Source: Bacillota bacterium
GTDB lineage: Bacteria; Bacillota; UBA5301
Direction: 5' to 3'
Length of the DNA: 64,000 bases
Assembly (NCBI GenBank): GCA_017656135.1
Contig: JACDOJ010000006.1
Span: 6,776 to 70,775 of the forward strand
The notes under the pieces are model-generated. The model searched no databases, was not told the DNA's origin, and was given only the letters and a program-made list of their open reading frames with translations. The position numbers and the translations under genes are program-made. Each line of letters starts with the position of its first letter. Position 1 is the stretch's first letter. Positions 1-64,000 of the stretch are shown here, one piece after another.

Positions 1-802
1 TGGCCTCAGCCAGAAGATCCAGGTCCTGCTCTGATAAGTGAACTCCATGGGCCGCTAAGAGGGGCAGTTCCAGAAGGCCGGTTTCAGCCAGAATCTCTGT
101 AGGAGTTTTGCCGTACCGGTCCAGGACAGTCTGGTTCTCCACCTTGGTTTCCGAGAGGTGGATATGGATAGGCAGGCCCAATTCACCTGCGGCTTCGGCA
201 GCCTTTTTCAACAGCCCCGGCGTACAGGTGTAGGTTCCGTGGGGAGCGATGGTAAAAGTCACTCGTCCTTGAGCGGCACCGTTGTACTCTCGGCTGAAGG
301 AGAGGGCCTCGTTGAAGGATGCCCGGCCTGACTCCTCATCGCCGACAAAACCCCGGGCCAGACAGGCGCGGATCCCTGACTCCTCCACCGCCTGGACCAT
401 CTGGGGAATGCCCATGTACATATCGAAGAAACACGTAGTCCCTGAAAGCAGCATTTCGGCGATAGCCAGCAGGCTGCCCCAGTAGTAGTCATCATCCTCC
501 AACCTGTCCTCGGCCGGAAAGATTTTCTCTTCCAGCCATCTCTCCAAAGGCAGGTCTTCACCTAAACCCCGCAAAAGGGTCATTGGAGCGTGGGTGTGAA
601 GGTTGATGAAACCCGGCAAGAGCACTTTGCCTTTCCCGTCGATAACTTCATCTGCAACGAGGTCAGGCGGTACCTCACCGGAGGCCACCGCGACAATCTT
701 GGTTCCCTCAACCAGAACATACCCCTGCTCAATCAAGTCCCAATCCTGATCGGAACCGGGTTTTGGCGATAAAATGACGATATTTTTAAAGAGCGTACCC
801 AT
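1..802 (-). CDS. mtaD: MTA/SAH/5'-deoxyadenosine deaminase (amidohydrolase), 3' end runs off the window
   Basis: Missing from the ORF track. ATG at 800-802 overlaps the ahcY stop (TGATG). Manual translation gives MGTLFKNIVI...LPGFINLHTHAPMTLLRG and GRVTFTIAPHGTYTC, i.e. the amidohydrolase HxH metal motif and MtaD-like segments. Confidence 0.88.
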   Translation of the reverse strand, partial: MGTLFKNIVILSPKPGSDQDWDLIEQGYVLVEGTKIVAVASGEVPPDLVADEVIDGKGKVLLPGFINLHTHAPMTLLRGLGEDLPLERWLEEKIFPAEDRLEDDDYYWGSLLAIAEMLLSGTTCFFDMYMGIPQMVQAVEESGIRACLARGFVGDEESGRASFNEALSFSREYNGAAQGRVTFTIAPHGTYTCTPGLLKKAAEAAGELGLPIHIHLSETKVENQTVLDRYGKTPTEILAETGLLELPLLAAHGVHLSEQDLDLLAEA

Positions 803-2049
803 CAGTCCACCTGCCAACTGTTCACGTATTGCTCCTGTTCTGGGCTGAGCTCATCGATGGTGATGCCTAGGGAAGCCAACTTCACCTTGGCTACCTCGTT
901 GTCAATGCTCTCCGGAACCCTGTGCACCTTCGGCCCCAGTTCGGTGGAGTGCTCCATAACGTACTTGATGGCCAGGGCCTGAATGGCAAAACTCATATCC
1001 ATGATCTCCACCGGATGCCCGTCCCCGCAGGCCAGGTTAACCAGGCGTCCCTCACCCAGCACATTGATCCTCCGACCGTCATGGAGCGTGTACTGTTCAA
1101 TACCGGGACGAACCTCTTTGTGGGAAACCGAGAGCTCCTCCAAGTCGTTTAGGTTGATCTCCACATTGAAGTGCCCGGCGTTGGAGAGGATCGCACCATC
1201 TTTCATCACCTTGAAGTGCTCAGCCGTGATGATGTCCTTGCAGCCGGTGGTGGTAACGAAGATATCACCCCTAGTGGCCGCCTCATCCATAGGCAAAACC
1301 TCATACCCGTCGCAGTAGGCCTCCAGAGCCTTGACGGCATCTACTTCCGTGATGATGACCTTGGCTCCTAGGCCTTTGGCCCGCATGGCCACACCCCGGC
1401 CGCACCAGCCATATCCGCTCACGATCACGGTTTTGCCGGCCACCAGTAGGTTGGTTGTCCGCATGATGCCGTCCCAGACAGACTGTCCGGTGCCGTAGCG
1501 GTTATCAAAAAGGTGCTTGCAGTAGGCGTCATTCACGGCCATCATCGGGAAACGCAAAACCCCGTCCTTTTCCATAGCTCGGAGCCGGATGATGCCGGTG
1601 GTGGTTTCTTCACAGCCACCAAGGACCCCATCAGCCAGGTCCTTCCTTTCGGTGTGCAGCAGGTTGACCAGATCACCGCCGTCGTCGATGATCAGGTCAG
1701 GACCGAAATCCAAGGTCCGGTTGAGGTGCTCGAAATACTCGTCCTTGGTTGCTCCATGCCAAGCAAAGACCTGAAGTCCCTCTTCGGCCAAGGCGGCAGC
1801 GATGGCATCCTGGGTAGAGAGGGGGTTACTGCCGGTCACCGCCACTTGGGCACCGGCTGCTGCCAAGGTTTTGGCAAGGCAGGCCGTTTTCGCCTCTAAG
1901 TGTACGGAGACGGCAATCTTTTTGCCTTTGAAGACTTGCTTTGCACTGAATTCTTTAGATAGAGAGTTAAGAATGGGCATGTTCTGCCAAGCCCACTCGA
2001 TTTTCTGTTTTCCTAACGGTGCTAGACCTGGGTCTCTGATAATTGACAT
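802..2049 (-). CDS. ahcY: Adenosylhomocysteinase family (short archaeal-type; possibly S-inosylhomocysteine hydrolase)
   Basis: Motifs SNPLSTQD, EETTTG, DNRYGTGQS, GYGWCGRG, GRLVNL, GHP.EIMDMSF; specificity segment HLEAKT. Confidence 0.95.
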   Translation of the reverse strand: MSIIRDPGLAPLGKQKIEWAWQNMPILNSLSKEFSAKQVFKGKKIAVSVHLEAKTACLAKTLAAAGAQVAVTGSNPLSTQDAIAAALAEEGLQVFAWHGATKDEYFEHLNRTLDFGPDLIIDDGGDLVNLLHTERKDLADGVLGGCEETTTGIIRLRAMEKDGVLRFPMMAVNDAYCKHLFDNRYGTGQSVWDGIMRTTNLLVAGKTVIVSGYGWCGRGVAMRAKGLGAKVIITEVDAVKALEAYCDGYEVLPMDEAATRGDIFVTTTGCKDIITAEHFKVMKDGAILSNAGHFNVEINLNDLEELSVSHKEVRPGIEQYTLHDGRRINVLGEGRLVNLACGDGHPVEIMDMSFAIQALAIKYVMEHSTELGPKVHRVPESIDNEVAKVKLASLGITIDELSPEQEQYVNSWQVD

Positions 2050-2080
2050 CTTTCGCCATCCTTCCCGGAAATCTATCTGT

Positions 2081-3130
2081 CTATTTCTTCAGTGCTTCGG
2101 CTATGCTTTCAGTGAATGGTGGTTTCAGTACTCCGACCTCGGTGATGATTCCGGCGATATACCTGTGTGGAGTGACGTCAAAGGCAGGGTTGATGACGTC
2201 AATACCCGTCGGGGCCACCTGAGTCCCGAAGACGTGGGTCACTTCGCTGTGGTGCCGCTCCTCGATGGGGATTTCCTCCCCCGTGGCCAGTGAAGCATCG
2301 ATGGTGGAGCGGGGAGCGGCAACGTAGAAAGGAATCCCGTGCTCCTTAGCGAGGATGGCCACGCCGTAAGTGCCGATCTTATTAGCGGTATCGCCGTTGG
2401 CCGCAATCCGGTCTGCTCCGGTGATAACCAGGTCGACCAGGCCCTGCTGCATGGCGTAAGCAGCCATGTTATCTGTAATCAAGGTGACCGGAATCCCATC
2501 CTGTTGGAGTTCCCAAGCGGTGAGCCTGGCCCCCTGCAGGAAGGGCCTGGTCTCATCGGCGTAAACGTGAATGTCTTTACCCTGCTCATGGGCAACCCGG
2601 ATAACCGCCAGAGCGGTTCCGTAGTCGACAGTAGCCAGGGCCCCGGCGTTACAGTGGGTCAAGATCCCGGCCTTCTCCGGCACCAAGGCGGCACCGTACT
2701 CACCTATCTTGCGGTTGGTGGCCACATCCTCATCGGCGATGGCTTTAGCTTCCTCTTCCAGACGCTCTTTCAGTTGCTCCGGCTTCAAGTCCCTATTGGC
2801 CTGGTATAACCGGTTCATTCTGTCCAGAGCCCAGAAGAGGTTTACAGCCGTGGGTCTGGTTTGGGCCAGGGTTTCCCTGACCTCCTTCAAGTACTCCGGT
2901 AACTCAGAGCGATCTCTCTCTTCCTCGACAAACTGGTACATGGCAAGGGCCACGCCATAGGCCGCAGCTGCTCCAATGGCCGGCGCCCCGCGGACGATCA
3001 TGTCCTTGATGGCCCTGGCCACCTCAGAGTAAGTGCGGCAGACGACTACCTCTTCTACCACCGGGAGCTTGCGCTGATCGATTAGGTGCAGCTCACCGGG
3101 GCGCCACTCCATGGTTTTAATTCTAGCCAA
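2081..3130 (-). CDS. mtnA: S-methyl-5-thioribose-1-phosphate isomerase
   Basis: [54 protein letters not shown] start at 3130 chosen behind AAGGAGG. Confidence 0.95.
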
Positions 3131-3150
3131 AAACCTTACCTCCTTGGGTC

Positions 3151-3936
3151 TCAAAACTGGTTTAATTCCCTGGTCGCATGGTGACAGGGGCAGTCTGGGT
3201 CCTCAGTGAGGGCTGTGATGCTTTTCATCAAGAGGCGGCGCAATTTGGCGATATTGGCGTTCATGATCTCCACCACCTCTTTGTGAGTCAAGGGGTGAGG
3301 CGAAATGCCGGCAGCCCAGTTAGTGACGAGAGCCACTGAAACGTAGCAGAGACCGGCTTCCCGAGCCAGCACCACTTCCGGGACGTTGGTCATCCCCACC
3401 AAGTCTCCGCCGAGAACGCTGAAGGCCTTGATTTCAGCTGGGGTCTCGTAGCGTGGGCCCTCGGTGCATACATAAGTCCCTTTCGGAATCAGGTTGATTC
3501 CTTCCTCTTTGGCTGCTGCAAGCAGGACCTCCCGGACCCGGGGGCAATAAGGCTCAGAGTAGTCCACGTGGACAACCCCGGCCGGACCGCCATCGTAAAA
3601 AGTATAGACTCTGTTTTTAGTGAAATCCAGGAACTGGTCTAGGAGCACCATCTCCCCTGGGGGCATCTCTTTGTTGAGGGAGCCTACCGCAGAAGTGGAA
3701 ATGACCTCAGTGACATCGAGCATCTTCAGTCCCCAAATATTGGCCCGATAGTTGATCTTGTGCGGGGGAACCTTGTGGCCGGCTCCGTGCCGGGGCAGGA
3801 AGACAACTTCTTTCTCCCCGAACTTACCCAGGGTCACTTTGATGGTGCCGTAAGGAGTGACCACTTCTTCTTCGGAAATGTCACTTAAAATCTCCGGGTC
3901 ATAGACCCCGGTACCGCCGATAATGCCGATTCGCAT
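3151..3936 (-). CDS. mtnP: Methylthioadenosine/methylthioinosine phosphorylase
   Basis: [43 protein letters not shown]; C-terminal TNWAAG suggests 6-oxopurine preference. Confidence 0.92.
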
Positions 3937-3951
3937 AGAGCTACCTCCCAG

Positions 3952-4917
3952 TTACAACTTTAGTTTCCCGTCTTCCATGATCACTACGCCGTCAATTTCA
4001 ATGGTGGCATCGAGCATAATGCCGTCCAAGTGGCTGGGAACAGCTGTGTTCCCGCCGAAAGTCTTGTTGTCACCGATGGCGATGTGAGCGGTGCCTAGGA
4101 CCTTCTCATCCTCCAAGGGGCTGCCACAGAGCTGGGCCTGATCGTTGATTCCGATGCCCAGTTCGGCGATGTTGCGGGCGGCTTTGCCGAAGGGTTTGAT
4201 AATCTCGACAATGCGCCGGGCCGCCTCTCCACCGGTGATATCGGTGACATAGCCTTCCTTGACGTTGAAGGTAATCTTTTCGTTTTCCAAAACTCCTGCC
4301 CCAGACATGGAGCCATCCACTACGAAGATACCGTTGGCAGTGCCTTCCACCGGAGCGATGAAGGCTTCACCGGCTGGAAAGTTGCTGAAAAGCCCCGGTT
4401 CCCTAACCAAACCGGTATCAGGATGACCCTTCCGCCCTTCTAAACTCATAGTGATATCAGTACCGGCCGGGGTGGTCACCCGAGCGGTCTTGCCCTTGGT
4501 TAGGATATCCGCCAACTGCACACCGATTTCAGCGATGTGCTCGTAGTTGGCCTGAACCGCCCGTTCCAAGGTTTCCGGCAAGATTCCAGGCAGGGTGAAG
4601 ATCCGGGCCCCAGCCTCGTTGGCGGCCTTCCGGGCTGCCGTGTGGGAGAGGGACTTGCTGGTGGGGGCCAGTACCACCGCCGCCTTTTTCATGGCTTCAG
4701 CCACCATCTCCGGCGGCTCTTGACCGTGGGTGGCCCGGGGAATAATCTCTATAATGCTGGCATCGGCCCCCAAGTCTTTGGCTGCTCGCCAGAGCAGTTC
4801 CCCGATCTCACGCAGGGGCTCGTCTGTGACAACCAGCACCTCTTCTCCCTCCTTGACCCCAAGACAGGTCTCGAGAATCCGGGCAGCATCTCCCCGGAGT
4901 CGGCTTAAATCTTTCAT
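3952..4917 (-). CDS. Aminopeptidase, M29/aminopeptidase T-like
   Basis: NFPAGEAF, AELGIG, EDEK.LGTAHIAIG and HLDG metal-ligand motifs. Confidence 0.8.
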   Translation of the reverse strand: MKDLSRLRGDAARILETCLGVKEGEEVLVVTDEPLREIGELLWRAAKDLGADASIIEIIPRATHGQEPPEMVAEAMKKAAVVLAPTSKSLSHTAARKAANEAGARIFTLPGILPETLERAVQANYEHIAEIGVQLADILTKGKTARVTTPAGTDITMSLEGRKGHPDTGLVREPGLFSNFPAGEAFIAPVEGTANGIFVVDGSMSGAGVLENEKITFNVKEGYVTDITGGEAARRIVEIIKPFGKAARNIAELGIGINDQAQLCGSPLEDEKVLGTAHIAIGDNKTFGGNTAVPSHLDGIMLDATIEIDGVVIMEDGKLKL

Positions 4918-4922
4918 CCTAA

Positions 4923-6101
4923 CTACCCCTCTCTGATTAATTCTGCTACTAACTCCGCTATATCCAAAACCCTAACTGGGGACTTGCGGTCCTGTAGGCC
5001 CAAGGTGAAGACCTGGCGGCACTCGGCACAGGCGGTGACCAGAGTGTCGATGCCGCTCTCCTCGATCTGGTCCAACCGGGGCTGGCTGATCTTGTTGGCC
5101 AGTTTCTGGTCGACCATGTACAGGTTTCCCCCGGCACCGCAGCACAAGCTGTCCTGGTGGTGATTGGCAAGTTCTACAAACTCAAGTTCGGGAATGGCCC
5201 GTAAAATCCTGCGAGGAGCTTCGTAGATACCCAGGTGCCGGCCTAAATCACAGGAGTCGTGATAGCTGACTCGCCGGGGATAAGGTTTCAAGTCCAAACC
5301 ACCCTGGTCCACCAGATCAGCCAAGTACTCCGTGTAGTGGAGCAGCCTGAAAGGTAGCTGGCCCTTATTATACCTGGGGTATTCCTCCAGCCAGGTGCTC
5401 TGGCACGAGGGACAGATAAAGACCAGTTTATCCACACCCAGCTCCCGAACCTTGGAGATGTTGTTTTCCGCCAAAATCTCAGCGGTTGCCAAGTCCCCTG
5501 CAGTGGTCAGAGGGTTTCCGCAGCAGTGTTCATCGGCACCTAAGAAGTAGGCCTTGACCCCCGCCTTCAAAAAGACATTGGCCAGAGCCAGGGGGATTCC
5601 GGAAACTAAAGGATAAAAAGAAGCCACACACCCTACAAACACGGCGATATCGGGGTTTTCCGGCTTGAGCACCTTCGGATAGCCTTGCAGGGGCATAGCC
5701 CAGAAGCTGCGGTTTTCATTGGCCAGGGAAAAGATGTTTTTGTTCCTTTTGACCCGTTCTCGGGTGGACCTGAGACTGGCAGGTTCATAGCCCTTTTTGC
5801 CCAGGTGGTGTTTAACCCCCTGCCAGAGATTCATCAAATCCAAGTGAGTCGGACAGACTTGTGTGCAGCGGCGACAGTTAGTGCACTGCCAGAAGCGCTG
5901 GGAAAACTCCTCAGGCAAGTTGGCCAGAGGAGGATAGGTGCTTAACAAGTTCTGCAGCTGGTAGACCTTGTTGCGGGGAGAGGTGCTCTCCCAACCCAAT
6001 GCTCGGTAAACCGGGCAGACCCGGCGACAGTACCCGCATTGAATGCAGGAGAAGGCTTCACTATGTAATTTGCCGAAAGAAAAATCCTTCTCGACCCCCA
6101 T
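4923..6101 (-). CDS. Fe-S protein with two 4Fe-4S and two CCG domains (GlcF/GlpC/HdrD-like)
   Basis: CIQCGYCRRVCP, CTNCRRCTQVCP, GC..., CCG, CPSC, HDSCDLGR, CCGAGG, CAEC. Confidence 0.9.
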   Translation of the reverse strand: MGVEKDFSFGKLHSEAFSCIQCGYCRRVCPVYRALGWESTSPRNKVYQLQNLLSTYPPLANLPEEFSQRFWQCTNCRRCTQVCPTHLDLMNLWQGVKHHLGKKGYEPASLRSTRERVKRNKNIFSLANENRSFWAMPLQGYPKVLKPENPDIAVFVGCVASFYPLVSGIPLALANVFLKAGVKAYFLGADEHCCGNPLTTAGDLATAEILAENNISKVRELGVDKLVFICPSCQSTWLEEYPRYNKGQLPFRLLHYTEYLADLVDQGGLDLKPYPRRVSYHDSCDLGRHLGIYEAPRRILRAIPELEFVELANHHQDSLCCGAGGNLYMVDQKLANKISQPRLDQIEESGIDTLVTACAECRQVFTLGLQDRKSPVRVLDIAELVAELIREG

Positions 6102-7556
6102 TTAACTCTCCACTCTTCCTAGGCGCTGCAAAATTTTCCTAAAAATTCGCAGAGCCGTCATGGAGGCCCCAAAAAGCCTGGGCTTTAAGACGACAGGCGG
6201 ATTATGGGCTTTGCCGGGGTTAATGATCCCGCTGGGATCCAGGCGCTCTTTACGCTCTCTGATTTTCCGCCGCTCACTGGCTGAATAAGCGTATTTCAGA
6301 TACGGGGTGTTCCAAAGACCGATCCCCAGGGGTTTGGCCCCAAACTTAAAGGCTGTCCGATAGATGGAGTTGACCAGTGAAAGGTCCAAAAGGTACTGAA
6401 CTGTCCTGGCCTCATCGGTCCAAAACATGGTGGTCACATAGGCCTCCTGACGGCTGGTGACGTACCCGAAGGTGATCATAGGCTTCTGAGAACCGGTGGC
6501 CAGGGCACCAATCCCCTCTACATAGGAGCTGATTTTATTTAACGGCATCAGGGTTTCGGCCCCTAAAAGAGATGGACCTGTCCTCTGGAGCCGGAAATTG
6601 TAGAAGCGGTCAGCCCAAAACTTCTCCGCCTGCCACTTGGGGAGCTGGTGAAGTTCGTGTTCCAGTTTGAGCCACCTCACTCGCTGCACGCCCTGTTCCA
6701 CCTGGTCGGCATCGCCGAAGAAATCAACGGCCAAAAACGTCCCGGGCAAAATAGCATCCCAGTTGATGCGCCTGATCGGCTGCCCACCCAGGGTGGCCGA
6801 GACGAAGGTGAGGTTGTAGGGCAGAAAGGGACCGTCTATAGTCTTCAAGAGAAACCGCTGCAGTTCACCGATATTGGAAAAGCCAAAAGCCATATGGGCT
6901 TCCGAGGTCGGTTTCGGCTCCAGTTTCAGCTCTAAAGAAGTCACCACTCCTAAAGTACCTTCGGAGCCAAAGAACCACTGAATCGGTGGATCGCTCTGGT
7001 GGGTGCACTGGACAATCTCGCCGCCGGCCAAGACCACTTCCAGCCTCTCTACCTGGTTTAGCAAGGAGCCGTGCTGGAGAGAGCCGTAGCCTCGGCCGCC
7101 GTTGTTAAACCAGCCCCCGATAGTTCCCACCGGAGCGCTGGAGGGAAAGGTCGCCAAAGAGAGACCTCGCTTTTTGGCTTCCTCCTGCAGTTCGTAGATG
7201 ATGGTTCCGGCCCCTACTTGAACACTGGGTCTCTCTAAGTTCCAGGGGCCAATGGTATTGAGGCAATTGAGATCCAAGAGCACCCCGCCTTTGGCAGGCA
7301 CGCTCTGAAAAAGAGAGGTGGAACCGGCACCCCTGGGAGTCACCGGAACCCGGTGCTCTGCCGCCCACTTCAGCAAGGCTGCAACCTGCTGTACATTCCG
7401 GGGCAAGACAACCAAATCAGGCAGGGTCTTGAGCCAGTCGCTGGTCAGAAAGCCATCCAATGAAGACATATCGTGGGTGTAGGCCAACCGTTCGTAGTGG
7501 GAATCGGTGGCAACCTTTTTTAATTCCGGAGGTAAACTGGCCATTAACTCGGACAC
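6102..7556 (-). CDS. FAD-linked oxidoreductase (GlcD/VAO-like fold), atypical C-terminus
   Basis: VPVTPRGAGS, PSSA..GTIGG, GSEGTLGVVT, LDPSGIINPGK. GTG start at 7556 just after the gcvH-like stop. Confidence 0.85.
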   Translation of the reverse strand: MSELMASLPPELKKVATDSHYERLAYTHDMSSLDGFLTSDWLKTLPDLVVLPRNVQQVAALLKWAAEHRVPVTPRGAGSTSLFQSVPAKGGVLLDLNCLNTIGPWNLERPSVQVGAGTIIYELQEEAKKRGLSLATFPSSAPVGTIGGWFNNGGRGYGSLQHGSLLNQVERLEVVLAGGEIVQCTHQSDPPIQWFFGSEGTLGVVTSLELKLEPKPTSEAHMAFGFSNIGELQRFLLKTIDGPFLPYNLTFVSATLGGQPIRRINWDAILPGTFLAVDFFGDADQVEQGVQRVRWLKLEHELHQLPKWQAEKFWADRFYNFRLQRTGPSLLGAETLMPLNKISSYVEGIGALATGSQKPMITFGYVTSRQEAYVTTMFWTDEARTVQYLLDLSLVNSIYRTAFKFGAKPLGIGLWNTPYLKYAYSASERRKIRERKERLDPSGIINPGKAHNPPVVLKPRLFGASMTALRIFRKILQRLGRVES

Positions 7557-7560
7557 TGTA

Positions 7561-7989
7561 TCACCCGCTGTGCCGCTCAATTTCCCTCTCCAACCAGTCC
7601 ACAGCGTCTTTCCCGTAATAAAGCCGTTTGAGCGCCTCATCAACCGGCTCCGAGGGTTCAATCACCACCACCCAACCCTCCCCGTAAGGATCCTCATTGA
7701 CCAAGGCCGGATACTCGGTAAGCTGGTCGTTGACCTCCACCACTACACCGGAAGCGGCAGGTTTGATCCAACCCACCCATTTGGCGGACTGAAAAGAGAA
7801 GACCGGAGTGGTCAACTCAGTACGCTGGCCTTTATCCGGCAGTTTAACAAAGGTAAGTTTTCCAGCCATCTTCTGGGTAAAATCAGTCAGGCCCATCTGA
7901 AGACGCCCGTCCGACAGTAACCTGACCCAGGCATGGTCAGAGGTGTAATACAGGTCATCCGGAACTGAATACCCTTGGACCTCTGACAT
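7561..7989 (-). CDS. Glycine cleavage H-like / LbpA-like lipoyl carrier protein
   Basis: PDDLYY..HAWV, GLTDF.Q, lipoyl-lysine segment QSAKWVG, SGVVVEVN, NEDPYGEGW. Confidence 0.88.
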   Translation of the reverse strand: MSEVQGYSVPDDLYYTSDHAWVRLLSDGRLQMGLTDFTQKMAGKLTFVKLPDKGQRTELTTPVFSFQSAKWVGWIKPAASGVVVEVNDQLTEYPALVNEDPYGEGWVVVIEPSEPVDEALKRLYYGKDAVDWLEREIERHSG

Positions 7990-7991
7990 TC

Positions 7992-8879
7992 TCAATCACC
8001 CTTCTCCATATAATTCTCGGTATACTTACCTTTAATCCGAACGCCAACTACATCCCACGTCAAACCCGCCTTTTGAATGGGGAGATAGTCCACGTTAACC
8101 GACTCTGCTACCTTAAAACTTGCAGGCCTGCGGCGTTTACTCCGACCATACTCCATCAAGCGGGACGGGTCCAGATACACTGGTTTCAGCTCTTGCATCT
8201 TCTTTTCCAGGCTAGGATCGACTTCGGTCCTGCACAACGGGCCTAACACGCCGGCCAGCTGCTCCTCTAGAGCCTGGCAGACCTCACTGTACTCTGAAGA
8301 CAACCTGGAAAGCCAGCCCACATAGGTTTGAACTTTGCTGGAAACCACCTGTTTCTGCAGGGGGGAGTCGAATTTAAGTCCGGCCAGAAACCCAGCGGTA
8401 TCAAAATGGGTCAGAACGTTTCCGGAAAGAACCACTGTTTCCCCAATCTCTCCAGCACCGTTGCCGGATATCTTCCGTCCACCCGCCCAGATGTCGGCCA
8501 CCGGCACGTAGGTTGCGGGAATACCCAGTCCCCGCAAGGCAGCTGCAACAGGCTCCAGGAACTGACCGTAAAACTTAGGGCGGTTCAGGGTGAAGAGGGG
8601 ACTCGTTTTTGGCAAAACAATCTGGTAGAAAAACTGCCCCGGGTGCAGGTAAACTAAACCGCCACCTAAATCCCGGCGCATAACCGGAATCCCCTGCTCC
8701 GTAAGATAAGCCAAATCCAAGAGCTCCACCGAATCATGGTAGCCCAGACAGTAAAAAGGACGGTCCGGCTCACAAAAAACCAGGGCCCTACGGCCCAAGT
8801 CTGCTAAAGCGGCGTAGATTACCTGCGTCTGCCACCAAGGGATTCTCCCCAAGTCATACAGGAGAAACTCCTCTCCCAT
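7992..8879 (-). CDS. Lipoate-protein ligase/transferase family (sLpl(AB)-like catalytic domain)
   Basis: LGYH, RRDLGGGLVYL...QFFYQ, GRKISGNGAG. ATG at 8879 directly after the aminotransferase stop. Confidence 0.82.
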   Translation of the reverse strand: MGEEFLLYDLGRIPWWQTQVIYAALADLGRRALVFCEPDRPFYCLGYHDSVELLDLAYLTEQGIPVMRRDLGGGLVYLHPGQFFYQIVLPKTSPLFTLNRPKFYGQFLEPVAAALRGLGIPATYVPVADIWAGGRKISGNGAGEIGETVVLSGNVLTHFDTAGFLAGLKFDSPLQKQVVSSKVQTYVGWLSRLSSEYSEVCQALEEQLAGVLGPLCRTEVDPSLEKKMQELKPVYLDPSRLMEYGRSKRRRPASFKVAESVNVDYLPIQKAGLTWDVVGVRIKGKYTENYMEKGD

Positions 8880-8881
8880 GG

Positions 8882-10063
8882 CTAGCCCGTCATCCGCCGC
8901 ACAAATTCGGCTATCCTCCGGCACCCTTCAGCTATATCCTGCTCAGACGCGGCGTATGACAACCGCATATGGCCAGGAGCGCCAAAGGCCTCACCTGGAA
9001 CTGTAGCTACATAACTTTCACTCAAAAGCCTGCGGCAGAATTCCTGGGAGCTGGAGATGCCCTCTACTCCCCTGATATCAACAAAGAGGTAAAAGGCTCC
9101 CTGAGGCAGTGCTACTTTCAGACCGGGCACCTCTTTGAGCATGGAATACATCAACTCCCGACGCCGGGCAAAGGCCTGCCGCATTTGGGCCACTTCCGGA
9201 ACCTCGTGAGTCAGAGCGGCTAATGCAGCGTACTGGGCTACGGAGGTGGCATTGGAGGTGGAGTGGCTCTGCAAAGTCACCATGGCTTTGATCAAAACCT
9301 CGGGGCCTACCGCCCAACCCAGACGCCACCCAGTCATACTGTAGCTCTTGGAGACACCGCTGATCACCACAGTGCGCTCCCGGGCACCGGAAAGCGCCGC
9401 CGTACAAGTATGCTCACCCTGGTAGACCAAGTCCTCATAGATCTCATCTGAGATTATGAGGAGGTTGTGTTCTGCAGCCAGTGTCACCAGCTCCTCCAGG
9501 AACTTGCGGGGATAGACAGCACCAGTGGGGTTATTTGGTGAGTTGATCAGGATGGCCTTGGTCTGGTGGGAGAGGACGGTTTTGATTCTCTCTAAGTCTG
9601 GCACAAAGCCATCATCCAGTTCAGTAGAAACAATTATCGGCCGCCCCCCGGCCAGTTTGATCATCTCAGGGTAGCTCACCCAGTAGGGGCTCATCATTAC
9701 CACTTCGTCCCCAGACTCCAGAATGGTCTGAAAAAGATTATATAGGGCCTGCTTGCCGCCGACGGTGATGACAGTCTCACCAGGCTCATAAGTTACCCCG
9801 TAGCGTTCCCGGTACCTTTCGGCCACCGCCTCTCTCAGCTCTGGAATCCCTGGGGTTGCAGTGTACTTGGTCTTTCCTTGCTTTAAAGCCTCCACTGCCG
9901 CCGCAGTCACCGCCGGTGGGGTCGAGAAATCCGGCTCACCGGTGGCGAAACTAAGCACCGGCTTCCCCTGCCTGAGGTACTCCTTAGCCAGGGCGTTGAT
10001 CTCCAATGTCGCCGAGGGGGTTATTTGCATCACCCGCTGGGACAGAAAGTTAGTGTAGTCCAT
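8882..10063 (-). CDS. PLP-dependent aminotransferase class I/II (AspC-like)
   Basis: GEPDF, GGKQAL, NSPNNPTG, SDEIY, SKSYSMTGWRLG, GAFY. Confidence 0.92.
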   Translation of the reverse strand: MDYTNFLSQRVMQITPSATLEINALAKEYLRQGKPVLSFATGEPDFSTPPAVTAAAVEALKQGKTKYTATPGIPELREAVAERYRERYGVTYEPGETVITVGGKQALYNLFQTILESGDEVVMMSPYWVSYPEMIKLAGGRPIIVSTELDDGFVPDLERIKTVLSHQTKAILINSPNNPTGAVYPRKFLEELVTLAAEHNLLIISDEIYEDLVYQGEHTCTAALSGARERTVVISGVSKSYSMTGWRLGWAVGPEVLIKAMVTLQSHSTSNATSVAQYAALAALTHEVPEVAQMRQAFARRRELMYSMLKEVPGLKVALPQGAFYLFVDIRGVEGISSSQEFCRRLLSESYVATVPGEAFGAPGHMRLSYAASEQDIAEGCRRIAEFVRRMTG

Positions 10064-10081
10064 ACTCACTCCTCCAACTGG

Positions 10082-10768
10082 TTATTTTTCCACACCCGGT
10101 TCCCCTTCTCCTCCAGTGGGGAAGCAGCAGATTGCCGCCAAGGGGCAGTCCCCGCACTTAGGGTTCTTGGCCTTACAGTACCTGTTACCAACCCCGTCTA
10201 TCAGGGCGTGAAACTCGTTGTAGAGTGCCACATCCTCCGGAAGCCGGTCCATGAAGTAGGCCCTAAGCTCCTCATAATCGATATCCTCTGGATGAACCCC
10301 CAGGCGGGCCCAGATCCGCTTGGTGTAGGCATCCACCACGAAGGTAGGTTTCTCCCCAGCATAAAGGAGAATGCTGTCCACCGTCTCCGGTCCCAGCCCC
10401 CAGACTCCCAACAGCTCTTCCCGCAGCTTGGGCCAGGGTTTGGCAAACATCTTGGCCAAGTCGCCGTCGTATTCTTCCACTAGGTGCCGGCAGAAGGCCT
10501 TCAGTTTTTTGGTTTTCATCCGGTAATAGCGAGTGGGGCGCACCGCTTCCTCGATTTGTTCATCCGGCGCCGCAAGCAGAGCCAACGGATCCAGCAAACC
10601 CTGTCCTTTCAGGTTCGCTATGGCCTTTTCCACGTTTCGCCAGGCCACCGATTGGGTGAGAATGGCCCCTACCACCACTTCGAAGGAAGTTTCTCCCGGC
10701 CACCAGTTCCGGGGCCCAAAGTGCTGGTAGAGCATACGGTAGACCTGGAGCAAGCCCTCTTTGTCCAC
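10082..10768 (-). CDS. Endonuclease III-related HhH-GPD protein with 4Fe-4S loop
   Basis: WWP, GAILTQ, LLGVWGLGPETVDSILLY, VVDAY, C.....P.C..CPL...C. GTG start after GGAGGT. Confidence 0.88.
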   Translation of the reverse strand: MDKEGLLQVYRMLYQHFGPRNWWPGETSFEVVVGAILTQSVAWRNVEKAIANLKGQGLLDPLALLAAPDEQIEEAVRPTRYYRMKTKKLKAFCRHLVEEYDGDLAKMFAKPWPKLREELLGVWGLGPETVDSILLYAGEKPTFVVDAYTKRIWARLGVHPEDIDYEELRAYFMDRLPEDVALYNEFHALIDGVGNRYCKAKNPKCGDCPLAAICCFPTGGEGEPGVEK

Positions 10769-10781
10769 TGTACCTACCTCC

Positions 10782-10811
10782 AAAAAAAGGCACCCCGTTA
10801 TTCGGAGTGCC
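10782..10811 (-). terminator. Intrinsic terminator
   Basis: Minus strand GGCACTCCG-AATAA-CGGGGTGCC followed by T7. Confidence 0.8.
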
Positions 10812-10838
10812 TAACTTCACCTTATCTTTTATTATACC

Positions 10839-12446
10839 CTAATCGGCCAATTCCTCTTCAGCCCTGGGGACCGAGGAGAGGATCTCGTCAACCTCCAGCG
10901 CGTCCAGTTCGGTTACAAAGGGGATGCCGGTGAGCTCAGCTGCCTCCCTGGTGAGGGATGCCAGGTCACCGCGGTCGATATACTTCAAGGCGAACTTCCT
11001 GGCACCGCACATCAGCTGTTTGAGGCCCTGGGCAATCCGAGAGTAGTAGGTATAGACCGCAATTGCTCCAGCCGGGATATACTTGAAGTCGGAACCGTAC
11101 TTGGCTTTCAACTCAGTGGCTCCGGCAAAGAGGTTCTCGTAGTCGGAACCGTATTTAGCCAAATCCCGGGGAAGCTTACCCTCAGCAGCCAGTTTGCCCA
11201 CGGTCTTGCCGACCATAGCGGCAGCCAACGGGCCCCGACCCATGCCTACAGCCTTAGTGTAGGGCGCGCTTAAAGCCAAACCCTTGAAGACGGCATCCTC
11301 GAGGGTGAAACCGCCGGCAATGGCCACATCAGGCACATAGGCACCGGCTTTCTCGATCCGCTGGAGATACTCGTAGAGGAGGCTCTGGAGGTAAACGGTT
11401 GGTACGCCCCACTCGTTCATCATCCGCCACGGGCTCATCCCGGTACCGCCGCCGGCTCCGTCTACCGTCAAAAGGTCGATCCTGGCCTGGGAGGCGAACT
11501 TAACGGCCCTGGCCAGGTCAGCCGGACGATAGGCTCCGGTTTTGAGGAAGACATGTTTGGCACCTAAGGAGCGCAGCTCCTCAACCCGGCGCATGAAGTC
11601 TTCTTCATCGACCATGCCCACCCGGGAGTGCCGCTCAAACTCGGTGAAAACCCCAGCTTTGAAGGCAGCCTGAATCTTGGGGTCTTCCGGATCCGGAAGA
11701 ACGACATAACCCCGAGACTTGAGCATCAAAGCCTTCTCCAGGTTGTCGATTTTAACCTCGCCGCCGATGTCTTTGGCCCCTTGCCCCCACTTGAGCTCAA
11801 CAGTGTCCACACCCAGCTCACTTATGGCATACTCCAAGGTGCCCAGCCTAGTGTCTTCCACGTTGGCCTGAACAACTATGGTTCCGTAGCCGTCGTACCA
11901 GTCTTGGAAGAGCTTAACCCTTTCAGCCAGGTCCGGAGCCTTGACTACCCGGCCGTTTTTGAATTCGCTCTTGGGATCCATGCCCACTACGTTCTCGCCG
12001 ATCACCAGCATGCTGCCGCTGATGGCACTGCCGATGGCAAGACCATCCCAGTTGATCTTAGCTACATTAGTGGACCCTAGGCCGGGAATGAACCAGGGTA
12101 CTTTGAGCTTAATTTTGTCTTTGTATCCAAATTCGGTTTCAATATTGACGTTAGGAAAGATGGCTTTATCGCTGTCAGATTCGATGCCATGGGCACCTAC
12201 TGCAGTACCCATGATGTTGAAGTGGGAATAATCAATAGGGTAGTCTTTCTCTGAGGCAGCGGTCATGGTTCCGTAGGGGGCGGGGTAGATCACTTCACTT
12301 CCCCTGAGAGCCGATTTGCCGACTTCACAAAGCCCGGTACACCCTTCGATACAGGTGGCGCACATACCGCTGAAAGGGCTGACACTGCCCGCCGTTCTGT
12401 TTTTCGTAAAGGTTGCCGCGGTAGCATTAGTCTTACTATAACTCAT
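10839..12446 (-). CDS. FMN-binding glutamate synthase family protein (stand-alone)
   Basis: N-terminal CxxCxxxCxxxC, ELKWGQGAK.IGGE, LKTG, DGAGGGTG, IAGG. Confidence 0.85.
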   Translation of the reverse strand: MSYSKTNATAATFTKNRTAGSVSPFSGMCATCIEGCTGLCEVGKSALRGSEVIYPAPYGTMTAASEKDYPIDYSHFNIMGTAVGAHGIESDSDKAIFPNVNIETEFGYKDKIKLKVPWFIPGLGSTNVAKINWDGLAIGSAISGSMLVIGENVVGMDPKSEFKNGRVVKAPDLAERVKLFQDWYDGYGTIVVQANVEDTRLGTLEYAISELGVDTVELKWGQGAKDIGGEVKIDNLEKALMLKSRGYVVLPDPEDPKIQAAFKAGVFTEFERHSRVGMVDEEDFMRRVEELRSLGAKHVFLKTGAYRPADLARAVKFASQARIDLLTVDGAGGGTGMSPWRMMNEWGVPTVYLQSLLYEYLQRIEKAGAYVPDVAIAGGFTLEDAVFKGLALSAPYTKAVGMGRGPLAAAMVGKTVGKLAAEGKLPRDLAKYGSDYENLFAGATELKAKYGSDFKYIPAGAIAVYTYYSRIAQGLKQLMCGARKFALKYIDRGDLASLTREAAELTGIPFVTELDALEVDEILSSVPRAEEELAD

Positions 12447-12503
12447 CTTGGTTCTCCTCCCGTTTTCGTACCCATCCCAGATACTACTTTAGCATTTTGG
12501 ATA

Positions 12504-12532
12504 ATTTTAAATTAATTACCTCTTTCTGTCAA
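12504..12532 (-). promoter_or_regulatory. SigA-type promoter of the glutamate synthase family gene
   Basis: TTGACA-17 nt-TAAAAT on the minus strand. Confidence 0.75.
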
Positions 12533-12576
12533 CAAGAGGAGGGCAAGTATCCTGTATGCACGAACGTCTATTCCTG

Positions 12577-13008
12577 TTAAAGTCGGTAAAGTTTCTCGGC
12601 GGGAATCACGTTGATCCCCTGCTGGCTGAGAATGGCACGAGCGCGAGAGGGCTCGGAAACCCTGAAGATGACCAGAGCGTCATCGGAGGCCTTCTCCACA
12701 AAGGCGTACATATATTCCACATTAACCCCATCGGCCTCCAAGACCTCCAAGACCTGGGCCAAGCCGCCGGGCTCATCGGGCACTTCCACCGCCAAGACCT
12801 CAGTCTCACTGGCAGAGAAACCCTTTTCCAGCAACACCTCAACAGCCCGGCCGGGGTCATCCACAATCAGGCGCAAGATCCCGTAATCGCTGGTATCAGC
12901 GACAGACAGCGCTCTGATGTTGATACCCGCCTTTCCCAGTATCCTGCTGACCTCAGCGAGTCTCCCCGCTTTGTTCTCTAAAAAGACCGAAACCTGCTGT
13001 ACGCTCAT
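12577..13008 (-). CDS. Tandem ACT domain protein
   Basis: QVSVFLENKAGRL, INIRAL, DEPGGL, NVEYMYAF; typical paaK neighbour. Confidence 0.88.
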   Translation of the reverse strand: MSVQQVSVFLENKAGRLAEVSRILGKAGINIRALSVADTSDYGILRLIVDDPGRAVEVLLEKGFSASETEVLAVEVPDEPGGLAQVLEVLEADGVNVEYMYAFVEKASDDALVIFRVSEPSRARAILSQQGINVIPAEKLYRL

Positions 13009-13009
13009 G

Positions 13010-14332
13010 CTACCCATCCTCCCTTTGGAGTTTGTACAGGCTACGCCTGTCTACCACCCGCTGAGCCTTGCCGGCACCTCTGGGTATTGTCTTCGGCTCC
13101 ACCAGCTTGACCTGGAGGCGTATTCCTAACGTACTCTGGATGGCGTGGTCGATCTTCTTGCTCAACTGCTCCAGGCGCCTGACCTCATCCAAGGAAATGT
13201 GAGCCGGCACCTCCACCCAGAGTTCCGCATCATCCAAGGCACCCTTGCGGTCCACCACCAGCTGATAGTGGGGCTCTACATCCTCCAGCCCCAAAAGGAC
13301 CGCTTCAATTTGGGATGGGAAGACATTGACGCCCCGGATAATCAGCATATCGTCAGTGCGGCCCATGACCTTGCTCATCCTCAAGAAAGGCAAGCCGCAC
13401 GAACACTTCTCCGCATTTAAAACAGTGATATCTCCTGTTCGGTAGCGAAGCAGGGGCAAGGCCTCTTTGGTCACTGTGGTGATCACCAGTTCCCCGACCT
13501 CTCCCAGTGGGAGCTGCTCACCGGTGGCGGGGTCGATGATCTCCGGAATGAAATGGTCTTCATAGAGGTGCAAGCCGTCTTGATTCGTACACTCACAGGC
13601 CACCCCCGGACCCATGATTTCGCTAAGGCCGTAAATATCAAAGGCTTTGATGGCCAGCCGTTCCTGGATCTCCTGGCGCATCTCCTCAGTCCAGGGCTCG
13701 GCACCGAAAATACCTACCCTGAGTTTAAGGTCTTTGGGATCAACCCCTAGTTTCTCCATGGTTTCGGCGATATACAGGGCGTAGGAAGGGGTACAAGCCA
13801 AAACGGTGGTTTCAAAATCCTGCATCAATTGGATCTGGCGCTGGGTGTTGCCGCCGGAGATGGGGATCACTGAGGCTCCCAACTTTTCCGCACCGTAGTG
13901 CATCCCCAGGCCCCCGGTGAAGAGGCCGTAACCGTAGGCGATCTGAATGACATCATCCTCGCCGACCCCGGCGTACTTTAGGGCCCTGGTCATCAGCTCA
14001 GACCAGGTTTCAATATCCTGCCTGGAGTAGCCGACCACAGTCGGCCGACCGGTGGTTCCAGAGGAAGCATGGATCCGGACCACCTTCTTCATATCCACGG
14101 CAAAGAGCCCAAAGGGGTAACTGTCTCTGAGATCTGATTTGCGGGTGAACGGGAGTTTGGGGAGATCGTGGATGCTGCGGATGTCTTCCGGCGAGACCCC
14201 GGCAGCATCCATGGCCTTTCGGTAAAAAGGGACCTTCTGGTAGACCCGGGCTACTGTCCTGACCAGACGTTGGCTCTGCAGGTGCTCCAGCTCCACCCTG
14301 CTGCCAACAAGATCGTAATTCACTCTGCTCAC
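13010..14332 (-). CDS. paaK: Phenylacetate-CoA ligase family
   Basis: [53 protein letters not shown]. Confidence 0.9.
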
Positions 14333-14358
14333 TCCTCTGCTACGTCTAGCCTCACAGG

Positions 14359-15063
14359 CTACAGGCGTTCTACGAACTCCAACAAGTCCCGGAGGCTCCC
14401 TTGGTAATCAGGAACGAAATCCACATTCTTCCTGGTGATGACGTAGTCTTCCACCAAGAAGGTCTTCATTCCTAGCTTGGAGGCGACTAAATCCTCCAAG
14501 GGGTCGTTTCCGGCCATGAGACATTCTTTTGGATCCAAGCCGGTCATCTCCAAGATCTCCTGGTAGTAGCCTATCTGCGGCTTGCAGAAGTGCATAATCT
14601 CATAGGTAGTTACCAGGTCAAAGGGGTAATCCTCCACCCCGATCCAACGGAGACGCTCCTGAATCGCCTCAGTGGGGAAAACCGGGTTAGTGGCCACTAC
14701 CACCCGGAGACCCTTCTCGGCCGCAGTCTCTACAATCTGTTTGCTGAGCGGGGTGGGTGAGGTGTATTTAACCAGTTTGGGGAATTGGTTGGCATAAAAA
14801 TCGTCCAAAACAGGCATGAGCTGCTCCTCGGGCACATTCACTCTTTTCAGAAAGTCATCCCAGAAGACCTCTTTGTTGGTTCGGGTCTTATCGGTATTCT
14901 TCACCATGACCTCAGTGGAGGCCATCAGGGAGTCCACAAACTCTTTAGGGTCAGTGAGGTGGGCCACATGGGCAGCGATGGACTTTAAGTAGTGGCGGAG
15001 AAAACCATCGGTGTCCAGAGGCAGTAAGGTACCGTCTAAGTCCAAAAGTAACGCTTTGATCAA
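14359..15063 (-). CDS. HAD family hydrolase
   Basis: DLDGTL, ATNP, KP and GND motifs. TTG start after GAGGAGG. Confidence 0.85.
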
Positions 15064-15074
15064 AATTATCCTCC

Positions 15075-16082
15075 TCACAGCCGGCTGATTACTTCTTCAG
15101 TGTATTCAGTGGTGGTGGCGGTGCCACCCAAGTCCGGGGTTAAGATCTTCCCTTCGGCGATGGTCTTTTGCACGGCCTCTCTCACCCGGCCGGCCTCAGT
15201 CTGAAAGCCTAAGTGCTCCAGCATCAACGCTGCCGTCAAAATCAAGGCTGTAGGGTTGGCGGTGTTTGTCCCGGCGATCTGAGGAGCGCTGCCGTGCACA
15301 GCTTCAAAGACGGCCACTTCGGCCCCGATGTTGGCTCCTGGGGCCACCCCTAACCCGCCGACCAGCCCAGCACAGAGGTCAGAGACGATATCTCCGAAGA
15401 GGTTTGGCAGGACCAGGACATCAAATTCACTGGGGTTAAGGACCAGCCGCATGCATAAGGCATCGACAATGACTTCATCGTACTCGATCTCCGGATACTC
15501 AGCGGCCACCTCCCGAACCGCCTCCAGGAAAAGACCGTCCCCTAGTTTGAGGATATTAGCCTTGTGCCCGGCGGTTACCTTGCGGCGCCCGTTTTCCCGG
15601 GCATACTGGAAGGCTTTTTGGGCGATCCTCCTGCTGGCTTTCCGGGTGATGATCCGGATGCTCTCGGCGGCATCCTCCCCCACCATGTGCTCGATGCCGG
15701 CATAGAGCCCCTCAGTGTTCTCCCGAAAAATCACCAGGTCCACGTCACTGTAGCGTGAGGGGAAGCCCGGTATACTCTTGGCCGGTCGAACATTGGCGTA
15801 AAGATCCAGGGCCTTGCGAATACCTACGTTGACACTGCGAAACCCGGTGCCCACCGGTGTCGTCACCGGGCCCTTTAAAGCCACCTTGTTTTTTTTGATA
15901 GAGCGAAGGGTTTCCTCAGGCAGGGGTGTTCCGGTTTTTTCTAAAGCCGCTGTCCCGGCTATGGCCTCTTCCCATTTGATGTCCAGGTTCAAGGCGTCAA
16001 CCACCCGAGTGGCGGCGGCAGTGACCTCTGGGCCAATGCCATCACCGGGGATTAAAGTAATCGTCACAGGCTCTTGTTTCAT
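15075..16082 (-). CDS. Isocitrate/isopropylmalate dehydrogenase family (likely NAD-dependent isocitrate dehydrogenase)
   Basis: [14 protein letters not shown]...[38 protein letters not shown]. Confidence 0.88.
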
Positions 16083-16083
16083 C

Positions 16084-16587
16084 TTAATCCTCCAATGCGA
16101 AACCTTTATTCTTCTTGATATGGTTGGCCAAGCCGCCGTCATTGAGGATTTTGATCATCACCGACGGCAGGGGTTTGGCGGTGATCTCCTCGTCCCGGGT
16201 GATATTGACCACTTTTCCCTTAGATAGGTCTACCTCCAGCTCATCCCCGTCCTCGATCCGGGAGGTATCCACTTCAACCACGGGAAGCCCGGTGTTGATG
16301 GCGTTGCGGTAAAAAATCCGGGCGAAAGAAGAAGCCAATACGGCGGCGATATCGGCGTACTTGATGGCCAAGGGAGCCTGTTCCCGGCTGGAACCGCAGC
16401 CGAAGTTACGCCCGGCCACAATGAAATCACCGGGCCGAACCTTGTTGTAAAAATCAGGGTCCAGATCCTCCATCACGTGCATGGCCAGCTCTTTCATATC
16501 CAAGGTCTTGAATTTGTATTTACCTGAGATGATGTAGTCGGTGTTGACATCATCACCGAAACGGTGGGCTCTGCCCCGTAGAATCAT
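16084..16587 (-). CDS. LeuD/HacB-type aconitase-family small subunit
   Basis: [30 protein letters not shown]. Confidence 0.9.
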
Positions 16588-16601
16588 TTTTGAGCACCTC
16601 G

Positions 16602-17861
16602 CTATCTAGTAATATAGGGCCTGGGATCGGTAATTTCGCCGGCCAGAGCGGATGCCGCCACAGTAGCCGGAGAAGCCAGGTAAATGTAGGCGTTGCTGTT
16701 GCCCATCCGACCCTTGAAGTTGCGGTTAGCAGTGGAAATAACGTTTTCCCCGTCAGAGGGCACACCGTTGTGGGTTCCCACACAGGGCCCGCAGCCAGGA
16801 GTGACCACGGCAGCACCGGCCTCGACCAGAGCAGATATGGTGCCGTCAGCCATGGCCTCAAGGAAAACCCGCCGGGAGGCCGGGGCCACAATCAGGCGGA
16901 CCTCAGGGTGAACCTTGCGACCTTTAAGAATGCTGGCGGCAATCCGCAGGTCTTCCAGGCGGCCGTTGGTGCAGGTACCGATGACGGCCTGCTGAATTGG
17001 GGTGCCCGCCACTTCCGAAATAGGAGAGACATTGTCCACGGTGTGGGGCTTGGCTACCTGTGGCTCTAATTCGGAAACATCGTACTCCAAAACCTTTTCG
17101 TACACAGCATCCGGATCCGGGTAGACCGGGTTCCACTTGGTGTACCCGTGGGCCACCAGCCACTCTCTGAGCTTCTCATCAGGCTCCATCAACCCGGCCT
17201 TGGCCCCCATTTCGATGGCCATATTGGCGATAGTCATTCTGGCGTCAATGCTCAAAGCCGAGATGGCCTCTCCGGCGTATTCAGCGGCTTTATAGGTGGC
17301 CCCGTCGGCGGTGACCTGACCGATGAGGAAGAGAATCAGGTCCTTGGCGAAGGCACCGGCCGGCAGGATGCCCTTCAGCTCAAACCTGATGGTCGGTGGC
17401 ACCTTGAACCAGAGTTTGCCGGTAGCCATGGCTGCCGCCAGGTCTGTGGAACCGACGCCGGTGGAGAAGGCGTTCAAGGCTCCGTAGGTACAGGTGTGAG
17501 AGTCGGCCCCCACCACCAAGTCACCGGTCCCTACGTGGCCCCGTTCCGGCATGAGCTGATGACAGACGCCTTCACCGATATCATAGAGGGTAATCCCTTG
17601 TTCTTTCTTGAATTCCCGCATCAAATTATGCAGGGCTGAAACCCCTTCATTGGGGCTGGGAGCGCTGTGGTCGATGACCATGGCGATCTTGGTAGGATCG
17701 TAAACCCGCTCCACTTCCATCTCCCGAAAGGCCTTAATGGCCAGCGGGGAAGTGCCGTCTTGTCCCATAATTTGGTCCACTTCGGCCAGAACGATGTCAC
17801 CAGCGCTGGCATCCTGACCGCTGTGGGCGGAAAGAATCTTTTCAACTATTGTTTTGCCCAT
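16602..17861 (-). CDS. LeuC/HacA-type aconitase-family large subunit
   Basis: GVCHQ, DSHTCT.G, GTCTNGR, CGPCVG, STANRNF.GRMG. Confidence 0.9.
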   Translation of the reverse strand: MGKTIVEKILSAHSGQDASAGDIVLAEVDQIMGQDGTSPLAIKAFREMEVERVYDPTKIAMVIDHSAPSPNEGVSALHNLMREFKKEQGITLYDIGEGVCHQLMPERGHVGTGDLVVGADSHTCTYGALNAFSTGVGSTDLAAAMATGKLWFKVPPTIRFELKGILPAGAFAKDLILFLIGQVTADGATYKAAEYAGEAISALSIDARMTIANMAIEMGAKAGLMEPDEKLREWLVAHGYTKWNPVYPDPDAVYEKVLEYDVSELEPQVAKPHTVDNVSPISEVAGTPIQQAVIGTCTNGRLEDLRIAASILKGRKVHPEVRLIVAPASRRVFLEAMADGTISALVEAGAAVVTPGCGPCVGTHNGVPSDGENVISTANRNFKGRMGNSNAYIYLASPATVAASALAGEITDPRPYITR

Positions 17862-17890
17862 GTTAATGATCTCCCCTACTGTAGTCTTTG

Positions 17891-19147
17891 TTAAGGAGTT
17901 ACGGTTAGAAGCTGTCTAACCTCTTCCGGGTAGTTGGCGATGAGCCAGATCTCATCCGGCGTCAATTCCATCTGGTTGTGCTGCCAGGCGTACTGCACCA
18001 AGCGCAGGGTTTCCTTGGGATCATCCACTTCAATTCCGAGCTGATCCAAAACGTACATCAGGCCCTTGGTGCCTCCGTACTCACCGGTGGTGATCACCCG
18101 GCCGATCCTTTTGACTTCGATCTCACCGATACCCAATTCCTCTGGTCCGTAGAGCTCGTAGTTGTTACGGTCCTTGAGCATCCCGTCGGCGTGGATTCCG
18201 GACTCATGGGCGAAGGCATTGGCCCCGACCCCCACCTGATTGATGGCAATGGGCTGGCCGAAGGCATTGGCCACATAGTTGGCTATCTTCCAGGCCATCT
18301 TGAGGTTGACTTTGGGATCAAGGATCCCTGAGTCCTTCAGGCCCCGGGACTTGGTCAAGGCCAAAATTACTGAAACCAAGTCGGCGTTGCCGGCCCGCTC
18401 GCCCATGCCATTGACAGTGGTGTTGATGTAGGCGTCAACTCCGGCATCCACTGCACCCATGGCACCCTCCACGGAGTTAGCCACGGCGTAACCCAAGTCG
18501 TTATGACAGTGTAACTCAATCGGGAGCTGGACTGCTTTGGCCAAGCGATGGACGGAGTCGTAGATGGAAACAGTCCGGTCGTAACCGAGAGTATCGCAGT
18601 AGCGAATCCGATCGGCTCCGGCCTCTTTGGCGGCCAGAGCGAACTCAATGAGGTAATCCTCATCGTAGCGTTCATCGGTTCTGGAGGCGTCTTCGGCATT
18701 AACGCCCACCGTCTCGACCCCTTTTTCCTTGGCCAGGGCCACCGCCTCAGTCATCATTTTGATGACATCTGAGCGGGTCATCCGGCCGCCGAACTTGCCC
18801 TGGGTCATGATTTGTGAGGTCGAGATGGAAAGATTCAAGTGCTTGAGTCGGGTATACTTCAGGGCAATTTCCACATCCTCGGCTTTAGCCCGACACCAAC
18901 CGGAAAGAATTATCGGGGAAAGGAGGCCTTTCTCTTGCAAGCGGAGATTGGCTTCGATATAGTTCCTTTCGTGTTCAAGAGCCGGGAAGCCCATCTCACT
19001 CTGATGGATCCCCATTTGATTAAGGTAAATATTGACCATGGTTTTTTGTAGTTTGGATAAGCTGATGCGCGCGGTCTGAACCCCGTCCCGGTTTGTTACA
19101 TCCATGATGTAAATGCGGTTTTTACGGGGCTTTCCTTGATAACGCAA
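17891..19147 (-). CDS. Re-citrate synthase-like / homocitrate synthase family (DRE-TIM)
   Basis: DVTNRDGVQT, NAEDASR, HCHNDLG, GERAGNAD, HESGIHADG. Resembles the Dehalococcoides-type Re-citrate synthase as recalled. Start is either TTG 19147 or GTG ~19171. Confidence 0.8.
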   Translation of the reverse strand: MRYQGKPRKNRIYIMDVTNRDGVQTARISLSKLQKTMVNIYLNQMGIHQSEMGFPALEHERNYIEANLRLQEKGLLSPIILSGWCRAKAEDVEIALKYTRLKHLNLSISTSQIMTQGKFGGRMTRSDVIKMMTEAVALAKEKGVETVGVNAEDASRTDERYDEDYLIEFALAAKEAGADRIRYCDTLGYDRTVSIYDSVHRLAKAVQLPIELHCHNDLGYAVANSVEGAMGAVDAGVDAYINTTVNGMGERAGNADLVSVILALTKSRGLKDSGILDPKVNLKMAWKIANYVANAFGQPIAINQVGVGANAFAHESGIHADGMLKDRNNYELYGPEELGIGEIEVKRIGRVITTGEYGGTKGLMYVLDQLGIEVDDPKETLRLVQYAWQHNQMELTPDEIWLIANYPEEVRQLLTVTP

Positions 19148-19202
19148 CCCTTCGCTCCTTTTCTCCTCCACTGCTCCTCTCCTCCCACTAAATTTTAGAG
19201 AT

Positions 19203-19231
19203 ATACTACCATTAATGGCTGGTACTGTCAA
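19203..19231 (-). promoter_or_regulatory. SigA-type promoter with extended -10
   Basis: TTGACA-17 nt-TAGTAT with TGn extension; palindrome CCATTAATGG in the spacer. Confidence 0.7.
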
Positions 19232-19316
19232 TTATAGTAATAGTTAAGAGGGAGAACCCTGTCTCCCTCCGTAGGCTTTCTGAAACCTTTCTTTGTCTCG
19301 ATTGCTTCAACTCCAG

Positions 19317-20759
19317 CTACTGCAGCTTCTTTCTGAGGAGCTCGTTAACCAGCTTCGGATTGGCCCGGCCTTTAGTGGCTTTCATAACTTGACCCACCAG
19401 AAAGCCAATGGCCCGGTCCTTACCATTGCGGAAATCCTCTACCGACTGCGGGTTGGCGGCGATAACCTCGGCGACCACCTTCTCCAGCTCTGCGGTATCA
19501 CTGATTTGGGCCAGACCCTTCTCCTTGACGATGTCATCCGGGTCTTTGCCGGTTTTGAAGCTCTCCTCCAGAACTGTTTTGGCCGCTGTGTTGCTGATGG
19601 TCCCTTTGTCCACCAGTTTAATGACCCTGGCCAGAACCTCCGGGGTCACCTTAGACTCGGTGATCGCCTGGCCGCTTTCTTTCAAGAGCCTGGTCAGCTC
19701 GCCCATGACCCAATTGCTGACAGTCTTGGGATCGTTGTGGAGCTTGACGGTAGCCTCAAAGAACTCAGCCATATCACGGTTGGAGATGATCAGTTCCGTG
19801 TCGTACTCCGGCAGGCCGTACTCATGGACGAAACGCTGCCACTTGGCCTCAGGCAGCTCCGGCAGCCTCTCCCTGACCTTCTCGATCCACTCCGTGGAGA
19901 TGACCACAGGAACCAGGTCCGGCTCCGGGAAGTACCGGTAGTCGTTGGCCTCCTCCTTGCTGCGCATAGAGTGAGTCCGGCCGGTGCTCTCGTCCCAGTG
20001 CCGGGTCTCCTGAATCACCTTTTCACCCCTATCGAGCAGCTTAGCCTGACGCTTCTCCTCGTACTCCAAAGCCTTCTGCACCGCCCGGAAGGAGTTGAGG
20101 TTCTTCAGCTCCACTTTGGTTCCGAATTTATCGCTGCCCACCGGCCTGATGGAGATATTAGCGTCGCAGCGGAGCGAGCCCTCCTCCATCTTACAGTCAG
20201 AAACCCCGGTGTACTGCAGGATATTCTTCAAGGTAGTTAAGTAGGCGTAGGCCTCGGCCGGAGAACGCATATCCGGCTCAGAAACGATCTCGATCAAAGG
20301 AATACCGGTCCGGTTGTAGTCCTCTAAAGAATACTCTGAGCCTAGGATGTTGTCTCCGGAGTGTACGCTCTTACCCGCCTCCTCCTCCAGGTGGATTCGG
20401 GTAATCCCGATCTTCTTGGTCTTCCCGTCCACGTGGATGGTGACGTAACCGTTCCGGGCCAGAGGCAGATCGTACTGGGAGATCTGGTAGGCCTTGGGTA
20501 GATCCGGGTAAAAGTAGTTCTTTCGGTCAAACTTATTATACGGCTGTATCTCACAGTTCAAAGCCAGGGCCGCCTCGATGGCATACTCCACAGCCTGTTT
20601 GTTTAGGACCGGGAGCACCCCAGGCAGTCCCAAGCAGATCGGGCAGACCTGGGTGTTGGGTTCGGCCCCAAAAGTTGTGGAGCAATCACAAAAGAGTTTG
20701 GATTTTGTTCGGAGCTCGGCGTGAACCTCCAGGCCGATGATGGTTTCATACTTACTCAC
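19317..20759 (-). CDS. gatB: Asp/Glu-tRNA amidotransferase subunit B
   Basis: [43 protein letters not shown]. Confidence 0.97.
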
Positions 20760-22239
20760 AGGCAGCACCTCCTTTTTCCGGCAGCTTGGGCCGTCTTTCT
20801 CTGGCACCGGTCAGCTTCTCCACAGCATAGGCCACATGGAGGATGGTGCCTTCACCGAAGGCCGGTCCCATAATCTGAAAGCCCACCGGCAGACCTGCTT
20901 CTGTATAGCCGCAGGGAACCGAAATCGCCGGAATGGCTGCCATATTCGCCGGCAAGGTGAACATATCCGACAGGTACATGCTCATCGGGTCATCGATCTT
21001 GTCTCCCATTTTGAAAGCCGGGGTGGGAGTGGTGGAGCTGACGATCACATCCACTTCCTCGAAGGCCTTCTGGAAGTCTTGGACAATCAGAGTCCGGACC
21101 TTTTGGGCCTTCAAATAGTAGGCATCATAGTAGCCCGAACTTAAGGCGTAGGTGCCCAGCATGATCCGGCGTTTCACCTCGGGACCAAAGCCCTCACTGC
21201 GGGTCTTTTTATACATGGTCAAAACATCCGGCGCGGTTTCGCTGCGGTATCCGTAGCGGACACCGTCGTACCGGGCCAAGTTAGAACTGGCCTCCGCCGG
21301 AGCAATGATATAGTAGGTAGCTAAGGCGGCATCGGTATGCGGCAGAGAGATCTCCTTGACCTCAGCACCGGCCTCCTCCAGCTTCTGGACGGTCTCCATA
21401 ACCTTGGTTTTAACCTCGGGATCGATGCCTTCCACGAAATACTCCTTGGGCAGGCCTATCTTGAGTCCTTTGACATCTTCCTTCAAAAACTTGGTATAGT
21501 CAGGTACCTCCTTGTTAACGGAGGTGGAATCCATGGGATCATGACCGGCGATGGCGGTGAGAACCAAGGCGGCATCGGTGACGTCCTTGGTTATAGGACC
21601 GATCTGGTCCAAGGAGGAGGCGAAGGCCACCAACCCGTAGCGGGAAACCCGGCCGTAGGTGGGTTTCAGACCGACCACACCACAAAAAGCCGCCGGCTGC
21701 CGGATGGACCCGCCGGTGTCAGAGCCCAAGGTGAAAATGGCCTCATCAGCCGCCACAGCCGCCGCGGAACCGCCACTGGAACCGCCGGGGACCCGCTCTA
21801 AGTCCCAGGGGTTGGCGGTGTTAAAGAAGGCACTGTTTTCGGTGGATGAACCCATGGCGAACTCGTCCATGTTCAACTTACCTAAAAGCGGCGACATGGA
21901 CTTGATCAGCTTCTCATAGACCGTGCTGTCATAAGGGGAGATGTAATTCTCCAGCATCTTGGATGAACAGGTGGTCCTGATTCCTTTAGTATTCAGGTTA
22001 TCCTTGAGGCCCATAGGAATGCCGGCCAATTCTGGCAGATCAGACCCTTGTGCAAGCTGTGCATCCACGGCCTTGGCCATGGACTTGGCTACCTCCGCGG
22101 TAACCGTGACGTACGCTTTGATCACCGAATCCAAGCTGTCAATCCGTTCCAGCACCGAGTCGGTGATCTCAGCGGCGCTGACTTCCTTGCGTCGGAGCAT
22201 GTCCCGGAGTTCATGGGCGGTATATTGATAAAGACTCAA
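20752..22239 (-). CDS. gatA: Asp/Glu-tRNA amidotransferase subunit A
   Basis: Amidase signature [33 protein letters not shown]. Confidence 0.97.
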
Positions 22240-22253
22240 CTCGACTCCTCCTT

Positions 22254-25134
<2,881 letters not shown>

Positions 25135-25170
25135 CTTGCGTCCCCTTTCAGTCTGTAGATACTTAGACAC

Positions 25171-26841
25171 CTATAGCTGCACCTCCTGTACTGCCCTTCC
25201 CAAAGGCGGAACCACCTGTTTCTTGCGGGAAAGGACTCCTGGGAGAAAAACTCTCTTATTCTGAACTGGGTAGCCGAAGGCCTTTTCCACTACATGAACG
25301 GCGGGACCGCTTACCAGAAGTTCGCTACCGTGCTTGAAGAGATCGGTCACCATGAGCAGGAACAAGTCTAGACCGTTATTCTTCCGGTACGCTTCCATTT
25401 CCTCTAAAACCTGGCCGCTCCTTTCCAAAAACCGATCCAGATTAACTGTTTCCACCTGGGCCACTCCTACTTGGAAACCCTCACCAAAAGTATATTGCTT
25501 GAGGTCCTCGGTGATCATCTCCGCCGGGGTCAGACTCTCCAGGTCGGTTCCGGCCTCAAGCAATTCCCGGCCAAAGGCCTCGATATCTGTTATACCGCTG
25601 ATACCGGCTAAACGTTCGGCCACCCGCTTATCTTTTTCCGTGGTGGTCGGGGACTTAAACAAAAGGGTATCACTTAAAACCGCCCCCAAAAGCAGGCCGG
25701 CAATCTCCGGGGACATCAGCACTTTTTCCTCCCTGAAGGCCTCCGCCACCAAAGTTGCCGTGCTGCCCACGGGTTCATTACGGAAGTAGATGGGGTTGAC
25801 GGTCTGAACGTCTCCTAAGCGGTGGTGGTCAATGACCTCCAGGATTTCAGTCTGAGAGAGCCCCTCAACCGACTGGCTCTCCTCATTGTGATCCACCAGA
25901 ATCACCTTTTTGGCCGGTCCTGCCAGAAGGCTGCCCCGGTTGATCAAGCCGACCAACCGGTTGTTTTCATCCACCACCGGGTAGTTGCGGTGCTTGTACT
26001 TAACCATGCGCTCCCTGACCTCATCCAGGAGGTCAGTAGGTTTAAAGGTCAAAACCTCCCTGTTCATGGTGGTGCTCACCGGAAGGCTCATGGTGATCCG
26101 TCTGGCCACCATGTAGGTATCCAGAGGTGAAGAGATAATGAAAACACCCCTCTCCTTGGCCTTGGCCAAAACCTTCTGGGAGACGGGGAAACCACCGGTG
26201 ATAATCAGGCAGGCACAGCCGGCCTCAATCGCCGCTTCCTGAGCGTTTTCCCGGTCTCCGATGAGCAGGATATCTCCTTGGGAGAAGTAGGTAGCCATGC
26301 TCTCCGGGCTCATCGCTCCGATGAGCACCCGGCCGGGTAAGATCTGCTGCAGGACCTTATCGCCAGTCGGGGTCAGGAGCCTGCCCTCAACGGCGGTGAC
26401 CAGGTTTTTGATTTTCAAAGGGGTTTCACTGAGCCTGAGGTGATCCTCGGCAAAATACTTCTTGGCCACATCCCCGACGGTCACAATGCCGACCAGGCGC
26501 ATATCCTCCTCAACCACTGGAACAGCCCGGAGCTCTTTCTCTCTGATGAACTTGCCGATATCAATCAAAGGGGTGTTTGGGTGAACATGCGGGACACTCC
26601 GCTGCATGACGTCACCGACTCGGCCCCAGAGATCAGGAACAAAATCGGGGGGATCAAAACCGAATCTATCCAGGACGAACTCGGTCTCAGAATTAATTGG
26701 TCCGAGCCTGCCCGGCTTGGCATAGAGTTCAACTCCGTCCCGGCGCCAGACGGCGTTTTTCAGGTGACTATAGGCAATTGCTGAAGCGATGGAATCTGTA
26801 TCAGGATTTTTGTGTCCAATGACCCATACCTGGTTGCTCAA
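25171..26841 (-). CDS. ppaC: Mn-dependent family II pyrophosphatase with CBS-DRTGG insert
   Basis: GHKNPDTDS, CBS pairs, IGDR...ITGG, DHH, SRKKQVVP. Confidence 0.92.
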   Translation of the reverse strand: MSNQVWVIGHKNPDTDSIASAIAYSHLKNAVWRRDGVELYAKPGRLGPINSETEFVLDRFGFDPPDFVPDLWGRVGDVMQRSVPHVHPNTPLIDIGKFIREKELRAVPVVEEDMRLVGIVTVGDVAKKYFAEDHLRLSETPLKIKNLVTAVEGRLLTPTGDKVLQQILPGRVLIGAMSPESMATYFSQGDILLIGDRENAQEAAIEAGCACLIITGGFPVSQKVLAKAKERGVFIISSPLDTYMVARRITMSLPVSTTMNREVLTFKPTDLLDEVRERMVKYKHRNYPVVDENNRLVGLINRGSLLAGPAKKVILVDHNEESQSVEGLSQTEILEVIDHHRLGDVQTVNPIYFRNEPVGSTATLVAEAFREEKVLMSPEIAGLLLGAVLSDTLLFKSPTTTEKDKRVAERLAGISGITDIEAFGRELLEAGTDLESLTPAEMITEDLKQYTFGEGFQVGVAQVETVNLDRFLERSGQVLEEMEAYRKNNGLDLFLLMVTDLFKHGSELLVSGPAVHVVEKAFGYPVQNKRVFLPGVLSRKKQVVPPLGRAVQEVQL

Positions 26842-26857
26842 AGTGGAAACCTCCTTG

Positions 26858-29047
26858 TTAGTTCACATTCTTCAACGGCGCAAACCCAGCCAAAAGCTTC
26901 TTCACACCTTCTCCTGGAAAGGCGACCACCAGCACGGCATCAGGACCTTGTCCATCCACCTTGACCACGGTCCCGGTTCCCCACTTGGTGTGAACCACTT
27001 TCTGCCCAGGGACGAAACCGGCTGGTTGAGAGGTGGGTTTCCGATAGATAGACTGGCCGGCAGCGGCTCTCGGCTCAGGTTTGGCTGAGGATTTCACACT
27101 AATCCTGCCACCTAGAGCCGGGGACCTGATCTCCTCTTTAAGCTCCCCGGGAATCTCCTCTAAAAACCGAGAAGGCAGGCGGTTCTCAGTCGTGCCAAAA
27201 ATCGTGCGTCGGCCGGCGCTGGTCAAATAGAGGCGTTCCTGGGCTCTGGTAACCCCGACGTAACAGAGCCGGCGCTCCTCTTCCAGCTGCTCCATCTCCC
27301 AGATCGACCGGGCGTGGGGAAAAATTCCCTCCTCCAGGCCGGCCAAAAAAACCACCGGAAACTCCAACCCTTTGGCACTGTGCAAAGTCATCAGGGTCAC
27401 GGAATCATCGCCTTCATCATAGGTATCAGGATCTGAAAGCAGGGCCAGCTGCTCCAAGAACAGGCCGACGCCCTCTCCGGGCAGCTCTCGGTCGTACTGC
27501 TGGGTGGCAGAGAGAAACTCGCTGATATTCTCCAGCCGACCTTTAGCATGCTCATCTTTGGTCTGTTGCAACTCCGCCCGGTAGCCGGAAAGCTCCAAGA
27601 GCTCCTCAACCAAAGAGGTCAGCGGGGTCTCCTCTTGTTTGGCCCGGAGTTGTTCCATGAAGGTCACAAACTCCACCAACTTCTGCTGGGTCCGACCTGG
27701 AAAGTCCACCTTACCCTTGGCGATATCCAACAGGGCATCGTAGACGCTCTGACCTCTTTCAGCGGCGAGCTGTTCCAGCTTGGCGTAGGTGGCAGCACCG
27801 ATGCCACGTTTGGGAACATTGATGATCCTCTGCAAACTGATGTTATCGGCCGGGTTGTAGATGACCCGGAGATAGGCGATTATATCCTTGATCTCCTTGC
27901 GGTCGTAAAAGCGCAAGGAGCCGACCACTTGGTACGGGATCCCGGCGTAGAGAAAAGCCTCCTCGAAGGGGCGGGACTGGGCGTTGGTCCGGTAGAGGAT
28001 GGCCATATCCTGATTACGGTAGCCTTCCCGCTGCAGTTTGGCGATCTCCTCCACGACATACCTGGCTTCATCCCGTTCATCGGCTGCCCAGTACACTTTG
28101 ATAGGTTCGCCCCGGCCTCGGTCGGTCCAGAGTTTTTTATCGGTCCGGGCGATATTGTACTGGATGAGGCTGTTGGCGGCATCCAGAATGGTGCCGGTGG
28201 AGCGGTAGTTCTGCTCCAGCTTGATGACTTTGGCATCAGGGTAATCCCGTTCAAAGGCGAGAATGTTTTCGATGTCCGCTCCCCGCCAGCCGTAGATACT
28301 CTGGTTGTCGTCACCGACCACACAGAGGTTGCGGTACTTGGCGGCCAGGAGCTTGACCAGCTCATACTGGGCCTTGTTGGTATCCTGGTACTCATCGACC
28401 AAGAGGTACCGGAAACGCTCCTGGTAGTAGTCGAGAACATAAGGCTGTTCCTTGAAGAGCAGGGTGGTTTCCATAATTAAGTCATCGAAGTCCAGGGCTT
28501 TGTTCTCCTTGAGCCGCTCTTGGTACCGCTTGTACACCCGCTCGACCTGCTGTTCCCAGAAGTCTCCCGCCTGGGAGCTGTACTCCTCGGGGGTCTTCAG
28601 CTCGTTTTTGGCCTTGCTGATGGCCTCGAGAAGACTGCGGGGCGGGAAGTTCTTGTCGTTGATATTCAGTTCTTTTAACACCTCTTTGACCAAAGCAATC
28701 TGATCAGAGCTGTCGTAGATGACAAAATGGGGGTCGAGGCCGTTTTTGGCCCCGTCTGCCCGCAAGATCCGGACACAGGCTGAGTGGAAGGTGCTGACCC
28801 AAATCCGCTCGGCTGAGTAGCCCAAAAGCTTTTCCACTCGTTCTTTCATTTCCCCGGCTGCTTTGTTGGTGAAAGTGACAGCCAGGATGTTGGCAGGGCT
28901 GACCCCTCGCTCAGCGATGAGGTAGGCGATCCGGTGAGTCAAAACTCTGGTCTTGCCTGACCCGGCCCCTGCCAAAACCAGTAGGGGACCGTCGCCGTAG
29001 GTCACTGCTTCCTTTTGCTGTGGATTTAGGTTACTCAATATCTCCAT
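26858..29047 (-). CDS. pcrA: ATP-dependent DNA helicase PcrA
   Basis: AGAGSGKT, VDEYQDTN, QNYRS, LHSAKGLEF, EERRLCYVG.TRA, C-terminal Tudor-like domain. Confidence 0.96.
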   Translation of the reverse strand: MEILSNLNPQQKEAVTYGDGPLLVLAGAGSGKTRVLTHRIAYLIAERGVSPANILAVTFTNKAAGEMKERVEKLLGYSAERIWVSTFHSACVRILRADGAKNGLDPHFVIYDSSDQIALVKEVLKELNINDKNFPPRSLLEAISKAKNELKTPEEYSSQAGDFWEQQVERVYKRYQERLKENKALDFDDLIMETTLLFKEQPYVLDYYQERFRYLLVDEYQDTNKAQYELVKLLAAKYRNLCVVGDDNQSIYGWRGADIENILAFERDYPDAKVIKLEQNYRSTGTILDAANSLIQYNIARTDKKLWTDRGRGEPIKVYWAADERDEARYVVEEIAKLQREGYRNQDMAILYRTNAQSRPFEEAFLYAGIPYQVVGSLRFYDRKEIKDIIAYLRVIYNPADNISLQRIINVPKRGIGAATYAKLEQLAAERGQSVYDALLDIAKGKVDFPGRTQQKLVEFVTFMEQLRAKQEETPLTSLVEELLELSGYRAELQQTKDEHAKGRLENISEFLSATQQYDRELPGEGVGLFLEQLALLSDPDTYDEGDDSVTLMTLHSAKGLEFPVVFLAGLEEGIFPHARSIWEMEQLEEERRLCYVGVTRAQERLYLTSAGRRTIFGTTENRLPSRFLEEIPGELKEEIRSPALGGRISVKSSAKPEPRAAAGQSIYRKPTSQPAGFVPGQKVVHTKWGTGTVVKVDGQGPDAVLVVAFPGEGVKKLLAGFAPLKNVN

Positions 29048-29233
29048 AAAAAACAAAAACTCCCAAAAGATATTCTGAAGAGCATATTTGGTTTGTATTC
29101 TCCTTTTTGGCCTCCTACTCCTCCGGCAGATTTTTCTGGAGAATGCTATTTTACCATATAAAAAGGCTGCTGACAGTACTCTCAAGAGTACTTGGTCAAC
29201 AGCCTATCTTTCAAATACGCTCTCACACAATTC

Positions 29234-30331
29234 CTATTCCACCGGGACGAACCGGTCCTTGAGCCTCTCCATCACCTGAGGCATGGTGGTGTATTCCATC
29301 TGATCCAGAGGGAGCCGGTGCGGTTCAAAAGGACCCATGCGGCGCATATAATCCGCTACCTGCATCGCATACTCCCTTGCCGTCTGGAAGCTGGGATCAG
29401 CGAACATATCCCTAGGACCGATAAGTTTGCCGTTGCAGAGCTGATATCCATAGCAAACCACCCGGGGCGGCCCGTCGAACCGGCTCGGAGTATCCTCTTC
29501 AAAGGAGACCGGCATCAGAGGACCGTAGTGAGAACCTCGCATCCACCCGGCCACCAAGTGTGGGTATCCAAAGGGTTCTAAGGCCTCCCCCACGGCCGGC
29601 AAGCCGCTCTGGCAGCGCACCATTAGAACAGGGTCGTCTTTACCGACATAACGGCCGGCCATGAGGTTCAAGCGCTGGGTAGAGGTGACAGCCACCGACT
29701 CAAAGCTCCCTTTCTTATATACGTTTTTAACCACAAACCGGTCCGGGGCCCCGATGAAGAGCAGAAGATCATAAAGCTCCTCCGGAGTCCGGAACCGGGC
29801 CTTCTTATGCTCGATGAGATCTAAAACCTCAAACTCGAAACCATCATGCATCTTAGGATCGATGACCAAACCTGGAGTATTAAAGGGGTCAGCGAACATC
29901 TTGTAAAGCGGCAAGTTCCACGCTCCCGGCTCGGTCTTGTCGGCCAGGAAGATCAGGATAGGCTCACTCTTTCGCTCTTCAATGGTGAACTCGGCGATGC
30001 CCGGGCCCATACCCCGGATGTTACCGCTGAAGGCATCGCTTAAAAGGTCCTGACCGGCTCCATAGAGCTTGAGCTCCTTGGCCAGTTCAGTGGTAGCCTC
30101 AAAGGTCTCCCAGGCCAGGCGGTGAATGGCCTCCTCATCAACTTTGCCGTTATGGGTAAGGATCAAAGCCAGGTCATCGCCGACCTTGGCTAGGTCGAAA
30201 TCGATTATCAAACCCTCCTGCTGGGCTTCGATCAGTCGCTCCTCGGCAATATCAAAAGAATCCGGGTGGACCGCCGAGTGACCGACAAACCCACCAGTAT
30301 CAGCCTTAATAACGGATACAGTAATGCTCAT
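29234..30331 (-). CDS. fbp: Bifunctional fructose-1,6-bisphosphate aldolase/phosphatase (class V FBPase)
   Basis: KAD.GGFVGH, YGAGQDLL, DPFNT.GL, YVGKDDP, GWMRGSH, FEPHRL. Confidence 0.93.
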   Translation of the reverse strand: MSITVSVIKADTGGFVGHSAVHPDSFDIAEERLIEAQQEGLIIDFDLAKVGDDLALILTHNGKVDEEAIHRLAWETFEATTELAKELKLYGAGQDLLSDAFSGNIRGMGPGIAEFTIEERKSEPILIFLADKTEPGAWNLPLYKMFADPFNTPGLVIDPKMHDGFEFEVLDLIEHKKARFRTPEELYDLLLFIGAPDRFVVKNVYKKGSFESVAVTSTQRLNLMAGRYVGKDDPVLMVRCQSGLPAVGEALEPFGYPHLVAGWMRGSHYGPLMPVSFEEDTPSRFDGPPRVVCYGYQLCNGKLIGPRDMFADPSFQTAREYAMQVADYMRRMGPFEPHRLPLDQMEYTTMPQVMERLKDRFVPVE

Positions 30332-30378
30332 ATACATCCTCCTTCTTCCTTGAGATTTCGCCTTGATGGGTTTCGACT

Positions 30379-30476
30379 AAAAAAGAAAACTAGCCATACC
30401 ACCTCCATCTTGGATATCCAAGAGGGGTGAGTAATGGCTAGCCAGATTCGTCGATAAACCTGGGAGGCATTACTCC
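30379..30476 (-). promoter_or_regulatory. Riboswitch-like leader / attenuator upstream of fbp
   Basis: Terminator CTAGCCAT...ATGGCTAG plus U-tract. Its 5' arm overlaps CATTACTC, which can alternatively pair with upstream GAGTAATG and enclose the hairpin CCAGGTTT-ATCGAC-GAATCTGG. Confidence 0.7.
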
Positions 30477-30504
30477 AGCCCGTTATTACTTTTTACTTAG
30501 TCTA

Positions 30505-30533
30505 TATTTCGCGGATCGAAGAAACATTCCTTC
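30505..30533 (-). promoter_or_regulatory. SigH-type promoter (fbp leader)
   Basis: GAAGGAATG...GCGAAAT, i.e. AGGA-17 nt-GAAA. Confidence 0.55.
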
Positions 30534-30546
30534 TAATTTTATTTTA

Positions 30547-31539
30547 CTAATTCGAAAGAGATTTTGCTCTATTCCCCATGAAATAACTGTGGTTGAGAAA
30601 CTTAATCACCAGTCCCCTGGTACTGGCTGCTGTTGCCTCTAACCTGCTCTGAACCAGTTTCCAGAGTTCATTCAGCTCTTCCTGGGGCTCTGTACAGTCG
30701 TAATCTGACTCAGGAATCCTAACATCTTCTGCCGTGTTCAGTTCAGGCCAAATTGCGAGGATCAATCTATACATTCTTACAGCCTGTTTCCTGGCCTTCA
30801 TGTTTTCCCCCTCTGCGTAGTTAACGATGTCATTAATCTGAGCAACCTCCGGGCCGGTCAAGGCCCTCAGTAGAGAGGGGGATCCCTTCCGAAGGTGGTA
30901 ATCGTAGTACTCTTCTATGCTGTAGTGAACATTGGTAGCCACGGCATCTGCCGCTTTGATATTAAACCGATGTCGAAAGATGAAGTCGCTGACCGGCAGG
31001 GGCAAGGCGTGCAGGGGCTGACCCAGATCCTGCAGGTAGTGGATGGACCTGGCCAAAAAGCGAAAGGCCCAGTAGAGGTCCCCCTTCTCATACGCAATCA
31101 GGGCCAAATCGTAGAAGTGCTGGGCTCTTTGGGGAGCCTCACCTAAAGAGATTAGGCCCCCCCAGAGAGTGTAGCGCTGGTGCCGCCACCCCTGGCTGCC
31201 TCCGGTCAAAGCCTGCTTAGGGTCAAGTTCCAGATCTGTATCCAGGTCCCAATCCGGTTCCGAAGCGTAGGTGGCCAGTATCTCCAGGGCCGAAACCCGT
31301 TCACCGAACCCCCCCAACTTGTACTCGATCATGAAATCTGGGTTGTAGCTGGACTGGTCATACTCCCCGTAGGAATACGGGGTTATTTCGATGGAATCGT
31401 AGGCTGTCAGGGCCTTAAGGTCCTTAAGAGCCTCATAAGTGATCACATCATGGCCATCCCAAGCCAAAACAGTTGGGGCCAGAAGAACCACCAAGAGCAG
31501 AGTGGCCACCGGCCCCAGAGATTTCAATTGAAAACGCAT
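30547..31539 (-). CDS. Secreted Zn-dependent phospholipase C / S1-P1 nuclease-like protein
   Basis: Signal peptide ending VLA, mature N-terminus WDGH, HYLQDLGQPLH, H..IE zinc ligands. Confidence 0.72.
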   Translation of the reverse strand: MRFQLKSLGPVATLLLVVLLAPTVLAWDGHDVITYEALKDLKALTAYDSIEITPYSYGEYDQSSYNPDFMIEYKLGGFGERVSALEILATYASEPDWDLDTDLELDPKQALTGGSQGWRHQRYTLWGGLISLGEAPQRAQHFYDLALIAYEKGDLYWAFRFLARSIHYLQDLGQPLHALPLPVSDFIFRHRFNIKAADAVATNVHYSIEEYYDYHLRKGSPSLLRALTGPEVAQINDIVNYAEGENMKARKQAVRMYRLILAIWPELNTAEDVRIPESDYDCTEPQEELNELWKLVQSRLEATAASTRGLVIKFLNHSYFMGNRAKSLSN

Positions 31540-31622
31540 TCTTCTCCCCCCTGTCTGCTGCTTCCAGTACGCTAAAAATTTTTCATTACAGGCTGTTTCT
31601 CCTTTAGCGGGGGGCTTGTCCA

Positions 31623-32618
31623 CTAACTTCTGAAGAAAACATGGTTTCCGATGACGGCAGTGACCGGTTGGGATCTGACCCAGCTGCCGACCGCGGTCTT
31701 CGGGTTGTAGAAACCATTGGCTCCGTTGCTGGGGTCTATGCCGGCCAGGGCATCATCAACCGCCCGGTAGGCCGAAGGAATCGCCGGGTTGTTTATGTAG
31801 CCGTTTAGCACCGGTTCATACTGGTAGATTCCGTTCCATTGTTGATAGATGACATCTCTCACGTTATTGGGGTAACGTGGATCCCGCACCCTGGCGAGCA
31901 CGGTCGCGGCGACGGCAACTTGCCCTTCATAGGGCTCACCTCCGGCTTCAGCAGTAACCAGCCGAGCCAAAAGGTCCCGCTCGGCTGCGGTCAAGGTATT
32001 GGTACCGGGAGTGGTGGAAGCCGGAACCGTGCCATCGTTACCTGTAGGAATGACGAGTTTCTGACCGACGTAGATGTAGTCGCTCCAGAGGTCGTTGGCC
32101 TGTCTTAGATCAGCAATGGTGATCCCAAACCGCCGGGCAATCAGATATAAGCTATCGCCAGGCTGAACCTGGTAGACCACTTTGCCGTCTGCAGTTTCAC
32201 CAGAAAAACTACTGGACGGAATAACCAGTTTCTGGCCAACTGCCAGGAATATCCCAGAGAGGTTATTGGCCCTCTGGAGCGCTCCTACCGTGGTGTTAAA
32301 ACGCCGAGCAATCAAGAACAAAGAATCACCGGGCCTAACAGTGTAAACTTGCGTCCCGGAAGTAACCTCCGAGGGCTGAAAGCTGCTTTCGGTGGCTGGA
32401 ACCTTGATCACCTGTCCCACTTCCAGGTAGGACATGCGGGCGGAGTTAATCTTCTGTAGGTCTTCTGCACTAATGCCGTAGCGCAAACCAATCAAATAGT
32501 ATGAATCACCAGGCCGCACCACATAAGTGGTAAGTTCGAGGGCTTGCACGCTTCCGGCTGAGAGAACTGAGATAAATACCACAAATGCAGCGACAAGCAG
32601 TAACGAACGAGAAATCAT
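31623..32618 (-). CDS. 3xLysM plus SleB-type cell wall hydrolase
   Basis: Three Y.V.PGDS..IA.R LysM repeats; LARLV.AEAGGEPYEGQVAV, IGNHVF. Confidence 0.9.
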   Translation of the reverse strand: MISRSLLLVAAFVVFISVLSAGSVQALELTTYVVRPGDSYYLIGLRYGISAEDLQKINSARMSYLEVGQVIKVPATESSFQPSEVTSGTQVYTVRPGDSLFLIARRFNTTVGALQRANNLSGIFLAVGQKLVIPSSSFSGETADGKVVYQVQPGDSLYLIARRFGITIADLRQANDLWSDYIYVGQKLVIPTGNDGTVPASTTPGTNTLTAAERDLLARLVTAEAGGEPYEGQVAVAATVLARVRDPRYPNNVRDVIYQQWNGIYQYEPVLNGYINNPAIPSAYRAVDDALAGIDPSNGANGFYNPKTAVGSWVRSQPVTAVIGNHVFFRS

Positions 32619-32845
32619 GGAAATTACCCCCTTTATTGCCGAATTATCCGGTTGATACTATTGTAGCAATTACTTACACAGCCTGTCAGCGACGACCAAA
32701 AGGCCAAAACCAGCCTCAACAGGCAAGACTTCAACTAGTTAAGGGGGGGCAAGCTCTCTTTTATCCTTTTGACCCAGATTCTCCTTGAATACCAGAAAAT
32801 GTCATAGACGGACCGCTTTGGCCAGCACTCTTCAGATTGAACAGG

Positions 32846-33463
32846 CTATTTTCTCCGTTTAGCCAGCACCGACCAGACCGCCTCGTTAGGTGTTTGACCG
32901 TCTTCCAACAAGACCATCAGATGGTAGAGCAGGTCGGCTGCTTCCTGAGAAAGTTCTTCCGGGGATCGGTTTTTGGCGGCAACGATAACCTCAGCCGCCT
33001 CTTCTCCAATCTTTTTACAGATCTTATCGACACCTTTCTCCAACAAGTAGTTGGTATAGGATCCTTCGACCGGATTCTCCTTCCGGTCCCTGATCACCCG
33101 GCGCAGCTCATCTAAAATCTTGGGCGTTGCAGCCAGTTCCTGCTCTCCCTTGATCGGATAATGAAAACAGGACCAGGTGCCTTCATGACAGGCACCGGTT
33201 CCTTTTTGGTGGACTTTGATGAGCAAAGTGTCCTGGTCGCAGTCGGTGGTGATGGAAACCACCTCTTGGATGTTCCCGGAGGTTTCCCCCTTCGGCCAGA
33301 GTTCCTGCCGACTCCGACTGTAAAACCAGGTTCGCCCTGTCTCCAGAGTCTTAGCCAGCGACTCCTGGTTCATGTAGGCGAGCATCAATACTTCACCGCT
33401 ATCAGCATCCTGAACGATGGCTGGAATCAGTCCGTTGATATACTTCAACTTGGTGATATCCAT
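32846..33463 (-). CDS. hisIE: Phosphoribosyl-AMP cyclohydrolase / phosphoribosyl-ATP pyrophosphatase
   Basis: [30 protein letters not shown]. Confidence 0.95.
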
Positions 33464-33474
33464 ATCCAAACTCC

Positions 33475-34239
33475 TTACTCTACAGGTCTGACCGGTATTC
33501 CGGCCTGGGCCAGGTATTCTTTGGTTTCAGCTATGGTGAACTCTTTGTAGTGAAAAATGGAAGCCGCCAGCACCGCATCGACCCGGCCTTTCAGGATGGC
33601 GTCTTTGAGGTGGACCAGCTCCCCGGCTCCCCCTGAGGCAATCACCGGAATGTTCACTTCCCGGGCCACAGCCGAGTTTAACTCATTATCGTACCCGGAT
33701 TTGGTGCCGTCCCGGTCCATGCTGGTCAAGAGGATCTCCCCGGCGCCCAAGGCCTCGGCCCGTTTGGCCCACTCTACGACGTCAATGCCGGTGGGAGTTC
33801 TGCCACCGTGGATGAAAACCTCCCAACCTCCACTCTCCCGACTTTTGGCGTCAATGGCCACCACAATGCACTGGCTCCCAAACTCGCTGGCACCCTTTTG
33901 AATCAGCTCCGGATTGAGAACAGCGGCCGTATTAATGGAAACCTTGTCCGCGCCGGCCAGGAGCACCGCCCGGACATCCTCGATGCTGGAAATGCCGCCG
34001 CCGACGGTAAAGGGAATGAAAACCTCTTCGGCCGTGCGCTGAACTAGGTCCACCAGGATCTTGCGCTTCTCGTGGGAGGCGGTGATATCCAGAAAGACTA
34101 CCTCATCGGCGCCTTCCTTATCATACAAGGCAGCGAGCTCCACCGGGTCACCGGCGTCTTTCAGGCCGACGAAGTTGGTCCCTTTGACCACCCGCCCGTC
34201 CTTCACATCCAGGCAGGGGATAATCCGCTTGGCTAGCAC
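33475..34239 (-). CDS. hisF: Imidazole glycerol phosphate synthase cyclase
   Basis: [23 protein letters not shown]. Confidence 0.97.
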
Positions 34240-34973
34240 CCGCCCTCACCTCCGGCCAAGTCCAGGGCTTCCGCCAGGTTAACAGCCCCGGTGTAGAGGG
34301 CCTTGCCCACAATGATCCCGGAGAGCAGCGGGTTCTTCCTGGCAGCCTCCGCTGCCTCTTCAATGTCAACTAGGCCCGAGACGCCGCCGGAGATAATCAC
34401 CTTGAGGCCGGTCTTTTCCGCCAGGTCCAAGCTGGAGGCGATGTTGGGACCGGAAAGCATCCCGTCCCTGGCGATGTCAGTGAAGATCACCGTCTCCACC
34501 CCCAGTTCCTTCATCTGGGTACCTAGCTCCCAGGCGGAGACTTGGACCTTCTCTTGCCAGCCCTCTACTGCCACTTGGCCGTCTCTGGCGTCGATTCCCA
34601 CAATGATACGGTCGCCGTACTCCTTTACAGCCTCGGCCACAAACCGTGGATCCCGGTAGGCGGCTGTGCCGATGATGCCGTAGCGGGCCCCGGCGGCAAA
34701 GACCTCTTCTAGGTTTGCCATGCTCCGCAAGCCTCCTCCCACCTCAATGGGGATCGCTAGCTCCTTAGCGATAGCCTTGATCACGTCCCGGTTCTCTCCA
34801 GACCGGCGGGCGGCATCCAAATCCACCAGGTGCAGCCTTTCGGCACCCAAAGAAGCCCACTTTACAGCGACCTCCACCGGATCCTCACTGTAGACGGTTT
34901 CCTGGTTATAATCACCCTGCCGCAGACGGACACAGCGCCCACCGAGCAGGTCTATAGCTGGGATTACTAGCAT
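34233..34973 (-). CDS. hisA: ProFAR isomerase
   Basis: [25 protein letters not shown]. Confidence 0.96.
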
Positions 34974-34984
34974 GGTCTCTCTCC

Positions 34985-35599
34985 TTAAGCTTTCATGGAT
35001 GCGAAATTGTCCAGGATCTTCAGCCCCAAACGGCTGCTTTTTTCCGGGTGAAACTGAAGGGCACAGACTTTACCCCGACCGACGATGGCCGGATAAGACA
35101 AGCCGTATTCCGCCTTGGCCAGAGTCACCTCGTCTACTTCCGGTGGGGCGTGGTAAGAGTGGACGAAATAGAAGTAATCGCCGTCAGAGATCCCGTGCAA
35201 GATGGGGTGGTCCCTGACCTCCTTCAGACTGTTCCACCCGATCTGAGGAACCTTCACTTTCTCCGGAAAACGGCGCACAGTCCCGCGAAAGAAGCCCAAA
35301 CCCTTGGGTCTCTCCCCGGCAAAAGACTCTTCGCTCTCGGTAAAAAGCAGCTGGAGTCCTAGGCAGATGCCTAAGAACGGCCGGTCTGAAGCTAGATACT
35401 CTTGAATAGCTTCTACCAGGCCATACTGGTGGAGGTTGCGCATCCCGGCTCCAAAAGCCCCGACCCCTGGAAGAACCAGGTGATCGGCATCAGTGATATC
35501 CTCTTTTTTGCTGGTCAAGAAAACCTTGTGCCCTAGGTGTTCAAAGGCCTTCTGCACGCTGCGCAGGTTACCTAAGCCGTAATCGATGATGGTTATCAC
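34985..35599 (-). CDS. hisH: Imidazole glycerol phosphate synthase glutaminase
   Basis: DYG.GNL.SV, PGVGAF, GICLGLQ, QFHPEKS. Confidence 0.96.
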   Translation of the reverse strand: MITIIDYGLGNLRSVQKAFEHLGHKVFLTSKKEDITDADHLVLPGVGAFGAGMRNLHQYGLVEAIQEYLASDRPFLGICLGLQLLFTESEESFAGERPKGLGFFRGTVRRFPEKVKVPQIGWNSLKEVRDHPILHGISDGDYFYFVHSYHAPPEVDEVTLAKAEYGLSYPAIVGRGKVCALQFHPEKSSRLGLKILDNFASMKA

Positions 35600-36189
35600 T
35601 CTAGTACCCCTTTTGTGGAAGGTATACCGCTGATTTTCGGGTTTCGGGCAGCTGCCATGCGCAAGGCCCGCCCTAGGGCCTTAAAGAGCGCCTCAATCAT
35701 ATGGTGGCTGTTCTGGCCGGTGACTTGGGCGTGGAGGGTGATCCCAGCGTAGGTGCAAAAAGCCTGCAAAAACTCTTTGACCAAGCAGGTTTCAAAATCC
35801 CCCACCCGCTCCTGAGGAAATTGCGCAGTCAATACCAGATACGGGCGGCCGCAGATATCCAAAACCACCCGGGCTAAGGCATCATCCATAGGAACATCAA
35901 AGGTCCCGTACCGCTCAATTCCCTCCTTGCTCCGAAGGGCTTCTTTCAAGGCCTGACCCAGGGTAATCCCCACATCCTCCACAGTATGGTGGAAGTCCAC
36001 CTCCAGGTCCCCCTGGGCCTGAATGGAAAGGCCGAAGAGACTGTGCTTGGCCAACTGTTCCAGCATGTGATCGAAGAAACCAATTCCGGTATCGATGACC
36101 GCAGGTGAAGTCACATCAAGGTTAACTCCTACCTGTACCAGGGTTTCCTTGGTTTTGCGCTCGACGCGACTGACCCGAGCCTCACTCAT
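35596..36189 (-). CDS. hisB: Imidazoleglycerol-phosphate dehydratase (monofunctional)
   Basis: FFDHML, HHTVED, N.HHMIEA.FKA, PSTKG. Confidence 0.96.
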   Translation of the reverse strand: MSEARVSRVERKTKETLVQVGVNLDVTSPAVIDTGIGFFDHMLEQLAKHSLFGLSIQAQGDLEVDFHHTVEDVGITLGQALKEALRSKEGIERYGTFDVPMDDALARVVLDICGRPYLVLTAQFPQERVGDFETCLVKEFLQAFCTYAGITLHAQVTGQNSHHMIEALFKALGRALRMAAARNPKISGIPSTKGVLE

Positions 36190-37498
36190 TGTTATCCTCC
36201 TTCAAACGTACCCGTACCGCATTGGCGTGGGCGGTAAAGCCTTCAGTCTCAGCCAAGACCAGCACACTGGGGGCCAATTTCTCGAGGGCCTCCGGTCCGT
36301 ACTGAGAGTAACTCATCCGCTTCAGAAAATCATCAACGCTCAAGCCAGAAGAGAACCGGGCGGTGCCGTGGGTGGGCAAGACGTGGTTCGTCCCCGAGGC
36401 GTAATCCCCCAGTGGTTCAGGGGTGTATCCACCGATGAAGACCGTCCCGGCGGCTTTGACCTTTTCCAGCCAGTCTCTGGCCCCGGCAAAGTAGAGCTCC
36501 AGGTGCTCGGGAGCCAGGATGTTAACTAGCTCAATAGCCTCATCCAGAGAACTAACCAGGATGCACCTGCCCCACCTCTTAAGAGCCTGGCGGGCGGTTT
36601 CGGCCCGCTCCAGCTCAGCCAGCTGCCGGATGAGTTCGGCCTCCACCTCTTTGGCCAGGTGCAAACTGGTGGTGAAGAGAAAAGCCCCGGCCTCAGGGTC
36701 GTGTTCGGCTTGGGAGAGCAGGTCCGCGGCCACATAGACCGGGTTGGCCGTTTCATCAGCCACCACCGCGATCTCCGAGGGACCGGCTAACATGTCGATG
36801 CCCACATTGCCGTAAACCAGCTTCTTAGCAATGGTAACGTAAATATTACCGGGCCCGCAGATCTTATCGACCCTGGGAATAGTTTCGGTGCCGAAAGCCA
36901 TGGCGGCGATGGCCTGAGCACCGCCGATTCGGTAGATCTCCTTAACTCCCAGAACCTTGGCGGCCGCCAGTATATGCGGGTTTACCGTTCCCTCTGGCCC
37001 CGGCGGGGTCACCAAGCAGATTTCCTCGACCCCGGCGACTTGAGGAGGGATCACATTCATTAGCACCGAGGAAGGATAGGGGGCCCGGCCTCCCGGAACG
37101 TACACCCCCACCCGGCGCAGCGGCAAATAGCGGCGGCCTAACACAGCTCCGGTCTCATCCTGGTATGACCAGTTCTCCGGCAGCTGCTTCCGGTGGTATC
37201 GCCGGATGCGTTCAGCGGCGAACTTAACGGCCTCCAGGAACTCGGTTGAAACCGCCCCTTGGGCGGCATCCAGTTCGGCTGCGCTCACCTGGAGTTTCTC
37301 GGATGTGAGCTCCACTCCGTCGAATTTAGCGGTGTACTCCAAGAGGGCTGCATCGCCTTTTTGCCGCACCGCCTCTAGAATCTCTCTCACTGCCGCCTCT
37401 TTGGCCGGGTCAAACTCTAGGCCCCGGTTCAAAAGACTCTGATCAAATTCAGTATCCTTCGAATAGCTAATAACCTGCCATATTCGTTCTTCAGACAC
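36182..37498 (-). CDS. hisD: Histidinol dehydrogenase
   Basis: YVPGG, GPGN.YV, AGPSE, QAEH, APEHL, GDY..G.NHVLPT. Confidence 0.97.
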   Translation of the reverse strand: MSEERIWQVISYSKDTEFDQSLLNRGLEFDPAKEAAVREILEAVRQKGDAALLEYTAKFDGVELTSEKLQVSAAELDAAQGAVSTEFLEAVKFAAERIRRYHRKQLPENWSYQDETGAVLGRRYLPLRRVGVYVPGGRAPYPSSVLMNVIPPQVAGVEEICLVTPPGPEGTVNPHILAAAKVLGVKEIYRIGGAQAIAAMAFGTETIPRVDKICGPGNIYVTIAKKLVYGNVGIDMLAGPSEIAVVADETANPVYVAADLLSQAEHDPEAGAFLFTTSLHLAKEVEAELIRQLAELERAETARQALKRWGRCILVSSLDEAIELVNILAPEHLELYFAGARDWLEKVKAAGTVFIGGYTPEPLGDYASGTNHVLPTHGTARFSSGLSVDDFLKRMSYSQYGPEALEKLAPSVLVLAETEGFTAHANAVRVRLKEDNNE

Positions 37499-38147
37499 TG
37501 GCCTTTTCCCCCTGTACTGCAGAAAGTCTTTTCACCATCTCTTGGATCAACGGATAGCGGACCTTATAACTGATTTTGTTGCTGACCAGCCGGGCACTGA
37601 CCGTCCGGATCTCCTCCACCACCCGCAGGTTGTTCTGGGCCAAGGTAGATCCGGTTTCGGTGATATCCACGATGGCTGTAGCCAGGCCGGCTTTAGGGGC
37701 CAGTTCAATGGAACCGTTAAGTTTCAGGATCTCCACTTGAATACCGTGGGAGGCGAAGAATGAGCGGGAAATGCGGGGAAACTTGGTGGCAATCCTGGAA
37801 CCCGGCAAGAGGTCAGTGGCTTTGGTGATCGGGGAATCATCTGGAACCGCCATGATCAGCCGGCACTTGCCGATCCCTAAATCCACCAGCTCACAAAGCT
37901 CCCGGCCGGCTTCAAGCAGGACGTCTTTGCCGGCGACCCCTAGGTCAACCGCGCCGTACTCTACATAAACCGGAACATCCGCCGGCTTGACCAGCAAGAA
38001 CTGCCAGCTGCCATCGGGTGTGGAGAGCATCAGGCGCCGCTCTGGATCCAGATCGGGTTCGAGATCGATGAAACCCGCTTGAGCCAACATTTTGAGCACT
38101 GGTGTAAACAATCTTCCTTTGGGTACTGCAACCTTAATGGGATCCAT
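37491..38147 (-). CDS. hisG: ATP phosphoribosyltransferase, short form
   Basis: PKGRL, DVP.YV, ATKFP, GSIELAP, ETGSTL..N.L; 218 aa, HisZ-dependent type. Confidence 0.95.
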   Translation of the reverse strand: MDPIKVAVPKGRLFTPVLKMLAQAGFIDLEPDLDPERRLMLSTPDGSWQFLLVKPADVPVYVEYGAVDLGVAGKDVLLEAGRELCELVDLGIGKCRLIMAVPDDSPITKATDLLPGSRIATKFPRISRSFFASHGIQVEILKLNGSIELAPKAGLATAIVDITETGSTLAQNNLRVVEEIRTVSARLVSNKISYKVRYPLIQEMVKRLSAVQGEKASV

Positions 38148-38162
38148 CTCTCTCCTCTTTCT

Positions 38163-38182
38163 TTATTTACCGAGATAAAGTG
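38163..38182. promoter_or_regulatory. Putative HisR (YerC) operator upstream of hisG
   Basis: ttaTTTA-ccgaga-TAAAGTG fits the recalled HisR pattern TTTA-N6-TAAA; further TAAA half-sites follow at 8-nt spacing. Confidence 0.65.
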
Positions 38183-38203
38183 ATAAATCAATAAATTACA
38201 GTC

Positions 38204-38232
38204 ATGTTATCACACCGCCCGTGAGCTGTCAA
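38204..38232 (-). promoter_or_regulatory. Internal SigA promoter for hisG-hisIE
   Basis: TTGACA-17 nt-TAACAT; the -35 overlaps the hisZ stop codon. Confidence 0.7.
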
Positions 38233-39470
38233 CCCCAGAGCTCGTTCACGAAATCCACTACTTCATCTAGGGAAATAGCTGTTCTTTCCTGATCTTTAGT
38301 CCGAATCTCAAACCGGCTGTCGGCTGTGACAAGGACGTTCAGCTCGGCCTCCTTGGACTCAGTCTTATTCAGACTGACGACGGCAGTGTGGCCTGCCTCC
38401 CGCAGCCGGGCAGCCAGCTCCTGGGCCCTTTCCCTCAGGGGGTCGTTATAATCCACCACCACTACCCTTTGCTTTTGGTCTTCAGCAGTAGCTGCTTTTA
38501 GCTCCAAGAGCCGCTCCAGACCGAAACCGAAACCAACCGCCGGCTTATCCGCCCCGAAACGCCCAATCAAGCGGTCATACCGGCCTCCGCTACAGACCGT
38601 GTACCCGATGTCGGCCACATACCCCTCGAAAACCACACCGGTGTAGTACTCTAAGTCTTTTAACATACCCAAATCAATCCGGACTCGTTCCAAGACTTGA
38701 TCAGGGAGGAGTTCGCAGACGGCTTCCAAGTGCTCCAAGGCTGCCTGAGAAGTGCTGCTTTTGGTAAGCTCTTTGGCTCGGCTGATCACCTCTACTCCGC
38801 CCCGCAGGGCCAATAGCTCCTCTAACTGTTCCTGAGTCTCGGAGGGAAGATGCGCCGCCGCCAGGATCTCTTTAAGGGTGACAAAATCTTTGTTGAGAAG
38901 CGCCCCCCGGATAAGCCGCTGCTCTCGAGGAGAGAGGCCGGAGTCCTCTAAAATTCCCAGGCTGAAGCTGACCTCCCCAAGGTCCAGAGCATACCCGGTA
39001 ATTCCTAAAGCCTCAAAGACCGTGGCCGCCAGCTGAATGACCTCAGCATCAGCCTTTGGGCTGCTGGAGCCGATGAGTTCCACTCCCGCTTGGTGAAACT
39101 CCCTTTCCCGACCCATGCCTGGCTCCACATAACGAAAGATGTTGGTCAAGTAAGCTAGGCGAAGAATCCGATTCTCATCATTGAACCTAGTGGCAGCGAG
39201 ACGGGCAATTGGCGTGGTGGCATCTGAGCGCAGCCCCAGAATGTTACCTTCCCTGTCGAAAAAACGGAAGATCATCTCATCAGATTCAGGGCCGGTACCC
39301 TGACGAAGGACTTCCATGTATTCAAAAGTGGGGGTAATCACCTCACTGTACCCCCACAACCGAAAAATCTCCCGAATTGTTGCCTCAATCTCCCGGATTA
39401 AGTCGGCGGCACCAGCCAGATAATCCCTAGTGCCCCTAGGTCTTTGCAACAGCAAATCCTCTTTAGTCAA
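38229..39470 (-). CDS. hisZ: ATP phosphoribosyltransferase regulatory subunit
   Basis: HisRS-like P.GTRD, LR.D.T.PIAR, REF.QAGVE, YYTG..F, GGRYD; adjacent to short hisG. Confidence 0.93.
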   Translation of the reverse strand: MTKEDLLLQRPRGTRDYLAGAADLIREIEATIREIFRLWGYSEVITPTFEYMEVLRQGTGPESDEMIFRFFDREGNILGLRSDATTPIARLAATRFNDENRILRLAYLTNIFRYVEPGMGREREFHQAGVELIGSSSPKADAEVIQLAATVFEALGITGYALDLGEVSFSLGILEDSGLSPREQRLIRGALLNKDFVTLKEILAAAHLPSETQEQLEELLALRGGVEVISRAKELTKSSTSQAALEHLEAVCELLPDQVLERVRIDLGMLKDLEYYTGVVFEGYVADIGYTVCSGGRYDRLIGRFGADKPAVGFGFGLERLLELKAATAEDQKQRVVVVDYNDPLRERAQELAARLREAGHTAVVSLNKTESKEAELNVLVTADSRFEIRTKDQERTAISLDEVVDFVNELWG

Positions 39471-39774
39471 AGTTGACCTCTCCCAGTTTCTCCAGATTGT
39501 CTAAGACCAGGGTATAGCCGTCTGCCCCATAGTTCAAACAGCGTTTCACCCGACTGACCGTGGCGGTGCTGGCGCCGGTCTTGTCCACAATTTCCTGGTA
39601 CTTGCGCCCCTGTCTGAGCATTATCGCCACCTCTAGCCGCTGGCTCATGGCCTTTAATTCAGAGACCGTGCAAATATCCTCAAAAAAACGGTAGCACTCG
39701 TCCAGGTTCTGTAGAGACAAAACTGCCTTAAAAAAACGGTCCAACTCTGCACTTTTTAATTTGTCCAGAGACAT
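39463..39774 (-). CDS. YerC/YecD TrpR-like repressor (HisR)
   Basis: ECYRFFEDICT..EL.AM.QRL.VA, TGASTATVSRVKR; heads the his operon. Confidence 0.9.
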   Translation of the reverse strand: MSLDKLKSAELDRFFKAVLSLQNLDECYRFFEDICTVSELKAMSQRLEVAIMLRQGRKYQEIVDKTGASTATVSRVKRCLNYGADGYTLVLDNLEKLGEVNFD

Positions 39775-39802
39775 TGCTCTCTCCCCTGTCCAGATGTTTT
39801 CA

Positions 39803-39837
39803 CTCTTTACCATACTAAAAAGAAACTTTAAATGCAA
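39803..39837 (-). promoter_or_regulatory. SigA promoter of the hisR-his operon overlapped by a HisR operator
   Basis: TTGCAT-17 nt-TATGGT; operator ctcTTTA-ccatac-TAAAaag at 39803-39822 covers the -10. Confidence 0.65.
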
Positions 39838-39910
39838 GTGAAAAAGTTTAAGGCACATTCCGGGGCACTGGAATATATTGAACTGCAAATCTATCTGGGA
39901 GGTGCAGTGC

Positions 39911-40619
39911 ATGCACAAACATTGGCTTTTGGCGTTAGTTTTGGGCTTGTCACTTTGTCTGGGGTTGCCTGTACTCGGGGCTGAAGTAAAGTTCTCGGTG
40001 GAGGAAGAGATCTGGATCCCCAGGGTCAAGATGGAATCTGAGAACCGGGAAGAAGGCTGGGATCCGGCAACTCAAGTCTTTGACGGCTCTTTTCTCTCCT
40101 CCTTCACCACTCTCCGGGCTGATTTTCACAACGGCCTAGGTGGGCGGGTGCTCTTTAATTTAAGTAACCTGACCAAACTGGATTACCCTGAACACCGTTT
40201 TGGAGAGGGACCTGACTGAAGTTGCGAACTGGACATTCATCCCGACGGCGCCTCGGATACGATAGGGGCCGACCTAACTTATGCCTTTTCAGACTGGGGA
40301 AGGCTCTCGGTTGGGTATCGGGATTACAAGCTTCTCTTAGGAGCTAGGGGTACCAAGACAAATCCTTGGCTGCCTGAAGAAGGCACTTTCCTCAAAGAGT
40401 ACGGCATCCGGGCCAGTGGTCTGCGCATCGGGGCCGAAGCGGAATTCCCAGTAAATGACAAGCTTTCGATTTTACCGGTACTTGCACCTGATGGTCGACC
40501 AGTTAGCAGACCTCTCTGAGGACTCCGATTCGTCCCACGATCATTTTTACCGGCGGTGGTACGATTCCCACGATGCTACCATCGACGGACTGATGGTGGG
40601 AGCTACCTACAGGTTCTAA
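39911..40619 (+). pseudogene. Disrupted outer-membrane beta-barrel protein
   Basis: GGAGGTG RBS and signal peptide; in-frame TGA at 40217-40219; the frame continues with beta-strand-like segments; frame change near 40455-40473; the second frame ends GLMVGATYRF-stop. Confidence 0.72.
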
Positions 40620-40634
40620 AACTCGTGTTTATGC

Positions 40635-40669
40635 AAAGAGGACCTGGGGCACCCCCTAGGTCCTCTTTT
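40635..40669. terminator. Bidirectional intrinsic terminator between convergent genes
   Basis: AAAGAGGACCTGGGG-CAC-CCCCTAGGTCCTCTTTT inverted repeat. Confidence 0.85.
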
Positions 40670-40689
40670 ATTCCCTCCTAATTTGGGTC

Positions 40690-41991
40690 TTACGCACCCA
40701 ACCAGGCAAACCTGATGATGAAAAGGATGGATAAGACCCAGACCAACCAGTTGACCTCCTTACCCTTCCCGGCAAAGAGCTTGATGAAGGGATAAAGGGC
40801 GAAGGCCACAGCTATTCCGGTGGCAATGCTGTAAGAGAGGGGCATTGTAATAATCCCCAAAAAGGCCGGAATTGCGTCGGAGAAGTCTTGCCAGTTGATC
40901 TTAACAATGCTGGTAATCATCATAGAACCCACGATGATCAGGGCCGGAGCGGTAGCAGCCGCCGGAACTATGCCGATCAACGGACTGAAAAAGAGGGCCA
41001 AAAGAAACATAACAGAAACAGTGAGTCCGGTCAGACCGGTCCGACCACCAGCAGCAACACCGCTGGCGCTTTCTACATAGGTAGTTACAGTGGGAGTACC
41101 GAAGATAGAACCAGCGACGGTACCCAGAGAGTCAGCGAGCAGAGCTTTGCTGGCCCGGGGGAGTTTCCCGTCTTTAAGGAAACCGCCTTTTTCAGAAACC
41201 CCAACCAGAGTCCCTATTGTATCGAACATGTCCACAAAGAGGAAAGCGAAGATGATATTAAAAAGACCCAGTGAGAGGGCTCCTCCAATGTCCAGTTTGC
41301 CAAAAACAGGCGCCCAATCCTCGAAGTGGGGAAAGGCAATGAAGCCTTCAGGTACTTTGGTGACACCGAAAAAGAAACCGACAATAGTAGTGACGATTAT
41401 ACCTAAAAGAATAGCTCCGTTAACACCTCTGGCCAACATAACCGCAGTGATGACCACTCCGATGACGGCGAGCAAGGGAGTTGGCTGACTCAAATCGCCC
41501 AATCCAACCAAAGTCGCCGGGTTATCGACAATGATGCCGGCGTTTTGCAGGCCGATGAAAGCAATAAAGAGACCGATACCGGCGCTGATGGCCAGCTTCA
41601 GTGGAGATGGAATAGCATCAATAATCATTTCACGAATCTTGGAAACCGTTAAAATCAAAAAGACAATACCGGAAATGAAAACGGCGCCCAGAGCAGTCTG
41701 CCAAGAAACGCCCATTCCCAGAACAACCGAGTAGGTAAAGTAGGCATTCAGACCCATCCCAGGTGCCAGTGCAAAAGGATAATTCGCTAAAAGAGCCATA
41801 AAAAGGGTAGCCAAAGCAGCTGAAAAACAGGTAGCCATGAGGACGGCATTGAAGGGCATGCCAGTTGCTGAAACAATACTTGGGTTAACGAAAATGATGT
41901 AGGCCATAGTCATGAACGTAGTCAGACCGGCTACGATTTCAGTACGAACATCCGTCTTATTCTCTGATAGTTTAAACAGTTTTTCCAGCAT
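40690..41991 (-). CDS. NCS2 family purine permease (AzgA/PbuG-like)
   Basis: AG.TTF.TMAYI, APGMGLNAYF, DMFDT.GTL, YVESA.GV..GGRTGL. Confidence 0.92.
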   Translation of the reverse strand: MLEKLFKLSENKTDVRTEIVAGLTTFMTMAYIIFVNPSIVSATGMPFNAVLMATCFSAALATLFMALLANYPFALAPGMGLNAYFTYSVVLGMGVSWQTALGAVFISGIVFLILTVSKIREMIIDAIPSPLKLAISAGIGLFIAFIGLQNAGIIVDNPATLVGLGDLSQPTPLLAVIGVVITAVMLARGVNGAILLGIIVTTIVGFFFGVTKVPEGFIAFPHFEDWAPVFGKLDIGGALSLGLFNIIFAFLFVDMFDTIGTLVGVSEKGGFLKDGKLPRASKALLADSLGTVAGSIFGTPTVTTYVESASGVAAGGRTGLTGLTVSVMFLLALFFSPLIGIVPAAATAPALIIVGSMMITSIVKINWQDFSDAIPAFLGIITMPLSYSIATGIAVAFALYPFIKLFAGKGKEVNWLVWVLSILFIIRFAWLGA

Positions 41992-42108
41992 TTTTCCATA
42001 CCTCCTTTGAAATCTCAATCCCTCGACCCACCCGCCTGGTCAATCCAGGCTCAAAATTGAGGACGTTGATATGCGCTACCTGTGTATGATTCCCTGTAAA
42101 CACCCCCT

Positions 42109-42161
42109 AAAAAAGAAAAGAGCTTGGCTAAACCCAAAGGCTTGACCTCGGATTTTGCCAA
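42109..42161 (-). terminator. Terminator-like hairpin in the NCS2 permease leader
   Basis: TTGGCAAAATCCGAGG-TCAAG-CCTTTGGGTTTAGCCAA followed by GCTC and TTTTCTTTTTT. Confidence 0.6.
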
Positions 42162-42181
42162 ATATCGTAATTCAGTGTTAG

Positions 42182-42210
42182 TTTTTCGACATTAAGAAAG
42201 AATTTCCTGC
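42182..42210 (-). promoter_or_regulatory. SigH-type promoter
   Basis: GCAGGAAAT...GTCGAAAAA (AGGA-17 nt-GAAA). Confidence 0.6.
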
Positions 42211-42228
42211 CACAAATGGCTGCCAACT

Positions 42229-42259
42229 AAAAAGGCCATCGCCTCTGAAGGCGATAGCC
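42229..42259 (-). terminator. guaA terminator
   Basis: GGCTATCGCC-TTCAGA-GGCGATGGCC-TTTTT. Confidence 0.8.
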
Positions 42260-42292
42260 GTACGTTGACTCTAGGTTAACTCTAAGATGAGA

Positions 42293-43837
42293 TTATTCCC
42301 ACTCGATGGTTGCCGGGGGTTTGGATGAGATGTCGTAGACAATGCGGTTGACGCCGGCAACCTCATTGAGAATCCGCCGGGAGATCCGATCCAAAACTTC
42401 GTAAGGAATTCTGGCCCAATCGGCTGTCATCCCGTCTTCACTGATCACCGCTCGGATGGCCAGAACCGGAGCATATGTCCGGCTGTCGCCCTGCACGCCG
42501 ACGGACTTAGTATCAGTGAGGACCGCGAAAGACTGCCAGATCTTCCGGTACAGCCCGGCACTGCGGATCTCCTCCCGGATGATGTAATCAGCATCCCGGA
42601 GCAGGTCGCACTTCTCTTTGGTCACCTCGCCGATAATCCTGATGGCCAAACCCGGACCGGGGAAAGGCTGCCGCCAGACAATCTCTTCAGGAAGCCCCAA
42701 TTCCTGGGCGAGAACCCTGACTTCATCCTTGAAAAGGTTTCTGATGGGCTCGAGCAGTTTCAACTTCATGTGTTCCGGCAGACCGCCGACGTTATGATGG
42801 GACTTGATAACTTCCGCTTTGCCCCCACCGCTCTCGATGACATCAGGGTAGGTGGTCCCCTGTACTAGATAACTGATGTCTCCGAGCTTGGCCGCCTCTT
42901 CCTCAAAGACAGCGATAAATTCGTTGCCGATGATCTTCCGTTTCTCTTCTGGATCAGTCACGCCACAGAGTCTGGAAAGAAAGCGTTCCCTAGCATTGAC
43001 GTGAATGAGGTTCATCTGGAACTGATCTCGGAAGGTTTTTTCCACCTGCTCAGGCTCGTATTTACGCATGAAACCGTGATCCACAAAAATGCAGGTAAGC
43101 TGGTCACCGATGGCCTTGTGAACCAGGGCTGCCGCCACTGACGAATCGATTCCGCCACTGAGTGCACAAACCACTTTGGAGTCGCCAACGATCTCCTTGA
43201 TTTCAGCCACCATCGAATCAATGAAGGACTCCATGGTCCAAGTTCCCGAGCAACCGCAGATATCCAGGAGAAAGTTGCGGATCATATCCTTGCCCCAGGG
43301 AGTATGGTGAACCTCGGGGTGAAACTGGACAGCATAAAAGCGGCGGACAGGGTCCCGCATAGCTGCCACTGGGCTGTTCTCGGTAGTAGCGATGACCTCA
43401 AAACCCGGCGGAACCTGAGTAATTAGGTCACCGTGGCTCATCCACGCCTCCAGGAGTCCTTCGGTAAACTCCAAGCCTTTGAAGAGATCCTGGTACTCTT
43501 GGACAAAGAGTTCAGCCCGGCCGTACTCTTGTTTGTGGGCTTTGTCCACGGTGCCCCCGAGCATCTTGGCCATGAGCTGCATGCCGTAGCAAATGCCAAG
43601 AACAGGCAGCCCCAGGTTGAAGATCTCCGGGTCGCATTTGGGAGCGTCAGGATAGTTGACGCTGCTAGGACCGCCGGAGAGAATGATTCCCTTAGGGTCG
43701 TAGGCCTTGATTTCGTCTATGGTAATGTCGTAGGGAACAACTTCACAGTAGACATTACACTCCCTGACCCTCCTGGCTATCAACTGGTTGTACTGGGCGC
43801 CAAAATCCAGCACCAAGACAAGTTCCTGCGGCCGCAT
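42293..43837 (-). CDS. guaA: GMP synthase (glutamine-hydrolysing)
   Basis: [42 protein letters not shown]. Confidence 0.98.
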
Positions 43838-44383
43838 CTACTTCACCAACTCCGGTTTCAAGATGCCAATATAGGGAAGATTGCGGTAGCGTTCGGCATA
43901 GTCTAAGCCATAACCGACGACAAATTTGTCAGGTATGCTGAAACCTTTGTAATCCACCTGGACTTCCACCTGGCGGCGTTCCGGCTTGTCCAGAAAGGTG
44001 CAGACCTTAAGAGAGGCTGGCCGGCGAGACTTCAGGTTTTGCACCAGGTAATTCAGGGTAAGACCGCTGTCAACGATATCCTCAACGATCAGCACGTTTT
44101 TGCCCTCAAGGCTCTGCTCCAAATCTTTGAGGATCCGGACGACTCCTGAAGACTCCATGGCATCACCGTAGCTGGAGACGGCCATGAAATCCAGTTTCAC
44201 CTTCAAATCGATGCTACGAAGCAGGTCGGCTAAAAAAACAATGGCCCCTTTGAGAATGCCGACGACCAGGAGATCCTTTCCTTCGTAATCACGGGTTATC
44301 TCAGCTCCTAATTCCCGAACCCGTGCCTGGATCTGCTCTTCCTCAAAGAGAACCTCAGCCATGTCATTGCGCAGTCTATCCAT
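43838..44383 (-). CDS. hpt: Hypoxanthine phosphoribosyltransferase
   Basis: ILKGA..F, VEDIVDSGLTL, FVVGYGLDY.E.YRNLP. Confidence 0.96.
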   Translation of the reverse strand: MDRLRNDMAEVLFEEEQIQARVRELGAEITRDYEGKDLLVVGILKGAIVFLADLLRSIDLKVKLDFMAVSSYGDAMESSGVVRILKDLEQSLEGKNVLIVEDIVDSGLTLNYLVQNLKSRRPASLKVCTFLDKPERRQVEVQVDYKGFSIPDKFVVGYGLDYAERYRNLPYIGILKPELVK

Positions 44384-44586
44384 ACAGTCATCCCTCCCAT
44401 CCCTTAGTGTTTTCCATTCGTACTCATATATGTCGGATAATAACATAATTGGTTCACAAATTCAATACAAGGGTAGGGTCAGGTCCAGCAACCTCCAATT
44501 AGGCTAAATGGCTGTATTACAGCTACCTGATTTCCTCACTTAACTTTGACTCAGAGTAGGCACCACCGCCAAAGTCCTGAAGACAT

Positions 44587-44623
44587 AAAAACAGAGGTGC
44601 AGGGAGATCCCCTGCACCTCTGT
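44587..44623 (-). terminator. groEL terminator
   Basis: ACAGAGGTGCAGGG inverted repeat with U-tract on the minus strand. Confidence 0.88.
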
Positions 44624-44643
44624 AAGGGGACGTTTTATTTAGC

Positions 44644-46281
<1,638 letters not shown>

Positions 46282-46296
46282 CTATATGGTAATGGT

Positions 46297-46578
46297 TTAT
46301 AAAGTAGCTAAAATATCGCTTTCTCTCAGGATGAGGTACTCCTCGCCGTCCAGCTTGATCTCGGTACCGGCGTACTTAGCAAATACCACGGTATCCCCTT
46401 CCTTGACGGTCATCGGAACGAGGTTACCGTTCTCGTACTTGCCGGGACCTACAGCCAAGACTTTGCCCTGCTGGGGTTTTTCTTTGGCGGTATCAGGCAA
46501 GACGATACCACTTTTGGTCTTCTCTTCACTCTCCAAGACTTGGACGACAACCCTATCAGCCAGTGGTTTAATCTTCAT
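46297..46578 (-). CDS. groS: Co-chaperonin GroES
   Basis: IKPL.DRV, GIVLPD.AKEKP, KYAGTE. Confidence 0.98.
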
Positions 46579-46620
46579 AGACTTACCTCCTTAATTTTAT
46601 GCTCCTCTTTTGCTTTGTTG

Positions 46621-46647
46621 TTAGCACTCACCTCAAGCGAGTGCTAA
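46621..46647. promoter_or_regulatory. CIRCE element (HrcA operator)
   Basis: Exact TTAGCACTC-N9-GAGTGCTAA. SigA promoter TTGCCA-17-TATCAT at 46661-46689 just upstream. Confidence 0.97.
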
Positions 46648-47002
46648 TTACACAATTCATATGATATGAAACGCTACCATCCATGGCAAGTCATCCCTAT
46701 CCCGGAAAATCGGTGATTTTTGCAGTTGGCTCAAACTATCTCCCCATTTCTTTCATTATCTAGTAATCTTTCCAAAACAGCATTCTCACCTTGACTTGAA
46801 AATATGCACCAACATTATCTTGTCTTGGAAATGATGGTGGGAATAAACAGGGATAAGAAACATAAGGGTTCTACCGGGCGAAGGTAATGGCCCTGCCGTA
46901 TCACATATATGCCTTGGTCACAGCCGGGACATTTCCACACCAACAGATACCTCTGGCTTACGGTCTTACTGAAGCTGGTATTACTCATTATACTAGCGAA
47001 AC

Positions 47003-47671
47003 TCACCTGGATAGAAATTCGGCGAGTATCTTCATCCCGGAAGAGGTGCCAATCCGATTGGCCCCGGCTTCCACCATTTTCTCCAGGGTTTCCAGGTCTC
47101 GAATGCCGCCGGAGGCCTTAACGCCCATCTGGGAACCGACGACCTCCCGCATCAGGCGGACATCCTCCACAGTGGCTCCTCCCTTGGCGAAGCCCGTGGA
47201 GGTCTTGACAAAGGCCGCCCCCGCCTCCTTGGCCAGCTGGCAGGCGGTAATTTTCTCCTCCTGAGTAAGCAAAGCTGTTTCAATGATTATCTTCACCGGA
47301 GTGTTCCAGACGGCCTTGACTATCCGCCGGATCTCACCGGCGACGTAGTCATGGTCTCCTGCTTTCAGCCTGCCTATATTGATAACCATGTCCAGCTCGC
47401 CGGCACCGGCCTCCACTGCCTGGACCGCCTCGTGGAGTTTGGTGTCACTAGTGGTGGCCCCCAGGGGAAAACCGATCACCGTAGCCACGACCACTTCCGT
47501 CCCGGATAGCTCCTTTACCGCCAACTCCACAAAACTTGGGTTGATGCAGACCGCCTGAAAACCATGTTCCGCAGCTTCCCGGCACAACTGGACTACCTGG
47601 TCCACAGTGGCCTCAGGTTTCAGCAGGGTGTGGTCAATGTACTTGACGAGTTCCTCTTTACTCTGAATCAT
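47003..47671 (-). CDS. deoC: Deoxyribose-phosphate aldolase
   Basis: IDHTLLKP, GFPLGA, ELDMV, FVKTSTGF, KASGGIR, RIGTS. Confidence 0.96.
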   Translation of the reverse strand: MIQSKEELVKYIDHTLLKPEATVDQVVQLCREAAEHGFQAVCINPSFVELAVKELSGTEVVVATVIGFPLGATTSDTKLHEAVQAVEAGAGELDMVINIGRLKAGDHDYVAGEIRRIVKAVWNTPVKIIIETALLTQEEKITACQLAKEAGAAFVKTSTGFAKGGATVEDVRLMREVVGSQMGVKASGGIRDLETLEKMVEAGANRIGTSSGMKILAEFLSR

Positions 47672-49586
47672 ATAGCTCCTCCCCCATCTGCCGGGCATCA
47701 TAGCCGGGCAGTGAATTAATCAAATCCTGGAACACCGGGTCCCTAAGTACCTCTAAAACCCTCTGCACCTTGGGTGTATCCAGGAACTCCTCCCTAATGA
47801 TCAGGTCATAGCGCTCTTCTGCCACGGGAATGAAGTCCAGGCCCAAGTTTTGGGCGGCGGCCTGAATGCCCAGTCCCACATCGGCGACACCGGCGGAGAC
47901 CGCCACCGCCACTCCGGTATGGGTGAACTCCTCCCGTTCGTATCCTTTAACCTCTCCAGGGTCGATTTCCAGCTCCGCCAGTTTGCTGTCTAAGAGGATC
48001 CTGGTCCCGGCACCCCGTTGGCGGTTGACTATGGTGACATCAGCCCGCTTAAGGTCCTCAAAAGAGGTAATCCCCTTGGGGTTACCCGGTGGAACGATGA
48101 ATCCCTGCATCCGGTAGACGAGGTTGAAGACCCTCACCGGGAGATTGGCCAGGTATTTGCGGATAAATGGCCAGTTGTACTCGCCGGTCTCGGGGTCCAG
48201 GAGGTGAGCACCGGCCAGGTGAGCTTCTCCCTTAGCCAGGGTCAGCAGCCCACCGAGGCTGCCGATGGGAGCCACTGTGAGCCGAGCATCACCAAACCTG
48301 CCTCGCAAGTAGCTGTCCAGCTCATCAAGGACCAGGTCGTGGCTACCGGCCAGTACAATGGTCTGGGCAATCTCTTCCGGCTTGCGGAAGAGCTCCACCT
48401 TGACCTGAGCTCCCGCGGGATAGCCTTGGCTTAACCTAGGAACCCGCAACATACCGTCGGCATGAACCATCGACATAATCAAACCGGCTCCCCGGGCAAT
48501 GGGGGTGGCCAAAACCTTATCTCCCACCTGCCCTAGTCTCACCCGGACGAACTCCTCGGCTCCGGGATTGGAAACCACCCGCTGGGTCAGCTGGGCATCC
48601 ATGGTGGGGTAACCAGGAGGATTCCAGCCCTGAAGAGCACCGACAGCGGCCTTCAGAAAAAGCTCGGCAGCAACGATGGCCGAAACCGGGTACCCAGGCA
48701 GGCCAATCACCGGTTTGTCCTGGATCATCCCGAGCATCACCGGTTTGCCTGGTTTGATGGCGGCGCCGTGGGCCAAGAGTTCCCCTAGTCTCTCGATGGT
48801 GTCGGCGGTGTAGTCCTTGGAACCGGCGGAAGAACCGGCATTGATGACCACCAAATCGTTCTCGGCTACCGCTTTGGTGAGAGCCGCAGCGATTAAATCA
48901 GGGTCATCCTCAACCACCGGATAGACTGTGGTTTCACACCCCCACTGGCGCAGTAGGCCCTTGATGACGTGAGAGTTAAACTCCACAATCTCCCCCGGCT
49001 CCAGTTCCGTTTTCTCCAGGCACTGGGTCAGGTCTGTTATCTCCGAACCCGAGGGAATGAAACCGACTCTGGGAACAGCTTTCACCTGCACCTGAAGAAC
49101 TCCGGAAGCGAGGAGCGCCCCGATGTCGGCTGGGCCGATTTTATGGTTCGGGGGCAGAATCATTTCCCCTTTAACAATATCCTCACCTACTGGGCGCACA
49201 TTCTCCCAAGGTGCCACCGCTTTGATGATCTCATAACCTTCTGAGGTCTCGTGGACATCTTCGATCATCACCACAGCGTCCTTGCCGTGGGGTAGAGGGT
49301 TTCCGGTATTTACAGGGATAGCGGCCTTAAAAGGCAGGGTGATGGGTGTGGCCTCGGAAGCGCCGAAGGTGTCTTCTGAACGCACTGCAATCCCGTCCAT
49401 AGCCGAGGCGTGGTAGTGGGGGGAGTTGATTTTGGCTCGCACCGGCTCAGCGGTGATGCGGCCCAAGGCGTCGGCCACCGGCACGGTTTCCGTGGCCAGT
49501 TTAACCTTGGAGGCCTTAATGCGCTGAACAAACAGTTGCTGCAATTCCTCCCAGGGTTTTTGGTTCAAATATACCCGGCGCGTCAT
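47658..49586 (-). CDS. moeA: MoeA fused to a PBP/LysR substrate-binding domain
   Basis: SAMDG.AV, KPGKP, GLPGYP.S, followed by GSHD, GS.GGL, NRQ.GAGTR. Confidence 0.9.
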   Translation of the reverse strand: MTRRVYLNQKPWEELQQLFVQRIKASKVKLATETVPVADALGRITAEPVRAKINSPHYHASAMDGIAVRSEDTFGASEATPITLPFKAAIPVNTGNPLPHGKDAVVMIEDVHETSEGYEIIKAVAPWENVRPVGEDIVKGEMILPPNHKIGPADIGALLASGVLQVQVKAVPRVGFIPSGSEITDLTQCLEKTELEPGEIVEFNSHVIKGLLRQWGCETTVYPVVEDDPDLIAAALTKAVAENDLVVINAGSSAGSKDYTADTIERLGELLAHGAAIKPGKPVMLGMIQDKPVIGLPGYPVSAIVAAELFLKAAVGALQGWNPPGYPTMDAQLTQRVVSNPGAEEFVRVRLGQVGDKVLATPIARGAGLIMSMVHADGMLRVPRLSQGYPAGAQVKVELFRKPEEIAQTIVLAGSHDLVLDELDSYLRGRFGDARLTVAPIGSLGGLLTLAKGEAHLAGAHLLDPETGEYNWPFIRKYLANLPVRVFNLVYRMQGFIVPPGNPKGITSFEDLKRADVTIVNRQRGAGTRILLDSKLAELEIDPGEVKGYEREEFTHTGVAVAVSAGVADVGLGIQAAAQNLGLDFIPVAEERYDLIIREEFLDTPKVQRVLEVLRDPVFQDLINSLPGYDARQMGEELYDSE

Positions 49587-50842
49587 CGCAATCCTCCTTC
49601 ATCCCAAGGTAAGATTTCAACCAGTTCGCCGGCTTTGACTCCCTCTGAGCCCAGGGGAATTACCGCTATGGCTTGACCCTTGAGGAGCGTGGAAACCATC
49701 CCCGACTTGCCCAAAACTGGCTGAGCCCAGAACTTCCCCTCCTGCTCCTCAATCCTAACCCGCACATACTCCTCCCGGCCGGCCGGGGAGGAGAGGCTTC
49801 TGGTGATGGGCAGTCGGATAAATCTTCGGGTCAGGTAGTTCTTTTCCCCCTGCAGGTACCGCACCAAAGGCTCTACCAGCACTTTGTAAACCACCAGAGC
49901 ACTGGCAGGGTGGCCTGGCAAGCCGATGATCGGCACTTTTCCCGCCATACCGGCCAAGGTGGGTTTGCCCGGTTTTATGGTCACCCCGTGAAAAAGGAGA
50001 CCAGGAGGGCCCATCCGCTCTATGACATCCACCGTGTGGTCCCGCATGCCCACAGAGCTTCCCCCAGATAAGAGCACCAGGTCGCAAGACTGAACCAACT
50101 GCTCTACAGCTGCCACCAGCCGGTCAAAGTCGTCGAGGATGATCCCGCCAAATTCCGTTTCACAGCCTAATCTCACCAGATGGCCGGCTAAAGCGTAGGA
50201 GTTGACATCCCGGATTTGCCCCGGTGCCAGCGGCCGGGTCTCGATAGGTACGATTTCATCGCCGGTGGAGAGGAGCCCCACCTTCAACCGGCGGTAAACC
50301 GGGATCCTGCTGATCCCGCAGGCAGCCAAAGCCCCCATATCCTGAGGCCTGATCCGGTGACCTTGGGCCACAATTACCTCTCCCTGAGCTAAGTCCTCGT
50401 CAGGGGCGACCATGTTCTCTCCGGGAGAAACCCCTTGGTAGACCTGTAACAGGTCCCCGGTACGCTCCACGTACTCCACCATGACGACGCTGTCGGCACC
50501 CTCTGGAAGCATGCCGCCGGTAGGCACCTCCACAGCCTCTCCAGGTTTGAGAGAGAGATTATTGACCTCACCCATGCCGACCTTCCCCATCACAGTCAAA
50601 AGGCCAGGAATACTCTGGGAAGACCCGAAGGTATCCTTGGCCCTAACTGCATAACCATCAACTGTGGAGCGGGGAAAGCCAGGGATGTCCTCTTCGGAGG
50701 TGATGTCACCGGAGGTCACCCGTCCTAGGACCTCCAGCAAAGGAAGCTCAACTTGGTCCTGAACGGGGCTGGCTGCAGCGATCAGCTTGTTTATGGCATC
50801 ATCCACCGTAATGAGGTCATACAACTCCCTGAACCCACTCAT
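49583..50842 (-). CDS. moeA: Molybdopterin (Mo/W) insertase MoeA
   Basis: RSTVDGYAV, TGG.LP.GAD.VVMVE, STGDE, SGGSS.G.RD, KPGKPT, GLPGHP.S. Confidence 0.92.
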   Translation of the reverse strand: MSGFRELYDLITVDDAINKLIAAASPVQDQVELPLLEVLGRVTSGDITSEEDIPGFPRSTVDGYAVRAKDTFGSSQSIPGLLTVMGKVGMGEVNNLSLKPGEAVEVPTGGMLPEGADSVVMVEYVERTGDLLQVYQGVSPGENMVAPDEDLAQGEVIVAQGHRIRPQDMGALAACGISRIPVYRRLKVGLLSTGDEIVPIETRPLAPGQIRDVNSYALAGHLVRLGCETEFGGIILDDFDRLVAAVEQLVQSCDLVLLSGGSSVGMRDHTVDVIERMGPPGLLFHGVTIKPGKPTLAGMAGKVPIIGLPGHPASALVVYKVLVEPLVRYLQGEKNYLTRRFIRLPITRSLSSPAGREEYVRVRIEEQEGKFWAQPVLGKSGMVSTLLKGQAIAVIPLGSEGVKAGELVEILPWDEGGLR

Positions 50843-50855
50843 TGCACAACGCCCT

Positions 50856-51038
50856 TTACTTGAAGCAGCCCAGCTGACAGCCGGCTATTTTGATTTCCAA
50901 TTCGTTGGCCACATCGCCCACTTTCCGGGGTGGAATATTCAGTTCATCAGCGATTTTAAAAGCAACTTTGCAGGCTAGTTTGCCGTTTTTGGCGTTCTCC
51001 AAGACTTTTTCTTTGATCTTATCGTAATCAACAGTCAT
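50856..51038 (-). CDS. Small Cys-containing hypothetical protein
   Basis: GAGGAGGA RBS; L.C..AF.IA..L...VG..AN...IKI..CQLGCF pattern. Confidence 0.75.
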   Translation of the reverse strand: MTVDYDKIKEKVLENAKNGKLACKVAFKIADELNIPPRKVGDVANELEIKIAGCQLGCFK

Positions 51039-51062
51039 CTCTGTTCCTCCTCAGACCAGTAT

Positions 51063-52046
51063 TTACATATTTATAGCCATGGATACCGTCCCGGACCAGG
51101 CCGGTTCCTGGTAGTTGGCGGCGAAATTCACACTGAAAGCACCTAATCGCAGGCTGAACCCGCCGGTATAGACCAGCTCCTTCTCCGGCTCAATTATACC
51201 ACCTACCCGAATAGTGAAGAGCTTCCAAAAATCCTTGGCCAGCCCCAAATGATACCGGCGCAATTTCTTTTGGTCCCACTCCCAGTCAAAGGCGGCTCTA
51301 AAAGAGGGCCTGTCCCAGGCCAGGCCGGCCTGAAACCTGGGCTCTGTACTCTGAAGGGAAACCAGAGAGTGGGATTCATCCCACTGGAAGTTGCCGAGAA
51401 CATTCCAAGCGGTAATGCCGAGCCACAGTGAATCGGTCAAATCGAACTGGGCGCCCAGATCCAGGGACTGCCCCTGACCGCTGTAAACCTGCTGGGAGAA
51501 GAGATCCACAGAGGTTCCCTCCTCCGGGAGGCCGGCGGTGTACTCATGGCCGCTGAAGTAGTTCAAGGTACCGCCAAGGGCAAGGGTACGGGATCCCAGC
51601 GGTATCGGTGCGGCCATGCTAATCTTCGAGTTGTAGATAACTAGCGCCTCTGCCCTGCCGGGCTCACCCTCCGCCGGAGATGCGTCCAGAGCGGCTTTGC
51701 CCAGCATGTTGATGGCAAACCGAGGGGTTGCAAAACCCACAATCCCACCGGCCGCTGCCTTTAGACCCTCGCCGGGCTGATCTCCTCCCTGAAAGTAATC
51801 GGTCCACTTCGTAAGCTGGGAGGGGTTATCCGTGAAAAAAGCAAGGTTAGGAGCGATTGAAAACTTGTTGATCCTGGCCAGCCCGGCCGGATTCCAGTAG
51901 GCAGCGTAGACGTCTTTGGTCAGAGCCACCCCAGCCCCACCCATGCCGGCCAGGGCCGTACCGAATACCGGTTCTCCTGCTAGGGCGCTTCCAGAGATGC
52001 AGAAAAGAAAGACGAGAACGATGACAAGTACCTCTTTGGCCTCCAT
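51063..52046 (-). CDS. Outer-membrane beta-barrel protein (FadL/TraF/PorV-like N-terminus)
   Basis: Signal peptide, ALAGMGGAGVAL..D..AAYWNPAGL, alternating beta-strand pattern. Confidence 0.65.
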   Translation of the reverse strand: MEAKEVLVIVLVFLFCISGSALAGEPVFGTALAGMGGAGVALTKDVYAAYWNPAGLARINKFSIAPNLAFFTDNPSQLTKWTDYFQGGDQPGEGLKAAAGGIVGFATPRFAINMLGKAALDASPAEGEPGRAEALVIYNSKISMAAPIPLGSRTLALGGTLNYFSGHEYTAGLPEEGTSVDLFSQQVYSGQGQSLDLGAQFDLTDSLWLGITAWNVLGNFQWDESHSLVSLQSTEPRFQAGLAWDRPSFRAAFDWEWDQKKLRRYHLGLAKDFWKLFTIRVGGIIEPEKELVYTGGFSLRLGAFSVNFAANYQEPAWSGTVSMAINM

Positions 52047-52083
52047 GACTACCTCACCTTTTGTTTTGACCTGACCTAGTGGC

Positions 52084-52112
52084 GATTCGACGCAAGACGA
52101 ACAGAATCCTGT
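52084..52112 (-). promoter_or_regulatory. SigH-type promoter
   Basis: ACAGGATTC...GTCGAATC (AGGA-18 nt-GAAT). Confidence 0.6.
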
Positions 52113-52128
52113 ACAAACTTAGGAAAAC

Positions 52129-53166
52129 CTAAACCCCAGAAAAGCGTAGGTCAGGAATGGCATTTAAGGACATCTCCGACCGCTCGCCAGCCATGAGTCG
52201 ATAGTAACCGGCAGAGGCGATCATGGCGGCATTATCGGTGGTGTACTTCAATGGAGGAGCGAAAAACTGGGCACCTCGCTCTTTGGCGACAGCTTCAAGT
52301 CTCTCCCTAAGGGCCATATTGGCGGAAACCCCACCGGAGAGGGCAATCTGCTTGATGCCGGTCCGCTCCATGGCCAGCACGGTCTTCTCGACCAACGAGT
52401 CGATGATGGCAGCTTGAAAAGAAGCGGCTATATCCGCAACCTCATCTTGGGACAAGGAAGCGGCACCCGTCTTCTGCCGGCGCTGGTTGAGGTGGTTCAA
52501 GACCGCCGTCTTCAGGCCGCTAAAGCTGAAATCCAGCGTGTCCTCTCCTTGTAGGGCCCGGGGGAAACTGAAAGCCTCAGGATCGCCCCGGCGCGCCGCT
52601 TTTTCAATTTCCGGTCCGCCGGGATAACCCAGCCCCAACACCCGGGCTACCTTGTCAAAGGCTTCACCGGCTGCATCATCTCTGGTGTTGCCTAAAACCT
52701 CATATCGACCAGGTTCGTGGATGACCAACAGGGCCGTGTGGCCGCCGGAGACCGTCAAACAGAGGAAAGGAGGCACCAACTCCGGGAAGGCCAGGAAATT
52801 GGCGTAGATGTGCCCCTCAATGTGGTTGATCCCGATGAGGGGAACTTTCAGGGCAAAGGCCAAAGCTTTGGCCACTGAAACACCTACCAGCAGACTGCCG
52901 ACTAAGCCCGGTCCATAGGTCACTGCCACCCCGGCCACTTCCCTGAGACTGACCCCGGCAGTTCTAACGGCCTCATCGACAACGGGCAGAACCCGTTCCA
53001 GGTGGTTTCTGGAGGCCACCTCGGGAACGACCCCGCCGTACTTCTGGTGAATCTGGACCTGAGAGGAGATCACATTGGAGAGAACCTCCCGGCCGTTTTT
53101 GACCACAGCAGCCGCGGTTTCATCACAACTTGATTCAATTCCCAAAACCAGCTCAAACTGTTCCAC
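52129..53166 (-). CDS. tsaD: tRNA t6A synthesis protein TsaD
   Basis: GIESSCDET, GGVVPE.ASR.H, H.EGH, SGGHT, DDAAGEAFDK, TDNAAMI. Confidence 0.97.
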   Translation of the reverse strand: MEQFELVLGIESSCDETAAAVVKNGREVLSNVISSQVQIHQKYGGVVPEVASRNHLERVLPVVDEAVRTAGVSLREVAGVAVTYGPGLVGSLLVGVSVAKALAFALKVPLIGINHIEGHIYANFLAFPELVPPFLCLTVSGGHTALLVIHEPGRYEVLGNTRDDAAGEAFDKVARVLGLGYPGGPEIEKAARRGDPEAFSFPRALQGEDTLDFSFSGLKTAVLNHLNQRRQKTGAASLSQDEVADIAASFQAAIIDSLVEKTVLAMERTGIKQIALSGGVSANMALRERLEAVAKERGAQFFAPPLKYTTDNAAMIASAGYYRLMAGERSEMSLNAIPDLRFSGV

Positions 53167-53176
53167 AGCCCCGCTC

Positions 53177-53644
53177 CTAACGGATGTCTTTCCACATGAT
53201 GATGGCATCCTCGTTGTTATCCCGGTAGTATTTTGGCCTGATGCCGGCGGAAACGTAGCCTTCGCTCAAGTAGAGAGAGTAAGCCACGTGGTTAGACTTG
53301 CGGACCTCCAGGGTCATCTTGGTCGCTCCTCTGGACTCGGCCACCGCGGTCAGCCTGCGCAGCAAGCGGCGACCGATTCCCCTGCCCCTTTCCTTGGGGT
53401 CCACCGCTAAAGTGGTGATATGGCCTTCATCGAAGATGAGCCACATACCGGTATAGCCTACCACCCGGCCGTTCCGCTTGGCGACAATGTAAACCGCTTT
53501 ATCGTTCTCCAGAAGTTCCGAGAGATAAGCCAGGCGAGACCAGGGGGTGGGAAAAGACTTTCGCTCAATCTCGATGACTTCCGGGATATCGCTAACCTGC
53601 ATAAAATCGTATTCTAAATCATCGTCCCAGGTTTTGGCCTGCAT
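53177..53644 (-). CDS. rimI: Ribosomal protein alanine N-acetyltransferase
   Basis: GNAT RGRGIG, TLEVR.SN, R..YY.DN.EDA.IM. Confidence 0.92.
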   Translation of the reverse strand: MQAKTWDDDLEYDFMQVSDIPEVIEIERKSFPTPWSRLAYLSELLENDKAVYIVAKRNGRVVGYTGMWLIFDEGHITTLAVDPKERGRGIGRRLLRRLTAVAESRGATKMTLEVRKSNHVAYSLYLSEGYVSAGIRPKYYRDNNEDAIIMWKDIR

Positions 53645-53660
53645 AACTCTTCAGCTCCTG

Positions 53661-54332
53661 CTATTTCACGTAGGGGCGCCGCAAGTACAAAGGTTTGAGC
53701 GCAAAGACGCTGACCGCATCGCCTATTCGCGCCTCGGCCAAAAGACCCAGGCGGCCGGCCTGAGGATAGGCGAGCCCGCTGGGAACAATACTGGCTCTAT
53801 CCCCGAAGAGTTCCTCCAAAGTCTCCTGGTGTAAGAGGGCACCGGGGCCCACGAAGGTAACCGGCTCCCCCTGTACCTTCTGGGGTAGGCTGGTCAGCTT
53901 CTCCACTGCCGGCTCCTCCTGTTGAATTAGATAAGGAGGCCTGGGCTTGGTGCGGTAGATTCCGCAGTAAACCTCGTTCCGCCTGGCATCCAGCAGGGAA
54001 ACAACAACTCCCGGCGCCGGCCAAACCGCCATAGCCAAGGTATCCAGGGTAGGTATCCCCACCACCGGCAAATTCAGAGCGTACCCAATGCCCATGGCCG
54101 TCCCCAAAGCAATCCTGATGCCCGTGTACGAACCGGGGCCTGTTCCCACGGCCAAAGCATCCAGCTGCTCCAAGTTTAGGCCGCTGGCAGCCACAACCTC
54201 TTCTACCGCCGGCATCAAGTGCTCTGAGTGGGTTCTCTGGACACTCAGAGTCAACTCTGCCTTTACCTCCCCACCGGAAAGCACAGCCACGCTCCCGACC
54301 GGAGTTGAACTGTCAAAAGCCAATAAATTCAC
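53661..54332 (-). CDS. tsaB: tRNA t6A synthesis protein TsaB
   Basis: HSE.L.P, GPGSYTG.RI, DARR.EVY, P.YLR. Confidence 0.95.
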   Translation of the reverse strand: MNLLAFDSSTPVGSVAVLSGGEVKAELTLSVQRTHSEHLMPAVEEVVAASGLNLEQLDALAVGTGPGSYTGIRIALGTAMGIGYALNLPVVGIPTLDTLAMAVWPAPGVVVSLLDARRNEVYCGIYRTKPRPPYLIQQEEPAVEKLTSLPQKVQGEPVTFVGPGALLHQETLEELFGDRASIVPSGLAYPQAGRLGLLAEARIGDAVSVFALKPLYLRRPYVK

Positions 54333-54826
54333 TGGCGTCCTCCCTCGTATACTACGCTACCCGAAGCCAAGTTGTCCACCAATTCCTCGTACTTTTCCCC
54401 TACTGCCGTCAATGTTAACCGGCGCTCCTTTGGCCCCAGCTGTTCCAGCTCCACCTCCAAGTACTCTTCTGGCCAAAGCTCCTCCCCGAGACGCTGGGGC
54501 CACTCAACGAGCAGGACTCCGCCCCGCCGATAATACTCTTCAAAACCGATTTCTTCTAATTCCTCCGGAAATCCTACCCGGTAGAGATCGGCGTGAAAGA
54601 GGGGCAGCCGGCCGGAGCTGTGTTCTTGGATGATGGTAAAAGTCGGACTGGTGACTCTCTCGGTGAGACCGAGCCCTGCTCCAATCCCTTGAGCCAAGAC
54701 TGTCTTGCCTGCTCCCAGGTCACCGGAGACCAGAACTACCGAGTCAGGCCACAGCAGCCTGCCCAGCTTGCTGCCTAATGCCTTGGTTTCCTCAGGAGAA
54801 CCGGTTGTCAGCTGAGTACTCTTCAT
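54329..54826 (-). CDS. tsaE: tRNA t6A ATPase TsaE
   Basis: GDLGAGKT, SPTF, H.DLYR, VEW. Confidence 0.95.
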   Translation of the reverse strand: MKSTQLTTGSPEETKALGSKLGRLLWPDSVVLVSGDLGAGKTVLAQGIGAGLGLTERVTSPTFTIIQEHSSGRLPLFHADLYRVGFPEELEEIGFEEYYRRGGVLLVEWPQRLGEELWPEEYLEVELEQLGPKERRLTLTAVGEKYEELVDNLASGSVVYEGGRQ

Positions 54827-55455
54827 CTGTCTCCCTCGCTGTAGCTGGCCCTAACCTGCCAAAACCGCACAAACAAGTAGATGACAAAAACAGCAGCCGC
54901 AATCAGAACCCCCCTAGCCAGGTACTCGAAGTAAGGGGTGATCTGTTCCCACTTCTGACCCATTTTGAAACCCAGGAAGGTAACAAAAGCAACCCAGGGC
55001 AGAAAGCCGGCCAGGGTGTAGAAAAAAAACTTGAACCCGTGCATCTTGGAGAGGCCTGCCGGGAGTGTGATCACATTACGCAAAACAGGCAGGGCCCGGG
55101 TGGCAAAAACCACCCACTCTCCGTACTGGTTGAACCAGCGCCGCACCTTCCTAACCCGGCTGTGGGTCAGATGCACATACTTGCCGTAATGCATGATCAA
55201 GGGCAGCCCTCCGTACCGGGACATAAAGAAGGGAATTAAAGAACCTAGGGCAAACCCCAGAGCCCCCGCCAATACAATCCCCCAGAAAGAGAACCGACCC
55301 TCGAAAACCAGAAAACCTCCAAAAAGCAAGAAAACTTCGCTGGTAATTGGCACCCAAGCACCTTCAGCAAAGTGGGCTACAAAGACACCGGTGTATCCTA
55401 AGGTGGCCACCAAATGCATGATAAAGTTGACCAGTAGTTCAATCCACTCAGCCAA
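54823..55455 (-). CDS. DedA family membrane protein
   Basis: P..SE..L.FGG, R.LP..R..ITLPAG, hydrophobic helices. Confidence 0.88.
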   Translation of the reverse strand: MAEWIELLVNFIMHLVATLGYTGVFVAHFAEGAWVPITSEVFLLFGGFLVFEGRFSFWGIVLAGALGFALGSLIPFFMSRYGGLPLIMHYGKYVHLTHSRVRKVRRWFNQYGEWVVFATRALPVLRNVITLPAGLSKMHGFKFFFYTLAGFLPWVAFVTFLGFKMGQKWEQITPYFEYLARGVLIAAAVFVIYLFVRFWQVRASYSEGDR

Positions 55456-56389
55456 GTGCTCGCTCCTCCCCAGCCCTGGATTGGGACTGGGCTACCGCCT
55501 TAGGCACAATCACCTCTTGAGCTCCGGGAACAATCCGGAATTCCTTAGGAGCGTACCCGATGAAGTTGCCTTCAGCCTGAGCTGGAACATCCTGCTCGTG
55601 CACCGGCTCCACTCGGACCTGCCTAGCCCGATAGACCTTAATTCTCGGATGAGACAGGTGTTTCCCTTGAAAAACACTGGGAAAAGCTCGCAAGAAAGCA
55701 GGCACCGACAGATGTTCTACGACAACCACATCAAAGAACCCGTCATCCACTTCAGCGGTGGGAGCCACGTACATACCGCCGCCGAAATAGCGGCCGTTGG
55801 CCACCACCACTAGGAGGGTATCCAGTTCACGCACCTTACCGTCCAGGCTGAGCCTGATATCCACCGGCCTGAAAGTGAGGAGGCAACGCAAAACGGAGTA
55901 AATGTAAGCGGTAGTCCCCTTTAACCACCTGGCCTTCATGGCCATAGTCGAGGCAACCTGGGCGTCAAAGCCCACTCCGGCCACGTTGATGAAGTAGGTC
56001 TCTCCAACCTGCCCAAGATCAACGCTGATACTGTCTCCATCGGCCAACACCTGAACGGCGGACTCAATCTCAGTCGGGATGCTGACACTCCTGGCAAAAT
56101 CGTTCCCTGAACCGACAGGTATTAACCCCAACTTCGATCCGCTGCCGGCAATGCCGTTTAGCACCTCAGTGAGGGTTCCGTCACCGCCAACGGCAACCAC
56201 AGTGTCAAACCCACTGGCCACTGCCTTAGCAGCCAGCTCTCTGGCGTGTCCCGCGTATTCGGTAAACGCCGTGGTAAATATCAAGCCCTGCCGGTGGAGC
56301 TCTTTTTGAATCCGAGACCAGACCTTTCGGCCCCGGTTGCGACCGGCCACCGGATTGACGATAACGAACAAGGCCTTGTTCCTCCCCAC
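55448..56389 (-). CDS. Diacylglycerol/lipid kinase family (YegS/BmrU)
   Basis: NP.AG, GGDGT, P.GSGNDFAR, NG.YFGGG. Confidence 0.9.
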   Translation of the reverse strand: MGRNKALFVIVNPVAGRNRGRKVWSRIQKELHRQGLIFTTAFTEYAGHARELAAKAVASGFDTVVAVGGDGTLTEVLNGIAGSGSKLGLIPVGSGNDFARSVSIPTEIESAVQVLADGDSISVDLGQVGETYFINVAGVGFDAQVASTMAMKARWLKGTTAYIYSVLRCLLTFRPVDIRLSLDGKVRELDTLLVVVANGRYFGGGMYVAPTAEVDDGFFDVVVVEHLSVPAFLRAFPSVFQGKHLSHPRIKVYRARQVRVEPVHEQDVPAQAEGNFIGYAPKEFRIVPGAQEVIVPKAVAQSQSRAGEERALG

Positions 56390-56396
56390 AAAAACC

Positions 56397-56759
56397 TCAA
56401 ATGACGGTTAAACCCAAGCTAATCTCCAGAGCATCATTTACCTTTTCCATATACTCTAAGTCCAGCTTACAAACCTTCTGTTTAAGACGATGTTTGTCGA
56501 TGGTCCGAATCTGTTCCAGTAAAATCAGAGAATCTTTCTCCAAACCAAACCGGGAACAGGAAAGCAGAACATGGGTCGGGAGTTTCGGCTTATTCACCCG
56601 AGAGGTCACCGCAGCCACGATAGTCGTGGGGCTGTACTTGTTCCCCAGGTCATTCTGGAGCACCAAGACCGGACGAGTTCCTCCTTGCTCTGAACCGCGA
56701 ACCGGACTGAGGTCAGCGTAGTAGACCTCACCCCTGGATATCCGCAAGATCTTACTCAC
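56397..56759 (-). CDS. ndoA: MazF/PemK family endoribonuclease toxin (NdoA/EndoA)
   Basis: [20 protein letters not shown]...[16 protein letters not shown]. Confidence 0.95.
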
Positions 56760-57033
56760 CAGGATCCGCCTCCATCAGGTACTCCTCATAGAACTCCCAG
56801 GAGCCGTCCAAGTTTTCCTCGGCCAGCTCCAGATTCAGCTCGCCCATCTCAGTGTACCCCGACTGCATCTGGTTGAGGATCTCCCGGTGACGCCGCACCC
56901 TGATATACAGCCGCATGGCCGCCCGCACAAATTCACTGCGGTTGCAGTTTCCTTCCTTGACCAGCCTATCCACCTCTTCCAGCAGACTGCCTGGAAGAGA
57001 GATAGCGATCCGTTTCACAGTAGATCCCGCCAC
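56752..57033 (-). CDS. ndoAI: RHH/CopG antitoxin (NdoAI)
   Basis: ISLP..LL.EVD, NRSEF.R.AM, M..GY.EM...NL.LAEE; overlaps the toxin start. Confidence 0.9.
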
Positions 57034-57072
57034 CTACTCTCTAACCTCCTCTGTCAGCAGTTTTTTCCTCTC

Positions 57073-57588
57073 CTAGTATTGGCGCAATTTCTTCACGGCC
57101 ATACCGGTTACGGCACCGGTGAGGAGAGAAACCAACAAAAGGGGTGGCAGGAGGTAAAAGACTCCGCTGGACCCTACTACTATTGAATATGTTCCCAGCT
57201 GTGCCAAGTTGTGTGAAACCGCTCCGGCCACGCTGATTCCTAAGAGACTGAAACCTCCTGACCTCAAAAGGGCCCACATCACCACCAGAGAAACCAGAGC
57301 GCCGGCCGCCGAAAGCCAAAACCCTAACCCCAGAAAACTCCCGGCGAAAAAGGAAACCAAAATCACTCGCACTGCAGCCACCGCCAAGGCCGCACTGAAT
57401 CCCAACTTCACTAACAGCAGCAGGGTGACGATGTTGGCCAGGCCCCACTTGGCGCCGGGCACCCCTAGGGGAGGCAGTACTGCCGTTTCAAAGGCACTCA
57501 GGGCCAGAGCCAGGGCCAGCAGCATGGCCAAAAGCACCAGCCGGCGTCCTGGCGAAGCCTGGAGAGCGCTACCAAGTAAGGGCGTCAT
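57073..57588 (-). CDS. Gx transporter family (heptaprenyl-PP synthase component I-like) membrane protein
   Basis: PGAK.GLANI, G.SV.GA..HN.AQ, YLLP.LL. Confidence 0.82.
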   Translation of the reverse strand: MTPLLGSALQASPGRRLVLLAMLLALALALSAFETAVLPPLGVPGAKWGLANIVTLLLLVKLGFSAALAVAAVRVILVSFFAGSFLGLGFWLSAAGALVSLVVMWALLRSGGFSLLGISVAGAVSHNLAQLGTYSIVVGSSGVFYLLPPLLLVSLLTGAVTGMAVKKLRQY

Positions 57589-57970
57589 ACCCCTCGTCGC
57601 CCCTTTCCGCTTCAATTATGATTCCGTTGGGCACACAGACGATAACCATGGTCTCTGAGGGCAAGGACCCGGAACGGACGCAGATTTTCTCCGGACAGCT
57701 GGAATCTATTACCCGAAGCTGGCCGTTTTTAATCTCCAGCCAGACCGGTCCCAGCTTACCCTGGATCTGCCACTTTTGGTCCTGGCTGAGGTCGATGACC
57801 TCTTCTCTCCCATCCCAGAAACGCAGTAGGGCGGCTTCAGCCGAGGTCGCGGTAATGTGTCGGTAGAGAAAGCCCACGCCCGCCAGGGCCAGCACCAAAA
57901 AAAGGAGGCCCAGGTCAAAACGGGTCAGCCGTCCCTGGGTCTCCTGGAGTTGTGGTTTCTTTTTAACCAT
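57569..57970 (-). CDS. NusG domain II-containing membrane-anchored protein
   Basis: N-terminal TM helix, then SSCPEKICV..G....IVCVPN. Confidence 0.8.
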   Translation of the reverse strand: MVKKKPQLQETQGRLTRFDLGLLFLVLALAGVGFLYRHITATSAEAALLRFWDGREEVIDLSQDQKWQIQGKLGPVWLEIKNGQLRVIDSSCPEKICVRSGSLPSETMVIVCVPNGIIIEAERGDEGYDALTW

Positions 57971-57983
57971 TTCCCTCACACGC

Positions 57984-59282
57984 TTAGCCGATTTCAGCCA
58001 AGCTTTTCCTGGCGGCATCGATGGTCTGCTCGATGACCTCATCGGTGTGGGCCAGGGAGACGAAGGCAGCCTCATAGGAAGAGGGGGCCAGGTAAATGCC
58101 GTTGGCCAACATGGCCCGGAAGTAACGAGCAAAGAAGTCCTGGTCCACACTAGACGCAGACTCAAAGTTCACCACCGACCGGTCGGTGAAGAAGACACTA
58201 AACATCGCACCAACCTGGTTGGCAGTGACCGGCACCCCGGCTTCCTCGGCCACCTTGGTCAGACCCTGGACCAAGGCAGTGGTTTTGGCCTCAAGCTGCT
58301 CGTAAGTCCCGGCCTCTTTGAGGATCTCTAAGGTAGTGATGCCGGCTATCATCGCCAAGGGATTTCCGGAAAGGGTTCCGGCCTGGTACACCGGTCCGGC
58401 CGGAGCCACCTGACTCATGATCTCAGCCTTGCCGCCGTAGGCCCCTACCGGCAGGCCGCCACCGATGATCTTTCCAAAGCAGGAGAGGTCGGGCTCAATG
58501 CCAAAGCGTACGCTGGCACCGCCCCAGGCCACCCGGAAACCGGTCATGACCTCATCGAAGATGAGCAAAGCGCCGTACTGGGAAGTGACCTCCCTGAGGC
58601 CTTCCAAGAAACCGGGCTGGGGTGGGACAACCCCCATGTTGCCGGCTACCGGCTCGACGATGACGGCGGCGATCTCCTCGCCAACCTTGGAAAAGACCTC
58701 TTTGACGGCTTCTAGGTCATTGTAGGGGAGGCTGATGGTATCCTGAGCCGCGTTGGGGGTGACCCCTGGGCTGTCGGGAACCCCTAAAGTGGTGGCACCG
58801 GAGCCGGCTTTGATTAAGAGGCTATCAACATGGCCATGGTAGCATCCGATGAACTTGACAATCTTGTTCCGACCGGTATAGCCCCGGGCCAGCCGCAATG
58901 CGCTCATAGTCGCCTCGGTGCCGGAGTTCACCATCCGCACCAGCTCCACTGAGGGCACGGCCTCCACAATCAGCTTAGCCATCTTGGTTTCCAGATCAGT
59001 GGGGGCACCGAAGCTGAACCCACGCTCCACCGCTTTCTTCAAGGCTTTGACCACTTCCGGGTGGGCGTGGCCGACAATCATCGGCCCCCAAGAGCCGACG
59101 TAGTCTATGTACCGGTTGCCGTCCTCATCCCAGATGTAACAACCGGAAGCCTTCTCGATGAAGAGAGGGTTTCTGCCCACTGAGCGAAAGGCCCTAACCG
59201 GACTGTTGACCCCGCCGGGAATGTACTTTTGGGCTTCTGCAAACAGTTTATCAGACTTATCAGTTCGCAGTGAATTCACCAT
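57984..59282 (-). CDS. hemL: Glutamate-1-semialdehyde 2,1-aminomutase
   Basis: [46 protein letters not shown]. Confidence 0.97.
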
Positions 59283-60304
59283 TAAGGCATCCTCCTTGGT
59301 GCACGGTAAACCATCCGTATTTTCTTGAATTCCTTGACAGTATGAAGCAGATGGTAGTCTGTAATACCTGTGGCCTGAGAAATCTCAGCCGCGATCTCTT
59401 TTAGCTCCTCCATGCTTCCGGCGTGCAGCATGGTGTACAGGTTGTACGGCCACTGAGGGTAGGTGGTGCGGGCATAACAGTGGCTGACCGCCTTAAAGGA
59501 GGCCATGATTTTGCCGACCTCTTCCTCCCTCTCGGCAGGAACCGCCCAAACACCCATGGCGTTAGACCCGTAACCAACGGCGTAGTGTTTTAAGGTGGCA
59601 CCAAACCGACGAATAACTCCTTTGGCCAGAAGGGTTTTGATCTGCTCTAAGAGTTCTGCCGGGCTAAGATCGCAACTGGCGGCGACTGGAGCGAAGGGCT
59701 CAGGTACCGGTTCCAGCTCATTCTGAAAGGCCTCGATCAACCGCCAATCCGCCGGGGAGAGCTCCACCGGCCGGGCCTCTCTCTTGGGAGGACGATAGCC
59801 ACCCTCCTCCCGCAGGGCACCTCTCTCAGCGCCCAGGAAGAACTGGACCTTGATCTTGTAGAGCCTGTGGGCCGGCAGGGGAAGGAGATCGCTGTTGCCG
59901 GTCTTCTCCTTGATCCCGTTCAGGTTCTCCTCCACCTCTGAACTGGTCGCCCCGGTCATGGTAAACCAGAGGTTGTAGCGAAGCGGCCAACCATCTAAGG
60001 TTTCCCGCAGGTAGTTATGGGTTACCCCGGGATAAGCGTTAATCACCGCGGTGGTCTCGGCCAATTCCTCTTCCGGCACGGCCACCGCTACCAGCAGGCT
60101 CTTGTACCCTATCCGCTTACTGTCAAAGACCGGACCCAGGCGGCGGAGCAAACCCGACTCCCGCCATCTGGCGATCTTGGCTAAGAGGTCCGCTTCGCTG
60201 ATCCCGACCCTCTCTGCTACCTGGGCGAAGGGCCGTTCCACCAAAGGAAACTCCTTCTGAAGGATATTCAGAATCTCTCTCTCCTGTCTGGTCAGGTCGC
60301 TCAT
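59282..60304 (-). CDS. Siroheme decarboxylase, fused AhbA-AhbB
   Basis: Two Lrp/AsnC-like repeats: RRLGPVFD...VTHNYLR...NLWFT and RRFGA...VSHCY.R...YNLYTM.H. Confidence 0.88.
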
Positions 60305-61323
60305 CAAGCGATGCTCCCCGCATCAAAGGCTTGAGAGGAACCGGTCCGGTAGAGACACCAGGGATCCTCAGCCATGTAGTCTCCGTCTGTAGCGTAGTAG
60401 GCTCTGGCCCGGCAGCCACCGCAGACGTCTTTGTGGTCGCAGGTGCCGCAGCGGCCGCCCCAGTCCATGGTCCGCAGGTTCTTGAAGACCGGAGCCTCGG
60501 CCCAAATCTTGTCGAAGGGCGTCTCCAAGACGTTGCCGACCTTGATGGGCAGGTACGGACAGGGGTTGACATCACCGTTAGGGGTAATTACACAGTAAGA
60601 GGTCCCGGCCAGGCAACCCCGGGTGAAGCGCATGTTCATCCCCTTCATCCGGGCGATCCGCATGAACTGCGGAGCGCAGGTGGGCTTGAGCTCGATATCC
60701 ACCTCTTTCTGCTTATCCAGAATGCGGTGGAGCAGCCGCTCATAGTGGGCAGCTGTCAGCATCTCGCCGACGAGCTCCTTGCCTCTGCCGGTGGGGACCA
60801 GGAAGAAGACGTGGTGAGCCACTGCCCCAAGCTCTACCGCCAGGTCGGTGATGTTTTCCACATCATCGTAGTTGGGCTCGGTCACGGTGGTGTGCAGCTG
60901 GACATCTAAGCCCACTTCCAAGCAGTTTTTGATCCCCCGGATGGCATCCTCCCAGGATCCATTGACCTGGTGCAGGTTATCATGGTGCTCCGGAGTGGAA
61001 CTGTGGATGCTGATCCCCATTCTGACAGCACCGGCGTCTTTCAGTTTCTGAGCGATCTCCTTGGTAATTAAAGTGCCGTTAGAGCCGAAGACCGGACGCA
61101 TACCCAACTCTCGGGCGTGGGCCACCAAGTCGTAGATGTCATCTCTAAGCAGCGGTTCACCGCCGCTGAAAACCATGATTTTGAAACCAGCCCGGGCGAT
61201 CTCATCCAAAAGCTTCATTCCCTCTTCGGTGGTAAGCTCCCGCATATCTCTATCTCCGGCATCTCGGTAACAGTGTCTGCATTTAAGGTTACAAGCCCTG
61301 GTAGTGTTCCAGGAAATGATCAT
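60304..61323 (-). CDS. ahbD: Radical SAM heme synthase AhbD (NirJ2-like)
   Basis: [31 protein letters not shown] cysteines. Confidence 0.82.
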
Positions 61324-62306
61324 CGCTGTTCCTCCTTCAACCACCGGGCGACATCCTTAGCCCAGTAGGTCAAAATCATATCCGCACCGGCCCGGCGCAT
61401 GGACAGCAGCATCTCCAAGGCTACCGCCCGTTCATCGATCCAGCCTTTGGCGGCAGCTGCCTTGACCATGGAGTACTCACCGCTGATGTTGTAAGCCGCC
61501 ACCGGTACAGGAAACTCCTCCTTGATCAGTTTAACAACATCCAGGTAGGCGAGGGCAGGTTTCACCATGACGATGTCAGCGCCCTCAGCCAGGTCCTGCT
61601 CGGTCTCACGGATGGCTTCCCGGACATTGGCCGGGTCCATCTGGTAGCTCCGGCGGTCCCCGAAACTGGGAGCGGACTGGGCGGCTTCCCGGAAAGGTCC
61701 GTACATGGCCGAGGCGTACTTGACCGAATAGGCCATGATGCCCACATTGGTAAAAGAGTGCTCATCCAGCTTCCGGCGGATGGCACCGACCCGGCCATCC
61801 ATCATATCCGACGGGCAAACGAAATCAGCGCCGGCCTCAGCATGGGAAAGGGCGATTTTGGCCAAGTTCTCCAGGCTGGGGTCGTTTAGGATCTCCTGAC
61901 CCTGAATCAAACCACAGTGCCCGTGATCCGTGTAGTCGCAGAGACAGACATCGGTCATGACCACCAGATCAGGCACCTCCTTTTTGATGACCTTGATGGC
62001 CCGCTGGACCGGCCCTTGAGCCTGCCAACCGGAGGAGCCTTCGGCATCCTTATACTCAGGGATCCCGAAAAGGATGATCGCCGGCACTCCCAGCTCGTAA
62101 ACTTCGACCGCTTCTTTGACCACCTCATCCACGGAGAGGTGGTAGTTGCCGGGCATAGCGGAGATCTCCTCCCGCACTCCGCTGCCGGGGCAGACAAAGA
62201 GCGGATAGATGAAGTCGGATACATCCAACCTAGTCTCCGCCACCAGCCGGCGGACGTCAGGAGTGCGCCTGAGCCGTCTCATTCTGGTCGTGGGGAAATA
62301 GGACAC
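61320..62306 (-). CDS. hemB: Porphobilinogen synthase
   Basis: [36 protein letters not shown]. Confidence 0.97.
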
Positions 62307-62324
62307 GGTTAATCCCTCCTAGTT

Positions 62325-63530
62325 TTAACCTGTCTGTTCAGTAGAGGTGTCTACGATGCCGATCTCTTCATCCGTCAGGTAGCAGGCCGGGTCTTCCGCC
62401 CACATGTCACCGTGGACAACTTCGGCCCGGATGCGGCAACCACCGCAGATCTCAGTGTATTTGCACTTGGCACAGCGGCCTTTGACATGAGCCTGTTTGT
62501 TGCGCAGCTTGTTCAGGAACTCGTCCTGAGAGTCCCGCCAGATCTCGCTGAATTTCTTTTCTCTCACATTGCCCAGGGTCCGGTGGCCCCAGAACTGGCA
62601 GGCGTGGACGTTGCCGAAGGGATCCACGTTGGACATCTTGACACCGGCAGAACAGCCGCCGTGCATCTTCAGAAGCTGCCAGACCTCTTCTGCCCTTTCC
62701 GGCATGTGCTTCTGAATGTACTGATAAATGTAAACGCCGTCGGCATGGTTGTCTGTGGTCAAGATCTCTACCTCCACGCCCTTGTCTTTCAGTTCGAAAG
62801 ACTTCCTGACCAGAAACTCAATGGTTTCCCGTTTCTGAGCGTGGGTGGTATCCAGCTCCAGCATTTCTTTGCCCCGGCCGGCGTAGACCAAATGGTACAT
62901 ACAGAACCTGGGAATACGCTCCTTCTCCACCACGTCGAGAACAGCCGGTAGGTCCTGGATGTTGTTGGCGTTGACAGTAAAGCGGACCCCGGCCTTCACT
63001 CCCGCTTCCAGAGAGTTCTTGATTCCGGCAATGGCTTTCTGGAAAGCGCCTTTGACACCCCGGAACTTGTCGTGGGTCTTTTCGGCACCGTCGATGCTGA
63101 CCCCGACATACTGAAAGCCGGCTTCCTTGATCATTTTGGCCCTCTCCGGAGTGATCAGAGTACCGTTGGTGGAGATGACCGGGCGCAAGCCTTTGGAGGC
63201 CGCCAATGCGCCTAATTCATAAAGGTTCTGGCGCAAGAGAGGCTCGCCGCCGGAGAAAAGGAGCACCGGTATTTGCATCTCTCCCAGGTCCTCGATCATG
63301 GCTTTAGCCTCTTCGTAGGTGAGCTCGCCGGAGTAGTCTTTGTCTTCCGCATTGATGTAACAATGCTCGCAGAGCAAATTGCAGCGGTTGGTGGTGTTCC
63401 AGACCACCAGCGGACGAGCGTCGGACGAAAACTGCAGCAAGTGCGGAGGTAGTTTCCTGGTATCCCGGCCGTAGTTCAAGGCCTCAGATACTGTCGCCTG
63501 GCCGCAGAGTAGTTTAGTACATCCAATCAT
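62325..63530 (-). CDS. ahbC: Radical SAM Fe-coproporphyrin synthase AhbC (NirJ1-like)
   Basis: MIG.TKLLCG, VVWN.T.RCNL.C.HCY, YHLVY.GRG, DNHADG, SPASM domain. Confidence 0.85.
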   Translation of the reverse strand: MIGCTKLLCGQATVSEALNYGRDTRKLPPHLLQFSSDARPLVVWNTTNRCNLLCEHCYINAEDKDYSGELTYEEAKAMIEDLGEMQIPVLLFSGGEPLLRQNLYELGALAASKGLRPVISTNGTLITPERAKMIKEAGFQYVGVSIDGAEKTHDKFRGVKGAFQKAIAGIKNSLEAGVKAGVRFTVNANNIQDLPAVLDVVEKERIPRFCMYHLVYAGRGKEMLELDTTHAQKRETIEFLVRKSFELKDKGVEVEILTTDNHADGVYIYQYIQKHMPERAEEVWQLLKMHGGCSAGVKMSNVDPFGNVHACQFWGHRTLGNVREKKFSEIWRDSQDEFLNKLRNKQAHVKGRCAKCKYTEICGGCRIRAEVVHGDMWAEDPACYLTDEEIGIVDTSTEQTG

Positions 63531-63552
63531 TGTTCATTTCCCCTTTACATTT

Positions 63553-64000
63553 TTATTGGGCAAAATACTCAATCAAAGATTCAACCAAGCCATCAATGGT
63601 GTACTCATCAGCCTCCAGGTCCACTGAGATACCGGCTGCTCTAGTGGTTTCCGCAGTGATGGGACCGATGCAAGCGATGGTAACGCCCTTTATCAAGTCA
63701 AGGCTGCCTCCAGCCTTGGTGAGTAGAGTGAGAAAGTTCTTGACCGTGGAGGAACTGGTGAAGGTGATGGCATCCACCTGACCCTGGGAGAGCTCTCTGA
63801 CTAGGGTCTCTCCTTCAGACTCATCCAACACGGTCTTGTACACAGGGACCTCCAGGACCTTGGCGCCCCTCCTTTTGAGCTCCTCGGGGAGGATGGTCCG
63901 GGCCTCCAGCGCCCTGGGGATCAAGACTTTCTTGCCGCTAACCTCCTCGGTCGGGAAACCGGCTAACAGTCCCTCAGCCCGGTATTCGGTGGGAATGAAG
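63553..64000 (-). CDS. hemD: Uroporphyrinogen-III synthase (C-terminal part; possibly a CobA-HemD fusion), starts outside the window
   Basis: PRA..AR..LP..L, VY.T, FTSSSTV.NF, IGP.T, YTIDGL. Confidence 0.88.
   Translation of the reverse strand, partial: FIPTEYRAEGLLAGFPTEEVSGKKVLIPRALEARTILPEELKRRGAKVLEVPVYKTVLDESEGETLVRELSQGQVDAITFTSSSTVKNFLTLLTKAGGSLDLIKGVTIACIGPITAETTRAAGISVDLEADEYTIDGLVESLIEYFAQ

Follow-up and report, generated by a model that had tools for sequence, protein, structure and literature searches.

A candidate four-gene cassette for a lipoyl-protein-dependent HdrD-type oxidoreductase in a Bacillota genome

CCG domains of the HdrB type, with two complete five-cysteine motifs, carry out thiol/disulfide chemistry, and the known or proposed substrates of the HdrD, TfrB and DsrK-type families are CoM-S-S-CoB, CoM/CoB thiols and DsrC. 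No description of protein-bound lipoamide as a substrate of the HdrD, TfrB, DsrK, TmcB or HmcF families was found in the searchable literature. A lipoyl protein acts as a thiol redox relay in the Lpd-DlaT-AhpD-AhpC system of mycobacteria. A lipoyl thiol relay of H/L-protein with OsmC in Trichomonas is cited in a 2026 preprint. The locus described here would share with these relays the use of protein-bound dihydrolipoamide as a reductant outside 2-oxoacid metabolism and glycine cleavage. With the sHdr-LbpA system and its sLpl(AB), LipS1 and LipS2 (as presented in Cao et al. 2018, PMC6067878, and Tanabe et al. 2023, PMC10332631), it has in common a lipoate-binding protein that is GcvH-like yet separate from GcvH, a dedicated ligase, CCG-motif Fe-S partner proteins and a flavoprotein, and LipS1/S2 within the same genome. 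In the sHdr model outlined in PMC6067878, the Hdr-like complex reduces the lipoyl group on LbpA, and E3 hands the electrons to NAD+. A flavoprotein with FAD_binding_4 and FAD-oxidase_C domains, accompanied by two [4Fe-4S] and two CCG motifs in a separate or fused module, is also found in GlcDEF glycolate oxidase, in D-lactate dehydrogenase with an HdrD-like partner, and in the fused YdiJ D-2-hydroxyglutarate dehydrogenase (PMC9504171).

The window, which is the whole stretch of 64,000 nucleotides that was analysed, contains four tightly packed genes, all on the minus strand. They encode a truncated LplA-type ligase, a non-canonical GcvH paralogue (the carrier), a VAO/GlcD-fold flavoprotein and an HdrD-like Fe-S/CCG protein. 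Their presence at the coordinates given in the initial annotation was confirmed. The ligase and carrier genes overlap by 4 nt, the carrier and flavoprotein genes are 4 nt apart, and the gap between the flavoprotein and CCG genes is 0 nt. The gene absences claimed for the window (glycine cleavage partners, 2-oxoacid dehydrogenase, LipS1/S2) also hold. Genome-wide, matches to GDC-P are confined to contig C1, those to Pyr_redox_dim/Lpd to contig C24, with one Lpd in the genome, and two LipS1/S2 pairs lie on contigs C1 and C3; 2-oxoacid_dh has no match in this 99.4%-complete genome, which holds no E2. The host is a spore-former with a small genome, in which YpeB and SleB-like genes were found.

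The carrier (7561..7995, 144 aa) belongs to the fold family of the glycine cleavage H protein, which works with Lpd, and has the same lipoyl-lysine hairpin, with a predicted lipoyl-lysine at K72 in QSAKWVG. Pfam GCV_H matches with 102 bits (E 2.5e-29), and both NCBIfam gcvH cut-offs are missed (107 vs 117 and 99 vs 116). The carrier reads S-A-K-W-V-G where the canonical copies aligned here read S-V-K-A-x-x-D, and unlike canonical gcvH its gene is not beside gcvT or gcvP. Residues S70, K72, W73 and G75 are invariant among 30 sequences. In the tree, the carrier does not join the canonical GcvH clade; its sister group consists of carriers encoded ahead of FAD-CCG pairs. Since a canonical gcvT-gcvH-gcvPA-gcvPB set with its own H protein is encoded elsewhere in the genome, this position supports the proposal of the initial annotation that the carrier differs from classical GcvH, and its assignment as a dedicated GcvH-like lipoyl carrier rather than a glycine-cleavage H protein.

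The ligase (7992..8879, 295 aa) retains an intact catalytic core, with RRDLGGG and GRKISGNGAG including Lys136. Both motifs noted initially, SAKWVG in the carrier and KISGNGAG in the ligase, are present. LplA-B_cat matches with 98 bits (E 8e-28), no Lip_prot_lig_C (the LplB-type C-terminal domain) was detected in a Pfam search, and all NCBIfam ligase models score far under their cut-offs. The C-terminal truncation is common to only three close homologue clusters (54–61% identity); more distant, at 36–42% identity, is a family whose members measure about 345 aa. By its sequence, the protein is a truncated LplA-type lipoate/octanoate ligase or transferase.

The Fe-S/CCG protein (4923..6101, 392 aa) is the sole CCG protein of the window contig. 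It contains two CxxCxxCxxxC ferredoxin motifs (Fer4_8, E 4e-14) and two complete CCG motifs (CCG in two stretches, E 1.7e-32). None of the 18 motif cysteines varies among 46 sequences. Its domain architecture is that of HdrD of HdrDE, TfrB, and DsrK/TmcB/HmcF of sulfate reducers; the window version differs in having no membrane subunit. Related triads stand beside multihaem-cytochrome/NarI-like membrane proteins. The best NCBIfam matches, all under cut-off, include the LdhH C-terminus, TfrB and DsrK. In a tree built from a random draw of 78 of the 116 rows, window-type, FAD-linked and carrier-linked CCG proteins form one 64-row group (SH-aLRT 81). Outside it fall the six CCG proteins whose partner is a canonical GlcD-like gene (100) and the fused paralogues of this genome. 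When the CCG protein was co-folded with the carrier, as proposed initially, the K72 loop was placed on the CCG domains with ipSAE of 0.81, 0.80 and 0.79, compared with 0.11 for the best of three controls. Among solved complexes, 58 of 80 attain the ipSAE mark, as do 2 of 110 mismatched pairs; both counts apply only roughly, because we used our own alignments. The pLDDT of the partners is 90–91, and at least 90% of contacts agree between runs. Carrier residues 71–76, including K72, face CCG residues 162–165, 328–335 and 367–370, next to Cys158, Cys320/321 and Cys358/361. The model score thus suggests that the lipoyl-lysine loop docks onto the CCG domains. A search for longer proteins, weak as a blank, returned no carrier-CCG fusion; its sole return was a fusion of GcvH with dihydrolipoamide dehydrogenase.

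The block is best read as a self-contained cassette for a lipoyl-protein-dependent HdrD-type oxidoreductase, with a probability of about 0.58. The FAD/Fe-S enzyme probably reduces or oxidises its private lipoyl carrier, and, because the K72 loop sits on the CCG domains in the co-fold, a non-E3 lipoamide oxidoreductase is the best reading. The ligase would load octanoate or lipoate onto Lys72, with sulfur insertion, if needed, by the LipS1/S2 pairs encoded elsewhere. The carrier hairpin would then dock on the two CCG domains, where non-cubane [4Fe-4S] clusters may open or close the dithiolane. Via the two ferredoxin-type [4Fe-4S] clusters, electrons would pass between the CCG domains and the FAD of the VAO-fold subunit, and this subunit may exchange hydride with a partner X, presumably something other than a 2-hydroxy acid. 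The shortest full circuit that this genome allows would be X <-> FAD <-> 2x[4Fe-4S] <-> CCG <-> lipoyl-carrier <-> Lpd <-> NAD(H); Lpd scored above cut-off in 5/5 other module-bearing genomes tested. Electrons may flow in either direction, because the reduction of lipoamide would be uphill if the potential of X exceeds about -0.29 V. Compared with the thiol relays, the window cassette contains neither AhpD nor OsmC, and the proposed lipoyl reductase is the FAD/Fe-S/CCG enzyme instead of Lpd. Elsewhere, an AhpD-like gene adjoins E2 in large clusters holding the module.

A neighbourhood survey supports the linkage of carrier, ligase, flavoprotein and CCG genes across distant lineages, with recurrence of the set in numerous anaerobes, in line with the lipoyl-carrier redox module first proposed and with the co-fold. 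Further support comes from relatives of about 1000 aa and from two proteins of this genome, in which the FAD and Fe-S/CCG modules are fused. A metagenome scan gave 77 flavoprotein loci, of which 68 with an FAD label were kept after parsing, and 75 ligase loci were examined. All were recruited by similarity to the window ligase or flavoprotein, and because many of them are related, the following counts are not of independent events. Of the 59 flavoprotein loci that extend 900 bp or more downstream, 51 have a CCG gene directly after the flavoprotein gene; of the 35 with sufficient sequence on either side, 33 have a GcvH-like carrier gene no further than about 3 kb away; and among the 34 that span 10 kb or more, a carrier is present in 32, a CCG gene in 31, a ligase in 29 and a lipoyl synthase in 27. 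Judged by these neighbourhoods, the flavoprotein subfamily appears near-obligately linked to carriers. Linkage to the ligase subfamily appears not to be universal: of the 53 ligase loci that extend 3 kb or more upstream, 33 show a CCG gene no further than about 3 kb away, 24 a carrier and 19 both, whereas about 11 had neither in the available stretch. In Desulfobacterota and Chloroflexota, this ligase subfamily is frequently part of carrier-CCG-ligase triads, and a multihaem-cytochrome/NarI-like gene is present at 28 of the 53 loci.

Identical linkage would be expected if the FAD-CCG pair served lipoate assembly or maintenance, by supplying LipS1/S2 or LipA, the radical-SAM lipoyl synthases, with electrons or handling sulfur on their behalf, or by repairing lipoyl groups, with the carrier as substrate or relay intermediate and not as redox shuttle. 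This explanation, which is possible but rather unlikely, agrees with the frequency of ligases and synthases at the large flavoprotein loci, most of which also hold LipA/LipB, LipS1/S2 and LipT-like genes; a common large cluster comprises LipB, LipA, two ligases, a LipT-like protein of the geranylgeranyl-reductase family, LipS2 and LipS1. In addition, LipT has been proposed as the electron donor of LipS1/S2, as stated in PMC10332631, and this genome, with its two LipS1/S2 pairs, yielded no match to a LipT-like protein. However, the window cassette has no synthase gene, the LipT-like gene co-occurs with FAD-CCG in some large clusters, and the vicinity of the triads to cytochrome/NarI membrane modules points to electron transfer of a respiratory type. 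Complete five-cysteine CCG motifs are known for thiol/disulfide chemistry and, to our knowledge, not for the reduction of radical-SAM clusters.

The oxidoreductase reading would make the cassette a variation on the sHdr-LbpA principle. A closer analogy would follow the proposals for LbpA/sHdr and DsrC/DsrK: the carrier would bear sulfane sulfur, as a persulfide or trisulfide, and the CCG protein would reduce or oxidise it. This version is improbable. It is favoured by the presence of DsrK and TfrB among the best matches of the CCG protein, and by DsrE-family genes beside related carriers, at four ligase loci (L019, L025, L044, L052), at four flavoprotein loci among the 34 large ones, and on contig C3 of this genome in the order DsrE-DsrE-GcvH-like-Lpl(AB)-LipS2-LipS1. 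On the other hand, DsrE is absent from the remaining 30 large loci, and no DsrE, TusA or rhodanese gene is present in the window cassette. Instead of HdrA/HdrB/HdrC-type subunits, the cassette has one HdrD-like protein (a ferredoxin domain and two CCG) and a VAO-fold flavoprotein, and the small genome of this spore-former encodes only four CCG proteins, none of which is HdrB-sized (sHdrB-sized). The likeness to LbpA/sLpl(AB) put forward in the initial annotation stands in part: the S-x-K-W motif is there, though it is common to all non-canonical carriers found in this analysis, whereas the carrier is devoid of cysteines and the ligase lacks the LplB-type domain. A conserved Cys pair is described as the hallmark of LbpA in PMC6067878. 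By the features tested, the carrier appears to be neither a canonical GcvH nor an LbpA.

The flavoprotein (6102..7556, 484 aa) starts at a GTG at 7556, read directly, and its exact translation is present in the ESM Atlas. Pfam FAD_binding_4 matches with 119 bits (E 1.8e-34), FAD-oxidase_C with only 34 bits (E 3.6e-8), and the NCBIfam glcD model with 129 bits, its cut-off being 568. This domain set, together with the two [4Fe-4S] and two CCG motifs, would suit an ordinary GlcDF/YdiJ-like dehydrogenase, quinone-linked and acting on a D-2-hydroxyacid (lactate, glycolate or D-2-HG), with carrier and ligase as mere neighbours; LctD and D-LDH are the nearest solved relatives, and the automatic names in the ESM Atlas are D-lactate dehydrogenase. 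Nevertheless, this assignment is quite improbable. According to PMC7801405, D-LDHs and GlcD strictly conserve four residues of D-2-HGDH, His434, His441, Glu475 and His476, which account for the use of 2-hydroxyacids. The corresponding GHxxxGxxH and GEHG motifs are kept in canonical GlcD-like proteins of related loci and in E. coli YdiJ; in the window flavoprotein their positions are occupied by FGYVTSRQEAY and KPLGIGLWNTPY, and they are likewise replaced in its subfamily, which is nearly always beside lipoyl carriers. Both this linkage and the carrier-CCG co-fold also oppose an ordinary dehydrogenase. As the His/His/Glu/His site is missing, lactate, glycolate or a keto acid is a doubtful substrate, and so is the Met/Hcy keto or hydroxy acid suggested initially.

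The cassette lies in a packed array without terminator-like sites, in the order HhH-aminotransferase-block-M29-mtnP-mtnA-ahcY-deaminase. The aminotransferase gene (8882-10069) has a stop codon ending at 8882, separated by the junction at 8880..8881 from the ligase ATG at 8879; on the other side, the junction at 4918..4922 separates the CCG stop codon, ending at 4923, from the M29-like gene (3952-4917), which starts at 4917. The flank described initially as aminopeptidase-mtnP-mtnA-ahcY-mtaD was retrieved for the M29-like protein and for mtnP, mtnA and ahcY, which score above their own NCBIfam cut-offs, but the "mtaD" product is a TRZ/ATZ amidohydrolase below every NCBIfam cut-off. It is hardly credible, and largely refuted by the comparative data, that the module oxidises a methylthioribulose-1-P/5-deoxyribulose-1-P branch metabolite or a Met/Hcy keto or hydroxy acid within a SAM by-product salvage operon, despite the tight packing and the same order in two related genomes (L008, L009): no aldolase gene lies downstream, where gltX comes next, and the proposed recurrence of the block with mtnA/mtnP was seen at none of the other loci examined, with mtn, ahcY, M29 or aminotransferase-type neighbours at 0/75 ligase and 0/68 flavoprotein loci. 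An orthologous ligase was found in 2/3 same-family, 0/7 same-class and 0/30 same-phylum genomes. In the relative G013 the block is absent and two other ORFs separate the aminotransferase from M29. In three same-class relatives without the block (G007, G010, G012), M29 and the salvage genes come straight after the aminotransferase, as does M29 in a same-family genome (G004), which indicates that the block is a cassette inserted between the two genes, apparently in this family only.

The four-gene block lies on the minus strand at window positions 4923-8879, with the domains, spacing and flanks described in the initial annotation. The first gene (7992-8879) encodes an LplA-type ligase of 295 residues, which matches the Pfam domain LplA-B_cat with 98 bits and lacks the C-terminal domain Lip_prot_lig_C. 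It overlaps by 4 nt the gene of a 144-residue GcvH-like carrier (7561-7995; GCV_H, 102 bits). The gene of the 484-residue flavoprotein (6102-7556; FAD_binding_4, 118.9 bits; FAD-oxidase_C, 33.8 bits) starts with GTG, 4 nt past the carrier stop. That of the 392-residue Fe-S/CCG protein (4923-6101), which has two CCG domains in addition to its 4Fe-4S dicluster domain, begins at the base right after the flavoprotein stop. None of the four proteins reached the cut-off of any NCBIfam model. The block is flanked by the genes of an aminotransferase and an M29-like protein. Beyond these flanks are encoded MTA phosphorylase, MTR-1-P isomerase and adenosylhomocysteinase, each above its NCBIfam cut-off, and last a TRZ/ATZ amidohydrolase that falls under every NCBIfam cut-off. 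The GC content of the block shows no anomaly within the window. A scan for promoters and terminators gave counts no higher than in shuffled sequences; the sole convincing terminator-like site (10812-10788) is upstream of the HhH gene, and none stands out inside the array.

The Fe-S/CCG protein has 18 motif cysteines. Those of the two CxxCxxCxxxC motifs (C19/22/25/29 and C73/76/79/83) and of the two C..CCG..CxxC motifs (C158/193/194/230/233 and C284/320/321/358/361) show no variation among 46 aligned sequences, a motif set by which the protein appears to be of the HdrD/HdrB type. It scored 177 against the LdhH model (cut-off 800) and 172 against TfrB (cut-off 385), and the closest solved chains are a 1042-residue 'iron-sulfur-binding reductase' and HdrB subunits. 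A tree was computed from 78 of 116 CCG ORFs, small groups being kept entire and large ones randomly sampled. The window protein and the FAD-linked and carrier-linked types form one group of 64 rows (SH-aLRT 81). Outside this group are six CCG proteins encoded after canonical GlcD-like genes (SH-aLRT 100), two fused paralogues and the protein of contig C9 of the window's genome.

The CCG protein was co-folded with the carrier using alignments of 46 and 30 sequences, together with three controls. The ipSAE values were 0.81, 0.80 and 0.79, with 0.11 for the best control; the pLDDT of the partners was 90-91, and at least 90% of the contacts agreed between runs. These values pass a mark that 58 of 80 solved complexes also attained, as did 2 of 110 mismatched pairs, rates that apply only roughly here because our own alignments were used. 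The modeled interface involves residues 48-51, 63-64, 67-69 and 71-76 of the carrier, including Lys72, and residues 124-136, 162-167, 328-335 and 367-370 of the CCG protein. The latter stretches sit right behind Cys158, Cys320/321 and Cys358/361. The lipoyl-lysine loop of the carrier is predicted to dock on the CCG domains. Since we know of no solved GcvH-CCG complex, the result is probably not the memory of a solved structure.

Gene linkage was examined in two surveys. For the flavoprotein subfamily, metagenome contigs yielded 77 loci, and the FAD label was parsed in 68 (all but L152, L174, L190, L191, L197, L198, L199, L205 and L206). A CCG gene directly follows the flavoprotein gene in 51 of 59 loci with room, and 33 of the 35 loci with sufficient sequence to either side encode a carrier no further than about 3 kb away, counts that are not independent events, as all loci were found by similarity to window proteins and many are kin. 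Among the 34 loci that extend over 10 kb or more, a carrier is encoded in 32, a CCG protein in 31, a ligase in 29, a lipoyl synthase in 27, E1/E2 in 25, dihydrolipoyl dehydrogenase (Lpd) in 5 and DsrE in 4. The common large cluster runs from PDH-like E1 alpha and beta, E2, AhpD-like, LipB and LipA genes to carrier, FAD and CCG, and continues with a short ligase, a second carrier, Lpl(AB), a LipT-like protein of the geranylgeranyl-reductase family, LipS2 and LipS1. Two complete lipoyl assembly routes are thereby found side by side (L133:1313-16567 and about 25 of the 34 large loci), and an adjacent E3 is usually absent. The same core is present in G001-G003, three genomes to which the ligase survey led.

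The ligase subfamily was surveyed with one genome per species, keeping the best 80 of 396 relatives. The exact order of the window (HhH-aminotransferase-ligase-carrier-FAD-CCG-M29-mtnP-mtnA-ahcY) occurs at two loci, L008 and L009. In the other 78, the ligase ORF was parsed in 75, with at least 3 kb upstream in 53. Of these 53 loci (among the best 80 of 396), 33 have a CCG gene within about 3 kb and 24 a carrier gene, 19 having the two together. A total of 28 include a multihaem-cytochrome/NarI-like gene, and about 11 have the ligase without carrier or CCG gene in the available stretch. The usual order in MAGs of Desulfobacterota and Chloroflexota is (cytochrome/NarI)-carrier-CCG-ligase; at L018, L023, L024 and L074, there is immediately upstream a second CCG gene together with a GlcD-like gene of the canonical kind. 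The triad adjoins a fusion of about 585 residues between a multihaem cytochrome c and a NarI-like membrane domain (L074:4042-5808, L044:1855-4990; 28 of the 53 loci), joined at L044 by an NrfD-like protein. Such loci resemble Tmc/Hmc/DsrMK-type transmembrane complexes, of which the lipoyl protein would be a possible cytoplasmic partner. As far as gene neighborhoods can tell, the association of carrier, ligase, FAD and CCG genes is strong and recurrent across loci that, in both surveys, were found by similarity to window proteins and are in many cases kin, and the view of the block as a redox module held in this respect.

The reading that we favor, with a probability of about 0.58, is that the module is a lipoyl-protein-dependent oxidoreductase of the HdrD type. 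Electrons would pass, in either direction, between a partner X, FAD, the two [4Fe-4S] clusters, the CCG domains and the lipoyl-carrier, whose other partner would likely be Lpd/NAD(H). The 5 further genomes with the module that were checked each encode an Lpd above its cut-off. In the large clusters, an E3-like, dihydrolipoyl-oxidizing role of the module would fit, as E1/E2 genes are mostly found there without an adjacent Lpd gene (Lpd in 5 of 34 loci). Participation of the FAD-CCG pair in lipoate assembly or repair, in keeping with the frequent lipoyl synthase genes, is an unlikely alternative.

The genome of the window (1.9 Mb in 86 contigs, 99.4% complete) has three GcvH-family genes, each beside its own ligase gene, the third pair being that of the window. 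The canonical glycine cleavage set is on contig C1 (C1:7228-14231, L007): gcvT-gcvH-gcvPA-gcvPB, followed by genes of a LipS1-like protein, LipS2 (324 bits, over the cut-off) and a 280-residue LplA-like protein without C-terminal domain. The window carrier is therefore not needed for glycine cleavage. Outside the window, at C3:112714-117295 (L006:8715-13296), the order is DsrE-DsrE-GcvH-like (149 residues)-Lpl(AB) (367 residues)-LipS2-like-LipS1-like, with LipS scores slightly under the NCBIfam cut-offs (228 versus 270 and 220 versus 230). As this type of carrier is encoded immediately 3' of the FAD-CCG pair in other genomes, the locus on C3 and that of the window may belong together as halves of a single system. 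The two LipS1/S2 pairs of the genome are those of C1 and C3; BLAST searches of the genome with the LipA-, LipB- and LipT-like proteins of the large clusters gave no match. A single Lpd is encoded, on C24 (511 bits versus a cut-off of 409). The search for 2-oxoacid acyltransferases in this genome returned 0 matches, and no 2-oxoacid dehydrogenase was found. CCG domains are found in only four proteins (frames of 392, 429, 695 and 1024 residues), none of the size of HdrB, and no sHdrB-like protein was found.

The window carrier scored 106.9 against NF002270 (gcvH; cut-off 117) and 99.2 against TIGR00527 (cut-off 115.85), the corresponding scores of the C1 GcvH being 186.7 and 176.2. In a tree of 59 GcvH-family ORFs from the surveyed loci (duplicates removed, one ORF of more than 250 residues left out), it clusters first with its two orthologues from the same family (SH-aLRT 99), and next with carriers encoded before FAD-CCG pairs in other genomes (SH-aLRT 84). 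Eight rows around the gcvT/P-linked copies are behind a branch (SH-aLRT 97) that excludes it. With scores below the gcvH cut-offs, no linkage to gcvT or gcvP and a position outside the canonical branch, the window carrier does not appear to be a canonical GcvH. The lipoyl-lysine K72 is invariant across 30 aligned carriers. All non-canonical carriers have S-(G/A)-K-W-(V/L/A)-G at this lysine, versus S-V-K-A in the canonical copies, as well as an N-terminal G-Y-x-x-P-(D/E)-x-L-Y-Y and a longer C-terminus. Among longer proteins with a carrier domain, a search found no fusion with a CCG protein and one with Lpd, the 594-residue metagenome protein P0115, in which a GcvH-like domain is fused to dihydrolipoamide dehydrogenase.

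The carrier and ligase had been likened to LbpA and sLpl(AB) of the sulfur-oxidizing sHdr system, in which, according to the published model as given in the consulted part of PMC6067878, an Hdr-like complex reduces the lipoyl group on LbpA. This is the closest known system; the module differs from it in subunit types, carrier features and host. A search of the PDB with the carrier returned GcvH chains only, and LbpA was compared through its described features. The conserved lipoyl-lysine is common to both, but the hallmark of LbpA in the consulted parts of PMC6067878 and a 2026 preprint is two conserved cysteines near the termini, whereas the window carrier has no cysteine and its two orthologues have one each, near the N-terminus only. 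LbpA is encoded in or beside a shdr cluster, whereas no such cluster is apparent in the window's genome, judged by the lack of HdrB-sized proteins among its four CCG proteins.

The GGG loop (G72-G74) and R135-K136, which includes the catalytic lysine, are invariant in 14 aligned ligases, and the window ligase appears to have kept the core of the LplA/LipB superfamily. Only 3 of 114 homologue clusters are close (54-61% identity) and likewise short; the remainder belong to a family of about 345 residues (36-42% identity) with the same RKISGNGAGEIG stretch. The window ligase stops about 50 residues short of these relatives and of the C3 Lpl(AB), at the end that forms the LplB-type domain. Whereas sLpl(AB) combines the LplA catalytic domain with an LplB-type C-terminal domain and its gene is linked to lipS1/lipS2, the window ligase has LplA-B_cat alone in a cassette without radical-SAM gene; it is the C3 ligase that has this linkage. 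By analogy with LplA/LplB and LipM/LipL, the truncated ligase may need a helper domain or act as a transferase. In a tree of 60 rows drawn from a larger set, it groups with the copies of its own family, then with the 345-residue ligases of Chloroflexota, and context labels are not cleanly separated. Sulfur chemistry of the sHdr kind on the lipoyl carrier is quite improbable for the module, considering the cysteine-free carrier and the lack of HdrB-sized CCG proteins.

The flavoprotein has the FAD_binding_4 and FAD-oxidase_C fold (ESM Atlas model, pTM 0.89) of 2-hydroxyacid dehydrogenases such as GlcD, but scored 129 against the glcD model, for a cut-off of 568. Arg386, His434, His441, Glu475 and His476 of human D-2-HGDH are described, in the consulted part of PMC7801405, as strictly conserved in D-LDHs and GlcD and as explaining their use of 2-hydroxyacids. 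The last four were mapped by spacing onto the motifs GHxxxGxxH and GEHG, Arg386 being left out. Both motifs are kept in LctD, mouse LDHD, the GlcD-like proteins of related loci and E. coli YdiJ, a D-2-HG dehydrogenase according to the consulted part of PMC9504171, for which the K-12 protein was aligned. At these places the window flavoprotein has FGYVTSRQEAY and KPLGIGLWNTPY, as do its orthologues, so that FGY....QEAY and KPLGIG stand where the others have GH......H and EHG. The flavoprotein subfamily linked to FAD-CCG pairs departs from both motifs in similar ways. An ordinary 2-hydroxyacid dehydrogenase is thus very improbable, and the motifs argue that the flavoprotein is not one. In relatives of about 1000 residues the FAD and Fe-S/CCG modules are fused, which supports both working together. 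The window's genome encodes two such fused proteins (C7:45959-48982, that is L209:2960-5983, and C42:1391-3427), and the paralogue of 1007 residues is likewise without both motifs.

The initial annotation had also tied the module to the salvage of SAM by-products, and this tie was not borne out. An orthologous ligase is present in 2 of the 3 further genomes from the same family (the one without it being 81% complete), in 0 of 7 of the class and in 0 of 30 of the phylum. In three genomes of the class (G007, G010 and G012), the aminotransferase gene is directly followed by M29 and salvage genes without the block. Common to all three are mtnA and the deaminase, to which G007 adds mtnP and ahcY, G010 ahcY and gltX, and G012 mtnP and gltX. 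In G013, where the block is also absent, two other ORFs lie between aminotransferase and M29, and in the same-family genome G004 the M29 gene begins 8 nt past the aminotransferase. These block-less relatives indicate that the block is a cassette inserted in a lineage that comprises the window genome and two relatives. The cassette proteins of the window share 54-70% identity with those of these two, and its salvage proteins 79-84%. None of the 34 large flavoprotein loci has a mtn-type neighbor. On the strength of these comparisons, the salvage operon would be the landing site of the cassette and not its partner. A salvage-linked substrate is hardly credible, since the cassette was inserted at the aminotransferase/M29 junction and relatives keep the array without it. 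5'-Deoxyadenosine, a radical-SAM by-product, was considered as a link from lipoyl synthesis to salvage and rejected, as the cassette encodes no synthase and is an insertion.

To our knowledge, lipoate has very few roles: it serves the 2-oxoacid dehydrogenases and acetoin dehydrogenase, glycine cleavage and, as known since 2018, the oxidation of sulfur by sHdr. For many HdrD-like CCG proteins outside methanogens, the substrates that we know of are still proposals. It is tentatively suggested that a widespread HdrD-type CCG family of anaerobes (Bacillota, Chloroflexota and Desulfobacterota) has GcvH-like lipoyl proteins as its physiological dithiol/disulfide substrates, forming a lipoamide electron hub. 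If so, CCG proteins would be coupled to VAO-fold flavoproteins or to multihaem-cytochrome/NarI membrane modules, and lipoamide would be the link from unknown donors, or from electrons of the periplasm, to Lpd/NAD(H) as well as to 2-oxoacid dehydrogenase clusters that lack E3, extending the sHdr-LbpA principle far past sulfur oxidizers. The four-gene cassette, with its own carrier and ligase and a flavoprotein without 2-hydroxyacid site, is a minimal, expressible system for testing the action of CCG non-cubane clusters on protein-bound lipoamide. The same module occurs in many uncultured anaerobes beside PDH-like E1/E2 mostly without adjacent E3, and CCG relatives occur beside cytochrome membrane modules; the answer would therefore bear on electron flow in several abundant anaerobic lineages. 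The literature search found no description of a carrier-HdrD or lipoyl-CCG system in the papers it covered and led to work on sHdr or Aquifex; the supplementary tables of PMC10332631 and PMC6067878 may list such ligases or carriers.

Parts of the block are matched, with about 97-98% identity, by contigs from an RNA-seq library labeled oil field metagenome; a 659-nt contig covers 7368-8026, that is the start of the flavoprotein gene, the whole carrier gene and the end of the ligase gene. Partial matches also came from DNA runs labeled oil field or oil production facility, and run X1 is near-identical across the entire stretch and may be the sample of origin. As all runs are contigs, the matches carry no information on expression (depth, strand), uncovered stretches count as no evidence, and those from the RNA library are no proof of transcription. 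The 321-residue M29-like protein (3952-4917, minus strand) matches Peptidase_M29 only weakly and in part (44 bits, over positions 193-348 of the 406 in the profile) and matches no NCBIfam model. It is conserved across the class (53-57% identity, best per genome) beside mtnP or mtnA, as a steady member of the salvage array. A 535-residue protein encoded at 10839-12446 (minus strand) has a partial match to the Glu_synthase FMN domain only and no NCBIfam family; ahead of its gene lies the best promoter-like site of the region (12532-12504, 11/12 matches), and behind it the best terminator-like one (10812-10788).
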